From positions 160,001 through 224,000 of the forward strand of contig CAVYSY010000031.1 in NCBI GenBank assembly GCA_963771175.1: a stretch of 64,000 bases of DNA, read 5' to 3'. Source of the DNA: an uncultured delta proteobacterium. GTDB lineage: Bacteria > Myxococcota > Myxococcia > Myxococcales > Myxococcaceae. The position numbers and the translations under genes were made by a program. The stretch's first letter is position 1. Each line of letters opens with the position of its first letter. The notes under the pieces were generated by a model, which did no database searches, was not told where the DNA came from, and was given only the letters and a program-made list of their open reading frames with translations. Below are positions 1-64,000 of this stretch, piece after piece.

Positions 1-610
1 CCTTCGTATGCTTCATCAATGGCTCGAAGCGGCCCGCGCGCATCAACTCCACCAACCGCTCATCCCGCGCGAGAATTTCGGTCACGTCCCAAGGAAAGAC
101 GAGGTCCGTTTCCCCCGACTCCTGATAACTGGGGTGAGAGACCAGTGCTTCAAGGAAGCGCGAGTAGCTGTCGAAGAACCGGTCCACGTTCGAGGCGATG
201 GGCATGACCTTGGGGTCGTACTCATAGGTGTTCACGCGTACTACGGGCTGCCTTCCCCACGCATCCGCGAGACCAGGCACGGTGGCATAGGCATGGACAT
301 CGCTACCAAAAACAATCACCGGCTCCCCCAACTCCTTCCAGTAGTTTTCCCGCCACCATTTATTGCTCTCCTCCAACGTGTGTACCTGATCGTCGGATCG
401 CTCAAGCACCCACCCCATCACCTTCGTGGCGAACGTCGCATGTCCCAGGCGGGCGTAGATGCTCGCCAAGATCGGGTCGAAGGGAAGGCCCTCCATCATA
501 CTCCCAGCCCTCAACGGTTCACGGGCAGGCGGCGAGGTCTCCAGCCCCAGATTCAACCGCTGGCACACATCCAACAGCCGCTCCAACCCGGACAGGGCCA
601 TGAATTCCAT
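1..610 (-). CDS. Putative immunity protein (SMI1/KNR4/SUKH-like), partial; runs off the window start and is absent from the ORF track
   Basis: Hand translation from ATG 610 (AGGAGA RBS upstream): MEFMALSGLERLLDVCQRLNLGLETSPP...YDPKVMPIASNVDRFFDSYSRFLE..., open to position 1. Starts 13 bp after the toxin stop; visibly lower GC than the backbone. Confidence 0.7.
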   Translation of the reverse strand, partial: MEFMALSGLERLLDVCQRLNLGLETSPPAREPLRAGSMMEGLPFDPILASIYARLGHATFATKVMGWVLERSDDQVHTLEESNKWWRENYWKELGEPVIVFGSDVHAYATVPGLADAWGRQPVVRVNTYEYDPKVMPIASNVDRFFDSYSRFLEALVSHPSYQESGETDLVFPWDVTEILARDERLVELMRAGRFEPLMKHTK

Positions 611-623
611 CGGTTCTCCTCAT

Positions 624-2510
624 CTAATCGAGACCAGGGAATCGGTTCCGCAACTCGTGCAGTGCGGCCTCCCTGGCTTCTTCGGCAGTCTTCAACAACC
701 CAGGCGGGTCCGAGACGCGGTGGTACCAGGGCTCGAACTGCCTATCGATGATTTCTGCTGCACGTCTCACTTCATCCGCTGTCGGGTTTGGCCGGGCCTT
801 TCGGAACCTCCCCCACAACATGTTGATTTTGCTGTGAACGTATCTTTGTAACATCGCCAGGTTCTTCTCGGCGTTGATGTCCTCGTCGGGAAACAAGTGT
901 GCGTGTTCGAGCTGCCGCCGATGATGGATGGGAAGCCCACTGCCCTTCTCATCCATGATCTTCGCGAACTGCGGGTACAGCTTTTTATAGTATTCGCGAG
1001 CCGTGTTGCGAAGCGTGTCTTTCATCCCCTCACTCAGCGGCTGCTGAATGGCTTGCTCGATACGGACGAAGAGACCCCGCAGAGTCTCGCGCTCGGCACG
1101 GCTCAGGGCCTGCTCGCCTTCCAGCGCCACCTTCTGCCAGAGTTGCTCGAAGATTTTCTTCTCCTGGCCGGACAGGCGCTTGAGCGCGGAGCGCAACCAC
1201 CCGGCCGCCACCTCGGGCTCGCGCCCCAGCGCCCTCGGCACCCACTCCAGCCCCTTCGTCGCGAAGAAGCCCACGCCCTTCCCCGCGATGCCTACCGCCA
1301 TCCAGAGGGCCGCCTCCTCCACCCCCTTCTGCGCCAGCCACGCCGAGCCCTCCACCACACCCTCTCGCCAGCGCAGGAGGATGGCCTCGTGCATGGACCG
1401 GTACCAACTCGGCTCATATGCGAGCGCCGTCGGTGGACGCTCCACCCGGGCGGACTCCACCCGCCCCCGCGCCTGAGCCTCTCCCGGCCGATGCTCGGCC
1501 CCCAGCACCACCCGCACCGTGCGCGCACCCAGCCCCTCGGTGAAAGGCAGCAGCACTGAGACGAGGTGTCCCGCCACCTCGGGGGAGAGGGGCCTCGGGC
1601 CACCTCCCGGCCCCTCGCGCGTGCGCCGCACCTCGCGCAACTCCCACCCGGAGAGCCGGCCGTCCTCCAGTTGCACCGCCAGCTCCACCCGCACCGCGCC
1701 CCCGGCCGGCACCTGCACCGCACCCACCCACTTGCTGGCCGCTTCGTGCAAGGCGTTGAAGGTGTTGGCCGGTGTGCCCTGCTTGTGCACGGGCAAGGTC
1801 CGGGCCTCGGCGGGACGGCTCCCCTGGCGCGTGGCGTCGTAGTCCACCGCCCAGCGCGCCTCCTCGCGCCTCAGCCTCAGCACCACCTCGCCCGTCCGCC
1901 GGCCCGCGTAATCGGCGAAGACACGGCGCAGCAACCGCGCCAGCCCCTCCGTCTCCACCGGCCGCCCCTCGCGCCCGCCCCCGCGCGCTTCCTCGTGGCT
2001 CACCTGAGTCAGCGCGCCCCCTTCCACCCAGAAGGTGAAGGTCAGCACCGCCCCCACCTCCTCCACCCCACTGCACACACCCACCACCCGCGCCAGCGCC
2101 CTGTCCGCCTCGGCCTCTCGCGCCGCCTCCTCGTCCCGCCCCTCGTGCCGCGCCGCCAGCACCAGCGCCTCCGCCCTCGCCTCCTCCACCCGTCGCGCCC
2201 GCTCCCCCACCTCCTCGGGGCGCACTCCTCCCTCCGGCCCCTGCGCCAGCCTCGCGACCGGCCCTCCCTCCGGGGCGAGTCCCTCTCCGCCACTGCCTCC
2301 ACCGCCGGAATCAAGCGGTTGCTCGCGCGGCGCCACCTGGAAGCTCGCGGGCGTCAGTCTGAGGGGAGCCGCGCCCCCCGCCATGCCGCGCCCCCACGGC
2401 GTACCCGTGGCGCAACCCACCAGGAGCAGCAGCACCGCCGGGGACACGGCGCTCAACCCCAGTGGCCGCTGCACATCCGCCGGGCGCGGACCAACACGAC
2501 AGGTGGACAT
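624..2510 (-). CDS. Lipoprotein polymorphic toxin (SitA-like) with C-terminal HNH-type nuclease domain
   Basis: Lipobox LLLLVG-C near the N-terminus; C-terminal motif IHHRRQLEHAHLFPDEDINAEKNLAMLQRYVHSKIN (HH...N...H); followed immediately by a small immunity-like gene. Confidence 0.7.
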   Translation of the reverse strand: MSTCRVGPRPADVQRPLGLSAVSPAVLLLLVGCATGTPWGRGMAGGAAPLRLTPASFQVAPREQPLDSGGGGSGGEGLAPEGGPVARLAQGPEGGVRPEEVGERARRVEEARAEALVLAARHEGRDEEAAREAEADRALARVVGVCSGVEEVGAVLTFTFWVEGGALTQVSHEEARGGGREGRPVETEGLARLLRRVFADYAGRRTGEVVLRLRREEARWAVDYDATRQGSRPAEARTLPVHKQGTPANTFNALHEAASKWVGAVQVPAGGAVRVELAVQLEDGRLSGWELREVRRTREGPGGGPRPLSPEVAGHLVSVLLPFTEGLGARTVRVVLGAEHRPGEAQARGRVESARVERPPTALAYEPSWYRSMHEAILLRWREGVVEGSAWLAQKGVEEAALWMAVGIAGKGVGFFATKGLEWVPRALGREPEVAAGWLRSALKRLSGQEKKIFEQLWQKVALEGEQALSRAERETLRGLFVRIEQAIQQPLSEGMKDTLRNTAREYYKKLYPQFAKIMDEKGSGLPIHHRRQLEHAHLFPDEDINAEKNLAMLQRYVHSKINMLWGRFRKARPNPTADEVRRAAEIIDRQFEPWYHRVSDPPGLLKTAEEAREAALHELRNRFPGLD

Positions 2511-2641
2511 CCCACACCTCCGGGCAAACCACGGGGAGGGGGAACCGTGGTCTCGGGACTACAGGAAGGCCCGGGCTGCCGCGTCAACCCTCTACGTTGG
2601 GACCTTCTTGGAGGACGTAGCAGGAAGGAGGGAACCACCCT

Positions 2642-3560
2642 CTACGGGAAGGACACCCCGTCCACGGAAACACCCGGCGCCTCGCCGTCCTGCCACAGCG
2701 AGAGGGAGAAGCGGCCCCGGGCCTGCGTCTCCGTTGCCTCGGCCTCCACCACCACGCGCTGCCGGTCCAGGCCCGGAGCAATGGGCTCCAGCGGCCACAC
2801 CCGCCGCACCTTCAGCCGCACGCCGCCCTCGCCCACCAGCTCCGCCCCCGCCACCGTCCAGGGCCGCTCGGACACGTTCTGTCACCCACAGCTCCACCGC
2901 CACCACCCCCCGGGCGCGGTAGCTGGTGGCGTCCCACACCGTGAGGGGCTGTCCGGGGCGCTGGGTGACGTCCCTCTCGAACGTCAGCGTACGGGCGGCG
3001 ACCCCCTTCATGTCCAATTGACTATCGGCGAGCAGGCCGGTGAGCCCGTCCGGCCTCCTGCGCTCCCGCTCCAGCTCCCCCTGGCATTGCCGGGCCTGGA
3101 TGCGCTCCGCCTCGGCCTCCCGCCAGCAGGTGCTCGGCACCTCGGGCTGGAGCTCCACGTTCACCTGCGGCTGCACCCGAGCGGCGTCCACCACCAGGAC
3201 GAAGTCCGCACTCGCCGGCACCGTCCCCTCCACGAAGCGCACCTTCAACCGCGGCCGTTTGCCCGTCCCGAGCGTGCCGGAGGGCTGCAACACGAGCATG
3301 TCCTCCAACACCCGCACTCGCACGAAGTGCTCGTGCTCCTCCACCTCCACTCCGGCGAGCGTCAGGGGAGCGCCAAACAGCAGCGTGGTGAGCAGCCCCG
3401 GGCCGATGTACAGCTCAGGCACCTCTGGCGGCGCCTTCGCCCGCAGTGCGATGGAGCGGGGCGCGCCCGCCGCTTCCCCAGGTGGAGTGGAGGGCTGCGC
3501 GGCGGCGGCTCCCGCGAGGAGGACGAGCAGCGGGAGGGCGGCGGGCGTAGAGAAAGGCAT
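2642..3560 (-). CDS. DUF2381 family exported protein (myxobacterial paralogous family), frameshift near 2878
   Basis: Signal peptide MPFSTPAALPLLVLLAGAAAA; motifs PELYIGPGLLTTLLFGAPL, VRFVEGTVPASADFVLVV, SYRARGVVAVEL; continues in the 2642..2875 frame (PWTVAGAEL...RVVVEAEA...VDGVSFP). Confidence 0.75.
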
Positions 3561-3643
3561 GGAACCTCCGGAGTGGTGCACCCTAGCAGGGACCTCCGGC
3601 GTTGAGCCCGGCCTTTCCCACCAGGTCGCGCCCCCGCACTCCG

Positions 3644-5735
3644 CTACTCGAAGCGCTCCACCGCCTTGACGTGCGGGGCGGCGTTGACCCTGGCGGTGTC
3701 TGGTGTACCGCTGGGCTCGCGCACGAGGCCCCGCCCGTAGACCGAGCCCCAGTCCCACGCCTCCACGCAGACGGGGACCGTCTCCCCACCGGGCCGATGG
3801 GCCTCGGTGAAGCGGCCATACACGCGCTCCTTGCCGAAGAGCAGGCGCCCCGTCAGCACCGTGCCCGCCTCCAGCTTCCCCAACGGATCTCCGCAGGCGG
3901 AGTTGCGCGCCCGGCCCCTCCCGCACGGGCCAGAAGCCCGGCTCACGCACGCCAAGAAACGCAGTCCCGGTGTCGTCCCCGATTTCGATGCCCAACCGCC
4001 GCATGGCTTCCTGGGAGCCGGGCGGGCATGCCTCGGGGGCGGGGGTGTCACGCACCTGGGCGCCGGGACAACCGGCGGCGAGCGCGCCCGCGGTGGCGGT
4101 GCACAGGGCCTTGGCGACGGCGTTGCGCACCGTGCCCTTGCGCTGCTGCTTCTCCTGGGTGCCAGAGTCCTGCTGCTGGGTCTTCACGCGCGTGCTGTCC
4201 TTGGCGAGTGTCGCGAAGGCGACGGGCGCGGGAGTGGGAGCCCACGCGGGCGCCGCGCCCCCATCACCATCCAGCGGGCACCACGCGGGCGCCACTTCCT
4301 GGCCGGACAGCGCCCACGCCACCAGCGAGGCGGGCGTGGCCCACAGCACGGGCACGGCCTGGGGTGGCGAGTCCTCCCGAGACGGAGCGGGCGCGAAATA
4401 CAGGGCCAGGGTGGCGAGCAGGGCCAGCGCCCCCAACACCAGCATCCCGCCCCTCCACCCCCGGAAAGTCGTGCGCGGCGGGGCGACGGACGCCACCTCC
4501 GGTACGTCCGCGACCACCGGGGGCGGCTCGCAAGCGGGCGGCACGAGCGCCTCGGCTTCCTCCGAGAGCGGTGCGTCCACTCCCGGTAACGGCTCGGGGG
4601 TGGCGGCCAGCGTGGTGGCGGGCCTGCCGCGCCGGGGCCGGTCCTGCTCGCGGGCCAGCACCCGGCGGTTACGCGCCAGGGCCTGCTCCAGGTTCATCCA
4701 TCCCTCCTGGTGGGTGGTGGCGCCGTCCGGGCCCCACGCCTCGCACAGCGGCACCTCCCAGCTCGCGTCCGCCCCGGCCAGCGCCGACTCCAACGCCCCG
4801 CACACCGCCTCGGCGTCCGGGTAGCGCGCCTCGGGCTGCTTCTCCAGCATGCGCTGGCACACGTCCGAGAGTGCCCGGGGCACACGCGGGTTGCGCACGT
4901 GCGGCGGCACGAGCGCGTCGTGCAGCACGGCGTCCGCCATCTCCGCCTCGAGCACTCCGTCGAAGGGCAGGCTACCGGTGAGCAGCCAGTAGAAGAGGAC
5001 GCCCAGCGCCCACAAGTCGTCCCGGGCGCTCGCCACATAGCCCTCGTCAGGCTGACGCTCGCGCAGGAAGCGCCACGCCTCCGGGGCACGGCATTGCAGG
5101 GAGCCCGGCAACAACCCCCGCGACACCTTCGGCGCCCCGGCGAAGGTGCCCACCCCGTAGTCCACCAGCACCGCACCGCCGTCCGCCTCCCTCACCACCA
5201 CGTTGTCCGGCTTGACGTCCCGGTGGAATACCCCCACCGAGTGGGCCCCCCACAGTTGCGCCGCCAGCGTCAGCACCGCCCGCGCTGCCCACCGGGCCTC
5301 GGGGTTGTGGCGCTCCACCCACACGTCCATGGGCAGCCCCGGCACGTACCCCGTGACGATGTAGAGGAAGAGCGGGCCGAAGCCCGGGCAGTGCCCATGG
5401 TGGCCGTGACTGTCCACCACCACCAGGCCCACATGGTACAGCCGCAGCAACACCTCCAACTCCCGCAGGGCCCACCTCCCCACGTGCGGCAGGTACAGGA
5501 GCTTCACCGCGAACAAGGTGTCGCCGCGCCGGGCCCGGAACACGGTGCCAAAACCGCCCGCCCCCAGCCGCTCCTCCAGGGTGACGCCGCCCACCACCTC
5601 GCCCACGCGCGGCAGGAAGCCCTCTTGCGCCCCCTCCTTCATGAGCCGCCGCAGCACCTGCCAGTGCCGCCGCCGCGCGAGGGCTCGCCGCACCTCCTCC
5701 TGTCGCCCCTCCGTTGTCTGCTCCATGCGCGCCAC
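3644..5735 (-). CDS. Membrane Ser/Thr protein kinase with C-terminal extracytoplasmic domain, frameshift near 3890
   Basis: GAGGFGTV loop, AVK, HRDVKPDN, DYG, APE and DLWALG motifs; TM helix GMLVLGALALLATLALYFA; C-terminus continues in the 3644..4051 frame (LGKLEAGTVLTGRLLFGKERVYGRFTEA...VKAVERFE). Confidence 0.85.
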
Positions 5736-5837
5736 CCCTCAGGTGGGGAACGGTAGCATGACGCCTGTCGTTACCCCGTCCACGCGGAGCGCGGTATCGC
5801 CCTGGCCGTCGAGCCCAGGCGATGCAGCTCCCCCCCT

Positions 5838-5857
5838 ACTTCCGGACGTCCAGAAGT
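5838..5857. repeat. 20-bp near-perfect palindrome ACTTCCGGACGTCCAGAAGT, a copy of the element at 62458/62498
   Basis: Direct sequence comparison; one mismatch to the perfect palindrome; shares the flanks CCCCCTAC and GAGG with the right-end copy. Confidence 0.85.
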
Positions 5858-5914
5858 GAGGTCCACTCGTCGTCGACCACGAGCGAGCAGCGGGCGAGGC
5901 ACCTGGGCGCGGTC

Positions 5915-6721
5915 TCACTCGTCGTAGGACTCGTCGTCGTAGGCCGTGGGGACCGCGTCGTAGTACCCGCGCGAGGAAGGAATCGACACCCGGCTCATGA
6001 GGAAGAAGCCGAGGGCGAAGACAACCAGCAGCGCCACCCCGTAGGTGATGGGGCGGCTGGGGCGCGCGCGCCAGGCCCACAGCCGCTCGCGCCGACGCTG
6101 GAAACCGGGGGCGGCCACGTACTCCTTCCAGGCCTCCTCGCGCACCAGCGCCGCTTCCCCGTCCTGGCCGCCCTGGTCCAGCACCCGCGCCAGCAGCACC
6201 CGTCCCTCCACCGTCCCGGGCCGGGCCACGCGCAGGCGCTCCAGCGCCTCCTTCGCGCCCTTCAGGTCCCCGCGCGCCAGTCGCCAGCGTCCACGCTCCA
6301 GGTCGATGGCCCCCATCTGGTAGGCCGGCTCCACCTTCGAGGCCTCCTCCAGCAGCAGCTCGCCCCGGGCCGCGTCCCCGGCCCCCAGGTACGCCACGCC
6401 GAGCAGGAACAGCGTCCCCACGTCGTCATCGCCCGCCTCCAGGTTGGGCTTGAGCACCTCCACCGCCGCCGCGTACTTGCGTCGCCCCACCCACAGGTCC
6501 GCCAGCTCGTAGCGTGCCCGCCGATCATGCGGGTTGCCCTGCAGCACCCGCTCCAGGTGCGCCGCCCGCTGCCAGCGCTTCAGCGCCCGGAACGGGCTCG
6601 GCAGGATGCCCACGGTGTAGCGGTCCGCCATCCATATGAAGCCCAGCACCAGCGCCGCCGACAGCACCGGGCTGCGCGTCAGCGCGGAGAGCAAGATGAA
6701 GAGGAACCAGGAAGAGCTCAT
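5915..6721 (-). CDS. Membrane-anchored TPR protein
   Basis: Hydrophobic N- and C-terminal segments flanking TPR-like helical repeats (ARYELADLW...TLFLLGVAYLGAGD...). Confidence 0.7.
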   Translation of the reverse strand: MSSSWFLFILLSALTRSPVLSAALVLGFIWMADRYTVGILPSPFRALKRWQRAAHLERVLQGNPHDRRARYELADLWVGRRKYAAAVEVLKPNLEAGDDDVGTLFLLGVAYLGAGDAARGELLLEEASKVEPAYQMGAIDLERGRWRLARGDLKGAKEALERLRVARPGTVEGRVLLARVLDQGGQDGEAALVREEAWKEYVAAPGFQRRRERLWAWRARPSRPITYGVALLVVFALGFFLMSRVSIPSSRGYYDAVPTAYDDESYDE

Positions 6722-6989
6722 GCGCGGCGCGTCATATCAGGCGCCGCGCGCACCATGGAAATCGCTCCTGAGGTGGCGTGGCCTTTCGCCACAGGGGCGT
6801 TCCGCCACGGTCCCTCGCCCGCTCCACGAGCAGTCTTGAATTCTTTGAGCACAAGACGATGGCGAGGGGCCGTCCCTGGATTCGCAATCCAATTGCGTCC
6901 GGTCATAAACTGAACACGTTTGGCGCGCAGGGGGCTCTGGCATTGCACTCGGAGCGCGCGGGCATTCCTCCACCCCACTCCGGGGCATC

Positions 6990-9900
6990 ATGCACACTCC
7001 TCATCCACGACTCCCGGCCGTGCTCCGTCGCTCCGCGACGCGGGCGTATGCGCCGGTCCTGCTGCTCTCGCTGGCGGTGTTGGTGACGTCCGGCGCCGCT
7101 CGGGCTCAGACCCCGTCCGCTGAGTGCAACCCCGCGGTCGCCCCCAGCGAAGACGCCGAGCCCTGCGTGCGCTACTGGCGCGACCAGCGCGGCAGCTTCG
7201 CGCTCGTCGGCAACACGCTCGCGCAGGACTGCCGCCAGACGACGCCCAGACCGCTGGTCGGCAACATGCCGCCCATCTGGACGTATGACCCGGCCGCCAC
7301 GGAGCGCGGCTGCTACGCGGGCAACAGCGCCCCGAACTTCTTCTGGACCCTGGATGACTGGACCGCCGAGGGCACCTCGGCCAGGACCAGGCCCACGCTG
7401 CTTCTCGATAACACCAATGACCCCGCCACCGCCTTCGATTCCCTGAAGGCGCGCAGCCAGAGCGTGCTCGTGCTGCCCGCGGGGGCCAGGGTGACGTATG
7501 CGCGCCTGTACTGGGCGGCCAGCCGGCTCAACCCCTTCGCGGGCGACAAGGCGGAGCCCGACCTCACCGTCATCCTCGCCCGACCGGGCGTGGCGGGCTT
7601 CAGCAGGAATCTCCAGGCCCTGCCCAACGACTGGTCCTTCGAGCACACCAGTTCCGAGACCTACCAATACCAGTCCTCGGTGGACGTCACGGACATCGTG
7701 AAGGCGTACGGTCCCGGCGCCTACCAGGTGAGCGACGTCCAGATCTTCCCGCTGGACATCTCCAAGAGCCAGTACACCTTCGCCTCCTGGTGGATGGTGG
7801 TCTTCTACGAGCTGGACGGCGCGGACAAGCGGCACCTGAAGCTGTTCGACAGCATGAAGGTCGTGCGCGGTGCCTCCTCCACCACGGTGGCCCTCAACGG
7901 CTTCTACGTGCCCACCTACGCGGTCGACGCCAAGCTGGGCGTCATCTCCTTCGAGGGAGAGGAGCCGGACCCGGACACCGATGACTCGCTCGAGTTCAAC
8001 GGCGTGACGGTGTCCGACGACATGAACCCGGCCAACAACTTCTTCAACAGCTCGCGGAGCTGGACGAAGCAGAAGACCGGCCCGGGGGCGTACACGACGC
8101 TCGTGGACACCGACACGCCGCTCGGCGGGCTCGATGCCGGAACCGACGGGGTGCTCGACTCGCTGCCCATCAGCAACAATGATGACCGTCCCCAGCTCTC
8201 CGGCACGGCCAGCAGCATGTCGGGGTTGGACCTGGACGTGGTGGACGTCACGGTGGCTCCCGGCCTCAAGTCCGCCCAGGTGACGGCCATCAGCCGCGTT
8301 TCTGGCGGCGACCACTTCTGGATGGGCGGCTTCGTCACCGCCATCACCACCCAGGCCCCGGACTTCACCAACACCATCAAGTCGGTGAAGAACCTCAGCC
8401 GCGCGGACGGCACCATCCGTCCGGGTGACACCATCGAGTACACCATCAGCACCACCAACGAGGGTGACGATCACTCGCGAGACACGGTGCTCACGGACCG
8501 GATTCCCGACGCGCTGGACTACGTCCCCGGGTCCACCCAGGTGCTCACGGTGGTGGCGAGCGACACCGCCACGCCGGGCTTCAAGACGGACGCCTCTGGA
8601 GATGATGTCGCCGACTACGACGTGGCCACCAAGGTCCTCACCATCCGCCTCGGACGGGGCGCCACGGCCACCAAGGGCGGCCGGGTGGGCATGGGCGAGA
8701 GCACCAGCATCTCCTTCCAAGCGAAGGTCAAGACGAGCGCCATCGGCGACGTGGAAAACCAGGGCTTCATCGAGGCCGGCGGCGAGCTGGGCATCGACCC
8801 GGTGAAGACGCCCACCCGCGCCCCGGATGGCACCGGCCCCACGAAGATCTCCGTCGTCATCGTCCCGCCGCCCGTCATCCTCTCGCCGGCGAACGGCTCC
8901 GTCATCACCAACACGTCGCCCACGTACACCGGCACGGCCCAGCCCGGGACGACGATCACCGTGCGGCGCCCGGACGGCACCGTCATCTGCACCGCCACCG
9001 TCGACGCCTCCGGCAACTGGTCCTGCACGGGGACCACGCCGCTGCCCATGGGCACCAACACCATCGAGGTGGTGGCCGAGGACAACGACGGCAACGTGAG
9101 CAAGCCGGCCACCTCCATCTTCACGGTGGACACCACCGACACCGACGGTGACGGCATCCCCGACGGCCTCGAGGACAAGGACCACGACGGCGTCGTGGAC
9201 CCGGGTGAGACCGACCCGACGAAGACGGACTCCGACGGTGACGGCATCCCGGATGGCACCGAGGACAAGGACCACGACGGCGTCGTCGACCCGGGCGAGA
9301 CCGACCCGACCAAGACGGACTCCGACGGCGACGGCCTCCCGGACGGCACCGAGGACAAGGACCACGACGGCGTCGTCGACCCGGGCGAGACCGACCCGAC
9401 GCAATCCGCGACACCGACGGCGACGGCATGTCCGACGGCACCGAGGACAAGGACCACGACGGCGTCGTCGACCCGGGCGAGACCGACCCGACTAAGACGG
9501 ACTCCCGACGGCGACGAGCACCCCCGCGACACCGAGGCAACGGCATCCCCGACGCCGTCGAGACGGCCACGGGCACCGACCCGACCAAGGCGGACACCGA
9601 CGGCGACGGCATCCCCGATGGCATCGAGGACAAGGACCACGACGGCGTCGTCGACCCGGGCGAGACCGACCCGACGCAAGACGGACTCCGACGGCGACGG
9701 CATCCCCGATGGCACCGAGGACAAGGACCACGACGGCGTCGTGGACACGGGCGAGACCGACCCGACCAAGACGGACACCGATGGCGATGGCCTCTCGGAT
9801 GGTGCCGAGGACAAGGACCACGACGGTGTCGTGGACACGGGCGAGACCGACCCGACGAATCCCGACACCGACAACGACGGCATCTCCGACGGCGTCGAGT

Positions 9901-12601
9901 CGACCACGGGGACCAACCCGCTCGACGATGACTCCGACGATGACGGCCTGCTCGATGGCACCGAGGACAAGAACCACAACGGCTCCGTGGACTCGGGCGA
10001 GACCGACCCGCGCAAGGCCGACACCGACGGTGATGGCCTCCAGGATGGCACCGAGTCGGGCCTCAGCACGCCCGAGGGCTCGGGCACGGACCTGACCGTC
10101 TTCCAGCCCGATGCGAACCCGAGCACCCGGACGGACCCGACCAATCCCGACACCGACGGCGGCAGCGTGTCCGACGGCGCCGAGGACAAGGACCACAACG
10201 GCCGCATCGACGCGGGCGAGACCGACCCGCTCAACAAGGCGGACGACAAGCCCGTGGACAGCAAGGACACGGACGGCGACGGCGTGCCCGACGCCACCGA
10301 GGCGGAGCTCGGCCTCGACCCGAACGACTCGGACAGCGATGACGACGGCGTGCCCGACGGACTGGACGGCCTCACCGACACGGATGGGGACGGCCGCATC
10401 GACGCGCTCGACGCCGACAGCGACAACGACGGCATCAAGGACGGCACCGAGCTGGGTGTGACGCGGGCCAACGCTCCCGCGGGCACCAACCTGGACTCGC
10501 CGAACTTCGTCCCGGATGACGACCCGTCCACCACCACCAACCCGAAGAACGCCGACACCGACGGTGGACGGTCCTCAAGGATGGTGAGGAGGACAAGAAC
10601 CACGACGGCCGCTTCGCCTCGGGCGAGACCGACCCGAAGGACCCGGACACCGACCACGGTGGCCTGTCCGACGGTGACGAGGTGAAGAGCAACACCAACC
10701 CGCTCGACGACCAGGACGACTTCCTCGTCGTTGGCCGTGGTTGCAGCACCTCGGGTGGCTCTCCGCTTGGGTGGCTGGCCGCGCTGATGCTCGCCGCGCC
10801 GATGCTGCGCTCGCGGCGCTCCGCTCGCCGGGGCTCCGTGCTGGCCGGTGGGTTGATGGGTCTCCTGGGTGTGCTGGCCGCTCCGGCGGCGGACGCCCAG
10901 GCCCCGGCCTCCTCCCCGCTGTCCCAGTCCATCGACGTGCAGCGCTACAAGCCCGGCCCGGGTGCCACCGACATCCTCGGCGTGAATGGCGCCAGGGTGG
11001 GTGGGCACCTCGGCTGGCACCTGGGGGCCTCGCTCAACTACGCGAGCAACCCCCTGGGCTTCCTCGACCCGCGCCAGGACGACTTCGTCTACGGAATCGT
11101 CGCCCACCAGGTGACGTTGGACCTGATGGGCTCGCTCTCGCTGTGGAACCGGTTCGAGCTGGGCGTGGCGCTGCCCGTCACGTACCAGGCCTCCGAGAGC
11201 GGCGCCTCCGTCATGCCGGCCTTCTCGGATGGCGTGAGCGGCGCTGGCGTGGGTGACCTGCGGCTGGTGCCCAAGGCCCACCTGCTCAACGCGGGTGGGT
11301 TCGACCTGGGCCTCTCCGTCCCCGTCCTGCTGCCCACCGCGGGCGGCCAGGGCTTCCGGGGCGGCTCGGGTGTCAGCGCCCGGCCCCAGCTCGTGGGCGA
11401 GTGGGGCAACGGCAACGGCCTGCGGCTGGTGGCCAACCTCGGCGCCAACCTCCAGGGCGAGCAGCAGGTGCGCAACCTGAAGACGGGCACCGAGCTGCTG
11501 TACGCGGTGGGTGCCCAGGTGCCCCTCAGCGAGAAGCTCGCGCTGCAGGCCAACGTCGCGGGCGCGTTCGGGCTGAACGACATGGACATGGAGGGGCGCC
11601 CGCTGGAGGTGCTCGCGGCGGTGCAGTACCGCCTCTCCAAGGGACTGGCCGCCCACGTGGGCGGTGGCCCGGGCCTCACCCGCGGCTACGGCACCCCGGG
11701 CTTCCGCGTCTTCGCCGGCCTCGACTGGACCCAGCCCGGTGAGCGCGTCGCCGCGCCTCCTCCGGCCCCCGTCGACACGGACGGGGATGGCCTCGTCGTG
11801 GATGGCCTCGCCGTGGATGGCCAGGACAAGTGCCCCACCGAGGCCGAGGACAAGGACGGCTTCCAGGACGAGGACGGCTGCCCCGACCCCGACAACGACG
11901 GGGACGGCATCGCCGACGCACAGGACAGGTGCGCCCTCCAGCCCGAGACGGTGAACGGCTTCGAGGACGAGGATGGCTGCCCGGACGAGAAGCCGGCCGT
12001 GGACTCGGACAAGGACGGCCTGATGGATGACCAGGACAAGTGCCCGGCCCAGCCCGAGGACAAGGACGGCTTCCAGGACGAGGACGGCTGCCCGGATCCG
12101 GACAACGACAAGGACGGCGTGCCGGACTGGGAGGACCAGTGCCCGATGCAGCCCGAGGTCATCAACGGCGTGAAGGACGAGGACGGCTGCCCCGACGAGG
12201 GCAAGTCCAAGGTGCGCCTGGAGTCCAAGCGCATCGTCATCCTGGACAAGGTGTACTTCGCCACGGCGAAGGACGTCATCCTTCCCAAGTCCTTCGACCT
12301 GCTCAAGCAGGTGGGCTCGGTGCTGAAGGCCAACCCGCAGCTCGAGCTGCTGCGCGTGGAGGGCCACACGGACAACCAGGGCAACGACGCCAGCAACCTG
12401 AACCTGTCGCAGCGGCGCGCGAACAAAGTGCGCGCGTTCCTCATCCGTGAGGGCGTCGCTGCGGAACGGCTCGAGGCGGTGGGCTACGGGGAGACGAAGC
12501 CCGTGGATACCAACAAGACGGCGGCTGGCCGTGAGAACAACCGCCGCGTGGAGTTCAACATCCTGAAGGTCGCCGGCGAGGAGGCCGAGAAAGCCCCGTA
12601 A
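6990..12601 (+). CDS. Large surface protein: signal peptide, N-terminal adhesin-like domain, DUF11, Ig-like domain, Ca-binding repeats, internal MYXO-CTERM-like anchor, second signal peptide, beta-barrel, TSP3 repeats, OmpA domain (frameshifts near 9400-9540, 9675, 10570)
   Basis: DUF11 motif PGDTIEYTISTTNEG...VLTDRIP; Ig motif PTYTGTAQPGTTITV...DASGNWSC; DxDGDG repeats continue in the frame of ORF 10682..12601 without a stop into GCSTSGG-TM-RSRR and then to the OmpA motifs VEGHTDNQG...NLNLSQRRA...GYGETKP...NRRVEF. Confidence 0.75.
9137..9870 (+). repeat. Intragenic tandem array of ~90-bp (30 aa) units DSDGDGIPDGTEDKDHDGVVDPGETDPTKT, about 8 units, one shortened
   Basis: Near-identical units with a 90-bp period (e.g. 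gaggacaaggaccacgacggcgtcgt at 9171, 9261, 9351). Confidence 0.9.
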
Positions 12602-12629
12602 GGGAATCCCCGGCACGTCCGGAAGACAG

Positions 12630-12672
12630 ACGGCGCGAGCAGGCAAGCGACCTGCTCGCGCCGTTTCCGTTT
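12630..12672 (+). terminator. Intrinsic terminator after the adhesin/OmpA gene
   Basis: 14-bp perfect stem ACGGCGCGAGCAGG / CCTGCTCGCGCCGT, 7-nt loop, followed by TTCCGTTT. Confidence 0.7.
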
Positions 12673-12688
12673 GAGGTAGGAAGGCACC

Positions 12689-13708
12689 GTGAGCTCCCTT
12701 CTTCCTCGCCCCCTCCTGATTCCCCTGCTCATCCCGCTGCTGCTGGCGGCGGCGCCTCCCACCGCGCCTGCCCCGCCCCGCCTGGAGGATGCGCTCCCCG
12801 ACACCTTCTCCGGAGTGGAGCGCGTGGTGGCGGTGGGCGACGTGCACGGGGACGTGGACGCGCTGAAGGAGGTGCTGCGACTGGCGGGCCTCATCGACGA
12901 GAAGGGCCGGTGGAGCGGCGGCAAGGCGCACCTGGTGCAGACGGGAGACATCCCGGACCGGGGCGAGCACACCCGCGCCGCCTTCGAGTTGCTGATGCGA
13001 CTGGAGGGCGAGGCACTCGCCGCGGGCGGCCGGGTCCACGCGCTGCTGGGCAACCACGAGGTGATGAACATGCTCGGGGACGTGCGCTACGTCACTCCGG
13101 GCGAGCTGGCCTCGTTCGCGGACCAGAGCCCCGAGCCGGATACGTCGGGCTCGCCGCGAGGGCTCAACGGGCACCGTGAAGCGTACGGGCTGAAGGGGCG
13201 CTACGGCCAGTGGATGCGCCGGCACGCCGCGGTGGTGCGCATCGATGACACGCTCTTCGTGCACGGCGGAGTCGCGCCGATGGTGCCAGCGAAGACACTG
13301 GCCGAGCTCAACCGCTGGGTGCGGCAGGACCTGTTCCCCGGCAACCCTCCTGGTGGAGCCAGGGACGCGCAGGGCCCGTTGTGGTTCCGCGGCTACGCGC
13401 TGGGAGCCGAGGAGGCCGCGGGACAATCCCTCGACGTGGTGCTGCAGCGGTTCGGCGCGAAGCGGATGGTGATGGGTCACACCACCGACCGGGATGGGAA
13501 GGTCCGGACGCGGTTCGGCGGGAAGGCTGTGTTCATCGACACCGGCCTGAGCACCGGTTACGGCCGACACCTCGCCGCGCTGGAGCTTCGTGGCGGCAGG
13601 GTCACCGCTCTCTACAAGGAGGGACGCGTGGAGCTGGTGGCGCCCCCGGCGGCTCCGGTTCCGAGCGCCACGCAGAGGGTCTCCCCCGCCCCGCGCGTCA
13701 ACCCCTGA
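12689..13708 (+). CDS. Exported metallophosphoesterase (PPP/Shewanella-like phosphatase)
   Basis: GDVHG, GDIPDRG, GNHE, FVHGG, GPLWFRGY, GHT and IDTG motifs; hydrophobic N-terminal signal. Confidence 0.85.
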   Translation: MSSLLPRPLLIPLLIPLLLAAAPPTAPAPPRLEDALPDTFSGVERVVAVGDVHGDVDALKEVLRLAGLIDEKGRWSGGKAHLVQTGDIPDRGEHTRAAFELLMRLEGEALAAGGRVHALLGNHEVMNMLGDVRYVTPGELASFADQSPEPDTSGSPRGLNGHREAYGLKGRYGQWMRRHAAVVRIDDTLFVHGGVAPMVPAKTLAELNRWVRQDLFPGNPPGGARDAQGPLWFRGYALGAEEAAGQSLDVVLQRFGAKRMVMGHTTDRDGKVRTRFGGKAVFIDTGLSTGYGRHLAALELRGGRVTALYKEGRVELVAPPAAPVPSATQRVSPAPRVNP

Positions 13709-13715
13709 CGCCGCC

Positions 13716-14940
13716 TTACAGGAGCCTCGCGCTGATGGCGCTGTGCACGTCCGCGCCGGCGTCGGTGAGCACGAGCCTCCGGCCATCGAGCCTCGCCAAC
13801 CCGTGCTGGACCAGCCGCGCCACTTCCGCCCGGCGCGGCTCCGGGTCCTGGCCGTAGAGCGTACACACCGCCTCCCAGTCCACCCCGGAGCGCAGCCGCA
13901 GGCCCATGGCCAGCCGCTCCTCGAAGAGTTCCTGGGGGCTCAATTCCTCGCGGCTCGACTCCGGCAGCTTCCCTTCCTCCGCCGCCGCGCATGTACGCGT
14001 CCGAGCCACGCAGGTCCACGTAGCGGTAGCCCGAGGGCCGCTCGCCCGGCCCGGACGTGAGCAGCATTCCCGTGGCGCCCACGCCCAGCGCGAGGTACTC
14101 GCCCCCCGTCCAGTAGAGCGCGTTGTGCCGCGAGCCGTACCCGGGCTTCGCGTGGTTGGAGATTTCGTAGCGCCGCAGCCCGTGCGCGGCGTAGGCCTCG
14201 TGGATGGCCTTCGTCATCTCCACCACGTCCTCGTCCGGCGGCAGCGCCAGCTCGCCCTTGTCGAGCTGCCTCGACAGGGGCGTGGCCACCGCCAGCGACT
14301 CGCGCTCCACCGTCAGCGCGTAGGTGGACAGGTGCTCGGGCTCCATCGCCGCGGCCTGGCGCGCGTCCGCTTCCGCCTGCGCCCGCGTCTGCCCATGCAC
14401 TCCGTAGATGAAGTCCATGGACACCACGTCGAAGCCCGCCCGCCGCGCCATCTCGTACGCCGCCACCGCCTCCTGGCCCGTGTGCTCGCGCCCGAGGGCC
14501 TTCAGCGTCTCGTCCCGGAAGGACTGCACGCCCAGCGAGAGCCGGTTGACGCCCGCGCCCCGGTAGCCCGCGAAGCGCTCGGCGTCGGCGACGCTCGGGT
14601 TGGCCTCCAGGGAGATCTCCGCGCCCGGAGCCACCCGCAGCCGCGCCGCCACGCCCTCCAGCACGTGCGCCACCCAGCGCGGGTGCCAGAGGGAGGGCGT
14701 GCCACCGCCGAGGAAGATGGACTCCAGCCGCCGCTCGCGAAGCGAGGGCTCCGCCGCCAGCCGCGCATCCAACTCCGCCAGCACCGCGCGCGCGTAACGC
14801 TCCTCCGGCACCTGCCGCACCACCGCCACCGCGAAGTCGCAGTAGGGGCACTTCGACAGGCAGTACGGGAAGTGGACGTAGAGCCCGAAGCGCGCCGCCG
14901 GAGTCCCCGTGAGTGGGTCGATGGGGCCCGCGAAGTCCAT
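13716..14940 (-). CDS. hemW: Radical SAM heme chaperone HemW (HemN-like), frameshift near 13990
   Basis: LYVHFPYCLSKCPYCDF, GGGTPS, NRLSLGVQSF, YEISN and HNALYW motifs; C-terminus (EERLAMGLRLRSGVD) in the 13716..14009 frame. Confidence 0.88.
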
Positions 14941-14946
14941 CACGCG

Positions 14947-16880
14947 CTACTTCGCCCCCCGGAGTTGCGCGAGCTGTGCCTCCAGCCGCGCCAGCTTCAG
15001 CTTGTAGCTGGCCGCCGTCTCCAGCGCCGTCTCCGCCGCCATCAGCTTGCGCTTCATCGCCGCCACGTCCGCCTTGAGCTTGTCGCGCTCCCCCGCTCGG
15101 CGCCGCGGCCTCCAACTCGGCCCGGCGCGCCCGCTCCTGCTCCAACTCCGCCTCCACCTCGACCAGCCGCGCCTCCACCGCCTGGCGCGCCTCGGCATCC
15201 ACGTCCAGGCTCTTGCCCCGCGTGGCCCCCAGCGCGCCCTCCAGCATCGTCACCCGCTGCTTCAGCCGCTCCACCTGCTCCTCGGCATCCTGGGCCCGGC
15301 GCTCGGCGTCCAGCTCCTCCACCTCCAGCTCCCCCTCCGCCTCCTCCTGCTGCGTCACCTGGGCCCGCACGCGCCCCAACTCCGACTCCACGTCGGCCAG
15401 CGCGCGAGACAGATCCTGCCGGTCCGACTCCACCGTCTGAAGCTCGGACTCCAGCTCCGCCACCCGCGCGGTGACCGCCGCCGTGTTCTCCGACTCCTGC
15501 CGCGCCTGCTCCTGCACCCGCCCCAGCTCCGCCTCCACGTCGGCCAGCGAGCGCGAGAGATCCTTGCGGTCCGACTCCACCGTCTGGAGCTCGGCCCGCA
15601 GCGCCGCGACCTGCGCCTCGGCCTGCTCCGCCGCCTCGCTCAGCGCGGCCGCGTCCGTCTCCATCCGGTCGCGCAGCTGCACCACCTCGGCCTCGCTCGC
15701 CGCCAGCGACTCCCGCGCCGACGCGAGCTCCGCCTCCAGCGCCTCCAGCCGCGCGGAGAGCTCCGCCACCTCGCTCCGGGCCGCGTCGCGCTCGGCCTCC
15801 AGCTCACGGGTGCGCCCCTGCACCTCCTCCAGCGAGCTCTTCGACCACTCGGACTCCGAGAGCGTCGCCTCGAGCTGTGCCACCCGCGCCGCCAGCTCCT
15901 CCCGCTCCGCGACGACGAGCTCCTGCTCCTCCCGGGCCGCCCGCAGCTCCTCGCCGGCGCGCTCCAGCTCGCCCAGGGTCTCCTGGTACTGCTCGCGCAC
16001 GGCCTCCAGCGACCCCTGCATCTCGGCGCGCTCCGCCGCCAGCTCCCCCACCCGGTCCTGCGCCAGCGACAGGGCCTCCTTCGCCCCTACCAGCTCCTCG
16101 GCGAGCGAGCCTCGCGAGGTGCGCTCGTGCTTCAGCTCCGCGGTGAGGCTCGACAGCTCCGCCTCCACCTCGGCCAGCGAGCGCGCCAGGTCCTTGCGCT
16201 CCTCCTCCACCGTCCGCAGCTCGCCCTGCAGCTCGCGTGACCCTCGCCTCGGCCTCCGCCGTGCGCGCCGCCTCGCGCGACAGCGCCGCGGAGGTCTGCT
16301 CCAGCTTCGCCGGCAGGTCCTTCACCCCGCCGAGCTGCTCCTGCGCCTCCTGCACCTGCCCGCGCAGCGTGGCCTCGGAGACGCGCAGCGCCTGGAGCTC
16401 GGCCTCACGCTCGGCGTACAGCGCCCGCGCGCGGGCCAGCGTCTCCGTCTTCTGCTTCAGCACCGCGCGGAAGAACTCGAGCTTGTCCTCCGGCGCACCA
16501 CCCAGGGGCGGGCGCAGCTCGGGCGGCTCGCCAAAGGGGTCCGCCGCTCCCACCGGGCGGACCGGCGCCACCGCGGGCTCGGAGTCCCGGGGCAGGGTCT
16601 GCACGGACGGCATGGACATGGCGGGCCTGAAGGCGGCCTGCGCACCGCTCGTCGCCTTGCCCGGAGTCGGAGCCACCGCCGCCCGGCGCGGGGGCAGCGG
16701 TGGAGGGCTGGCCGGGGCTGGAGGACGCGCGCGCACGGGGGCACCGGGCCCCACGGGGGCCATCTCCGCTTCCAGGTTCTCGCGCAGCTCGGCGAGTGGA
16801 TCCAGCTCCTCTGACGACGACCCCATGCGAGCCCACGTTAACGCCCGGTCGCTCTCTTCTCCAGAGACGTTGGAGGCCAT
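14947..16880 (-). CDS. Long coiled-coil protein, frameshifts near 16238 and 15098
   Basis: Glu/Ala/Leu heptad-rich sequence stitched from ORFs 15804..16880, 13940..16210 and 14947..15198; three internal copies of a TVESDRKDLSRSLADVEAEL-like motif. Confidence 0.7.
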
Positions 16881-17019
16881 TCACGCGCACCGCCCTCCCG
16901 GCTGGTCTCCGGGCTCACAACAGGGTCGCGGTCAAAGCTTCCGGGCGTTAGGGACTGGTCGAAATGGTCGCCGGCTCGCCTTGCCTCCCCCTACAGCCGG
17001 TGTCAGGTTCGGACGTTCC

Positions 17020-19639
17020 ATGGCTCAGCGCTACACACTTTCCAACGGACTCACCGTCGTCTTCGAGGAGCAGCACGCCGCCCGGGTGGCCGCCTTCCAG
17101 GTGTGGGTGAAGGCCGGCAGCGCCGACGAGCGGCCGGATCAGGCCGGACTCGCGCACCTGCACGAGCACATGCTCTTCAAGGGCACGGCCCGCCGCGGCC
17201 CCGGGGAGATCGCCCGGGACGTCGAGGCCCACGGCGGGGAGATCAACGCCTGGACGTCCTTCGACCAGACGGTCTACCACATCGTCATCGCCAGCCAGTT
17301 CGCCCGGCATGGGGCTGGACATCCTCGGCGACGCGGTCCGCTCCTCGGCCTTCGACCCGGACGAGCTGGCGCGCGAGATCGAGGTGGTGTGCGAGGAGAT
17401 CAAGCGCAGCCAGGACACGCCGTCCCGGCGCGCCTCGCGCGACCTGTTCGCCACCGCCTACCAGGAGCACCCCTACCGCCTGCCCGGTCATCGGCACGGC
17501 GGAGAGCGTGCGCAGCTTCACCCGCGACAAGGTGCTCGAGTTCTACCGGCGCCACTACACGCCGAAGAACCTGGTGCTGGTCGGCCGCCGGCGACTTCAC
17601 CGAGGCCGAGCTGCGCAGCTGGGTGGAGGAGATCTTCGGCGGCGATTGGGGCCGGCCCCACGAGGGCGCGGTGGCCCGCCCGCGCGAGCCCGGCGCCACG
17701 CGCCGCCGCGGTGCTGACCTGCGCCCGGACGAGGTGAAGGAGGCCTACTTCAACCTCGCCTTCCCCATCCCCCAGGCGGACCACCCGGACGTGCCCGCGC
17801 TCGACGTGCTGGCCATGCTCGCCGGCCAGGGCGACGCCTCGCCGCCTGGTGCTGGAGGTGAAGCGCAAGCGGAGCCTCGTCAACGACATCCACGCCTACG
17901 CCTACACCCCGAAGGACCCGGGCCTCTTCGCCGCCGCGCTCACCCTGCCGCACGAGAAGCTGCCGCAGGCGCTCGAGGAGACGGTGCGCGTGCTGACGGC
18001 GCTGCGCACGAGCCTGGTGCCCGCGGACGAGCTGGCCACGGTGAAGGCCCTCGTCGAGTCCGAGGCCGTCTACCAGCGCGAGACGGTGCAGGGCCTGGCG
18101 CGCAAGCTGGGCTACTACGAGTCCGCCATGGGGGACCTGGAGGCGGAGGCCCGCTACTACGAGGCCATCGCCCGACTCACCCCCGAGCGCATCCGCGAGG
18201 TGGCCGAGCGCTACCTGCGCTTCGACGCGCGCCATCGTCACCGGGCTGCTGCCCCCGGGCACGCACCTTCGGCGCGGAGCAGGCCGAGGAGATCCTGGAC
18301 CGGGTGTCGCGCGAGACGCCCGCCGCCCCACCGAGCGCCGCGCACCCAAGGCCGCGCCCGCCGCGCCCGCGCATGCGCCGGGCCGCACCGCGCCGGCCTC
18401 CCCCGGCAAGGATCGTCGAGGAGCGGCTGCCCTCGGGCGCGCGCATCCTCGTGCGCGAGGAGCGGGCCGTGCCGCTCTTCGCCATGCGCGCGGCCTTCCC
18501 CGGTGGGCTGCGCTACGAGACGGCGGAGAACAACGGCCTCACCACGCTGCTCTGCCGCTGCCTCACCCGCGGCACGCCCTCGCACGACGCGGAGGAGATC
18601 TCCCACCTCATCGACAGCTTCGCCGGCTCGCTCTCGGGCCAGGGCGGGCGCAACTCGGTGGGCCTGCGCGGCGAGTTCCTCTCCCGCCACTTCGAGGACT
18701 GCCTTCCGCCTCTTCGCCGACTGCCTCCTCAACCCCAGCTTCCCCGAGGCCGAGGTGGCGCGCGAGCGCGCGCTGCTGCTGCAGGACATCCTCACCCGCG
18801 AGGACAAGCCCAGCGGCCTGGCCTTCGAGCTCTTCGGCCGCACGCTCTTCCGCACGCACCCCTACCGGCTGTCCACCCTGGGCGAGCAGGCCTCGGTGGA
18901 GACGCTGGGGCCGGACGCGCTGCGCGCCTACCACGCCGCGCACATGGACCCCTCGCAGCTCACCTTGAGCGTGGTGGGCGACGTGAGGGTGGACGAGGTG
19001 CTCGCGCTCGCGCACGAGGCCTTCGGCGCCTCCCGGGGCCGCGCGGCGCCTCCGCCCGAGGTGCGGCCCGAGCCGCCGCCCGAGGCGCCGCGCACGGAGC
19101 AAGCGGGTGCTGGCGCGCGCGCAGTCGCACCTGGTGCTCGGGCTTCCCGGGGCGTGCGGGTGGACGACCGATGGCGGCACGCGCTGGAGGTGCTCTCCAC
19201 GGTGCTGTCGCGGCCAGGGCGGGCGGCTCTTCGTGGAGCTGCGCGACAAGCGCTCCATGGCCTACAGCGTCAGCAGCTTCTCCATCGAGGGCGTGGATCC
19301 GGGCTACTTCGCCGTCTACATGGGCACCAGCCCCGAGAAGGTGGACGCCGCGCTGGCCGGCATCCGCGCGGAGCTGCGCGCGCGTGCGCGACGAGCCCAT
19401 CCCCGAGGCGGAGCTCGCGCGCGCCAAGCAGCACCTCATCGGCACGCATGAGATTGGCCTGCAGCGCAACGGCGCGCGCGCCGCGCTGCTCGCGCTGGAC
19501 GCCTGCTACGGCCTGGGCCTGGAGAACTTCCTCCACTACGCCGACCGCGTGGCGGCGGTGACGGCCGAGGACGTGCGCGAGGTGGCCCGCCGAGCTCATC
19601 GACTTCGAGCGCGGCGCGCTCGCCATCGTCGGCCCGTGA
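17020..19639 (+). CDS. M16 family zinc peptidase (pitrilysin-like, two-lobed), multiply frameshifted
   Basis: MAQRYTLSNGL, inverted zinc motif HLHEH, INAWTSFDQTVY; second lobe LPSGARILVRE; fragments spread across three frames. Confidence 0.85.
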
Positions 19640-19678
19640 GGGCCCCACGGGCCCGCGCTTCCTTCCCGCAAGACGAAA

Positions 19679-19710
19679 ATCCCCTCTCCCGCGGCTGAGG
19701 GAGAGGGGAT
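19679..19710. terminator. Hairpin between convergent genes (terminator or REP-like)
   Basis: ATCCCCTCTCCC-N8-GGGAGAGGGGAT, perfect 12-bp stem. Confidence 0.6.
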
Positions 19711-19739
19711 CGGGCACCGGGCCCCGCGGGAGGCCCGGC

Positions 19740-22700
19740 TCACCGGGTGGCGCCTACGGCCTGGGCGCAGGCCTCGGCGTTCTCGTGACGGCACGCGTGC
19801 AGGTTGCGCGGCACCTCCATCCAGTAGATGTCCGGGGTGGGACGTTCTTCTCGTCCGCAGCGTCTCCGGCGTGGCCCTTCGCCCGGGCGCGTCACCGCGC
19901 ACGTCGTAGCGGATGGCCGCCCGTCGGCGACAGCGACGGTGATCGCGCGAGGCCTCGCTCGGAGGTGCCGTGACGAGATCGTTGCGTCTGTAGGGCATGT
20001 AGCCGATCAGCTCACCCGTTGTCGTTGTACAGCCGGAAGCCCTCGGCCAGGTCCGGCAGACCGGTGATGACGTCCGCCTGCCACGAGTAGGACATGTCAC
20101 CCGAGCCCGACCAGCGAGCAGGCCGGGCACGCGCCACCCGCGGTCGGCGCGAAGGAGGGCCAGAGACGACGCCCGAGATGATGGTCGAGCCGGCCGCCGT
20201 CCGCTCCTGCAGCCCGGCGTAGCGCATGAACCAGCCCGGCCCCCACGGAGCTCTCGGCGAGCGCGGCCATCTTCGCCGATGGGATGTAGTTCACCACCTT
20301 GCCCTCCGGCGTCCGGCGCAGGTGCTCGTAGGCGTCATCCGGAATGGTGACGTCCACCAGCGAGCACGCGATGGGCACGCCCATGCCGCCGGGCCGCAGT
20401 CGAAGCCCGCCGTGTCCGTCACGCGCATCTTGTCGAACGTCGACCGCACTCGTCGGCGTCGATCGAACGTGCGCTGCGAGCCACCGTACGCGTGGAAGCC
20501 GAAGTAGCGGTTGCTCGGCACGGTCGTCGTGTCCGTCGGCGCTCAGCTTCAGGTGCGCGGTGCACGCCCGGTCGAGCTGGCTCTGCGTGCACGTCCACAT
20601 GGCCACCTCGCGCGAGGACTCGCATCTTGGACGTCGGCACCGCGTCGGTCGGGGACGTGTAGCGTGCCGGTGCCGAGCGCCGCGTCGGGGCAGGCGATGT
20701 TGAGAGTCGGTCAGCTCCATGCTTCGAGGCCTTGCACACCGACGTCATCCACGGCCCGGACAGGCTCTCGTTGTTGGTCTTCAGCACGCCCGCCTCGTAC
20801 TCGATGACGTGGTGCGCGCGTCCGGCCGTTGACGTCGGCCGAGAAGATGGCCGACACGTCGCACTTCAGCCGCACGCACGCCAGCAGGTCGTCCGGGCCG
20901 CAGTCGGTGCCCGCGTGGTGCGCAGGTGCTGCCGGTCGCCGGTGCCCATGTAGCTGCGCAGCCAGCCCGTCTCCGGCTGGAGTGATGTTGGAGGCGATGT
21001 TGGAAGAAGGGCGCCTTCAGGTAGGCGTTCTTGGGCCCGCCCACGGAGGAGTCATCACGCGACATCTCCAGCGAGCGCGCGCCGTACCAGTTCTTCACGA
21101 CCTGCCGTGCTGCTGTTGCGCTCGCCCGGCTCGAAGAAGCGGAACGTCCACACCTGGCCCGCCCATGTCGCCCACGACCATGGTGTCGAAGAAGCCGTCC
21201 AGGTCGCGCTCGCACGTTCTCCGCCTTGCCCATGTCCACCAGCGCCGGCGAGGCCGCCACGGGCATCATCTGGTTCAGCAGCGTCCTTGTAGGAGCTCGA
21301 CCCGCCCGGGGCCCGGGTGGGCCTCGCGGACCACAGCTTATTGCCCGTCCACACGTCCACCATGTAGACGCCGCGGCCACGCGAGAGGTCCGCGCTGTAG
21401 CCGCCGTTGAGCATGACGACCCAGCGCTCCTCCCAGCCCCGCGCGGTGCTGGACGGGGTGTGGCGGCGGCTTGAGGCGCACCGGCCCGATGGGCGGCGGC
21501 TTGGGCGCGAAGTTGGACCAGGACTGGCCCATGCTGGCCGACTCCGGGTCGCACGCGTTGGGGAACATCCAGCGGAACGGCCTGTGCCGGATCCGCCCTT
21601 GCCAGCATCTGCGTACGGGTCCGTCACGTCCAGCGCGATGTAGCGCTGGCCGCCGCCACGCTCGGTGATGACGGCGAGGGTGCGGAACTCCTCCGGCTGC
21701 TTGACGCCGTCTCGCGCACGCCCGTCATCGGCCCCGTCCGCCCAGACGTCACGCACCATGGGCGTGCCGTCCACGAAGTACTCGTGCCCGGAGCACGATC
21801 AGCCCCAGCTTGGGCAGCAGGTCCGGCGGGATGAAGGCCCACATCTCCTGGCCGGTGCCCAGGTCGTAGATGTCGTCCAGGACGTTCTTCCGCGTCCTTG
21901 CCGGGGATGGCCCGCGCCCACGTGGATGGCGTGCAGCATGCCGCCGTTGGAGCCCACCAGCGCGATGCGCGTCGCGAGTGGCGTGCAGTGTCCTTGATAC
22001 GTCGCCATAGGCACCGTACGTGCGAGTAGGTGCGCTCGGGGTCCATCGGCGTGGGCTTGTAGCAGGGCCGGTGCCGCCACCGCGCGAGCAGCAGCGGCGC
22101 GGACGACACCGTGGTGGAGAAGTCCTCGTAGAGCGTGGGCAGGCACTGGGCGCTCAGGCCCAGGGAGCAGAGGAAGGGATCCGCGGGCGGACTCCACCGT
22201 CACGGGCGTGGAGTGGAAGATGTCCGCGAGCTTGCAGGACTTCGTGTCCGTCGCTTCTTGTTGTCCGCGCACGGCCGCTCCTCGTCGTAGATGGTGTCAC
22301 CGTCGAAGTCGAAGCACGTCCACGCCGCGGATGAAGCGGATGAGGTCGCGAGCGCACTCCTCCTGCTGCGCCGCGGTGCCCGTCCACGCGCCTTCGTCTG
22401 CCGGGAGAAGAACTGACTGCAGAAGGTGTCACCGCCCGCCAGCAGGTACTGCTGGAGCTCGGCGAGGTTGTCCGTGGTGAACTCGACGGGCGGGTTGTCC
22501 GCGTCGGTGAACTTGCCGTCGTTGTCGCGGTCGATCATCGTGAAGATGCAGCGACCGCTCATCGGGGCCGAGCGGGTTGTCGCGGTCGCAGGGGAGCATC
22601 GCCTTGCGCTCACCGACCGTGTCGCCCACGTTCCAGAAGGGCACCGCCGGGTCTGCCGCCCTCCAGCACTTGCCATCAGCGTTGAGGGAGGCAGTCGTTC

Positions 22701-24848
22701 ACCTTGACCCAGTTCGCCCTCCGTGTTCTCCTGGACGATGTTGGCGCTGGTGAAGCTGGCTGAGGGTGGGCACCGCGCCCGGCGTGACGGTGAAGCTCGC
22801 CGGCTTGTCCAGGAAGAAGGAGTCGTCGCAGTCCTTGTCGCCGTTGAGGTCGAACGGGTCCCCCGCCGTGCTCTTCGCCTTGGCCGCGTCACAGCCCTGG
22901 GCGAACTCGTTGAAGTAGAAGTAGCGGTAGAGGTGGCCCTCGTACGGACGGCCTTCGCGCGGAACGAAGCGCGGGCACGTAGACGGAGGACTGCACGCCA
23001 CCGGCCTGCACGCCGGAGATGTTGGCGGAGGAGAACGAGGTGGCGACCTGCTTCAGGTCACCGAGGGCGTCATTGATGGCCGTCCGCAGCTCTGCCGCGT
23101 TGTTGGCCCGGTAGAAGGCGCCCTTGCCGGCCACGCGCGATGCTCTGGAGCATGGCGCTGTTGTCACCGTAACCGATGGTGTACGTGCGCATCGTCTGGT
23201 TGCCCGACATGTCGCCGCGCAGGTCCATGTTGGCCAGGAAGAAGGCCACGTCATCCATGAAGTTCTTGTTCGTCGTCGCCAGACCCGTCGGCCAGTTGTA
23301 GCCGGTGTAGTCGCAGTCCTCCTTGGTGGCCTGGACGCCCGGCGCCTTCTCGAACTGGTCGCAGTAGTTCACACCGCCCGGGTTCGTGTTGGTCTCGGGG
23401 TTGTTCGGGTCGAAGGTGAGCGGCGTGCCGTCCGGGTGCTTGGCGCCCTTGGCGATGAGCATCTCCATCATCTTGGTGATGGGCACCGAGTTGTCGTACA
23501 TCGGCGCGCCGTCCGTGAGGACGATGACGGAGTTGACCTGGCAGCCGAAGCAGACGGAGCGGTCGTTGCCCGAGCCCTCCCAGGGCTGGGCCCACTTGAG
23601 CCACTCGTCGATTCTGGTAGCCCCAGGAGTTGCCCTCCTCGCCCGGTGTGCGGGTTGTCGTGGTACCGCCGGTCCAACCACCGGGCCAGCCCCAGGGCGG
23701 GGTGATGGGCTGCTGGAACCACGTCTGCCAGCGGCCATCCACCAACTGCGAGGAGAAATAGCCGCCCAGGCCGAAGAGGGCCTCGCCGATGGAGCGCTCG
23801 TTGTTGCGGAACGCCACCTTGTTGACGGCCTCCATCAGCAGGCGCTTGTCGAGCGCCGTCTCGTTGATGGTGGGGAAGGACAGGTCACACGACGGCCGCA
23901 GCTTCTCGAGCATCAGCGGGCGGGTCGTACCAGCCGTTGTTCGGGCCGAAGGTGGCCACGCCCATGCGCACGGTGTTGGTGTCGTTGATGACGTCCTTGA
24001 GCACCTTGCGCGCCACCACGAACTTGGGCGGGCGCACGTTGAGCACGCGACCACTGACGACCCAGAGGCGCCGCGCCTCGGGGGTGACGCGGCGGAATGT
24101 CGAGACGGCGTGGGCGGACTGCTGGTGCGTCGTAGGGTTTCCCGTTGAGCGTCAGACGGGCCACGCCACCAGCCCTTGCTCGCCAGACACGCCTCGCACT
24201 TCGCGATGACCGGCGAGCCCCACGCCTCAGTCCAGCTCCAGCGCGCGATTGCAGGCCGACCAGGTGGACGTGTTGCCGTCCATGGCCACGGAAGTCCCAG
24301 TCCAAGGAGAACGGGAAGTCATCCACCACCCAGCCGATGCGCCGGCCGCGGGACTGGTAGTAGATGTTCGGGTCGAAGAACTGCGGCCCGGGGATGGTGG
24401 CCTCGTCGTTGAAGTCGGCATCGTTGTCGTACACCACCGAGCCGTTCATCGTCACATCCGAGCTGTCCTTGTCGAACCAGCTCATCGCCGCCACGAGAGC
24501 CGGATCCTCGCAGCCCCACACCGAGGTGTCGCCCACCTCGGGCAACGGCTCGGGGAAGTCCTGCATGGACTCGTTGTTGCCCACCAGGAAGATGGCGCTG
24601 GGGGGCGCGGAGGGGACCTCGAAGAAGTCCTTGTCGCCTCCCATGGCGGGGCTGATCATCGTGTCGCCCACGGCCACCGCGCCCGTGCAGCACGCGGCCC
24701 GATCGGGCATGGGCACATTGCCCGAGAGGCTGGGAACGGCCAGCAGGCCCACGGCACCAGCTACCACCACGCCCGCTGCCAGTCCTACCCGGCGCGCCAA
24801 TGGTTTGCCCAAGGTGCGTCGCATGGCGTCGAAGTCGATGCGCATCAT
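19740..24848 (-). CDS. pilY1: PilY1/PilC-like type IV pilus tip adhesin with vWA-like N-terminal region, heavily frameshifted
   Basis: Fragments VIVLTDGAP and TYTIGYG (vWA-like); LADIFHSTP, VGSNGGMLHAI, DGTPMVRDVW, YIALDVTDP and MGQSWS (PilC beta-propeller); last gene of the minor pilin operon. The stop position is approximate. Confidence 0.8.
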
Positions 24849-24858
24849 AAGAAAGCTC

Positions 24859-25374
24859 CTAGATACCGAACTTCACCACGAACTCTACCTCGGTCTCGCG
24901 GCCGGTTTCGTCCTTGCAGTGAACGGTAATCTTATGCGGAACGCCACCCCTGGTGGGATCCCCATTACCGTTGGTCATGTCCACGGTGTCTCCAGAACTG
25001 CCACCCGCGGCGAGCTCCAACCTCCTGATATCGCGGACACTCACCTGTCCGATGTGGCCACTGCGCGCACATCGGCTCCCGGCAGGAACATCTCCCGCGT
25101 CGGGGCAGCCCACATCGGACGCGGCGTTCATGTCCACGTTCACCGGCTCGAGGGCCGAGGGAGGAGTAATGCCCAGGGCGTTGAAACGCGAGAGCATGTA
25201 CTGACGACCCGCGTCCGCGCACGCGAGCAGCTCATCACCGGTCTTCTCGTTCCTGGCGGCGCCCAACTCATTCTGGGAGAAGGTCACCGCGGCAGCGGCC
25301 AGCAAGCTGATCACCGCCAGCAGCACCACCACCAGCAACAGCACGGAACCACGACTACCGGAGTGTTTCTTCAT
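24859..25374 (-). CDS. pilX: PilX-like minor pilin
   Basis: Prepilin-like leader SRG-SVLLLVVVLL lacking Glu5, typical of PilX; located before pilY1. Confidence 0.75.
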   Translation of the reverse strand: MKKHSGSRGSVLLLVVVLLAVISLLAAAAVTFSQNELGAARNEKTGDELLACADAGRQYMLSRFNALGITPPSALEPVNVDMNAASDVGCPDAGDVPAGSRCARSGHIGQVSVRDIRRLELAAGGSSGDTVDMTNGNGDPTRGGVPHKITVHCKDETGRETEVEFVVKFGI

Positions 25375-25385
25375 GGGAAATCCTC

Positions 25386-26501
25386 TCAGCCTCCAGCGCA
25401 GTTGAGCCCGTCAGTCGGCAGGGACCCATTGCAGTCGGCGGGCGTCTTACCGATGCTGTAGACCGGAACGGGGAGTTGCGCGGAGCGCATGTTGCGAATC
25501 TGCACGGACACCTCGGACAGGACGCGCCGGAAGCCGTAAGGACCGGGCAGCTCCGGGCGTCCGCCGAACGCGGGAATCAGGTTCATCAGTCCAGGGCTGA
25601 TGCCCGCATCGCGGGTGCTGGTGCGCGCCACCAGGCCCACGCGCACGGCGCGGATGTTCGCTGGGTTGTTGTTGAGGCGCAAAGGATCGCGGGGAGGAGT
25701 CCCGTAGTTGGGGGCCTCCGCGGAGGGATCAGGGATGAACTCCGTGCCATTTGCATTCAGGAAGCTGACGCGCAGCGCCTCGATGTCCTCGGCCACCGGC
25801 TCGCCGAACGCGTTCGGGTCCTTCTCATCGAGGCCATGCCGGCGGAACAGGTAGGGCCGGCCTGGAGTGCCGGGGACGCCGTCGTCGTCGATGAACTGGA
25901 CGGAATAGTCGTAGACGTCGATCTTGAAGACGTGCATCGGCAGTCCGCCTGACGCGATTCCGAAGCAGGGCTCCGAGGAGAAGTCGTTGAGCCTGGGGAA
26001 GGTGCCGGTCGGCGACTCCAGGGTCATCGTGAGGGAGTTCGCGGGAGCGTCCGCGCTGAGCTGCCCGTAGGTCAACGCGAGCCCGCCCGGACACACGATC
26101 TGGATGATCTGCCCCCTGCGCAGCGCCATGGGCAGCGGACTGCCCGCGGGCAGGGTGACGACCGAGCCCGAGATGCTGGCGGCCAATGCGGCGAAGGAAG
26201 GATCGCGCATGCGGAAGACGAGCCGATCCGAGCGGTTGCGGGTCGCATCGTCCCGCCAATCGGTCGGGAAACCAAAGGCGTTGGGCGGATCCATGCCGTA
26301 GCCGGCCATGCGCAGGTTGCGCACCACCAGCTGGTGGGTCTGCCGCAGCGACGCCTGCCCACCGCGGATGCCCGCCTGAGTGTAGAAGGACTGGGTGTAG
26401 CCGAGGAAGGCCGCGGAGACCGCGAGCACCGTGATGAAGGTCACGATGGAGCCCACCATCAGCTCGATGAGGGTGAAGCCTCGTTGCCGCTGACGCCGCA
26501 T
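25386..26501 (-). CDS. pilW: PilW-like minor pilin
   Basis: MRRQRQRG-FTLIELMV N-methylation motif, NLRMAGYG, VAEDIEAL, IRAVRVGLVART; GGAGG RBS upstream of ATG 26501. Confidence 0.8.
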   Translation of the reverse strand: MRRQRQRGFTLIELMVGSIVTFITVLAVSAAFLGYTQSFYTQAGIRGGQASLRQTHQLVVRNLRMAGYGMDPPNAFGFPTDWRDDATRNRSDRLVFRMRDPSFAALAASISGSVVTLPAGSPLPMALRRGQIIQIVCPGGLALTYGQLSADAPANSLTMTLESPTGTFPRLNDFSSEPCFGIASGGLPMHVFKIDVYDYSVQFIDDDGVPGTPGRPYLFRRHGLDEKDPNAFGEPVAEDIEALRVSFLNANGTEFIPDPSAEAPNYGTPPRDPLRLNNNPANIRAVRVGLVARTSTRDAGISPGLMNLIPAFGGRPELPGPYGFRRVLSEVSVQIRNMRSAQLPVPVYSIGKTPADCNGSLPTDGLNCAGG

Positions 26502-27060
26502 CACACGCCCTCCCATCTGCACCCGCATCGTGTGGCTGGTCACGACGCGCGGCTCGCCCGCGTCCCTGTAGAGCACCTTCACCCAGATGTGGATGCGCCG
26601 CGCTCCATTGGTGGGCTCGGTATCGGTGCGAACGACGTAGAAGCGCTCGTAGCGGGTCAGGGTGTTGCTCTCGTCGGCGAAGACCGGATCCGGCAGACCG
26701 CCGAACGTGTAACCTGGCTGGTTGAGGGTCGTCTCGTCATGCATGCACGCCCTGTAGTCGCTGTAGGCGCCGGTGCCCGGCTTCAGCAGCGCGCCCGCGT
26801 TGTCCATGGGATCGTCCTGACAGGCACCCGGGGTGTCGGCGAGCCGGGGATCATCGAACGTCCCAGAGCTGGATCTGCTCCGACAGGTCATTGGCGACGT
26901 CGGTGGCCTGCAGGAGCCGGCGCGCCTGGCCCGTGGCGTTGCGCGCCTGCACGAGCGCGCCCAACAACCCGGCGAGACCCACGAGGAACACGACCGCGGC
27001 GACCATCGCCTCGATCGTCGTGAAGCCGTTGCGCCGGAGGAAAGAAGCTCGTCGCAGCAT
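26500..27060 (-). CDS. pilV: PilV-like minor pilin, frameshifts near 26860 and probably near 26512
   Basis: RRNG-FTTIEAMVAAVVF motif; C-terminus YERFYVV...IWVKVLYRD; probable stop TGA overlapping the pilW ATG. Confidence 0.7.
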
Positions 27061-27065
27061 GGGGT

Positions 27066-27851
27066 TCACCTCGATGCCGAGAAGGTCCGGACGAGGCCGG
27101 TGTTGGTGATGACGATGGCCTGGGACGTCTGGATGCCGCCACCACCCATCGGCTGGAAGGTGATGGAGCCAGAGCCATCCGCGGACCGGACGCCCTTGGC
27201 ATCGTAGAACGCCACCGTGCCGTCAGGCTCGAAGAACACGGCCCCGCGAACGGGATCGCCCGAGGTGCCATTCTCCGCGCAGAAGGTACACGGCAGGTTG
27301 CTGGGCACGAAGCAGAAGGGGGGCGGGAAGATGTTGGAGGAGCCCGAGGTGGAGCCCAGGGCGAGATCGATCTTGTTGTTCATCTCCGGGGTGCACCTCG
27401 GGTGCGCCACTGAGCCAACGGCTTTCTTGAAGCCTTCCGGCAGCACTCGCACGGAGGGGTTGAAGTGCCCCGCGTCGATCAACCGGTACTCGCTGCCCGT
27501 GGGCGCGGGAGCGGGCGGCTGCAGGTCCCTCAGATGCAACCAGTCGGTCTTGTTGATCAACGCCTGCTGCATGTTCAGCCAGGGATCCACCACCACCCAG
27601 TAGTTGATGGGATTGCCCGCATTGAATTTATCCGCGTTGAGGAGCACCACCACGCGCTCGTTGCGACCGTAGGCGTGGGAGCGCGCACTGGACAGCGTGG
27701 CGGAGAACTCGAGCGCGCCACCCGTCAGTCGCGTGCGCTGCGGCAACACCTCCAGCGCGGCGTAGGAGAGTGCGGCGAGGATGGCGACAATGCCCACGGC
27801 CGTCGCCATTTCCACCAGGGAGAAGCCGGCATTGCGAGAAGTACGCTTCAT
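27066..27851 (-). CDS. fimU: FimT/FimU-like minor pilin
   Basis: MKRTSRNAG-FSLVEMATAVGIVAILAAL; LSSARSHA; VFFEPDG; IVITNTGLVR. Confidence 0.75.
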   Translation of the reverse strand: MKRTSRNAGFSLVEMATAVGIVAILAALSYAALEVLPQRTRLTGGALEFSATLSSARSHAYGRNERVVVLLNADKFNAGNPINYWVVVDPWLNMQQALINKTDWLHLRDLQPPAPAPTGSEYRLIDAGHFNPSVRVLPEGFKKAVGSVAHPRCTPEMNNKIDLALGSTSGSSNIFPPPFCFVPSNLPCTFCAENGTSGDPVRGAVFFEPDGTVAFYDAKGVRSADGSGSITFQPMGGGGIQTSQAIVITNTGLVRTFSASR

Positions 27852-28105
27852 AGGGAGTCCATCGTGGGCGCCACCCCCAACACCACCACAACCATCCCGC
27901 GGGCGCACGAAAACGGGTCTGCTTCCGACCCCTACTACGGGTCTTCCGCCGCCTAGCTTACCGCAAATTCCATCAGGGGATCACTGCATCCCCACTCACT
28001 CGCGGAGCGAGCGAAGAGGCGGGCCCGCCCCCTCGGAAATTTCTTTTCCTGCTGCAGCCATCCCGGCATCTTCCTGGGAGCAACGCGAGATGCGAGAAGG
28101 GCGAC

Positions 28106-28972
28106 ATGACCGGGACGTATCAGACACTCACTGTGGATCTGCCGGAGGCGGAGTCGGAAGCCGCCCAGGACCTGCTGCACGAGGCGGGGGCGATGGGATT
28201 GGAGGTGAGGGATCGCGAGGGGCCCCTCATGCCCGGGGTGCGCGCGCCCTCGGCGGGAGAGGCCATCGTCGTGGCCTACTTCGAGGACGCGGACACGGCC
28301 GAGGCCGCGCGCGCGGAGCTCGCCGAGGCCTTCCCCTCGGCGCGGATGCAGCTCGAGGAGCAGCAGCAGCAGGACTGGAGCAATGCCTGGAAGGCGCTCA
28401 TCAAGTCCGTTCAGGTCGGCAGGCTCTGGGTGGGGCCGCCCTGGGACCTCCAGAACGCACCCACCGACAAGGTGCGCCTCGTCATCGAGCCGAAGATGGC
28501 CTTCGGCACGGGTGACCATCCCACCACCTCCCTGTGTCTCGGTGCGGTGGATGACTACATGGCCACACACCCTGGAGCGAGTGTGCTCGATGTGGGCACG
28601 GGGACGGGAGTGCTGGCCATCGCCGCGAAGAGGCTCGGGGCGGGCCGGGTGGTGGGCACGGACAATGATCCGGTGTCGGTGGAGCTGGCGAGGGAGAACG
28701 CGGAGATCAACGGCACACCGGAGCTGGAGCTGTCCGGCAAGGAGCTGACGTCGGTGGAGGGCACCTTCGACCTGGTGGTGGCCAACATCCTGGCGAACAC
28801 GCTCATCGAGCTGGCGCCGCTCATCGTCCCCAAGGTGAAGGACAGGCTGCTGATGGCGGGCGTGCTCGCGCACCAGAAGGCGGACGTGGAGGCGGCGTAC
28901 GTGAAGCTCGGACTGGTGCCGGAGCCGGGCGTGCAGCAAGGCGAGTGGGTGCGGCTGGACTTCCACCGCTGA
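28106..28972 (+). CDS. prmA: Ribosomal protein L11 methyltransferase
   Basis: DWSNAWK, IEPKMAFGTGDHPTT, VLDVGTGTGVLAI, DLVVANILA. Confidence 0.93.
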   Translation: MTGTYQTLTVDLPEAESEAAQDLLHEAGAMGLEVRDREGPLMPGVRAPSAGEAIVVAYFEDADTAEAARAELAEAFPSARMQLEEQQQQDWSNAWKALIKSVQVGRLWVGPPWDLQNAPTDKVRLVIEPKMAFGTGDHPTTSLCLGAVDDYMATHPGASVLDVGTGTGVLAIAAKRLGAGRVVGTDNDPVSVELARENAEINGTPELELSGKELTSVEGTFDLVVANILANTLIELAPLIVPKVKDRLLMAGVLAHQKADVEAAYVKLGLVPEPGVQQGEWVRLDFHR

Positions 28973-29038
28973 GCAGGCAGGCTCGCCTGTTCACCCCAGG
29001 TTGCCTAGCATCCGGTCCGACGAGGAGGGAGTCACCCC

Positions 29039-29527
29039 ATGTTGAAGCCCCAGACCCAGGCGCTGTTCGACGAGTACATCGCGTCCCACCAGCACCCCAC
29101 CAACCGCCTCACCCATAAGGTGGCCATCCCCCTCATCGTCCTGCACATCGTCGCCATGCTGGACTGGGTACGGCTGGTGCCCGTGCCCTTCCTGCCTGGC
29201 GGCGCGCTCACCCTCGCCTTCGTGGCCTGGGCGCTCGCCTCCATCTGGTACCTGCGCGCCGACGCGAAGCTGGGACTCATCGTCTCCGGCGCCGCCGCCC
29301 TCTGCATCCCCCTCGGCCGCCTGCTGCCCGTCTGGGCCGTCGTCGCCATCGCCGTCTTCGGGTGGCTCGTCCAGCTCGCCGGTCACGCCGTCTGGGAGAA
29401 GAAGTCCCCCTCCTTCTTCACCAACCTCATCCATGCCCTCGTCGGGCCCCTGTTCTTCGTCGCCCTGCTCACCGGCGACTACAAGCTCGGGACCCAGACC
29501 CAGGGCGCTCCCCAGGTCGCCAAATAG
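29039..29527 (+). CDS. DUF962/Mpo1-like membrane protein
   Basis: YIASHQHPTNRLTHKVAIP and QLAGHAVWEKKSPSF motifs. Confidence 0.8.
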   Translation: MLKPQTQALFDEYIASHQHPTNRLTHKVAIPLIVLHIVAMLDWVRLVPVPFLPGGALTLAFVAWALASIWYLRADAKLGLIVSGAAALCIPLGRLLPVWAVVAIAVFGWLVQLAGHAVWEKKSPSFFTNLIHALVGPLFFVALLTGDYKLGTQTQGAPQVAK

Positions 29528-29566
29528 GAAGTCCCGGGGTCGGGGTCCCTCCGGGTGACCCCACCC

Positions 29567-30880
29567 TCAGCTGGCGGTCCTCGCCAACACGGGCCGGAGC
29601 TCTTCCCGCGGCTCCGACACAGGCGCGCGACCCTCCAGCGAATACACCACCACCGCCTCCCGGCGCCCCTTCACCCGCTCCTCGGAGATGCGCTCGCCCA
29701 GGAACCGGCCCCCGCCCTCCATCCAGGTGCTCTCGCTCACCAGGATGTCCACCCCCAGCGGCTTCGTCAGTCCCTCCACGCGCGACGCCAGGTTCACCGC
29801 GTCCCCGATGATCGTGTACTCGTGCTGCTCGGCTCCGCCCAGCATCCCCGCCGCCACCACGCCCGTGTGCAGCCCGATGCCGATGCGCAACGGCGGCTCG
29901 CCCCGCTGCTCCCTCCAGGCGTTGAGCTCCACCAGCTTCGTCCTCATGTCGAGCGCCGCCTGCATCGCGTTCCGCGCGTGATGCACGTCCCCGTCCGGCA
30001 CGCCCCAGCACGCCAGCATCCCGTCCCCCAGGAACTTGTTCACGATGCCTCCGTGCCCCATGACGATCTGCCCCATGTGCCCGAAGTAATCGTCCAGCAG
30101 CTCCAGCACCGCCCGCGGCGCTAGCGTCTCGCTCAGCGCGGTGAAGTCCCGGATGTCGCTGAAGAGGATCGTCACCTCGCGCTGCACCGGCTCCAGCGTC
30201 CCGTCCCCCGTCTGCAGCACCCGCTCCACCACCTGCCTCGGCAGGAAGCGCGAGAGGTTGTCGCGCCGCCTCAGCCCCAGGAACATGCTGCTCACCGCCG
30301 TGTTCGCCCACCCGATGAGCAGCCCGAGCGCGATGTAGCAGCCGAGCACGTAGCTCACCTTGGAGAAGGAGAACGCGCCCAGCGCCCAGGACACCCCCGC
30401 GAACGTCACCGAGGCCAGCACCGTGGACAGCACCACGTGCAGCCAGCTGTAGCGCGCCACCGAGAAGGCGATCACCACCGCGCAGCTCGCCGCCAGCATC
30501 TGCGGATGGAAGCTCCCGGTGATGGCGGCGGCCCGCAGTGACATGAAGCCGAAGAAGCCACAGTCCAGGAGCATGGAGAGCAGCGGCCGCCACCTCACAT
30601 GGCTCAGGTTCGGCTTCTGGCGGCGCAGGTACACCACCAGGAAGAGGGTGAAGCCCGTGTAGAACAGCATGGCCACCATTCGCGGCGGATCCCTCGGCAG
30701 CAGCTCGTGCGACATCCGGGCGATGACGGCCTGGCTCAGCGCCACCAGCACCAGCAACGCGAGCCGCACCCAGGCCACCACGCGCTCGCCCCGCAGCGCG
30801 CTCTCGGCGAGCACCTGCTCCTGGTTCGCCTGGGACACCTCGAACCGCGCGATGGTGCTCTCACTTCCGCGACGGGCCAT
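29567..30880 (-). CDS. Membrane-bound class III adenylate/guanylate cyclase
   Basis: TM N-terminus; VTILFSDIRDFT, NKFLGDG, RIGIGLHTG, YTIIGDAVNLASRVEG. Confidence 0.9.
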   Translation of the reverse strand: MARRGSESTIARFEVSQANQEQVLAESALRGERVVAWVRLALLVLVALSQAVIARMSHELLPRDPPRMVAMLFYTGFTLFLVVYLRRQKPNLSHVRWRPLLSMLLDCGFFGFMSLRAAAITGSFHPQMLAASCAVVIAFSVARYSWLHVVLSTVLASVTFAGVSWALGAFSFSKVSYVLGCYIALGLLIGWANTAVSSMFLGLRRRDNLSRFLPRQVVERVLQTGDGTLEPVQREVTILFSDIRDFTALSETLAPRAVLELLDDYFGHMGQIVMGHGGIVNKFLGDGMLACWGVPDGDVHHARNAMQAALDMRTKLVELNAWREQRGEPPLRIGIGLHTGVVAAGMLGGAEQHEYTIIGDAVNLASRVEGLTKPLGVDILVSESTWMEGGGRFLGERISEERVKGRREAVVVYSLEGRAPVSEPREELRPVLARTAS

Positions 30881-30901
30881 GACCGCCTCCTTCCCTCGTC
30901 C

Positions 30902-31084
30902 TCATGAGAACCAAAGCCGCCCCGCCGGCTCCAATTCAGACATGCCCAAGCACGCGTACGCCGTGGCCATCGCCCTCAGCGGCAGCCCGAAGCACACCCC
31001 CGTGCAGCCATCCACCGCCACGGTGACGTGGTGCACGGACTCGACGAAGCCGGAGCGGGTGGATTCGAGGAGAAGAGAGGACAT
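30902..31084 (-). pseudogene. Internally deleted remnant of an Asparaginase_II (Rhizobium-type) gene
   Basis: ESTRSGFVESVHHVTVAV (family N-terminal motif) joined directly to DGCTGVCFGLPLRAMATAYA (family mid-protein motif); only ~60 codons. Confidence 0.6.
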
Positions 31085-31242
31085 GTCGCGCTGCGCATAC
31101 CAGGAGTGCCGCCGCTTTGCCTCCCTCCCGATGGCTCGCCCGCCCGCCGCCCCTCCCCCACGGGAGGCTGGACGGGTTGGCGCCTCCACCCGGCCGCCCG
31201 AGATTCACGGGTAGGACACATCTCCCCCCTCAGGAGCCCACC

Positions 31243-31551
31243 ATGGCAGGCAAATTCAGCAACACCACGACCCCCGGCCGGGGCTACACCGACGCCGTCT
31301 CCCAGTCGCGCGGCCTCACCGATACGAGCGGGCGCGCCGTGCCCGACGAGCGGCGCACCTTCTCGGAGCAGCGCGAGGAGAACTTCCCCGGCAGCGCGGA
31401 TGACGACACCCTCACCGGCCGGAGGGTCGGCTACGGGGCCGATCCTCAGAACCCCCCTCCCCTCTCGGCGGCGAGCGAGGAAGGAAGCGCTTCCGAGGCT
31501 GACGACATGGAGAGCGACGAAGCAGCCAGTGGTCGCGTGCAGGGCGGGTAG
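31243..31551 (+). CDS. Small hydrophilic hypothetical protein
   Basis: AGGAG RBS before ATG 31243; GC3-rich codon pattern. Confidence 0.6.
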   Translation: MAGKFSNTTTPGRGYTDAVSQSRGLTDTSGRAVPDERRTFSEQREENFPGSADDDTLTGRRVGYGADPQNPPPLSAASEEGSASEADDMESDEAASGRVQGG

Positions 31552-31572
31552 TGCGCAAACAGAAAGGGACTC

Positions 31573-32820
31573 ATGCCAGGACAGGCCCTTTCGCGATTAC
31601 TGGACCGACTCCCCTTCGGGCGGAGCGTCATCGATGGAGTTCCCGTCGCCCCGCCCCAGCACCTGCCGCACCGCGAGCCCACGCACGTCTTCCAGGGCTT
31701 CGAGTCGCTGCCGGTGGCCGACGGACCGCGCAGGCTCGGAACGGGAATCACGCTGCACGTGCACCACCCGGCGCCGCGCCCGCCCCGTGACCGCGAAAAG
31801 GGACTCCGCGTGATGACGTACAACATCCTCCTCGGAGGTCAGCGCCGCGAGTTGCTGGAGCGATACTTCGCCGAGCTGGAGGAGACCGGCCGCATGCCGG
31901 ACGTCATCGCGCTCCAGGAGGCGAGCCAGCCCACGGTGATGGAGCTCGCGCGCGACTACGGCTTCCACGTCGCCTACCACGGTCGGGACGTCAACGGGCC
32001 CGTGGTGAACGGCAAGGCAGTCCTCAGCCGCTATTCCATCCTCGAGACCGTCCACTACACCTACGCCTTCCCCGAGGAGGCGCGTCAGGCGGCCATCGCC
32101 CGCCAGGGCTTCGTCGGCGAGCTGGACGAGGACCGCGGCGCGATCTTCACGCTGCTCGACGTGCGCGGCCAGAAGCTCGCCCTCTACAACGTCCACCACA
32201 CGCTGGGCGACAGCGGCATCAACGCCGGCCAGCTCTGGCAACTCCAGGCCGTACTGCACGCGCTCTACGGCGTGCCCACCATCGCCCTGGGCGACTTCAA
32301 CGCCAACATCAACGTCAAGCACCACTACTCGCTGCTGCCCAACCCGATGCGCAGGCACGAGCCCACCGAGACGGTGCGGGACTACGAGCACCGCTACGGT
32401 GACGTGCACCCCAGCGTGGGTGACTGGGGCGTGGGCAACATCGCCGACCTCCGCGTGCGCCGCGCGCTGCACGCCCTGGAGCACGAGCTGCCCGACCCGC
32501 TCCACCGCGCCCGCGAGCTGCGCGTGCGCATGCCGGATGGCTCCCACATGACGCCCACCCAGGCCCGCGAGCTGCTCGTGGCCCACAAGGTGGAGAAGGG
32601 CCGCGAGCAGTGGCTGCGCCTCCAGGACGTGGCCGACATGTCCACCCTCAACGCCCTGCCCGACGAGACCGGCGTGCCCCCCGCCACCGGCAAGCGCTTC
32701 GACACCTTCTTCGCCTCCCGCCACCTCGAGCCCCTGCTGCTGGAGGTGGACCACTCCACCGAGGCGTCCGACCACCTGCCCTCCCTCGCCGACTTCCTCC
32801 TGCACGAGACCCGCCACTGA
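31573..32820 (+). CDS. Endonuclease/exonuclease/phosphatase (EEP) family protein
   Basis: LRVMTYNI, DVIALQE, LGDFN, RFDTFF and SDHLP motifs. Confidence 0.88.
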   Translation: MPGQALSRLLDRLPFGRSVIDGVPVAPPQHLPHREPTHVFQGFESLPVADGPRRLGTGITLHVHHPAPRPPRDREKGLRVMTYNILLGGQRRELLERYFAELEETGRMPDVIALQEASQPTVMELARDYGFHVAYHGRDVNGPVVNGKAVLSRYSILETVHYTYAFPEEARQAAIARQGFVGELDEDRGAIFTLLDVRGQKLALYNVHHTLGDSGINAGQLWQLQAVLHALYGVPTIALGDFNANINVKHHYSLLPNPMRRHEPTETVRDYEHRYGDVHPSVGDWGVGNIADLRVRRALHALEHELPDPLHRARELRVRMPDGSHMTPTQARELLVAHKVEKGREQWLRLQDVADMSTLNALPDETGVPPATGKRFDTFFASRHLEPLLLEVDHSTEASDHLPSLADFLLHETRH

Positions 32821-32892
32821 GACGGCCCTGGTGGGGACGGCGGCTTCCTGATGAAGTCGCCCCTCCCCACCTCCCTGGAGGAGAACCGTCCC

Positions 32893-33627
32893 GTGGTCCG
32901 ACTCTTCGTCCCGCTCCCGGCGCCCGCCCCCACCGAGGTGACGCTCTCCGGCGAGCGACGCCACTACCTCGTCCACGTCCTGCGGCTCGGCGAGGGCGCC
33001 TCGCTCGAGGTCTTCGATGGCTCGGGCAGCGCCTTCGACGCGCGCGTGGCCTCCCTGGACGAGGACTCGGTGCGCCTCGTGCTCGGCCCGGCCCGGCAGG
33101 CCCCTCCCCGGCGCCAGGTGGGCATCCTCCAGGGGCTCCCCAAGGGAGACAAGCTGGAGCTCATCCTCCAGAAGGGCACCGAGCTGGGCGCCACCTCCTT
33201 CCACCCCGTGGCCGCCGCGCGCAGCGTGGTGAAGCTCGAGCCCAAGCGCGCCGAGGAGCGCACCTCCCGCTGGAACAAAATCGTCGAGGAGGCCGCCCGC
33301 CAGTGCCGGCGCAACGACGTGCCCCTCGTCCACCCGCCTCGCCCCTTGCTGGAGGCGGCCCGCGCGCTCGCTCCCGGCACCACCCTGCTGGTGCTCGACG
33401 AGGAGGAGTCCGCCGTGCCGCTCGGCGAGGCCTTCCGGGCCGCCGCTCCCGGTGCCCCCGTGGCCCTCGTGGTGGGTCCCGAGGGCGGGCTGTCCCGCGA
33501 GGAAGTCACCGCGCTCCGGGCGCTCGGCGCGCGCCCCGTCACCCTCGGCCGGCTCATCCTCCGCACCGAGACGGCCGCGCTCGCCGCCCTCGCGGTGATG
33601 GCCCACCTGGATGGGGAGCTCGGCTAG
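32893..33627 (+). CDS. rsmE: 16S rRNA m3U1498 methyltransferase
   Basis: HYLVHVLRL, ILQKGTELG, EAARQC, VGPEGG, LGRLILRTETA; GTG start after GGAGGA. Confidence 0.93.
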   Translation: MVRLFVPLPAPAPTEVTLSGERRHYLVHVLRLGEGASLEVFDGSGSAFDARVASLDEDSVRLVLGPARQAPPRRQVGILQGLPKGDKLELILQKGTELGATSFHPVAAARSVVKLEPKRAEERTSRWNKIVEEAARQCRRNDVPLVHPPRPLLEAARALAPGTTLLVLDEEESAVPLGEAFRAAAPGAPVALVVGPEGGLSREEVTALRALGARPVTLGRLILRTETAALAALAVMAHLDGELG

Positions 33628-33756
33628 GGAAGCCCGGTCAGGCGCCGAGTGGACGAGCCCCCGGCCCCCAACGGCTGCCCACCCCGCACCGGCGGCCCTA
33701 TGTTCCCTCCACGACAGCAACGTCTTCCCGACGTCCAAAGAGAGGGAGCGGCACTC

Positions 33757-34023
33757 ATGGACTTCTTCGCCTACAGCGTCATCGGGCTCATCGTGGGCGT
33801 CATCGTGCGGGTCGCCCTGCCCCCAGCACCGCAGGTGGGGTTCCTGGGCAGCGTGTTGCTCGGTCTGGTGGGAGGCCTCGCGGGAGGCCTCCTCGGCGCG
33901 ATGCTGGCCCCGAGCGGGGTGAGCGATCGCATCGAGCCGCTGGGCATCGCATTGGCCCTCGTCCTCTCGACCGTGGTCACGGTCGGGGTGACCCTGATCA
34001 CCCGCCGCCGTCGCTTCGGCTGA
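33757..34023 (+). CDS. Small GlsB/YeaQ/YmgE-like membrane protein
   Basis: Gly-rich hydrophobic helices IGLIVGVIVR...LLGLVGGLAGGLLG. Confidence 0.65.
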   Translation: MDFFAYSVIGLIVGVIVRVALPPAPQVGFLGSVLLGLVGGLAGGLLGAMLAPSGVSDRIEPLGIALALVLSTVVTVGVTLITRRRRFG

Positions 34024-34146
34024 GCCCGGATCGTCGGCTCTCCGACGGCCTCCAGGCGAGGAACCCCGGCCTCCGGTGGTTTTCTTGCCCCGGACTCCGA
34101 GAGGGCGTTTCATGGTGCTACAGCCTTCTCCAGACTGGAGGAACCG

Positions 34147-35475
34147 TTGTCCAAGTGCCTGAAGTGCGGAGCTCCGCTGCCGCCTGTAGGGGACTGCCCC
34201 ACCTGCGCCGCCGCCTCCCAGCACGCGGCCCGGGCCGTCCCGAGTCTGTTGGATAAGGACATCCTGATCGACCGCCGCCGCCCGGATCGCGACGCGTCGG
34301 CAACGGCTCCCGTCCCGCCTCCCGCCGCTCCCATCACGCCCCCAGGCATGACCGCCCGCGCCCCGGTGCCTCCCGGGATGTCCCCGGCGGCCCCCCAGGC
34401 GCCGCGACCGCCAGCTCCGGCCGCGCCTCGCGCCCAGGCGCCCTCGGCTCCGGGACTGCCGGTGATGCCCCCTCGCCCACCCGCGCCGGCCGGCGCTCCG
34501 GTCGCGCAGAGGGGACAGCCTCCGCAAGCGCCCGCCATGCCGTCGGCGCACGCGCTCCGGCCCCAGCCCGCGCCCGCCCAGGCCGTCGCACCCCGCCCTC
34601 CGGCCCCCTCGGCGCCGCCTCCGCAGGCCCCCGCCTTCAACCTCCCCGGCGTCGCCGCTCCGGCCCCGCGCACGAACACCCCGAGCATGGGTGTTCCAAC
34701 GGTCTCGGCACCGCAGCCCGCCCCCACCCCGGGCCTGCCCGTGATGCCCCCTCGCGCGCCCGCCGCGCCTGGCCTCCCCCATGTGCCGGCGGCGAAGGCC
34801 GCTCCCGTGCCGCTGGACCTGAGCGCGCCCGAGGAGGAGTCCTTCTCGGTCGACGTCGATGATGCGGCCGAGCCCGTCGCGCCCGTCGCTCCGCCCGTGG
34901 TCGCCACCGTCGCGCCGTCCCCGCGCCCGACGACCCCGCGCCCGCGCCCGTGAAGACGGCTCCCGCGAAGACGCTCCCGGTGTCTGCCGAGAGCCGGGGT
35001 GACGGAGGTCCACGCGCGCCCGGCCTCGCTCTGGCGCCGGCTGCTGGCCTTCACCGTCGACACCGGCGCCATCGCCGGGGTGGCCGCGCTCTACCTCATG
35101 CTCGCCTCCTCCGTGGCCGGCGTGCACGCGCCCGCGACGGGCCTGTCCGGTCTCGACGCCCTCATCGTCCAGATGCACGCGCTCCAGGCCGTGCTGGTCC
35201 CCGGCGTCGTGCTCGTCCTGGTGCTGTCGCTCGTCTACTGCGCCGTGGCCGCCTTCCTCTGGAACGGACGCACGCTGGGCCGGCGTCTGCTCGGTCTGCG
35301 GCTCGTGGACACCCACGGGCTCGCACCGGCTCCTGGTCGTGCCATGGTGCGCGCCGTGCTCGCGAGCCTGTCGTTCGGCCTCTTCCTGGCCGGCTTCTGG
35401 ATGGCGCTCTTCGACCGCCGCGGCCAGACGCTGCACGACAAGCTCACGTCCACGTACGTCGTGCAGCCGAGCTAG
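34147..35475 (+). CDS. RDD family membrane protein with N-terminal zinc ribbon and Pro-rich linker, frameshift near 34945
   Basis: CLKCG...CPTC; long Pro/Ala linker; ASLWRRLLAFTVD, GRTLGRRLLGLRLV, QTLHDKLTSTYVV. Confidence 0.8.
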
Positions 35476-35709
35476 CCCGATGCAGCGCCAGTAGGGTTGC
35501 CTGCCAGCCCACCCGCAAGTGAGGGTCCAGGAGAGCAGGCAGGCAACGCCCCCTGCCCCATGCCCCCCACTCCTGGCCAACGGAGAAGTGCTAGAAGTCT
35601 CCGCCCAGAACGCCCCAACCCCTTCTGAGCGGAGGACCGGCAGGACACCTGGGTCTTTAGAAGGATTCGTTGTGCCTGCCGGCCGCGGCTTTAAGATGCC
35701 GCGTCCCCC

Positions 35710-38342
35710 ATGCCTTCCCATCTTGCCCAAACCCTGATCGCGCAAGGCCTCCTCCCCGCAGGACAAGGCCGAGGAAGCCTTGCGTCACCAGGCGGCGCAG
35801 GGTGGCTCCATCGACACCGCGCTGCTGGAGCGCCGGCTCGTGGCCCCGAGCCCGCAGGTGCTCCACGCACTCGGAGAGGCATCGGGGCTGCCGGCCGGTC
35901 AACCTCGCCGACTTCGAGCCCAACACCGGACGTCGCCTCCTTCATCCCGCCGAAGATCGCCGAGCGCCTGTGCGTGGTGCCGCTGTCCCTCGACGGCAGC
36001 ACCCTGCACGTGGCCTGCGGCTACCCGGTACCGCAGGAAGGAGCTCGACGAGGTGGGCTTCCTCCTCGGCAAGCCGCTCGAGCTGTGGGTGGCCATCGAG
36101 GCTCGCGTCCGCGAGTGGATCTCCGTCATCTACCGGCAGCCGCTCGCCCAGCGCTACACCCACATCCTCGCCTCGCTCGACCCGGAGAAGAATGACGCGG
36201 CGGCTCCGGCCGCTCCGGTGGCGGCCCAGCCGCAACAGCCCGCTCCAACGCCGCCTCCTCCGGCGCCGAAGCCCGCGGCATCGGAGGAGGCCTCCCTCAC
36301 CCTGGAGCTGGTCGGAGCGGCTGGCGCGCTCCGTCGCCAGTGAGCCCGTCGCGCTCGAGAGAGCGCCCGCCGCCCCGCAGAACGCGCGCCGTGGCGCCCC
36401 CCGCCCAGCCTCAGCGGGCCGCGCCCGCCCGTGCAGCCGCCTCCTCCGGCGACGGCTCCCTCCGCGCCCGCGCCGAGTGCCGTGCCGCCTCCGGCCTTCG
36501 TCCGGGAGCCGCTGCGCCTGAACATGCCCGAGTCCGCGCGCCCCGCGGCTCCGTCCCAGGCCCAGCCCCCGCAGCGCCCGAGCCCCCGGCACCAGTCGCC
36601 GCCCGTCCGACGGCTCCACCGCAGCCGCAGGCCCAGCCCGCCCCGGCCGCGCCCCCGCAGCCCGTCGCAGCAGCCGCCCGCGCCGCAGCCCGTCGCCTCC
36701 GCCGGAGGTCCCCAGCCGCGCCCGAAGCTCGAGCCGCGCGTGCCCGAGACTCCCGCGCAGCAGTCCGCCCGGGACGAGGTGCCCGAGTGGACGCTCACCC
36801 AGGCGCGCGCCGCCCTCAAGGAGTCCACGAAGGATCGCGATCGCCTCATGGACACCGCCCTGCGCTTCGGGCGCCGCACCTTCGACTACGTGTGCCGCGT
36901 TCGCCGTGCTGCGCGGCGCGGCCGTGGGCTGGGACGCGCGCGGCGAGGGCCTGGGCGGTCGACAAGCTCTCGCAGGTGTCCGTTCCGCTCGACGCCTCCA
37001 GCGTCTTCCGCACCGTGGCCATCACCCGCGGCAGCTACGCGGGCCCCATGCCGCCGGACAGCCTGACGAAGCACTACCTGGAGCTGTTCGGCCGCCAGCC
37101 GCCCCGCACCCTCTTCCTCTACCCGGTGGAGGTGCGCGGCCGGCTCGTGGCCATCCTCTACGGGGACTGCGGCCAGAAGCCCATCAGCCAGCGCCGCCTG
37201 TCGGACTTCATCCTGTTCTGCCAGGACATGCCCGGCGCCTTCCAGGAGCTCATCCTCTTCCGCAAGCAGCGTCTGGGCGAGCTGCGCAACACGCTGGACT
37301 TCGACGTGGACGTGGAGGACGCGCCCGCCGCCAGCCCAGCACGCCCGCGAACGCGCCCCCCACCCCCGCCATGGCCGCGGGCCTGGGGTGGAGCCCCTTC
37401 GTCACGCGCTCCGCCAGCGCGCTGGGCCGCGCCGCCGCCATGGCGCCGCTGCGTCATGTCCCAGGAGGAGCGCCCGCCGCCGGACTTCGGCCCCCTCCTC
37501 AAGCGCCTCACCGGCCCGGACGCCGACCAGCGCTCGAGCGCCATGGCCGAGCTGGCGCGCTCGCCCGAGGCCAGCGCCAAGGTGCTCGCCACCCACTTCC
37601 CCGGCCCCACCGCGTGGAGCCGCCTGCCGGTGGTGGAGCTGCCCGAGGCGGACGAGCTCGGCCCCATCCCCGGCGCCCTCTCGCGGCTCGGCCGGCCCGC
37701 GGCCCAGGTGCTCGGCGCCGCTGCTGGACTCGAGCGACGCGGACACCCGCTACTTCGCGCTCCTCACCGCGGGCAGCCTGCCCTTCGTGGAGCTGGTGGA
37801 CGGCGTGCTGCGCGGCCTCTTCGACTACGAGCCGGACATCTCCAGCGCCGCGCGCGTGGCCGCCGCCGCCCTCAAGCACCTGCCCCGCCTGGACGCCGCC
37901 AAGAAGGACCTGCGCCAGGAGCTCACCAGCCGGGACGCGCTGCGCCGCTCGCTGGCCGCGCGCGCCCTGGGCACGCTGCACGACCGCGACGCCATCGAGG
38001 GCCTCATCAACCTCACCGGCAGCGACGACGAGATGTGCGCCCAGGCCGCCGCCGAGGCCCTGCGCGAGGTGACGCGCGCCACGATTCGGCCTGGACAAGC
38101 GCGCGTGGACGGTGTGGTGGGCGGACAACCGGCAGCGCCGCCGCGCGGACTGGCTGGTGGCCGCGCTGCGCCACCCGGAGCTGGACATCCGCCTGGCCGC
38201 CATCGAGGAGCTCAGCCGCGTCCTCAGCGACACGCTGGGCTACTACGCCGACGCCCCCGAGCCCGAGCGCGAGGCCGCCGTGCGCCGGTGGGAGGCCGCG
38301 GTGGCGGACCCGTCGAGGGCCCGCCGGCTGGCCCTGCTGTAG
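35710..38342 (+). CDS. frgA: FrgA-like protein (T2SSE_N/MshEN-like domain, Pro-rich linker, GAF-like region, HEAT repeats), multiply frameshifted
   Basis: LAQTLIAQGLL...ALRHQ; IPPKIAERLCVVPL; LFLYPVEVRGRLVAILYGD; HEAT repeats; followed by a histidine kinase and sigma54 regulator as in the Myxococcus frg locus (recalled, not searched). Confidence 0.65.
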
Positions 38343-38363
38343 CGCGACCGTGACGAGGGGGCG

Positions 38364-39908
38364 ATGACGAGCCAGGCGTGGATCAGCCTCGGGGCCTGCG
38401 CGGGGCTGCTGGCGCTGGGGGGAATGGCCCTGGTGCGCGTGGGGCGCAGCGCGCCGGCACTCCCGCTGTCGGTGCTGTCCATCGGCCTGTCCACCTGGAA
38501 CTTCGCCGACTTCGCCCTGGCGCACTCGGGCGAGCCGGGCTGGCGCCTCATCGCCATGACGGCGGCGCTGATGAGTGCCCCGTCCGCGTTCCACTTCATC
38601 CTCTCCTTCGTGGGCGAGCGGCGCCGGCTGGCCGCGGTGATGTTCTCCGCGTACGGCGTCTTTGGAGCGCTGGCGGCCACGTCGCTGGCGGGGCTGGGCT
38701 CGGCGCGCGTGGCGGCGGCGGTGGGCTCGCGCGGCTTCGCGGTGACGGTGCTGGCGCTCAGCGGGCCACTGCTGCTCGGCGGCTTCGGCCTGCTCACCCT
38801 GCACCTGCGCCGCGAGGTGCGCACCACCGAGCGCACGCGGGCGGGCCTGCTCCTCACGAGCCTGGCGCTGCTGGTGACGCTGCTGGGCACGGACCTCGTC
38901 GCGGTGCTGGGCACGGACGTGCCACGCCTGGGCAACCTGGGCACGCTGCTGGGCCTGCCGGCCATCGCGGTGGTGGCCCTGCGCCTGCGCCTCTTCGGAC
39001 GGGAGCTGTCCAACGCCCATGCCATGTCCGCGGTGCTGCTGGCGCTGATGGGCGTGCTCTCCTACCTCGCCGTCTTCCAGCTCTTCGCCGCGCAGTACGG
39101 CGCGCTGGTGGTGGGGACGGTCGCCATCACCCTGGCGCTGCTGGCCGCCACGCGCCGGGCCGTCATCGCCTTCGTCACCCAGCGCGAGCGGCTGGAGAAC
39201 CTCGCCACCCTGGGCCGCTTCTCCGCGCAGATGGCGCATGACCTGAAGAACCCCATCGCCGCGCTCAAGGGCGCCGCGCAGTACCTCAAGGAGGAGCACG
39301 CGCGGGGGCAGTCCTGGAACGACAAGGGCGAGTTCCTCGACCTGCTGCTGGAGCAGGTGGAGCGGCTGGATCGGGTGGTGAGCACCTACCAGCGCCTGGG
39401 CCGGGTGGAGCCGCTGCTGCAGCCGCTGGACCTGAACCAACTGGTGGCGAGTGTCCTGTCCCTGCAGTCCTTCACCGGCCGCCCCGAGGTGCAACTGCGA
39501 CGCGAGCTCGCGACGGAGCTGCCGCGCTGCTCGGGGGACTGGGATCTGCTGGCCAACGCGCTGGAGAACCTCGTGCGCAACGCCTTCGAGGCCATGCCGC
39601 GCGGGGGTGCGCTCACCGTCCGGACCCAGCTCGAGGGCACGGGCGTGGTGCTCTCGGTGGAGGACACGGGCGAGGGGATGAACGCGCGCACCCGCGAGCG
39701 GGCCTTCGACGACTTCTACACCACCAAGGCCACGGGAAGCGGGCTGGGGCTCGCCTTCGTGCGGCGGGTGGTGGAGGCCCACGGCGGACAGGTGACGCTG
39801 ACGAGCCACGAGGGACGAGGCACCCTCGTGCGAATCCGCCTGCCAGCCTCCGACGTGCCCGCCAGTGCTACCGTAGGAGGAGAGGGAGCCCCCTGGCCGA
39901 GCCCCTGA
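38364..39908 (+). CDS. Multi-TM sensor histidine kinase (FrgB-like)
   Basis: H-box MAHDLKNPI, N-box NLVRNAFEA, G1 DTGEGM, FYTTK, G2 GSGLGL. Confidence 0.9.
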   Translation: MTSQAWISLGACAGLLALGGMALVRVGRSAPALPLSVLSIGLSTWNFADFALAHSGEPGWRLIAMTAALMSAPSAFHFILSFVGERRRLAAVMFSAYGVFGALAATSLAGLGSARVAAAVGSRGFAVTVLALSGPLLLGGFGLLTLHLRREVRTTERTRAGLLLTSLALLVTLLGTDLVAVLGTDVPRLGNLGTLLGLPAIAVVALRLRLFGRELSNAHAMSAVLLALMGVLSYLAVFQLFAAQYGALVVGTVAITLALLAATRRAVIAFVTQRERLENLATLGRFSAQMAHDLKNPIAALKGAAQYLKEEHARGQSWNDKGEFLDLLLEQVERLDRVVSTYQRLGRVEPLLQPLDLNQLVASVLSLQSFTGRPEVQLRRELATELPRCSGDWDLLANALENLVRNAFEAMPRGGALTVRTQLEGTGVVLSVEDTGEGMNARTRERAFDDFYTTKATGSGLGLAFVRRVVEAHGGQVTLTSHEGRGTLVRIRLPASDVPASATVGGEGAPWPSP

Positions 39909-39953
39909 ACATGAACGACACGCCCCACCTCCGCCCCAGCCCGTGAGTCCTCC

Positions 39954-41225
39954 GTGATCGAATCCGAAGCGGTCCTCCCCGCGGCCGCCCCTGAAGAGCG
40001 TTGGTCCTGGCCTCCCCTGTTCGGCCTGCTCGAGGTCCAGTTCGGCGCCGCCGTCGGCTTCCTACAGACGGCCGTGCCCTACTGGCTGGCGAAGGACGGC
40101 ATGCCGCTCGCCGAGATTGGCCTGCTGTCCGGCACCGCCTTCTCGCCCCATGCCTGGAAGCTGTTGTGGGTGCCGCTCATCGACCTCGGCCCGTGGCGGC
40201 GCATCTGGTACGGCGTCTCCACGCTGCTCACCGCGCTGCTCCTCCTGGCGTGCGCGCTGCTGCCCGATCCGTCGCGGAACCTCGGGCTCTACACGCTGCT
40301 GCTCACCGGCCTGCAAGCGACGGCGTCCACGGCGCACGCGGCGCTCAACGGCCTGATGGCCATCTCCACGCGCATCGAGGACAAGGGCCGCACCGGCGGA
40401 TGGCAGATGGCCGGCAACGTGGGCGCCACGAGCCTGCTCGGCGCCCTCACCATCGGGCTCGCCAGCGCCTTCTCCCGGCAGGTCGCCGGCATCGTACTGG
40501 CCACCCTCGTGCTCGTGAGCGGGGCGGGCATCTTCTGGATCGTCGAGCGCCAGGGCGCCAGGACCGAGCGGGCCCCCGTGCTGCGCGCCGCCTGGGAGCG
40601 CGTGAAGGGCATCGTGTCCGACCTCTTCCACACCGCCTTCAGCCGTGACGGGCTCATCCTGCTGGTGCTGTGCCTCATGCCGGTGAGCTGCGGCGCGCTC
40701 ACCAACCTCTTCAGCGCGATGGCGGGCGACTACCAGGTCCCCGAGCACATGGTGGAGCTGGTGAACGGCCTGGGCATGGGCATCGCCGGCGCGCTCGGCT
40801 CGCTGGCGGGCGGCTGGATGTCGGACCGCATGAACCGCAAGCTCAACTACGCGCTGATGGGCGGCGCCACGGGGCTGTGTGCTCTCGCCATGGCGGCCGC
40901 GCCGATGACCCAGACGACGTACATCTGGGGCACGCTCGCCTACGCCTTCGCCAATGGCGCGTCCTACGCGGCCTTCGCCGGCATGGTGCTGGAGATGGTC
41001 AGCGAGGGAGCGGCGGTGACAACCAAGTACACGCTCTTCGTCGCGGCCTCGAACCTCGCCATCAGCTACGTCACCGCGCTCGACGGCAACGCGTCGAACT
41101 TCCGGGGCCTTGGCACCCGCGCGAGCGTCGCGTTCGACGGCCTCATCACCTTCGCGGGCATCTCGGTGGTGGTGGTGATCTTCCTGCTCTTCCTGCGCAA
41201 GAAGCCCCAGCCCGCGGCCGCTTGA
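39954..41225 (+). CDS. MFS transporter (AmpG-like)
   Basis: About 12 TM segments; PHAWKLLWVPLID; GGWMSDRMNRK. Confidence 0.8.
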   Translation: MIESEAVLPAAAPEERWSWPPLFGLLEVQFGAAVGFLQTAVPYWLAKDGMPLAEIGLLSGTAFSPHAWKLLWVPLIDLGPWRRIWYGVSTLLTALLLLACALLPDPSRNLGLYTLLLTGLQATASTAHAALNGLMAISTRIEDKGRTGGWQMAGNVGATSLLGALTIGLASAFSRQVAGIVLATLVLVSGAGIFWIVERQGARTERAPVLRAAWERVKGIVSDLFHTAFSRDGLILLVLCLMPVSCGALTNLFSAMAGDYQVPEHMVELVNGLGMGIAGALGSLAGGWMSDRMNRKLNYALMGGATGLCALAMAAAPMTQTTYIWGTLAYAFANGASYAAFAGMVLEMVSEGAAVTTKYTLFVAASNLAISYVTALDGNASNFRGLGTRASVAFDGLITFAGISVVVVIFLLFLRKKPQPAAA

Positions 41226-41310
41226 GATGACCTGGAGCTTCAGATTCGCTTAAGAAATGTCAGGGAGCATGAAAACCCCTCCCACTGTTCCACGACCAGG
41301 AGACCCCTCG

Positions 41311-41703
41311 ATGCTCCAACATTTCCGTCCGCTGCTGACTGCCCTGAGCGGTGCCGCCCTCCTGCTGCTTGGAGGCTGCGGGGAAGACACGGGCCCCACC
41401 GGCACCACCTGCCCGACCGGGGGCACGCAGCTCACCGCGCAGAACTTCGGCACGGCCTTCATGCAGCAGTACTGCACGCGCTGCCACAGCTCGACGCTCA
41501 GTGGCAGCGCACGCCAGGACGCCCCCGCGGACGTGAACGTCGACACCCTGGAGGGAATACGCGCGTCGGCGGGTGAGATCGACGAATGGACGGGCGCCGG
41601 CCCCGACCGGGAGAACACCGCGATGCCGGAGAACGGCCCCATGCCCACCACGGACGAGCGGCGCAAGCTCAGCGAGTGGCTGGCCTGCGGCGCGCCGCAG
41701 TAG
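41311..41703 (+). CDS. Monoheme c-type cytochrome lipoprotein
   Basis: Lipobox LLLGG-C; CXXCH motif YCTRCH; distal AMP motif. Confidence 0.75.
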   Translation: MLQHFRPLLTALSGAALLLLGGCGEDTGPTGTTCPTGGTQLTAQNFGTAFMQQYCTRCHSSTLSGSARQDAPADVNVDTLEGIRASAGEIDEWTGAGPDRENTAMPENGPMPTTDERRKLSEWLACGAPQ

Positions 41704-41814
41704 GCGGCCCACACGCGCCGTGCGGCCGGTGGAGTGCTCCAGCGGGAAGCAACGCTGACGGGCCAGGAGGGGTGCGCTACCATCGCGCCGCCCCGCACCA
41801 GGAGAAGGAGCACC

Positions 41815-43224
41815 GTGGCCGAGCTGCTGAAGGGAAACGTGTTGCTGGTGGATGACGACCCCGCCGTGGCCAAGGTGCTTGGCGCGCTGCTGGGCCAGGC
41901 GGGACTCACCGTGCACACGGCCACCCAGGGTCAGGAGGCGCTCGCCCTGCTGGGCCGCAAGCCCATCGACGTGGTGGTGAGCGACGTGCGCATGCCCGGC
42001 ATGAGCGGCATGGAGCTGCTCGCCGAGGTGGGGCGCTCCTGGCCGGACGTGCCCGTCATCCTCCTCACCGCGCACGGCACCGTGCCGCTGGCCGTGGAGG
42101 CCATGAAGGCCGGCGCCGCGGACTTCGCCCTCAAGCCCTTCGACCGGGAGGAGATCCTCTTCAGCATCCGCAAGGCGCTCCTGCGCGCGCAGCAGCAGCA
42201 GGAGGGCGCGCGCCCGCTGGTGAAGGAGGCCAACGGCTTCGTGGGTCACAGCAACGCCATGGCCCAGGTACAGGCGCTGCTGGGGCGGGCGGCGTCGGGC
42301 ACGGCCACGGTGCTGCTGCGCGGCGAGTCCGGCACGGGCAAGGAGCTGGCCGCCAAGGCGGTCCACGACGCCAGCCCCCGGCGCGGCGGCCCCTTCGTGA
42401 AGCTGCACTGCGCGGCGCTCCCGGACACCCTGCTGGAGAGCGAGCTGTTCGGCTACGAGAAGGGCGCCTTCACCGGAGCGGCCACCCGCAAGCCGGGCCG
42501 CGTGGAGCTGGCCAACGGGGGCACCCTCTTCCTCGACGAGATTGGCGACATCACCCCCCAGGTGCAGGTGAAGCTGCTGCGGCTGCTGCAGGAGCGCGAG
42601 TTCGAGCGGCTCGGCGGCACGCAGACGCTGAAGGTGGACGTGCGCTTCGTGGCGGCCACGCACCGCAACCTCGAGGAGATGGTGCGCAAGGGCGAGTTCC
42701 GCGAGGACCTCTTCTACCGGCTCAACGTGGTGCCGGTGTGGCTGCCCCCGCTGCGCGCCCGGCCCGAGGACATCGAGCCGCTCGTGCGCCACTTCCTCGA
42801 CGTCCACGCCAAGGCCAACGGCAAGTCGCCCTTCACCCTGATGCCGGAGGGGCTCGCCGCCCTCCAGGCCCAGCCGTGGCCCGGCAACGTGCGCCAGTTG
42901 CAGAACTTCATCGAGCGCCTGGTGGTGCTCTCCGACGGGCCCGTCATCACCGGCGATGACGTGTACCGCGAGGTCTCCCGGCAGCCGGGCATCGTCCCCT
43001 CGGCTCCGGCCCCCGCGCCGACCAGCGCCACCCCGAGCTCCCCCGCGATTGGAAGCACCGGCGGCGAGGGGCGCACCCTGGAGTCGCAACGCAAGGAGAT
43101 GGAGCGGCAGGCCCTGGTGGACGCGCTCGAGCGTGCCGGGGACAACCGCACCCTCGCCGCGCGCCTGCTCGGCATCAGCCGGCGCACCCTCTACAACAAG
43201 CTCGAGGAGCACGAGCTGGTGTGA
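41815..43224 (+). CDS. Sigma54-dependent response regulator (NtrC family, FrgC-like)
   Basis: Receiver LLVDDD...[43 protein letters not shown]; Fis-type HTH. Confidence 0.93.
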
Positions 43225-43309
43225 GGGCTGGCGGGGGCTGCGCCTCGAAGGACAGGAGCTCCAGCTCGCCGGTCCCGACGAGGGCTGAGCCCCTCCCCCG
43301 CCGCGTCAC

Positions 43310-44377
43310 TCACCGCCGCCCGACGAGCCTGCGCAGGAGGATGGGAGCGACGAGGAAGACGAGGAGGAGCCGCCCCACCTGGACGGCGAGCACCAGGGAG
43401 AGGCTGGCGCGGGTGTCGAGCGCGATGGCGAGCACCGAGTCGGCCCCACCGGGAGAGGTGGCGAAGTAGGTGGTGAGCAGCTCCACCCCGCCCACGGTCG
43501 ACCAGACCCAGGCGAGGAGCAGGCAGCTCGCCACCATGGCCACCGCGGCCCCGAGCGCCCCGAGGGCGACGCGCTTCAACTCATGGACGGCCGCCTCGTC
43601 GAAGTGGCTGCCCACGCGCGAGCCGAGGACCCACAGCGAGACGGGGAGCACGCCCGGAGGCCACGCGCCCACCGGAAGGCCGAGGGCCGTGAGGGGAATG
43701 CCCAGCACGAGCGGACCGAGGAAGGCCCCGGCCGGCAGCTTCAGCCGCGTTCCCAGCACTCCGCCGACGACGGCGACGAGGGCCGTCATCCCCCACGCCA
43801 CCAGGGGAGCAGGAGCCCCGGGCAACGCCGCCACCGTGGCCACCCGCGTATCCGGGACACCGCCCGACCACCTGCCCACCGCGGCCGCCACGAGGATGAC
43901 GACGCCCAGGCGCAGGTACTGGAAGAGCGTCACCAGACGCGCGTCGGCGCCGAGCTCCTCGCTCAAGGCCACCATGGCCGAGGCGCCGCCCGGCATGAGG
44001 CCGAGGGTGGCGGTGCGGACATCCACCCCGCTCCACCGGCTGAAGACGCGCGCCACCGCGAGGCCGATGCCCACCACCCCCACCACGTTGATGAGCGCGA
44101 TGAGCCAGTTCTCGCCGAGCGCGGCCCACGCGGAGGGCTTGAAGGAGGAGCAGATGGCGGCCCCCAGCACGGCCTGCGCGCACAGCAGCAGGGGCCGGGG
44201 AATGGGGACGTGGACCGACAGGGTGAGGGCGGCCACGAGCGACACCAGCATGCCGCCGAGGAGTGCACCGGCGGGGACGTGGGTCAGCTCGGCGAGGGCG
44301 GCGCCCAGCAGGGTTGCCGCCGTCACCGCCCACACGCGGGAGCGCGACCGACCATCGGGCCTGGAGTCCTTCGCCAT
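43310..44377 (-). CDS. AbrB family membrane protein (putative ammonia monooxygenase-like)
   Basis: Duplicated PAGALLG/PAGAFLG, MPGGAS/SPGGAD and QYLRL/QVGRL motifs. Confidence 0.8.
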   Translation of the reverse strand: MAKDSRPDGRSRSRVWAVTAATLLGAALAELTHVPAGALLGGMLVSLVAALTLSVHVPIPRPLLLCAQAVLGAAICSSFKPSAWAALGENWLIALINVVGVVGIGLAVARVFSRWSGVDVRTATLGLMPGGASAMVALSEELGADARLVTLFQYLRLGVVILVAAAVGRWSGGVPDTRVATVAALPGAPAPLVAWGMTALVAVVGGVLGTRLKLPAGAFLGPLVLGIPLTALGLPVGAWPPGVLPVSLWVLGSRVGSHFDEAAVHELKRVALGALGAAVAMVASCLLLAWVWSTVGGVELLTTYFATSPGGADSVLAIALDTRASLSLVLAVQVGRLLLVFLVAPILLRRLVGRR

Positions 44378-44468
44378 GGGGCGGCGGAGGGTAGCGCACG
44401 CGGTTGACTCCGGCGCACGCTATTAGAGAGGTACACCGCCGCGGTGATGGGCATAGTCTGGACGATGA

Positions 44469-45557
44469 ATGAGCATGGATGAGCGTGCATTGGAGAAGCT
44501 CGGCTGGGGCCCCCCCTTCCAGGAGGGCTGGCGCTCCCGCGAGGCCGCGGGCGTGGAGCCGGCGCGCATCGCCGCCGACTATGGCGTCGAGTACATGCTC
44601 TATTCGGCACAGGGGGACCTCCGGGCCACGGTGCCGGGGCGACTCCGCATGGCCATCCGCAAGGGAGAGTCCGTGCGCCCGGTCGTCGGGGACTGGGTCG
44701 TCGTCGAGCCTCGCATCCAGGAAGGCACCTCGGTCATCCAGGCCGTGCTCCCCCGGCGGACCCAGCTCGTCCGCAAGGCGGCCGGCCGGACGGACGAGGA
44801 GCAGGTGGTGGCCGCCAACCTGGACGTGGTCTTCCTCGTCTCCGGGCTGACGCGGGATTTGAACCCGCGGCGGCTCGAGCGCTACCTGACGGTCGCCTGG
44901 GACAGCGGGGCCCAGCCCGTGGTGGTGCTCACCAAGGCCGACCTCTGCGAGGACGTGGTGGCGGCCCGTGAGCGCATCGCCGAGCTGGCCCCGGACGTTC
45001 CCCTCCACGTCGTCAGCAGCGTCACCGGCGAGGGGCTGGACGTGCTCTGGCAGTACATCGGTGGCAACCGCACCGTGGCGCTCATCGGCTCGTCGGGCGT
45101 GGGCAAGTCCACGCTCATCAACCGGCTGGTGGGCTCCGCGCGCATGGAAGTGGGAGAGGTGCGCGAGGACGACAAGGGCCGGCACACCACCACCCACCGC
45201 GAGCTGTTCGTGCTACCGCAAGGCGGCCTCGTCATCGACACGCCCGGGATGCGAGAGCTCGGGCTGATGGAGAACGAGGAGGGCCTGCGCACCGCCTTCG
45301 TGGACATCGAGGAACTGGCGGCCGGGTGCCGCTTCAACGACTGCCGCCACGAGAACGAGCCCGGCTGCGTCGTCCTGGAGGCGAGCCGCGATGGGAGACT
45401 CGCCCCGGAGCGCCTGGAGAACTACCGGAAGCTCACCCTGGAAGTGACCCGCCTGGAGCGCCAGCGAGACGCCCAGGCCCAGGCCCGCGCCAAACAGGAG
45501 ACGAAGAAGACCACGCGGGCCTTCAACGCCTTCCATTCGAAGAAGCGCGGCCGGTAG
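44469..45557 (+). CDS. rsgA: Ribosome small subunit-dependent GTPase A
   Basis: VVGDWV, TKADL, GSSGVGKSTLIN, GRHTTT, IDTPGMRE, CRFNDCRHENEPGC. Confidence 0.93.
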   Translation: MSMDERALEKLGWGPPFQEGWRSREAAGVEPARIAADYGVEYMLYSAQGDLRATVPGRLRMAIRKGESVRPVVGDWVVVEPRIQEGTSVIQAVLPRRTQLVRKAAGRTDEEQVVAANLDVVFLVSGLTRDLNPRRLERYLTVAWDSGAQPVVVLTKADLCEDVVAARERIAELAPDVPLHVVSSVTGEGLDVLWQYIGGNRTVALIGSSGVGKSTLINRLVGSARMEVGEVREDDKGRHTTTHRELFVLPQGGLVIDTPGMRELGLMENEEGLRTAFVDIEELAAGCRFNDCRHENEPGCVVLEASRDGRLAPERLENYRKLTLEVTRLERQRDAQAQARAKQETKKTTRAFNAFHSKKRGR

Positions 45558-45572
45558 CGCCACCTCTGCCGC

Positions 45573-46166
45573 CTACTGCGGCCGGACCACGAAGTCGAAG
45601 CGGATGACCACCGACTCGCCCACCTTCATGGTGCCCAGCATCAGCGTGGGCGGACGCACGCTCCAGTCGGTCATGCGGAGCTGGTACCGGCCCCGCACCC
45701 GCAGGCCGCCATCCGCGGTAGGCGTGGCACGGCCCTCCAGGTCGATTGGCTTCGCAACGCCGGCCAACGTGAGCTCGCCCTTGATGCGCAGGGGCACCTC
45801 GCCCTCCTTCACGGCCCCCGCCTCATAACCACTCATCTGGAAGCGGATGGTGGGGTGCTGCTGCGCCTGCAGGGCCTTGAGCATGTGCTCGTTCATCGTC
45901 CCGTTGGCGCAGTCGAGCCGCTCCGCGGGAATCTCCAGCACCACCGCGCTCAGCGCTCCGGCCAGTTGCTCGAGTCCGAGTCCACCGCCGGCCTCTCCGG
46001 GGGTGAGCTGGGCATTCACCTTCTGCGCCTTGCAGGTGAACTTGCGCACCGTCGACGTGCCATCGATGGCCAGCTCGCCACCGGGTTGGAGCACCACGCC
46101 GGGCTGCGCGGCGGCCGCGCCCGCTCCAGCGAGCGCCATCATGAGAAATGGGACAAGGCGTTTCAT
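45573..46166 (-). CDS. YceI family periplasmic lipid/polyisoprenoid-binding protein
   Basis: Signal peptide; IDGTST, PTIRF, GELTLAGVAK, MTDWSVRPP. Confidence 0.8.
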   Translation of the reverse strand: MKRLVPFLMMALAGAGAAAAQPGVVLQPGGELAIDGTSTVRKFTCKAQKVNAQLTPGEAGGGLGLEQLAGALSAVVLEIPAERLDCANGTMNEHMLKALQAQQHPTIRFQMSGYEAGAVKEGEVPLRIKGELTLAGVAKPIDLEGRATPTADGGLRVRGRYQLRMTDWSVRPPTLMLGTMKVGESVVIRFDFVVRPQ

Positions 46167-46972
46167 GGCTCGACTCTCCTTTGGTTTTTTTCCGGCTGGG
46201 GGGGCGGCTTGAGCTCGAGCACGAGCTGCCCGGCCACGGGCACCTGCGACTCGATGCGCACCGGCAGTCGGCGTTCATCATCCGTGAGATTCAGGCGGAG
46301 CACGCCCCGGCCGCCGAAGCGTTTGGGGTCGCGCACCTCCATCTCCACCAGCACGGTGGAAAACTCCCCGGCCGGCACGCGCATCACCTCGCGACGCAGC
46401 ACGCGCACCACCACCGGGTTGCGCTTCGCATCGAAGTGCCGATCCAACCGGTAGATGCCCCCGGGAGGGAGCGTCAGCGTGCGCAGCGCATAGAGGAACG
46501 ACAGCTCGTCCAGCGGCTCCATGGAGGCGCTCTCCCCCTTCGCGCCACGCCGCTCCCACCGCTGGGTGTCGGGGAAGATGTCCACCTGCTCGCGCACCGA
46601 GTTGAAGGGGACGCGCTCGTCCACCTCATAGCGCAGCGCCGCCATGCGCCGGGCACTCAGATACGAGCGCGAGTGGTGCCGCACCTGGACGGGCCCCACC
46701 GAGGTCTCGAAGTCGAAGCGCAGCAGCATCACCGGCTCTTCACGCAGCGGCTGGGCGGGTTCCACGCGCAGCCAACCCGTCCCGCTCCGCCCGTGCCGCC
46801 CCAGCGACACCTGATAGGCGAGCACCTCGCCCTCCGCGAAGGGGCGCTCGCTGCTGAATTCCTGGGCACGAGCCGCGGGAGCCAGCCCCAGCAACCCCAG
46901 GAGCAGCAGCGCCGCCCGGAGAAGGCCGGTGGGGCGGCGTCCGTTCCATTGATTGTCGGTGAGGGGGGGCAT
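46163..46972 (-). CDS. DUF3108 domain exported protein
   Basis: PFAEGEVLAY, DELSFLYALR, RVPAGEFST, TDDERRLPVRI; stop overlaps the yceI start (ATGA). Confidence 0.75.
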   Translation of the reverse strand: MPPLTDNQWNGRRPTGLLRAALLLLGLLGLAPAARAQEFSSERPFAEGEVLAYQVSLGRHGRSGTGWLRVEPAQPLREEPVMLLRFDFETSVGPVQVRHHSRSYLSARRMAALRYEVDERVPFNSVREQVDIFPDTQRWERRGAKGESASMEPLDELSFLYALRTLTLPPGGIYRLDRHFDAKRNPVVVRVLRREVMRVPAGEFSTVLVEMEVRDPKRFGGRGVLRLNLTDDERRLPVRIESQVPVAGQLVLELKPPPQPEKNQRRVEP

Positions 46973-47102
46973 TGAGGCTCCGCGCGGGTACGCCCCACCT
47001 CTATTCAAGCCACATGCCGCTGTCGACGGTGACCGCGCGAGTGGCTCCTTTATAGGAGGCGTGGCGTGACGGGGACTGCGCGAACGGGGCATGTACGCGT
47101 CA

Positions 47103-47196
47103 TGCGCAAGTCCTGCGCAGGCTCCCGCCTTCGCGCAGACCGTGCAGGTTCTCAAACTGTGCTACCAGGGGAAGAGACGTTGGCGCACGCCTTGCT
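47103..47196 (+). promoter_or_regulatory. Sigma54 -24/-12 promoter with upstream enhancer-like palindrome
   Basis: TGGCGCACGCCTTGCT at 47181-47196 (GG-N10-GC); TGCGCA-N5-TGCGCA at 47103-47119 and a degenerate copy at 47132-47148. Confidence 0.65.
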
Positions 47197-47281
47197 CTGG
47201 ACTCCGAGCAACAAGACATCGGGTGTGAACGCCGCCGAGCGAGACACCACGGGACGCAGAAGCACAAAAGGAAGAAACATC

Positions 47282-48565
47282 ATGAGAACCAGCAACCTGG
47301 CAGCAACCCTCGCCGCGATGCTCATGGGGGCCTCGGGCGTTGCACAAGCCGCGGAAGTCCTGAAGACGGATCGCGCGCAGATGAACGTGGGCGGACGACT
47401 GCAGCTCCTGGGCTTCGCCCAGACGCTCGATGACGGGCACCGGAACGACGAGCGGTTCTACCTGTTCCTCAAGCAGGCCCGGCTCTCGGTCTCGGGCAAC
47501 GTCGACGCATGGCGTTACGGCGTGATGCTCGCGTTCGGTGGTGAGAATGAGATCAAGGCCCCGACGCCGGGAATCTCGCTGGGCCTGCTGGACATGTTCG
47601 TGGATGCGCCCCTGAGCTTCCTCGGGGACAACACGTATGTGAGGGTGGGTCAGTTCCGGGTGCCCTACGGCCGTGAGCGGCTGACCGAGTCGGGCACGCT
47701 GCTCTTCGCGGACCGGTCGATCCAGAACATGGCCTTCCGGGTGGGCCGGGACGTGGGCGCGGCCATCTTCACCAAGAAGGGCCCCATGGTGGCGGGCCTC
47801 GGCATCTTCACGGGCGGCGGCCGGGACATCCCCGAGCGCTACCTGCCGCAGACGCTCGGCACCCCGATGGTGGTGCTGCGCGCGGGCTACGACCAGCTCG
47901 GCCAGGACGTCTTCGCGACGCCGATGGCCCCGATCGAGCTCGACAAGACCCAGCTCGCCTTCTTCGTGAACGGGCTCTACGTCGAGGACTCGCTGGTAGG
48001 CCACTCGACGGTGTTCAACACCCGGGCCTCGGAGAAGTCGCTGATGATCAACGGTAACTGGAACCCGTTCCTGGGCCAGGCGCCGTACAGCCTCGGCAGG
48101 CTGTGGCAGGTGGGAGCCGACGCCTCGGTGCGCACGCCCGTGGGCCCTGGCGTCCTCACCGGAGAGGTGGAAGGCAACTTCGCCGTCTACCAGAACGACT
48201 ACGGAGACATCCGGGTCCCGGGTGGCCGGGCGCAGGTGGCGTACAAGTGGAAGCAGCTGGATGTCGCGCTGCGGTATGCGTACGTCCGGCCGGACGAGCG
48301 GTTCGCCGTGGGTGATGCGCAGGTCACCGGCAAGCAGGCCATCCAGGAGGTGACGCCCGCGCTGACCTACAACTTCGAGGGCGTCCCCGCGAAGATCGTC
48401 ATGGACCTGCCCATCCTCCTGGGTACGCCGGTCATCTTCGAGGAGAACGTGGGTTCGTACGTCCTCACGGAGCAGCCGGACCAGACCTCGCTGCTGAAGA
48501 AGGGCGCGCCCATCACGCGGCAGAACGTCGTCGAGGCCCGCATGATGGTGCAGGCGAGCTTCTAA
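47282..48565 (+). CDS. Outer-membrane porin (OprO/OprP-like)
   Basis: Signal peptide; KQARLSVSG, LLDMFVD, VRVGQFRVPYGRE, GRDVG; C-terminal Phe. Confidence 0.75.
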   Translation: MRTSNLAATLAAMLMGASGVAQAAEVLKTDRAQMNVGGRLQLLGFAQTLDDGHRNDERFYLFLKQARLSVSGNVDAWRYGVMLAFGGENEIKAPTPGISLGLLDMFVDAPLSFLGDNTYVRVGQFRVPYGRERLTESGTLLFADRSIQNMAFRVGRDVGAAIFTKKGPMVAGLGIFTGGGRDIPERYLPQTLGTPMVVLRAGYDQLGQDVFATPMAPIELDKTQLAFFVNGLYVEDSLVGHSTVFNTRASEKSLMINGNWNPFLGQAPYSLGRLWQVGADASVRTPVGPGVLTGEVEGNFAVYQNDYGDIRVPGGRAQVAYKWKQLDVALRYAYVRPDERFAVGDAQVTGKQAIQEVTPALTYNFEGVPAKIVMDLPILLGTPVIFEENVGSYVLTEQPDQTSLLKKGAPITRQNVVEARMMVQASF

Positions 48566-48580
48566 CGGGAGCAGCTCAAC

Positions 48581-48612
48581 GCCTGGGTCGCCGAGGAACA
48601 GGCGGCCCAGGC
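48581..48612. terminator. Hairpin between the convergent porin and WS/DGAT genes
   Basis: GCCTGGGTCGCC-N8-GGCGGCCCAGGC stem (one G-U pair). Confidence 0.55.
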
Positions 48613-48617
48613 TGAGT

Positions 48618-50015
48618 TCAGTGGAGGGGGCGGGTGTGCCCCGCCTTCCTCACCGCCTCGGCCAGGGAGTCGAGCTCCGCCTCGAAGTCCGCGATGAGCT
48701 CGTGAGGCTCCGGCACCAGGCCCGCATCCGCCGCCACGCCCAGCGTCACGTGGCCCGCGTAGCTGAAGATGCTCAGGCCCAGCCCGTGCCGCCCCGCCAT
48801 GGGCACCCAGAACATCACCCCCGCCAGCCTCGCTCCCGCCAGGTACACCGGCCGCTTCGGCCCCGGGACGTTCGTCAGCACCATCGAGGCCTTCTTCCGC
48901 AGCACCTCCACCGCCACCCGCTCCACCGCCGTCGGTGCCATCCCCGCCGCCGACAGCATCCCGAACATCACCGCCGCCTCCGGCGAGCGCTTCAGCTTGT
49001 CCATCCGCCGCTTCAGCTCCCACAGCCGCTCCACCGGGTCCTCCACCCCGAGCGGCAGCGGCAGGAACACCAGCCCGAAGCGGTTGCCCAGCTCTCGCGG
49101 GAGGGGCTCGTGCAACGGCCGCAGGTTCACCGGCACCACCGCCCGCAGATCCTCCGGCGGCTGCCCTCGTGACGCCACGTAGCGGCGCAGCATCCCCGTC
49201 ACCACCGCCATCACCACGTCATTCACGGTGCTGCCCGTGCCGTGGCCGATCTCCCTCACCTTCCCCACCGGCACCGGCCGCGACCAGGCCACCCGCTTCT
49301 CCGTGCCAAGCGCTCCCTTGAAGGGCGAGGGCGGGTCCTGCAGCAGCGTCATCAGCCGGCTCAGCGCCGAGGCCCCGCGCGCGCCCTCCACCGCCAGGTC
49401 CATGAGGTGGATGGGCTCGGCCAGCAGCTCCGCGCCCCGCTTCCACGCCGCCCGCGTCGAGCCCACCACCGTCCGCGCGCCCCGCAGCAGCCGCGACAGC
49501 GTCCCCGGGAGCTCCTCCGCTTCCTCGAGCCTCTCGTGCCTGCCGCCACCACCCGGGCGCTCGTCCGTCAGCGACAGCAGCACCCGCGCCAGCGCGATGC
49601 CATCCGCGATGCAGTGGTGCATGCGCATCAGCAGCGCGCTCCCGGCCTCGTACCCTTCGATGAGGTGCAGCTCCCACAGTGGCCGCGAGGAGTCCAGGGG
49701 CGTGCCCATGGACTCGCTCACCAGTTCCTCCAGCGCGGCGTGGCCTCCGGGGGCTCGCAGCGTCGTGCGCCGCAGGTGCGCCTCCAGCCGGAAGGCCGGG
49801 GCATCCTCCCAGCGAGGCGTCCCCAGCAGCCCTCCCGGCACCACCCGCTGACGGAAGCGCGGGTAGCGCTCCACCAGCCGCTCGCGCACCACCTCCGTCA
49901 GCCGCTCCCAATCCAGAGGCTCGTCGAACCAGAGCACCGAGGTGATGACCATGAGACTCGTGGGCTCCTCCATCTGGAGCCACGCCGCGTCGACAGGGGT
50001 CATCCGTTCCGACAT
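48618..50015 (-). CDS. Wax ester synthase/diacylglycerol acyltransferase
   Basis: RPLWELH, HHCIADG catalytic motif, TVNDVV, VPVNLR, TNVPGP. Confidence 0.92.
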   Translation of the reverse strand: MSERMTPVDAAWLQMEEPTSLMVITSVLWFDEPLDWERLTEVVRERLVERYPRFRQRVVPGGLLGTPRWEDAPAFRLEAHLRRTTLRAPGGHAALEELVSESMGTPLDSSRPLWELHLIEGYEAGSALLMRMHHCIADGIALARVLLSLTDERPGGGGRHERLEEAEELPGTLSRLLRGARTVVGSTRAAWKRGAELLAEPIHLMDLAVEGARGASALSRLMTLLQDPPSPFKGALGTEKRVAWSRPVPVGKVREIGHGTGSTVNDVVMAVVTGMLRRYVASRGQPPEDLRAVVPVNLRPLHEPLPRELGNRFGLVFLPLPLGVEDPVERLWELKRRMDKLKRSPEAAVMFGMLSAAGMAPTAVERVAVEVLRKKASMVLTNVPGPKRPVYLAGARLAGVMFWVPMAGRHGLGLSIFSYAGHVTLGVAADAGLVPEPHELIADFEAELDSLAEAVRKAGHTRPLH

Positions 50016-50055
50016 GCGCCCTACTTAGCCTGTTCCGGCCCGGACTCTGAAACCC

Positions 50056-51048
50056 TCACTCGAAGCGCCACCGCCATGTGGTGACGTCCGACAGCTCCGG
50101 CAACGACAGCTCCAGGCAAACCGTCTCGTAGCGGGCAAACTCCCGCGGGTCCACGCGCAGCAGCAGCACCGGAGCGCACGCCATTGGGCGCTCGGGGAAG
50201 GTGTCGAAGGACAGCTCGGAGTCGAAGCTGGAGCGGTAGAAGAGGCCCAGGCCGTCCACGCGCCCCTCGCGCACCACCGGCCGCTCCAGGCGCAGGCGTT
50301 TCGGCAGCGAGCCGGCGCGCAGCGTCTCCAGGTCGAAGGCGAAGGCGGGCTCCGGGTCGCACAGCCGCCGCTCCACGTCCTGCGGCCGGATGAACCGGGT
50401 GAAGTACGCGGGGTGTAGCGTGTCCCGCAGCATCTGCAGGCAGCCGTAGTCCACGGTGGGCAGGCGCTGGCTCCAGAGGAAGGGCAGGCGCGCCTCCTCG
50501 CGCAGTTGCACCGGCTCGAAGAAGACCTCGAAGCGGTTGGGCAGGATGCGGGCCCCGCGCGCCAGCACCCGGTCCCTCAAATCCAGCAGCCGAGGCACCA
50601 GCCCCGTATCGAAGAGCGCGTCTCCCAGCTGCTCGTGCAGCAGGACGTCCACCTTCTCCGAAGGGCGGAAGCGCGTGCTGTCCGAGCGGATGAAGGAGAT
50701 GTCCGAGAACCCGTTGCGGCGGGCCACCCAGCGCGCCATGTCGAGGTTGCGCGAGGCATCCACCGCGTACAGCTTGCGCGGGCCACGCGCCGCCGCGAGG
50801 AAGGCCCTCGGGCCGTTGCCCGTCCCCACGTCCACCACCACCTGACCGGGCCGCACGTAGCGCTCGATGGCGCACCGGTAGGCCTCCACCCGCTCCGCGT
50901 CCACCAGACCCGAGTCCCGGGGCACCGGGCTCGTCAGCTCGGGCGAGTCCACGAGCAGGTTGCGCAGCGTCCCCACCAGCGGCAGGTGACGCATCCTCGA
51001 CTGCAGATCCCCCCAGGCCTGACGCGGAAGATTCATCAGGTTCGCCAT
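50056..51048 (-). CDS. PRMT-like (protein arginine methyltransferase fold) SAM-binding protein
   Basis: D..RVEAY..AI, VVVDVGTGNG, YAVDAS, EKVDVLLHEQLG, RDRVLARGARILP. Confidence 0.7.
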   Translation of the reverse strand: MANLMNLPRQAWGDLQSRMRHLPLVGTLRNLLVDSPELTSPVPRDSGLVDAERVEAYRCAIERYVRPGQVVVDVGTGNGPRAFLAAARGPRKLYAVDASRNLDMARWVARRNGFSDISFIRSDSTRFRPSEKVDVLLHEQLGDALFDTGLVPRLLDLRDRVLARGARILPNRFEVFFEPVQLREEARLPFLWSQRLPTVDYGCLQMLRDTLHPAYFTRFIRPQDVERRLCDPEPAFAFDLETLRAGSLPKRLRLERPVVREGRVDGLGLFYRSSFDSELSFDTFPERPMACAPVLLLRVDPREFARYETVCLELSLPELSDVTTWRWRFE

Positions 51049-51218
51049 AGTTCCCCCCACGGCGCGTGGCGCCAGTGTTCCGGCCCCGAGGGACCGCAAC
51101 ACCCGGATACCCGGAACCCATGGAATCGGGAAGGGCCCGCGCCCGGGCCGTCACACCGAGGACGGAGAGAACTTCCGCCGATGAACACTCGACGACCGAA
51201 TCCCCTGACCGGGGCTCG

Positions 51219-51905
51219 CTAACCGGGGCTCGGCCCGGACCTGGCGCGGCGCAGCGTCCTCCGCGCGAGGGGCAGCGCCACCGCGAGAGCGAGCATCGCG
51301 CAGTAGGCCAGCATGGTCGGCGAGGACAGCACGGTCGACAGAGGGAGGCGGGACTTCAGTCCCATGAGCACCCCCATCGCGCCCTGGACGCCGAAGGCCG
51401 ACACCACGGTGAACATCCAGGACACGGGCTGCGCGGCGGGCTGGACGGAGCCGTAGCCCGAGACGGGAGAGAACAGCACGCCCTTCCACCGCGGGTAGTC
51501 CCAGCAAATGAGGTAGAGCACCGCCAGCAGCATCAACCCGGTGACGAGCCACGTGCCATCGAAGCTCATCGACACGGTGATGGCGAAGATGTTGAGGATG
51601 ATGGGCAGGAAGAGGAGCGCGCCCACCGTGGGTCCCGAGCGCGGCAGCAGCAGCAGCAGCGCCGCGGCGACCTGGGCCATCCCGATGAAGCGCCAGTAGC
51701 CCCCGGTCCGGTACATCGCATCGAAGAAGTATCCGATGGGCGTCTCCGTCCCTTGGGTGGTGAAGCGCCCACCGAACGCCTTGATCAACCCCGGCCGGAA
51801 GAAGCCGACGGCCAATAGGCCCCGGGTGAAGGCAGTGAATCCGCGCAGCCACGGCATGGCGACCACACGAGCATGAAGAGAATCCATGAAGGCTTCGAGG
51901 CTCAT
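51219..51905 (-). CDS. DoxX-like membrane protein
   Basis: RGLLAVGFF..GLIK, TGGYWRFIGMAQV, GALLFLPIILNI. Confidence 0.7.
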   Translation of the reverse strand: MSLEAFMDSLHARVVAMPWLRGFTAFTRGLLAVGFFRPGLIKAFGGRFTTQGTETPIGYFFDAMYRTGGYWRFIGMAQVAAALLLLLPRSGPTVGALLFLPIILNIFAITVSMSFDGTWLVTGLMLLAVLYLICWDYPRWKGVLFSPVSGYGSVQPAAQPVSWMFTVVSAFGVQGAMGVLMGLKSRLPLSTVLSSPTMLAYCAMLALAVALPLARRTLRRARSGPSPG

Positions 51906-51973
51906 GGCCGGCGGGTACCATGCCAGGAAGCAATGGGTCATGAGGGATCAGAAGCAGAGGCCAGCCCCGAAGC

Positions 51974-52465
51974 TCAGGAGCGACCCAGCGTGAAGAGGCG
52001 CACCGACTCTTCGAGTGGCTCCCGATAATCCGAGCCGGGGTAGCCCCGCATCCGCATGTGCATCTCGGCCTCCGTGCGGGTGCGGAAGATGTTCCACGGC
52101 CGCTTGGACATGGTCGCGACCGTGTAGAGCATCATCCGAGGGATGGGGCCGGGGATGACGCACACCACCTCCGACACCCGCTCCGCCAGCTCCCGGTCGA
52201 GCTCCTTGAACGCGTTCGCGTAGCCGATGCGCGCGTTCACCATGCCGGTGCCATCGAAGAAGAAGCAGAAGGTCCCCGGCTGCGTCTTCAGCACCTTGCG
52301 GATCTCCTCACAGAGCGCCTTGCCGTTGGCGTCGTCGCCTTGCTCGGGGTGCTTCACCATCACCAGGCAGGTCGCCAAAGGCGGAGCCTTGGCGTACGCA
52401 GCAGTCGCTCGCGTCATGGGCGATCTCTCGGGAGCCCGGGGTTCTGGCTTGGATGGAACGGGCAT
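51974..52465 (-). CDS. Hypothetical protein (possibly STAS/SpoIIAA-like)
   Basis: Alpha/beta pattern FFFDGTGM...VVCVIPGPIPRMM...IFRTRTEAE; start may be 52417. Confidence 0.5.
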   Translation of the reverse strand: MPVPSKPEPRAPERSPMTRATAAYAKAPPLATCLVMVKHPEQGDDANGKALCEEIRKVLKTQPGTFCFFFDGTGMVNARIGYANAFKELDRELAERVSEVVCVIPGPIPRMMLYTVATMSKRPWNIFRTRTEAEMHMRMRGYPGSDYREPLEESVRLFTLGRS

Positions 52466-52707
52466 GACTCCGCCATTCTAGCCGAGAGGAACGACACACG
52501 CTGGAGTCGCTTGAGTAGCGCAACTGTCGAACGCGACCAGAACGCGCTCCAGACGGAAAGATGTGACCAGAGAGGCATCGGTTTTCCGGCGTGCTCCGGA
52601 AGAGCAAGGAGAGGCGTGGCGCGAACGTGACGCACGGAGGAGAGTGGCGTGCTTGAACCCGGAATATGCGCACCATGAAGTTCACCTCTTCCCCCGGAGA
52701 GTTGCCC

Positions 52708-53565
52708 ATGCGCCTCACCATCCACGCCCTCACCCGGTCATCCCTCGCGGCCCTTTTGCTGTCGCTGGCGGCCTGCGGGCCCAGCACCATCCCGGATACA
52801 GATGAAGACCCGAGCGCCGACGCGGGCACGGGCCACGGCACCGACGCGGGCCCTGGCACTGGCTCCGGCACTGACGCGGGCACTGGCACTGGCACCGACG
52901 CGGGCACTGGCACTGGCACCGACGCGGGCACTGGCACCAGCACGATGACCTCGCGCCCGATCAGCGACTTCCGAGACGGCATCGTCACCTACTACGGGGA
53001 GGCGGACGGCACCGGGAACTGCGGCTTCGACCCCAGCCCGGAGGATCTGGACGTCGCCGCCATCATCATGACCGAATACCAGGGCAGCGCCGTGTGTGGC
53101 GCGTGCGCCGAAATCCAGGGACCCACGAGCACGATCCGGGTGCGCATCGTGGATAGCTGCCCCGACTGCACGACGGCGGGACACCTGGACCTCAGCCCCT
53201 CGGCCTTCGCGAAGCTGGCCGATCTTCCCGTCGGCCGGTTGCAGGTGAAGTGGCGGTTCGTCACCTGCCCCGTGAGTGGCCCGGTCCGCTACCGCTTCAA
53301 GGAGGGCAGCAGCCAGTGGTGGACCGGTATCCAGGTGCGCAACCACCACAAGCCCATCCGCAAGTTGGAGTGGCTGTCGTCCACCGGGTGGGTGGAGGTT
53401 CCGCGCCAGGACTACAACTACTTCATCCAGTCCAACGGCATGGGCCAGGGAGCGCTCAAGCTCCGCATGACGGCCTGGGACGGAGAGGTGCGCGAGGACA
53501 CCCTGCCCGGCATCCTGGACTCACAGGTCATCACCGGCGCCACCCAGTTCACTCCGCTCCCCTGA
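52708..53565 (+). CDS. Expansin-like (EXLX1/YoaJ-type) lipoprotein
   Basis: Lipobox LAA-C; TYY, GNCGF, CGAC, VDSCPDC, HLDLS (DPBB domain); SQWW, QVRNH and YNYF (CBM63). Confidence 0.88.
   Translation: MRLTIHALTRSSLAALLLSLAACGPSTIPDTDEDPSADAGTGHGTDAGPGTGSGTDAGTGTGTDAGTGTGTDAGTGTSTMTSRPISDFRDGIVTYYGEADGTGNCGFDPSPEDLDVAAIIMTEYQGSAVCGACAEIQGPTSTIRVRIVDSCPDCTTAGHLDLSPSAFAKLADLPVGRLQVKWRFVTCPVSGPVRYRFKEGSSQWWTGIQVRNHHKPIRKLEWLSSTGWVEVPRQDYNYFIQSNGMGQGALKLRMTAWDGEVREDTLPGILDSQVITGATQFTPLP
52819..52938 (+). repeat. 24-bp tandem repeat x~5 encoding a DAGTGTGT linker
   Basis: gacgcgggcactggcactggcacc-like units within the expansin gene. Confidence 0.85.
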
Positions 53566-53575
53566 GGGAGGAGCC

Positions 53576-54286
53576 ATGAGCAGGAAGAAGCAGAAAGACG
53601 ACGGCGGCACCTGGGCCACCATCCAGGAGAGCCTCGACGACTTCCAGCCCGCGCTTCTCGCGGCGCGCCTCCGGGAGGACCTCGTCCCGCGCATCCCGCG
53701 AGACGCCACCCGCCTGGACGAACAGACGCGCCGCGGCCTCTTCGAGGGCGTCAGCGCGCTGCTCGCCGAGCACGCGGGGGCCTGGTACACGCAGGCCGAC
53801 GTGCAGCTCGGCAACGAGGTCCTCGGCAGCTACGGCTGGCGCGACAGCTTCTTCCCCGACGAGGGCGACTCGCCCGACCTGGGCGTGGAGAGCAACCTCC
53901 AGCGCATCCTCTCCGCGCTCGGGGTGGCCCACGAGTGGCTCTGCACGCTCGACACGTACTTCCGCTCGCTGTCGCTGCCCCTGGACGAGGAGGACCGCAC
54001 GGCGGTGCTGTCGGACGCGGTGCGGCGGGTCATCGACCTCACCGCCGAGGCGACCGGCTGCGCTGAGAACTGGGACCACTACGCCCACCTGGCACTGGGC
54101 TGGTTGTGGGAGTCCCAAGGCATCCGCCGCACCGCGCGCGTGGAGCAAGCGGTACGCGAGGCCCTGGTGGACTTCACGAGCGGGTCGGCCCCCTCCGCCG
54201 ACGAGGCCCGCCAGGCCGCGGACACCATTGCCCTGGCGGCGGTGAAGGAAGACGTCTCCCGGAGCTACCCGGACAGCGGCACCTGA
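53576..54286 (+). CDS. Hypothetical protein
   Basis: GGAGGAG RBS, GC3-rich codon use, no recognised motif. Confidence 0.65.
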   Translation: MSRKKQKDDGGTWATIQESLDDFQPALLAARLREDLVPRIPRDATRLDEQTRRGLFEGVSALLAEHAGAWYTQADVQLGNEVLGSYGWRDSFFPDEGDSPDLGVESNLQRILSALGVAHEWLCTLDTYFRSLSLPLDEEDRTAVLSDAVRRVIDLTAEATGCAENWDHYAHLALGWLWESQGIRRTARVEQAVREALVDFTSGSAPSADEARQAADTIALAAVKEDVSRSYPDSGT

Positions 54287-54302
54287 TGCGCGCGCCCCCG
54301 GC

Positions 54303-54857
54303 TCAAGCGGGCAGGATGCCGAGCCGCTCGTCCCGACGCCGGAGCCAGGAGATGAGCGGCAGCGACAGCAGCACCATCCACGTCTTGCCGAGCACCTGCC
54401 CCAACAGGAAGTCGAGGCTCCCGAAGGCGAGCTGGAGGAAGAGGACGCTGTCGACGACGAGGCCCACGAGGCTGCTGGCGAGCACGGCGAGCACGAGGCC
54501 GCGCCGCTGCAGGGGCGTGTAGACGGCGAAGTCGGCCAGCTCCGAGACGGCGAAGGCTCCGCCCGAGGCGATGACGAGCGGAGGAGGAGCGAGCAGCGCC
54601 GAGAGCAGCGCGCCGACGGCGATGGCCAGCAGCGTCCAGCTCTTGCCCAGCCGGCGTTGCACCAGGTCGCGCAGCACGAAGGCGATACCGACGATGAGGA
54701 CGCCACTCGGCGCGAGGATTCCCGGCCCCACGGGGAGCAGGCAGGGGCCACTGTCCGAGCACACCGCCCCTACATGGCCGATCATCCAGTTGGAGAGCGG
54801 AATCGAGGCCCCGAAGCCCAGCAAGAAGAAGAATCCCTCGATGCGACGCCGATCCAT
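54303..54857 (-). CDS. VUT family (queuosine precursor/vitamin uptake) transporter
   Basis: FVLRDLVQRRLGK, SELADFAVYTPL, VDSVLFLQLAFG. Confidence 0.8.
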   Translation of the reverse strand: MDRRRIEGFFFLLGFGASIPLSNWMIGHVGAVCSDSGPCLLPVGPGILAPSGVLIVGIAFVLRDLVQRRLGKSWTLLAIAVGALLSALLAPPPLVIASGGAFAVSELADFAVYTPLQRRGLVLAVLASSLVGLVVDSVLFLQLAFGSLDFLLGQVLGKTWMVLLSLPLISWLRRRDERLGILPA

Positions 54858-54982
54858 TGCGACCTGCTCCACGACAAGAACCCGGGGCGCGCGCATAGCA
54901 CGTTTCCGCCGGGGTGTCAGAATGCGACCCATGAACCCCACCCGGCGCGGGCTGAGACTCCTGCTCCTGGAGCTCGGCTGAC

Positions 54983-55405
54983 ATGAGGACTTCCGAGCCG
55001 AACCTCTTCGACGACTCGCGCTGGCCCCTGCTGCTCCTGCGGCTGCCGGGAACGCTCTCCTCGCAAGGGCACGAGGCGTGCCTCTCCGCCTTCAGCGACT
55101 ACCTGCGGCGAGGGGAGAGGTTCGCGCTCCTCGTCGACCTGGTCCGGGTCGGGCTGGTGCCGCTGGATCAGCGCTGGCGGCAGGTGGAGTGGTTCTCGGA
55201 GCACGAGCAGATGCTGCGCCAGCAACTGCTCGGCACCGCCATCGTCGTCACCTCGCCCGTCGTCCGGCTGTCGATCAGCGCCATCCTGTACTTCAAGCCG
55301 CTGCCGCTCCCCGCCACCACCTTCGCCCACCTGGAGCCCGCGGAGGCCTGGGTGGCCGAGCGCATCCGGGATGCGGGGCTCACCCAGGCCAGCAAGGGAG
55401 ACTGA
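54983..55405 (+). CDS. Hypothetical protein (STAS/SEC14-like)
   Basis: DDSRWPLL...FALLVDL...GTAIVVTSPVVR...AEAWV pattern, common in myxobacterial small proteins. Confidence 0.6.
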   Translation: MRTSEPNLFDDSRWPLLLLRLPGTLSSQGHEACLSAFSDYLRRGERFALLVDLVRVGLVPLDQRWRQVEWFSEHEQMLRQQLLGTAIVVTSPVVRLSISAILYFKPLPLPATTFAHLEPAEAWVAERIRDAGLTQASKGD

Positions 55406-55417
55406 CGGCGGAGCGCG

Positions 55418-57553
55418 CTACAGCATCGGCCCCGTCGTCTCGAGCTCCTGCGTCTCCAGCAGACCCGTCTGCTTCAGCAGCGGCTGGGTGCTGGGCGCGC
55501 GGCCACGGAACTCCTGGAAGACCTCGAGCGGGTGGCGGCTGCCGCCGAGCGCGAGCACGGTGTCCCGGAAGCGCCGCCCGGTGCTGGCCACCGCCTGCGG
55601 ATTGGACAGCCCGGCCTCCTCGAAGGCGGAGAAGGCATCGGCGGAGAGCACCTCGGCCCACTTGTAGCTGTAGTAACCCGCCGCGTAGCCACCCGCGAAG
55701 ATGTGGCTGAAGCCGCAGAGGAAGCGGTCCTCCGGGAGCGGCTTGAGCACCGTGTTCTCCGCGGCCACGCGCTTCTGGACCTCGATGACACTGCCCTGCG
55801 CGGTGTCGCCCGGGACGTAGCGGTGGTGCAGCTCCAGGTCCAGCGTGGCGAAGAACACCTGCCGCAGCGTCATGGAGGCGGCGCGGTAGATGCGACCGGC
55901 GCGAATCTTGTCCTGCAGGGCCTTGGGAAGCGACTCACCGGAGTCCACGTGGCGGGCCAGGCGGGAGAGCGTGTCCTCGTGGAAGCACCAGTTCTCCATG
56001 AACTGGCTGGGCAGCTCCACGGCGTCCCACTCCACGTTGTTGATGCCCGCGGCCTCCGGGTAGTCCACGCGCGTGAGCATGTGCTGCAGACCGTGGCCGA
56101 ACTCGTGGAAGAGCGTCTCCACCTCGCGGAAGGTGAGGAGCGCGGACTTGTTGCCCACGGGCGGCGTGAAGTTGCAGACGAGGTAGGCCACCGGCAGCCG
56201 CAGGCTCCCGTCGGGCTTGCGCTTGCGGTCGAGCGCGTTGTTCATCCACGCCCCACCGCGCTTGGTGGCCGGGCGGCTGTAGGGGTCCAGGTAGAAGGCG
56301 GCGATGTCCTTGCCCGACTCGTCCGCCATGCGGAAGAAGCGGACGCTCGAGTCCCACACGGGCTCCTCGCCGTCGGCGGAGCGCACCGTGACGCCGAAGA
56401 GCCGCTTCGCGGTGTCGAACAGGCCCTCCAGCACGCGCGGCATGGCGAAGTACGGCCGGAGCTCCTCGTCGGTGTAGGCGTAGCGCTCCTCGCGCATGCG
56501 CTCGGCCCAGAAGGGCACGTCCCACAGCGCCAGCTCGAGCGAGGCGTTGCCCGTCTTGCGGCGCGCGTACTCGGTCAGCTCGGTGTTCTCCGCGCGGGCA
56601 CGGGAGACGGCGGCCCCGCGCAACTCGGCGAGCAGCTTCTCGACGGCGGGCACGTCGGGAGCCATCTTCGCCGCGAGGCTCACCTCGGCGAACGAGGGGT
56701 AGCCGAGCAGGCGGGCCTTCTCGCGGCGCAGGGTGAGGATGCGCTCGATGAGCGGATTGTTGTCCGAGTCCCCGGAGGAGGCGCGGGTGACGAAGGCGCG
56801 GTAGAGCTTCTCGCGCAACTCGGGCCGGCGCGAGTGCTCGAGGAAGGGCACATAGCTGGGGGCCTCCAGGGTGATGCGCCAGGGACCCTTCTCGGGGGTG
56901 GGCTCGGGGGCGCCCTCGGCCAGAGCCACCTTCGCCGCCTGGGCGGCCGCGGCGAGCGCGCTGGGCGGCAGGCCCTCCACCTCCTCGGACTTGGTGAGCG
57001 TCATGGACCAGACCTTGGTGGCGTCGATGACGTTGTTGGAGAAGCGGGTGGACAGCTCGGCCAGCTCGCGCTCGATGTCCTGGAAGCGCTCGCGGGCCTC
57101 GCCTTCCAGCCCCACGCCGGACAGCTCGGCGTCGCGGATGGAGGACTCGACGATGCGGTGCTGGGCCGCGTCGAGCTTCTTCCACTCCGACCCCTCGCGC
57201 AGGGCCTTGAGCGCCCGGTAGAGCGGCACGCTCTGGCCGATGCGCATGAGGGCCTCGACGACATCGCCCTCGACGGCGGAGTGGGCCTGGCGCAGCTCCG
57301 GGCTGTTCTGCACGCTCATGAGGTGGTTCACCACGCCCCAGGCCATGCCGAGCGGCTCGGTCATGGCGGACAGGCGGGCGACCGTTCCCTCCCACGTGGG
57401 CCGCACGTCGCGCTCGAGCTCATCCAGCGAGGCGTGCAGGCGCGTCAGCATCTCGCGAATGGCCGGCTCGACATGCTCCGGGCGGATGCGGTCGAACTTC
57501 GGAAGTCCTTCGGTCTGAAGCAGCGGATTGTCAGGTGTAGGGGCAGTCATCAC
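55418..57553 (-). CDS. prlC: M3 family oligopeptidase A
   Basis: NPLL, KRGGAWM, TLFHEFGHGLQH, WDAVELPSQFME, GGYAAGYYSYKWAEVL, FRGR. Confidence 0.92.
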   Translation of the reverse strand: MMTAPTPDNPLLQTEGLPKFDRIRPEHVEPAIREMLTRLHASLDELERDVRPTWEGTVARLSAMTEPLGMAWGVVNHLMSVQNSPELRQAHSAVEGDVVEALMRIGQSVPLYRALKALREGSEWKKLDAAQHRIVESSIRDAELSGVGLEGEARERFQDIERELAELSTRFSNNVIDATKVWSMTLTKSEEVEGLPPSALAAAAQAAKVALAEGAPEPTPEKGPWRITLEAPSYVPFLEHSRRPELREKLYRAFVTRASSGDSDNNPLIERILTLRREKARLLGYPSFAEVSLAAKMAPDVPAVEKLLAELRGAAVSRARAENTELTEYARRKTGNASLELALWDVPFWAERMREERYAYTDEELRPYFAMPRVLEGLFDTAKRLFGVTVRSADGEEPVWDSSVRFFRMADESGKDIAAFYLDPYSRPATKRGGAWMNNALDRKRKPDGSLRLPVAYLVCNFTPPVGNKSALLTFREVETLFHEFGHGLQHMLTRVDYPEAAGINNVEWDAVELPSQFMENWCFHEDTLSRLARHVDSGESLPKALQDKIRAGRIYRAASMTLRQVFFATLDLELHHRYVPGDTAQGSVIEVQKRVAAENTVLKPLPEDRFLCGFSHIFAGGYAAGYYSYKWAEVLSADAFSAFEEAGLSNPQAVASTGRRFRDTVLALGGSRHPLEVFQEFRGRAPSTQPLLKQTGLLETQELETTGPML

Positions 57554-57681
57554 CCACTGACGTTAGGGCAGCCGCTCGCGGTTGGCAGCAATCCCGAAGC
57601 TGGGAGTGAGGCTGGGCGTCGGGGAGTGCACGAACCCCGGAGAGCCTTGCCGCCGCCAACCAGCCGCGAAGAGGATGGGGC

Positions 57682-58645
57682 ATGAGCCCACGACGTGCAC
57701 TTCTCGTCTCCCTGCTTGGCCTCGTCCTCCTGCCCCTGGCCCCGGCCCTCGCGTGCCTGTGGGACAGCGACACGCTGAAGGAGGAGTCACTCGGCCTCCA
57801 GGAGGTGGCCGACATCGTCCAGGGGCGCATCCTCAAGCATTCGCGGACCTTCTACGAGCGAAAGGTGGCCTACACCCAGCCGCTGCTGGAGCGGGAGGAC
57901 GTGAAGCCCGAGCGCTATGACGACCTCGCGGTGGCCTACGAGAAGCTCGGCCGCATCCCGGAGGCCATTGCCACGATGGAGGCCAAGGAGAAGCGCTTTC
58001 CTGGCCTGTACACCACGGCGGCCAACCTGGGCACCTTTCATGCGCACGCGGGCGACTACCCGCGCGCACTCGAGCACCTGCGCCGGGCCCTCGCCCTCAA
58101 TCCCGAGGCCCACTTCGGTCGCGAGAAGTACCAGGTCAAGGCCATCGAATATCTGCAACGGCTGGCCGCCGAGCCCGGGGTGGTGAACAAGGAGGAGCTG
58201 CTCGGTTTGCCGATCGACTCGGAGCGTTACGTCTGGGTCATGAATCCGACGAAGAAGGCGCGCGCGGACGCGAACGTGAACGAGCCCACGCTCCCCAAGG
58301 ACGTCTTGCCGGGGCTCGCCGGGATGATCCGTTTCGGCAGCGGCGAACGCAGCCCCCACCTGTGGTTCAGCCTGGGCCTGTCGCTCGCGTGGAGCGGCCA
58401 CAAGAACCTGGCCCTCCGCGCGATGCGCCGGGCCGAGCTTCCTCGGACACCCCCTGGCGCACGAGCATGCCAAGGCGCTGATCCGGACGATCAAGGCCTA
58501 CTCCAATGGGAACAAGGACTGGAAGACCATCGGAGCCGAGCTCGATGCTGAGTGGGAGAAGAGTCAGGCCTGGGTCCAGGAGAAGCAGCGCCGGGAGGAG
58601 GCACTGCTCACCAGGGGCAAGGAGAAGCAGGTCTTCGGGTACTGA
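57682..58645 (+). CDS. Exported TPR protein, frameshift near 58440
   Basis: Signal peptide, CLWDSDTL, YDDLAVAY, ANLGTF, NPEAHFGREKYQ; shifted frame continues LGHPLAHEHAK...EKQVFGY-stop. Confidence 0.7.
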
Positions 58646-58740
58646 GCGGCCCTCGCTCGGTGCATGGACAGGCGTGGACCGGACGAGCACCCTCACTCGA
58701 CCTTGACAGGCCGCCGGGCGCACTGCTCTCACGAGAGACC

Positions 58741-60153
58741 ATGCTCGCCCTCGTCCTCGCGGCCTCGCTCGCCGCCGCCCCCGCGCCCCGCGCCGCCACC
58801 GCTTCGGAGACCGTCGTCCACATTCCCCGGCTGGACGCGCTTCAGGGCGTCACCGCCTTCCTGTCGAGGGCGGGGCAGAACGCAGCCCTGATGCGGCCCG
58901 TCGTCTGGTACGCCGAGCTGCACCCCTTCCTCTCGCTCGACCCCAGCCAGCCGGACACCCTCACCAGCGCGGGCATCGACCCCGCCGGCCCCATCACCGT
59001 CTCCCTGCGCGACAACGGCCGCATCTCCTGCACGCGCCTGAAGGACCCGAAGGCCTTCCAGCAGAAGGCCGCCGCGATGCTGGCCTCCGCCGGGAGCAAC
59101 ACGGAGGTGAAACCCACCACCGTCGGCGGAGTCACCACGGTGAGCGTCCCGCGCGAGTCCGGCGGCCGAGCCGGCTACAGTCTCAAGGGCCAGGAGGCGT
59201 GTGCCTTCGCGAGCACCGGCGGGGGCTTCACGGATGATGACCAGGGCCCGGTGCTGCTGAAGGAGACTTCGCGGCTGGTGGGCAAGGCACCCAAGCCGGA
59301 CGCGCGGCTGGCGCAACTCCCCGGAGTCCTCTACGTACTGGTGCCCAGACGCGGCATCGTGGTGGGCGTGGACGGCAGCGGCTCGGAGCTGAAGCTGGTG
59401 GGCACGGCCGCGGGGCTTCCGCTACCGCCCTTCCAGTCCTCGGGGACGAATCCCTATGGCGCGATGAAGCCCGAGGGACTCCTCTTCTCCCGTGCCCGGG
59501 TGGCGTCGGCCGGGGTGTCCCAGGCGGTGGGCAGCGTGCGCGCGAACATCCAGCAGGTGTGCCCCACCTGCCCCGCGGCCGAGGTGTCCTCGGTGGCGCG
59601 CGCGGTGGCCGAGCGCCTCACCGGCAACGTGCTGATGGTGGTGGACAGCGTGAGGTCGCGCCCCAACCTGCGCACGAATGAGGGCCGCTTCTTCGCCGCG
59701 CGGCAGGCGTTCGCCGCCGAGGTGACGGACGCCGCGGCGGTGAAGACCGCGCTCGCGCCACTGGCGAAGCTGCCCGGAGCGAAGGCGCTGGAGGACGGGT
59801 ACGCGCTGGACGTGAAGGGAGGCACCGTGCACGTCCGGCAGAAGGGCAAGCACCTCGTGGTGGGCAATGACGAGGCGGTGGCACAGTCACTCCTGGGAGC
59901 CCTGTCCCCGGAGGGTGCGAAGCTGCCGCACGCGGTGGACTTCACGGTGGACCCGAAGCGGCTGGCGCGCGGGCTGAATCAGGTGTCGCTGATGGACGTC
60001 GTCTCCAACCAGCAGCTCGCCGGCATCTTCGCCGTGGGCCTGGAGATGGGCCCGCTGCTGGCCAACAGCGAGCGCATCGTGGGCTGGCTCGACAGCACCT
60101 CCGGTGGAGCCCACCGCTTCTCCACCACCTGGACGCTGCCCGCCGCGCCCTGA
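58741..60153 (+). CDS. Exported hypothetical protein
   Basis: Signal peptide MLALVLAASLAAA; long clean ORF with GC3-rich codons. Confidence 0.7.
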   Translation: MLALVLAASLAAAPAPRAATASETVVHIPRLDALQGVTAFLSRAGQNAALMRPVVWYAELHPFLSLDPSQPDTLTSAGIDPAGPITVSLRDNGRISCTRLKDPKAFQQKAAAMLASAGSNTEVKPTTVGGVTTVSVPRESGGRAGYSLKGQEACAFASTGGGFTDDDQGPVLLKETSRLVGKAPKPDARLAQLPGVLYVLVPRRGIVVGVDGSGSELKLVGTAAGLPLPPFQSSGTNPYGAMKPEGLLFSRARVASAGVSQAVGSVRANIQQVCPTCPAAEVSSVARAVAERLTGNVLMVVDSVRSRPNLRTNEGRFFAARQAFAAEVTDAAAVKTALAPLAKLPGAKALEDGYALDVKGGTVHVRQKGKHLVVGNDEAVAQSLLGALSPEGAKLPHAVDFTVDPKRLARGLNQVSLMDVVSNQQLAGIFAVGLEMGPLLANSERIVGWLDSTSGGAHRFSTTWTLPAAP

Positions 60154-60401
60154 GGGAGAGCCACAACCCGTACGTCACGCGGGCTTGAAGGTGCCCGCCT
60201 TCCATTGCCGGAGCGTCAACTCCGCGGTGAAGCCCACCCCTCTGCCTCCAGCTCCTCCTCCTGGCCACCCTTGCCCGCACGACGGGCCAGGTGCCGAGCA
60301 CGAGCCGGCTGGTTCGTTTTCCCGCGCTTCTTCATGTTCAGCGACAGTCCGGATTTGTCGGGAGCAATCGCTAGAATGGGCGTCACCCATCGGAGGCGCT
60401 G

Positions 60402-61933
60402 ATGACGTCCACGCGGCTGGTGTTGCTGCTGCTTGCCCTGGCCATGCTGTCCAACGCCTGTGTGTCGCTGACGCCACCGCCTGGCCCGGGGCGGAGCCTG
60501 CGCTACACCCCGCACGACGCCACGGGGCCCGCGGTGGCCGAGGGGCGGGCGAGGAGCCGCCGCTCGCCCTGGCTCCCAGCCGCCCTCCCCTCCTGGGCCC
60601 GACGCACCGGAGCGGCTGCACCGTCGCCGCGGCTCCCGGGAGGCGGTGACGGGGGCCGGCCCTGGCAGCGCCGACGCGACAGTGTGGCGGAGCGCCCTCG
60701 CCGCCCACCTGGCCTTTCGCAAGGGCGTGGGCGAGGTGTCCGGCACCACCCGACGCATCTCCCGCGAGCTCTCCAGGCTCAGGGCCAGCCACTTCGGCAT
60801 CGCTGGCGCGGGCAACGGCCTCTTCGTCCCCTACGTCGATTATGGCGAAGCTCAGTTGCGGTGGATTGACGCCGAGCTTGCCGCCGCCACGGAGCTTGCC
60901 GCCGAGGCGTCGGAGGTGGAGGACCCGGACATGCAGCTCGCCCTGCTGCGCCTCGCCGGCCCACGGCTGGAGGCCGCGATGATGGGCTCCATGCTGCTGG
61001 CCGTGTGGTTTGACTTCCTCAACCTCACCGATGCCGCGCTCTCCCGGAACCTCTATGGCGTGGAGTCGCTGTACGTGAAGATGGACGACTGGCAGAAGAT
61101 GATGGAGCCGTCCATGTCGGCTCTCGCTTCCCTGCAGCCGGAACAGGTGGAGGTAGCGGCGGAGGACATGCCCGCCCTGGTAGGCCACCTCACGGACGAG
61201 TTCGCCGCACTCATCGAGGCCATTCACAAGGGGGAGAAAGTCCTCGCGACGGCGCTGGTGCTGAAGGAGTCCATGGAGGCGCTCACCACCATGTCGGTGC
61301 TGAAGTTCACGTTGCCCGCGCTGCGCGCGGCTACTCCCGCCATGCTCGGCGCGAGCCTCATGGCGGGCCCCAACGGGGTGATGATGGGGACGCGGATTGT
61401 GGTGTCCGCCGAGTGGGTGGAGATGATGCGCCAGTTGGTGCGCGCGGGCGTCCTCTCCCTGCCCGCCGTCAGCGCCGCGGTGCGGATTCAGGCCGGCCAG
61501 GTGATGATGGCGCAGGGGCACGGCGACCTCCCACGGGGCGTGCGCGACGCGCTGGGCGATGCGCCCGAGGTGCGGGCCTTGCGCGTGACGGGCAAAGCGG
61601 GGGCCGGTATGGCCGAGCGCCCTCGTCACCACGTCATGCCGAAGGAGTTCCGCGAGTGGTTCGAGAAGCGCGGCTTCACCGGCAAGATGGATATCAACAA
61701 GTTCTGCGTCACGCTGCAGCAGGCGCACCACCAGGCAATTCACGGTGGTGGAAACTGGAAGCTGGGGCGCACATGGCCCGGTGAATGGAACCGAATGATT
61801 ATGAAGGCGCTGCGCGACGCCGAGGTTGAAGCCGGCCGGATGTTGACGCGGAACGAGATCCTGGAAATCGTCGCGAGTACATGAAGGAGTACAGACTCCC
61901 GATGAACTTCGTCCGCAGTGGAGAGGACCATGA
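60402..61933 (+). CDS. DUF2380 lipoprotein polymorphic toxin (SitA-like), frameshifts near 60545, 61875 and 61915
   Basis: Lipobox LSNA-C; C-terminal PRHHVMPKEFREWF...DINKFCVTLQQAHHQAIHGGG...EWN; probable stop overlaps the next ATG (ATGA 61930-61933). Confidence 0.75.
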
Positions 61934-62401
61934 GCGACGGACGTGCTTGGGAGGGCAACGTCAAAGCGCGCCTGTATGAGCGCGTGCGCCAGCGTGGTTA
62001 TGATTCGCTCACCGCCTTCGCCGAGGCGCGCCCCACCGCTTCGCTATTGGAACTGGCGGATGAGCTTGGTCCTGATGACATCGCAGCAGTGCAGCTGTTC
62101 AGCGGGCTTGGTGGCCGAGGCGGAGCGTAGCCGTCGGGTCACACGGTTGGTGCGCGGTCAGCTCGTGCGCGAGCTGGCCGAAGCACTCCCGAACGGCTGG
62201 CCGGACGTGCTGGACGATGCGACCCGCTTCAAGGTTGCCGTGGCACTCGCCCGTTGGGGGACCTACACCCCAGAAACTCATGAACAGCACGTCGAGCGGG
62301 CCAAGGCAGCGCTTCGCGCTTCTCCACCACCACCCGGCTGGCGGCCTCTCGGGCCCGACGACGAATTGCTGCTCACGCTCCTGCCTGACGAAACAGTCTA
62401 G
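61930..62401 (+). CDS. Putative cognate immunity protein (myxobacterial family often auto-annotated as NUDIX hydrolase), frameshift near 62105
   Basis: MSDGRAWEGNVKARLYERVRQRGYDSLTAFAEARP...PPPPGWRPLGPDDELL; translationally coupled to the toxin; lower GC3. Confidence 0.65.
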
Positions 62402-62457
62402 CCCCAAGCCTTGGTCGAGCCGGGCCCCGCGCTGACAGCGCCTACTACGGGAACGGT

Positions 62458-62518
62458 ACTTCTGGACGTCCAGAAGTCACACACATCCCCCTACATCACT
62501 TCTGGACGTCCAGAAGTG
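62458..62518. repeat. Two copies (40-bp period) of the perfect palindrome ACTTCTGGACGTCCAGAAGT
   Basis: Copies at 62458-62477 and 62498-62517; the second extends to 22 bp (62497-62518). Confidence 0.9.
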
Positions 62519-62602
62519 AGGCTCATCCGTCGCCCGCCTGCGCCTCGCCGCGCCCGAGCCCCGGGTGCCCGCACGGGGCCCAATCGTGCTAGATGCGCGC
62601 CC

Positions 62603-64000
<1,398 letters not shown>

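What the first reader, a model, noticed from the sequence alone, without database searches (positions are those of the whole stretch)
6990..12601. Candidate polyprotein: MYXO-CTERM adhesin and TraB-like barrel/OmpA protein in one reading frame, linked by an internal second signal peptide
Seen: the Ca-binding repeat stalk reads without a stop (frame clean from ~10577 to 12601) into GRG-C(10742)-STSGGSP-LGWLAALMLAAPML-RSRRSARR, which has the Cys + TM helix + Arg tail layout of a MYXO-CTERM tag. It then continues into GSVLAGGLMGLLGVLAAPAADA|Q(10898), a Sec/SPase I-type signal, followed by a beta-barrel, TSP3 repeats and an OmpA domain. Established: MYXO-CTERM is normally C-terminal. The kin-recognition/outer-membrane-exchange pair TraA (MYXO-CTERM adhesin) and TraB (barrel + TSP3 + OmpA) is encoded by two genes. 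Inference: one translation product crosses the inner membrane as a hairpin and is cut by the MYXO-CTERM protease and SPase I, giving a 1:1 adhesin and barrel partner, i.e. a fused TraAB-like contact system with a different recognition domain. Alternatively ATG 10802 (MLRSRRSARRGSVL...) is an internal start, though it has no clear RBS. The gene lies ~1.3 kb from a lipoprotein toxin cassette.
Basis: partly seen in the sequence, partly recalled or inferred. Interest (0 to 1): 0.8.

Follow-up and report, generated by a model that had tools for sequence, protein, structure and literature searches.

The report
Adhesin fused to its docking barrel
One gene of a soil myxobacterium encodes a surface adhesin-like protein and an outer-membrane barrel in a single chain that is likely cut twice into two partners, with the adhesin's tail predicted to dock on the barrel; the layout is conserved across relatives and was already noted in print for a related gene, but the cutting is untested.

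Summary
The junction is real. Cys10742, a membrane helix, an Arg cluster and a second AxA|Q signal lie in one open frame (10520-12598). The window's gene is broken at 10567-10572 by 2 extra bases that contigs of 4 of 4 other runs lack; 13 same-genus orthologues are single 1,810-2,556 aa frames. The layout is in print for M. xanthus MXAN_5598 (PMC11980579), and this scan had found it in 7 other genomes. The window gene is a paralogue of MXAN_5598, not TraAB (barrel 28% to TraB).

Added here: (1) of 79 related loci, 58 are fused and 17 barrels stand alone; one locus occurs fused, split into two genes, or with the adhesin deleted. (2) Fused tags carry a hydrophobic strand before the Cys (55 of 58, against 2 of 22 terminal tags), which a complex model docks on the barrel's loops (0.71, controls 0.00). 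(3) The head is swapped between close relatives.

The toxin cassette is adjacent in 0 of 13 relatives. Verdict: a new member of a known kind, likely a twice-cut polyprotein anchoring an adhesin to the cell wall. Kin recognition or membrane exchange is unsupported.

The parts
6990..7106 (+). Start codon and N-terminal Sec-type signal peptide ending in AxA (cleavage inferred)
   Evidence: Sequence; orthologues carry an equivalent signal
7107..8375 (+). Head domain, about 420 aa, all-beta model with two sandwich modules; ligand unknown; varies between relatives
   Evidence: Model pLDDT 68, pTM 0.79; best Z 5.9, not decisive; Atlas lead to DUF3344-like cell-surface proteins; identity 37-96% among 14 orthologues
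8409..8729 (+). DUF11 / TIGR01451 repeat
   Evidence: TIGR01451 41.4 bits vs cut-off 24; PF01345 23.1 vs 24.6
8898..9134 (+). Bacterial Ig-like domain
   Evidence: PF17936 50.6 bits, PF19077 44.7 bits
9129..10717 (+). Stalk of acidic TSP3-like repeats (calcium binding inferred from family); off-frame near 9420-9650 in this assembly
   Evidence: PF18884; codon-position GC plot; 11-37 D-x-D-x-D-G repeats in 13 orthologues
10567..10572 (+). Two extra bases that break the frame between stalk and tag; most likely an assembly error
   Evidence: Absent from contigs of 4 of 4 laid runs; orthologues are unbroken
10718..10744 (+). Hydrophobic strand before the invariant Cys (10742-10744); predicted to dock on the barrel loops
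   Evidence: Motif in 55 of 58 fused loci vs 2 of 22 terminal tags; 12 of 15 distant fusions; interface residues
10742..10831 (+). Internal MYXO-CTERM tag: Cys, linker, helix 10766-10807, Arg cluster 10808-10831
   Evidence: TIGR03901 19.3 (cut-off 20), TIGR03382 16.0 (cut-off 15.85)
10808..10897 (+). Second, internal Sec-type signal: the Arg cluster doubles as n-region, then h-region and AxA; predicted cut before Gln 10898
   Evidence: h-region in 104 and AxA[Q/E] in 100 of 105 homologues; the same segment begins stand-alone barrels in deletion derivatives
10898..11734 (+). Outer-membrane beta-barrel, TraB-like fold class (12 strands counted by eye from the sequence)
   Evidence: PF13557; pLDDT 88-89 in the complex model; 57% to the ftsZ-linked M. 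xanthus gene, 28% to TraB
11774..12205 (+). Periplasmic TSP3 repeats
   Evidence: PF02412 17.5 bits, below cut-off 25; sequence
12254..12544 (+). OmpA-like peptidoglycan-binding domain; stop codon at 12599-12601
   Evidence: PF00691 79.3 bits
5915..6721 (-). Divergent TPR gene; conserved context, no functional link shown
   Evidence: Present in 12 of 13 same-genus loci, the 13th contig starts at the gene
12689..13708 (+). Downstream metallophosphoesterase gene; conserved context, no functional link shown
   Evidence: PF00149; present in 13 of 13 same-genus loci

Best explanation
The gene encodes an adhesin-like protein, an internal cysteine sorting tag, a second export signal and a barrel-OmpA protein in one chain, which is likely cut twice in the inner membrane into a surface adhesin and a wall-anchored barrel predicted to bind the adhesin's tail. 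Steps: (1) shown - the domain order and the conserved in-frame junction. (2) Inferred - the N-terminal signal exports the adhesin, the tag helix stops transfer, the Arg cluster stays cytoplasmic, and the second hydrophobic segment restarts export. (3) Inferred - signal peptidase I cuts at AxA|Q and frees the barrel for outer-membrane insertion, with OmpA gripping peptidoglycan. (4) Inferred from the MYXO-CTERM pathway (PMC11980579) - myxosortase cuts at the probably lipidated Cys, and the type II secretion system moves the adhesin to the surface. (5) Predicted - the hydrophobic strand before the Cys pairs with the barrel's first loop and a conserved GYGTP loop, tethering the stalk to the wall through the barrel, 1:1 at synthesis. 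The role is likely attachment through an exchangeable head; the ligand is unknown.
For: Junction in frame in 15 of the 16 same-genus genomes holding the orthologue; the 16th contig starts in the barrel. 58 of 79 loci found by barrel-only patterns are fused. 15 of 20 distant long-frame hits have the junction. In 105 of 105 homologues a Cys precedes the barrel, with a helix in 97, a second h-region in 104 and AxA[Q/E] in 100 (the junction was in the query). One locus occurs fused (L121, L131), split into a tag-terminated adhesin plus a barrel with its own signal (L128, L137, L145), or adhesin-less (L139, L142, L143, L148), so the halves can be separate products. In L134 and L136 the stand-alone barrel begins with a segment like the fused internal signal. 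A myxosortase core is in the genome, 138.7 bits vs cut-off 100. Complex model: 0.71, best of 3 controls 0.00; the mark was reached by 116 of 157 solved complexes and 2 of 215 mismatched pairs (only roughly applicable, my own alignments); runs agree in at least 79% of contacts; partner pLDDT at least 43. The docking motif is enriched in fused tags and kept in split adhesins L128 and L137.
Against: No cleavage, localisation or binding was measured. No SignalP was available, so the second signal rests on hydrophobicity and AxA heuristics. The window's own tag is just under the TIGR03901 cut-off, and only 7 of 17 tested segments reach it. The partner's fold in the complex is uncertain (pLDDT 44-45) and the confident interface is only 9 residues. 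The motif was defined on the fused set, whose members are kin. Adhesin-less barrels keep the first loop motif in 16 of 17 stand-alone copies, so the loop is not specific to having a neighbouring partner. TraA, which works with TraB, lacks this strand before its Cys. Met stands just before the Arg cluster in most of the window's own clade.
Confidence: 0.7

Rival explanations
1. The barrel-OmpA half is mostly made from an internal start codon just before the Arg cluster, so the gene acts as two nested genes and the long product is only an adhesin with a tail that is trimmed off.
For: ATG 10787 and 10802 in the window. An ATG lies within 8 codons of the Arg cluster in 19 of 58 fused loci, mostly the Archangium clade, and some start-type codon in 43 of 58. 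traA and traB overlap at stop and start in L068. Lack of a Shine-Dalgarno site is a weak test: only 5 of 17 stand-alone barrels have one by a laxer window.
Against: 15 of 58 fused loci have no ATG, GTG or TTG there, including the M. xanthus-clade ftsZ-linked genes. Met is near the Arg cluster in only 40 of 105 proteins. The genome's second fusion on C52 has no Met. 0 of 58 have start plus SD, and the position of the candidate codon is not fixed.
Confidence: 0.1
2. Only signal peptidase I cuts. The barrel is released, but the internal tag is not a myxosortase substrate, so the adhesin stays in the inner membrane or leaves by another route.
For: The tag scores 18.7-19.3 bits, under the TIGR03901 cut-off. 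Without myxosortase a fraction of tagged proteins still reaches the surface (PMC11980579 Discussion).
Against: The Cys and the Gly before it are invariant in 43 aligned tails. The tag passes TIGR03382. The paralogous tag on C52 passes TIGR03901 at 23.4. A near-identical tag ends the split adhesins.
Confidence: 0.09
3. It is a functional second TraAB: the head binds like heads on kin cells and the barrel-OmpA drives outer-membrane exchange, possibly delivering the nearby lipoprotein toxin.
For: Same module order as TraA+TraB, whose 1:1 ratio is reported in PMC12045341. The head is more variable than barrel or neighbours (mean 71% vs 84-92%), and G006 vs G014 share 96% in the barrel but 46% in the head. 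No traA was found in this 82%-complete genome.
Against: TraB model 286 bits vs cut-off 700; barrel 28% to TraB. The stalk is acidic repeats, not Cys-rich repeats. Relatives G001, G004 and G006 carry both this gene and a true traB. The toxin cassette is adjacent in 0 of 13 relatives. [quoted passage not shown] Most heads stay 80-96% alike between species.
Confidence: 0.07
4. The fusion is an artefact of this indel-rich assembly, or a recent stop-codon loss without function.
For: The assembly has frame errors in this and neighbouring genes.
Against: Independent contigs span the junction without a gap. The junction is kept across several families of the phylum. The tree nests all 17 stand-alone barrels among fused ones.
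Confidence: 0.02

Closest known systems
MXAN_5598 of Myxococcus xanthus (internal MYXO-CTERM protein; PMC11980579 Discussion). The ftsA/ftsZ-flanked gene is named AgmC in NCBI records; equating the two is my inference from synteny.
   Same: Adhesin, internal MYXO-CTERM, barrel and OmpA in one frame; the same Cys-helix-Arg-h-AxA|Q junction; barrel 57% identical.
   Different: Different locus (TPR / metallophosphoesterase / hemW, not ftsA-ftsZ) and a separate clade. Both genes coexist in Archangium violaceum Cb vi76 (L082, L098). The head differs: AgmC_N NF047640 scores 386 in the M. xanthus proteins and gives no hit in the window protein. The passage read does not mention a second signal peptide or a docking strand.
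TraA/TraB outer-membrane-exchange pair
   Same: A MYXO-CTERM surface protein plus barrel, TSP3 repeats and OmpA; a variable N-terminal head; tail-on-barrel contact was also predicted for TraAB (PMC12045341 passages).
   Different: Two overlapping genes rather than one. TraA has a PA14-like variable domain and Cys-rich repeats (PMC6372800 passages). The barrel is 28% identical and far below the TraB cut-off. TraA lacks the hydrophobic pre-Cys strand.
SgmI (MXAN_2561) and its downstream barrel MXAN_2562 (bioRxiv 10.64898/2026.08.28.747804, passage)
   Same: A tagged surface protein co-transcribed with an outer-membrane barrel, with similar mutant fitness profiles tied to attachment.
   Different: Two genes, fibronectin type III domains; not compared by sequence here.

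Membership tests
MYXO-CTERM sorting signal | Invariant Cys motif, membrane helix, basic cluster | tested here: met
   Sequence; Cys invariant in 43 rows
MYXO-CTERM sorting signal | Curated HMM cut-off | tested here: inconclusive
   TIGR03901 19.3 vs 20; TIGR03382 16.0 vs 15.85; 7 of 17 segments reach the TIGR03901 cut-off
MYXO-CTERM sorting signal | C-terminal position | tested here: not met
   About 590 residues follow the Arg cluster; PMC11980579 accepts rare internal copies
MYXO-CTERM sorting signal | Myxosortase in the genome | tested here: met
   NF040914 138.7 bits vs 100
MYXO-CTERM sorting signal | Cleavage by myxosortase and surface display | not testable with these tools
   Needs experiment
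MXAN_5598-type internal-tag fusion | Adhesin, internal tag, barrel and OmpA in one ORF | tested here: met
   13 same-genus orthologues are single 1,810-2,556 aa frames; the window break is absent from other contigs
MXAN_5598 / AgmC orthologues | Position between ftsA and ftsZ | tested here: not met
   ftsZ and ftsA lie on contig C32, the gene on C31; no barrel match between them
MXAN_5598 / AgmC orthologues | AgmC N-terminal domain NF047640 | tested here: not met
   Not among the 4 families hit at E<=0.1 by the window's N-half; 386 bits in P0062 and P0067
TraB | NF033763 cut-off 700 | tested here: not met
   285.9 bits; true TraB in relatives scores 964-981
TraB | Signal, barrel, TSP3 repeats, OmpA order | tested here: met
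TraA | PA14-like variable domain followed by Cys-rich repeats | tested here: not met
   Stalk is DUF11, Ig and acidic repeats; the C-terminal 492 aa of a relative's TraA finds nothing in this genome
TraAB | Allele-specific adhesion and outer-membrane exchange | not testable with these tools
   Needs experiment
Sec / signal peptidase I signal (internal) | Basic n-region, hydrophobic h-region, AxA site | tested here: met
   Heuristic only: h-region in 104 and AxA[Q/E] in 100 of 105; no SignalP run

The most novel reading that the evidence does not exclude
These genes are a phylum-wide class of self-assembling bacterial envelope polyproteins. Two proteases free an adhesin and its own barrel, the barrel clamps the adhesin's terminal strand and couples it to the wall, and swappable heads give allele-specific cell-cell recognition independent of TraA - a second recognition system, here in a genome where no traA was found.
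Probability: 0.12. Interest if true: 0.85.

Novelty: new member of a known kind. Interest (0 to 1): 0.42.

Why it matters
If the double cut is confirmed, this is a bacterial polyprotein matured by two different membrane proteases, fixing a 1:1 supply of adhesin and anchor. The predicted docking strand gives a residue-level, testable answer to what TraB-like barrels do for MYXO-CTERM proteins, which bears on the still unsolved TraA-TraB interaction. The natural fused, split and deleted versions of one locus are ready-made controls. The basic layout is already published for one paralogue, and this scan has seen it repeatedly, which limits the surprise.

Tried and rejected
Single-sequence fold of the N-half failed (pLDDT 31). 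The head has no PDB sequence match at E<=1. Fold searches gave only weak beta-sandwich or jelly-roll matches (Foldseek TM at most 0.26; best Z 5.9), so no ligand can be named. The barrel profile gave only non-significant PDB hits, E 0.14-0.9, FapF among them. pN/pS on the junction parts was uninformative: segments are 6-16 codons with saturated GC3. The MPP and HemW columns were translated off-frame and are discarded; one search has the corrected values. The SD test is weak (control 5 of 17). My GYGTP loop pattern matched none of the 17 stand-alone barrels and was not debugged, so that loop was not assessed there. The careful tree did not finish; one search is the quick tree with a long-branch outgroup warning and no clade test. 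Toxin link rejected (0 of 13); the lipoprotein has no NCBIfam or Pfam family. Literature searches for agmC and for internal-signal polyproteins in bacteria found nothing relevant. Search of earlier findings by sequence was blank.
Full report
OBSERVATION. The window comes from an indel-rich, 82%-complete genome whose closest named relatives at this gene are Archangium species. The ORF from ATG 6990 ends at 10685, and the junction lies in another frame that is open from 10520 to 12598. Codon-position GC shows an off-frame stretch near 9420-9650 and a switch near 10570. Contigs of 4 of 4 laid runs lack one base at 10567 and one at 10572, and three contigs cross 10744-10900 with no other gap. The break is therefore most likely an assembly error, and the junction is not. 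The tag scores 19.3 on TIGR03901 (cut-off 20) and 16.0 on TIGR03382 (cut-off 15.85). The N-half holds DUF11, Ig and TSP3-like repeats; the C-half holds a PF13557-type barrel, TSP3 repeats and OmpA.

CONSERVATION. 16 of 17 same-genus genomes hold an orthologue at 81-93% identity. The junction is in frame in 15; the 16th contig starts inside the barrel. The 13 fetched with flanks are single frames of 1,810-2,556 aa. A protein search with junction plus barrel returned 105 proteins: all have the Cys, 97 a helix, 104 a second hydrophobic region, 100 an AxA[Q/E] site and 40 a Met near the Arg cluster (biased, as the junction was in the query). A scan whose two patterns both lie in the barrel gave 79 named loci: 58 fused, 17 stand-alone, 4 cut by contig ends. 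Across the phylum, 121 of 151 genomes have a barrel match. Of 20 hits that I chose for long open frames, 15 carry the junction and 5 are ordinary stand-alone barrels. The genome itself has a second fusion on C52 with a Cys-rich stalk and no Met, and a myxosortase.

PRIOR ART. PMC11980579 (passages, first part of the Discussion, supplement search) states that MXAN_5598 has an internal MYXO-CTERM between an adhesin region and a barrel plus OmpA. It likens this to TraA plus TraB, proposes that the N-part is processed and surface-anchored, and places the gene beside ftsA and ftsZ. The body of its Table S1 was not readable as text and may mark a second signal peptide. In my loci, 32 of 79 have ftsZ in the flank, and their junction matches proteins that NCBI names AgmC. 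Equating these with MXAN_5598 is my inference from synteny; strain DK1622 was not examined. The window gene is a paralogue: other neighbours, another clade, no AgmC_N domain, and both genes occur in A. violaceum Cb vi76 (L082, L098). Searches found no paper on the second signal, the docking strand or the split states; subscription papers such as Sah 2020 were not searched. The scan's own index lists the same layout in 7 other genomes (unchecked notes).

NATURAL EXPERIMENTS. One locus in Myxococcus and Corallococcus, recognised by matching flanking ORFs, occurs in three states (the output was partly cut). It is fused in L121 and L131. It is split in L128, L137 and L145, where the adhesin ends at its tag and a barrel with its own signal starts about 120 bases later. 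It lacks the adhesin in L139, L142, L143 and L148. In L134 and L136 the lone barrel begins with a segment resembling the fused internal signal. In a quick tree of 74 rows (4 cut loci and 4 short ones left out; TraB as a long-branch outgroup; no clade test), all 17 stand-alone barrels fall in one 19-row clade nested among fused genes. Fusion therefore looks ancestral in this subfamily, with modest confidence.

INTERNAL START. 15 of 58 fused loci have no ATG, GTG or TTG in the 8 codons before the Arg cluster, 19 have an ATG, and none has start plus Shine-Dalgarno. The SD test is weak, since only 5 of 17 stand-alone barrels pass a laxer version. An internal start cannot be the family's general mechanism, but it remains possible in the window's clade, where Met is common there.

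DOCKING MODEL. The barrel (278 aa) was folded with the last 56 residues of the adhesin, each as a 43-row alignment. The score was 0.71 against a best control of 0.00. The mark was reached by 116 of 157 solved complexes and 2 of 215 mismatched pairs, counts that hold only roughly here. Runs agree in at least 79% of contacts and partner pLDDT is at least 43. The confident contacts involve only the 9 residues up to the Cys, in antiparallel register with the barrel's first loop and beside the GYGTP loop. By strand counting (my inference) these loops face outward, which a chain still held in the inner membrane could not reach. A hydrophobic-x-hydrophobic-x-Gly motif precedes the Cys in 55 of 58 fused loci and in 2 of 22 terminal tags of the genome. 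It also occurs in 12 of 15 distant fusions and in the split adhesins L128 and L137. Against: the motif was defined on kin, TraA lacks it, and 16 of 17 stand-alone barrels keep the first loop whether or not an adhesin gene is beside them.

HEAD. The model (pLDDT 68, pTM 0.79) is all-beta, with only weak matches to jelly-roll and carbohydrate-binding-like folds and an Atlas lead to DUF3344-like surface proteins. Mean identity among 14 orthologues is 71% for the head, 86% for the barrel and 84-92% for three neighbours. G006 and G014 share 96% in the barrel and 46% in the head, which points to replacement of the N-half. Stalk repeats number 11-37. This fits adhesin variation; it does not show kin recognition.

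NOT TraAB, NOT TOXIN-LINKED. The TraB model scores 286 against a cut-off of 700, and identity to a true TraB barrel is 28%. Relatives carry true traB elsewhere. TraA is defined by a PA14-like domain and Cys-rich repeats (PMC6372800 passages). TraA and TraB form 1:1 complexes and screens suggest they alone are required for exchange (PMC12045341 passages). The toxin lipoprotein and the kinase/DUF2381 genes are adjacent in 0 of 13 relatives, while TPR (12), metallophosphoesterase (13) and hemW (13) are conserved.

VERDICT. A real, conserved gene; a new member of the MXAN_5598 kind. It is likely a twice-cut polyprotein that supplies an adhesin and its wall-anchored barrel (confidence 0.70). Cleavage, binding and function are untested. 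Interest 0.42.

Noticed in passing
G000:C52:91441-93128 (L023): Second internal-tag fusion in the same genome: Cys-rich stalk, tag passing TIGR03901 (23.4 bits), second signal without Met, barrel and OmpA. Its Cys-rich stalk is more TraA-like than the window gene's.
   Followed up: partly
G000:C30:256991-257950: Internal tag (18.8 bits) followed in frame by a signal-like segment, a TPR-like stretch and a short barrel-like C-terminus (labels by eye); not checked in relatives.
   Followed up: no
G000:C34:9980-8800 (minus strand): Tag (29.7 bits) followed in frame by a lipoprotein-type signal and a soluble-looking domain; either a different kind of fusion or an indel artefact.
   Followed up: no
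G000:C11:10880-12401 (L071, L074): The genome's best TraB-like gene (frameshifted, 316 + 365 bits) follows an ABC-transporter-like gene, not traA; a relative's TraA C-terminal 492 aa finds no match in this 82%-complete genome.
   Followed up: partly
G000:C32:106571-124190: ftsA and ftsZ are 17.6 kb apart with no barrel match between them, where 32 related loci carry the MXAN_5598/AgmC-type fusion; the interval seems to hold other insertions.
   Followed up: partly
   Followed up: partly
L083:5641-6798 (minus strand): A second copy of the head domain (57% identity) lies downstream of the metallophosphoesterase in one Archangium MAG.
   Followed up: no
L197, L198, L199, L201, L202: Fusions in other families have Cys-rich repeats directly before the internal tag, closer to a fused TraA-TraB than the window gene.
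   Followed up: no
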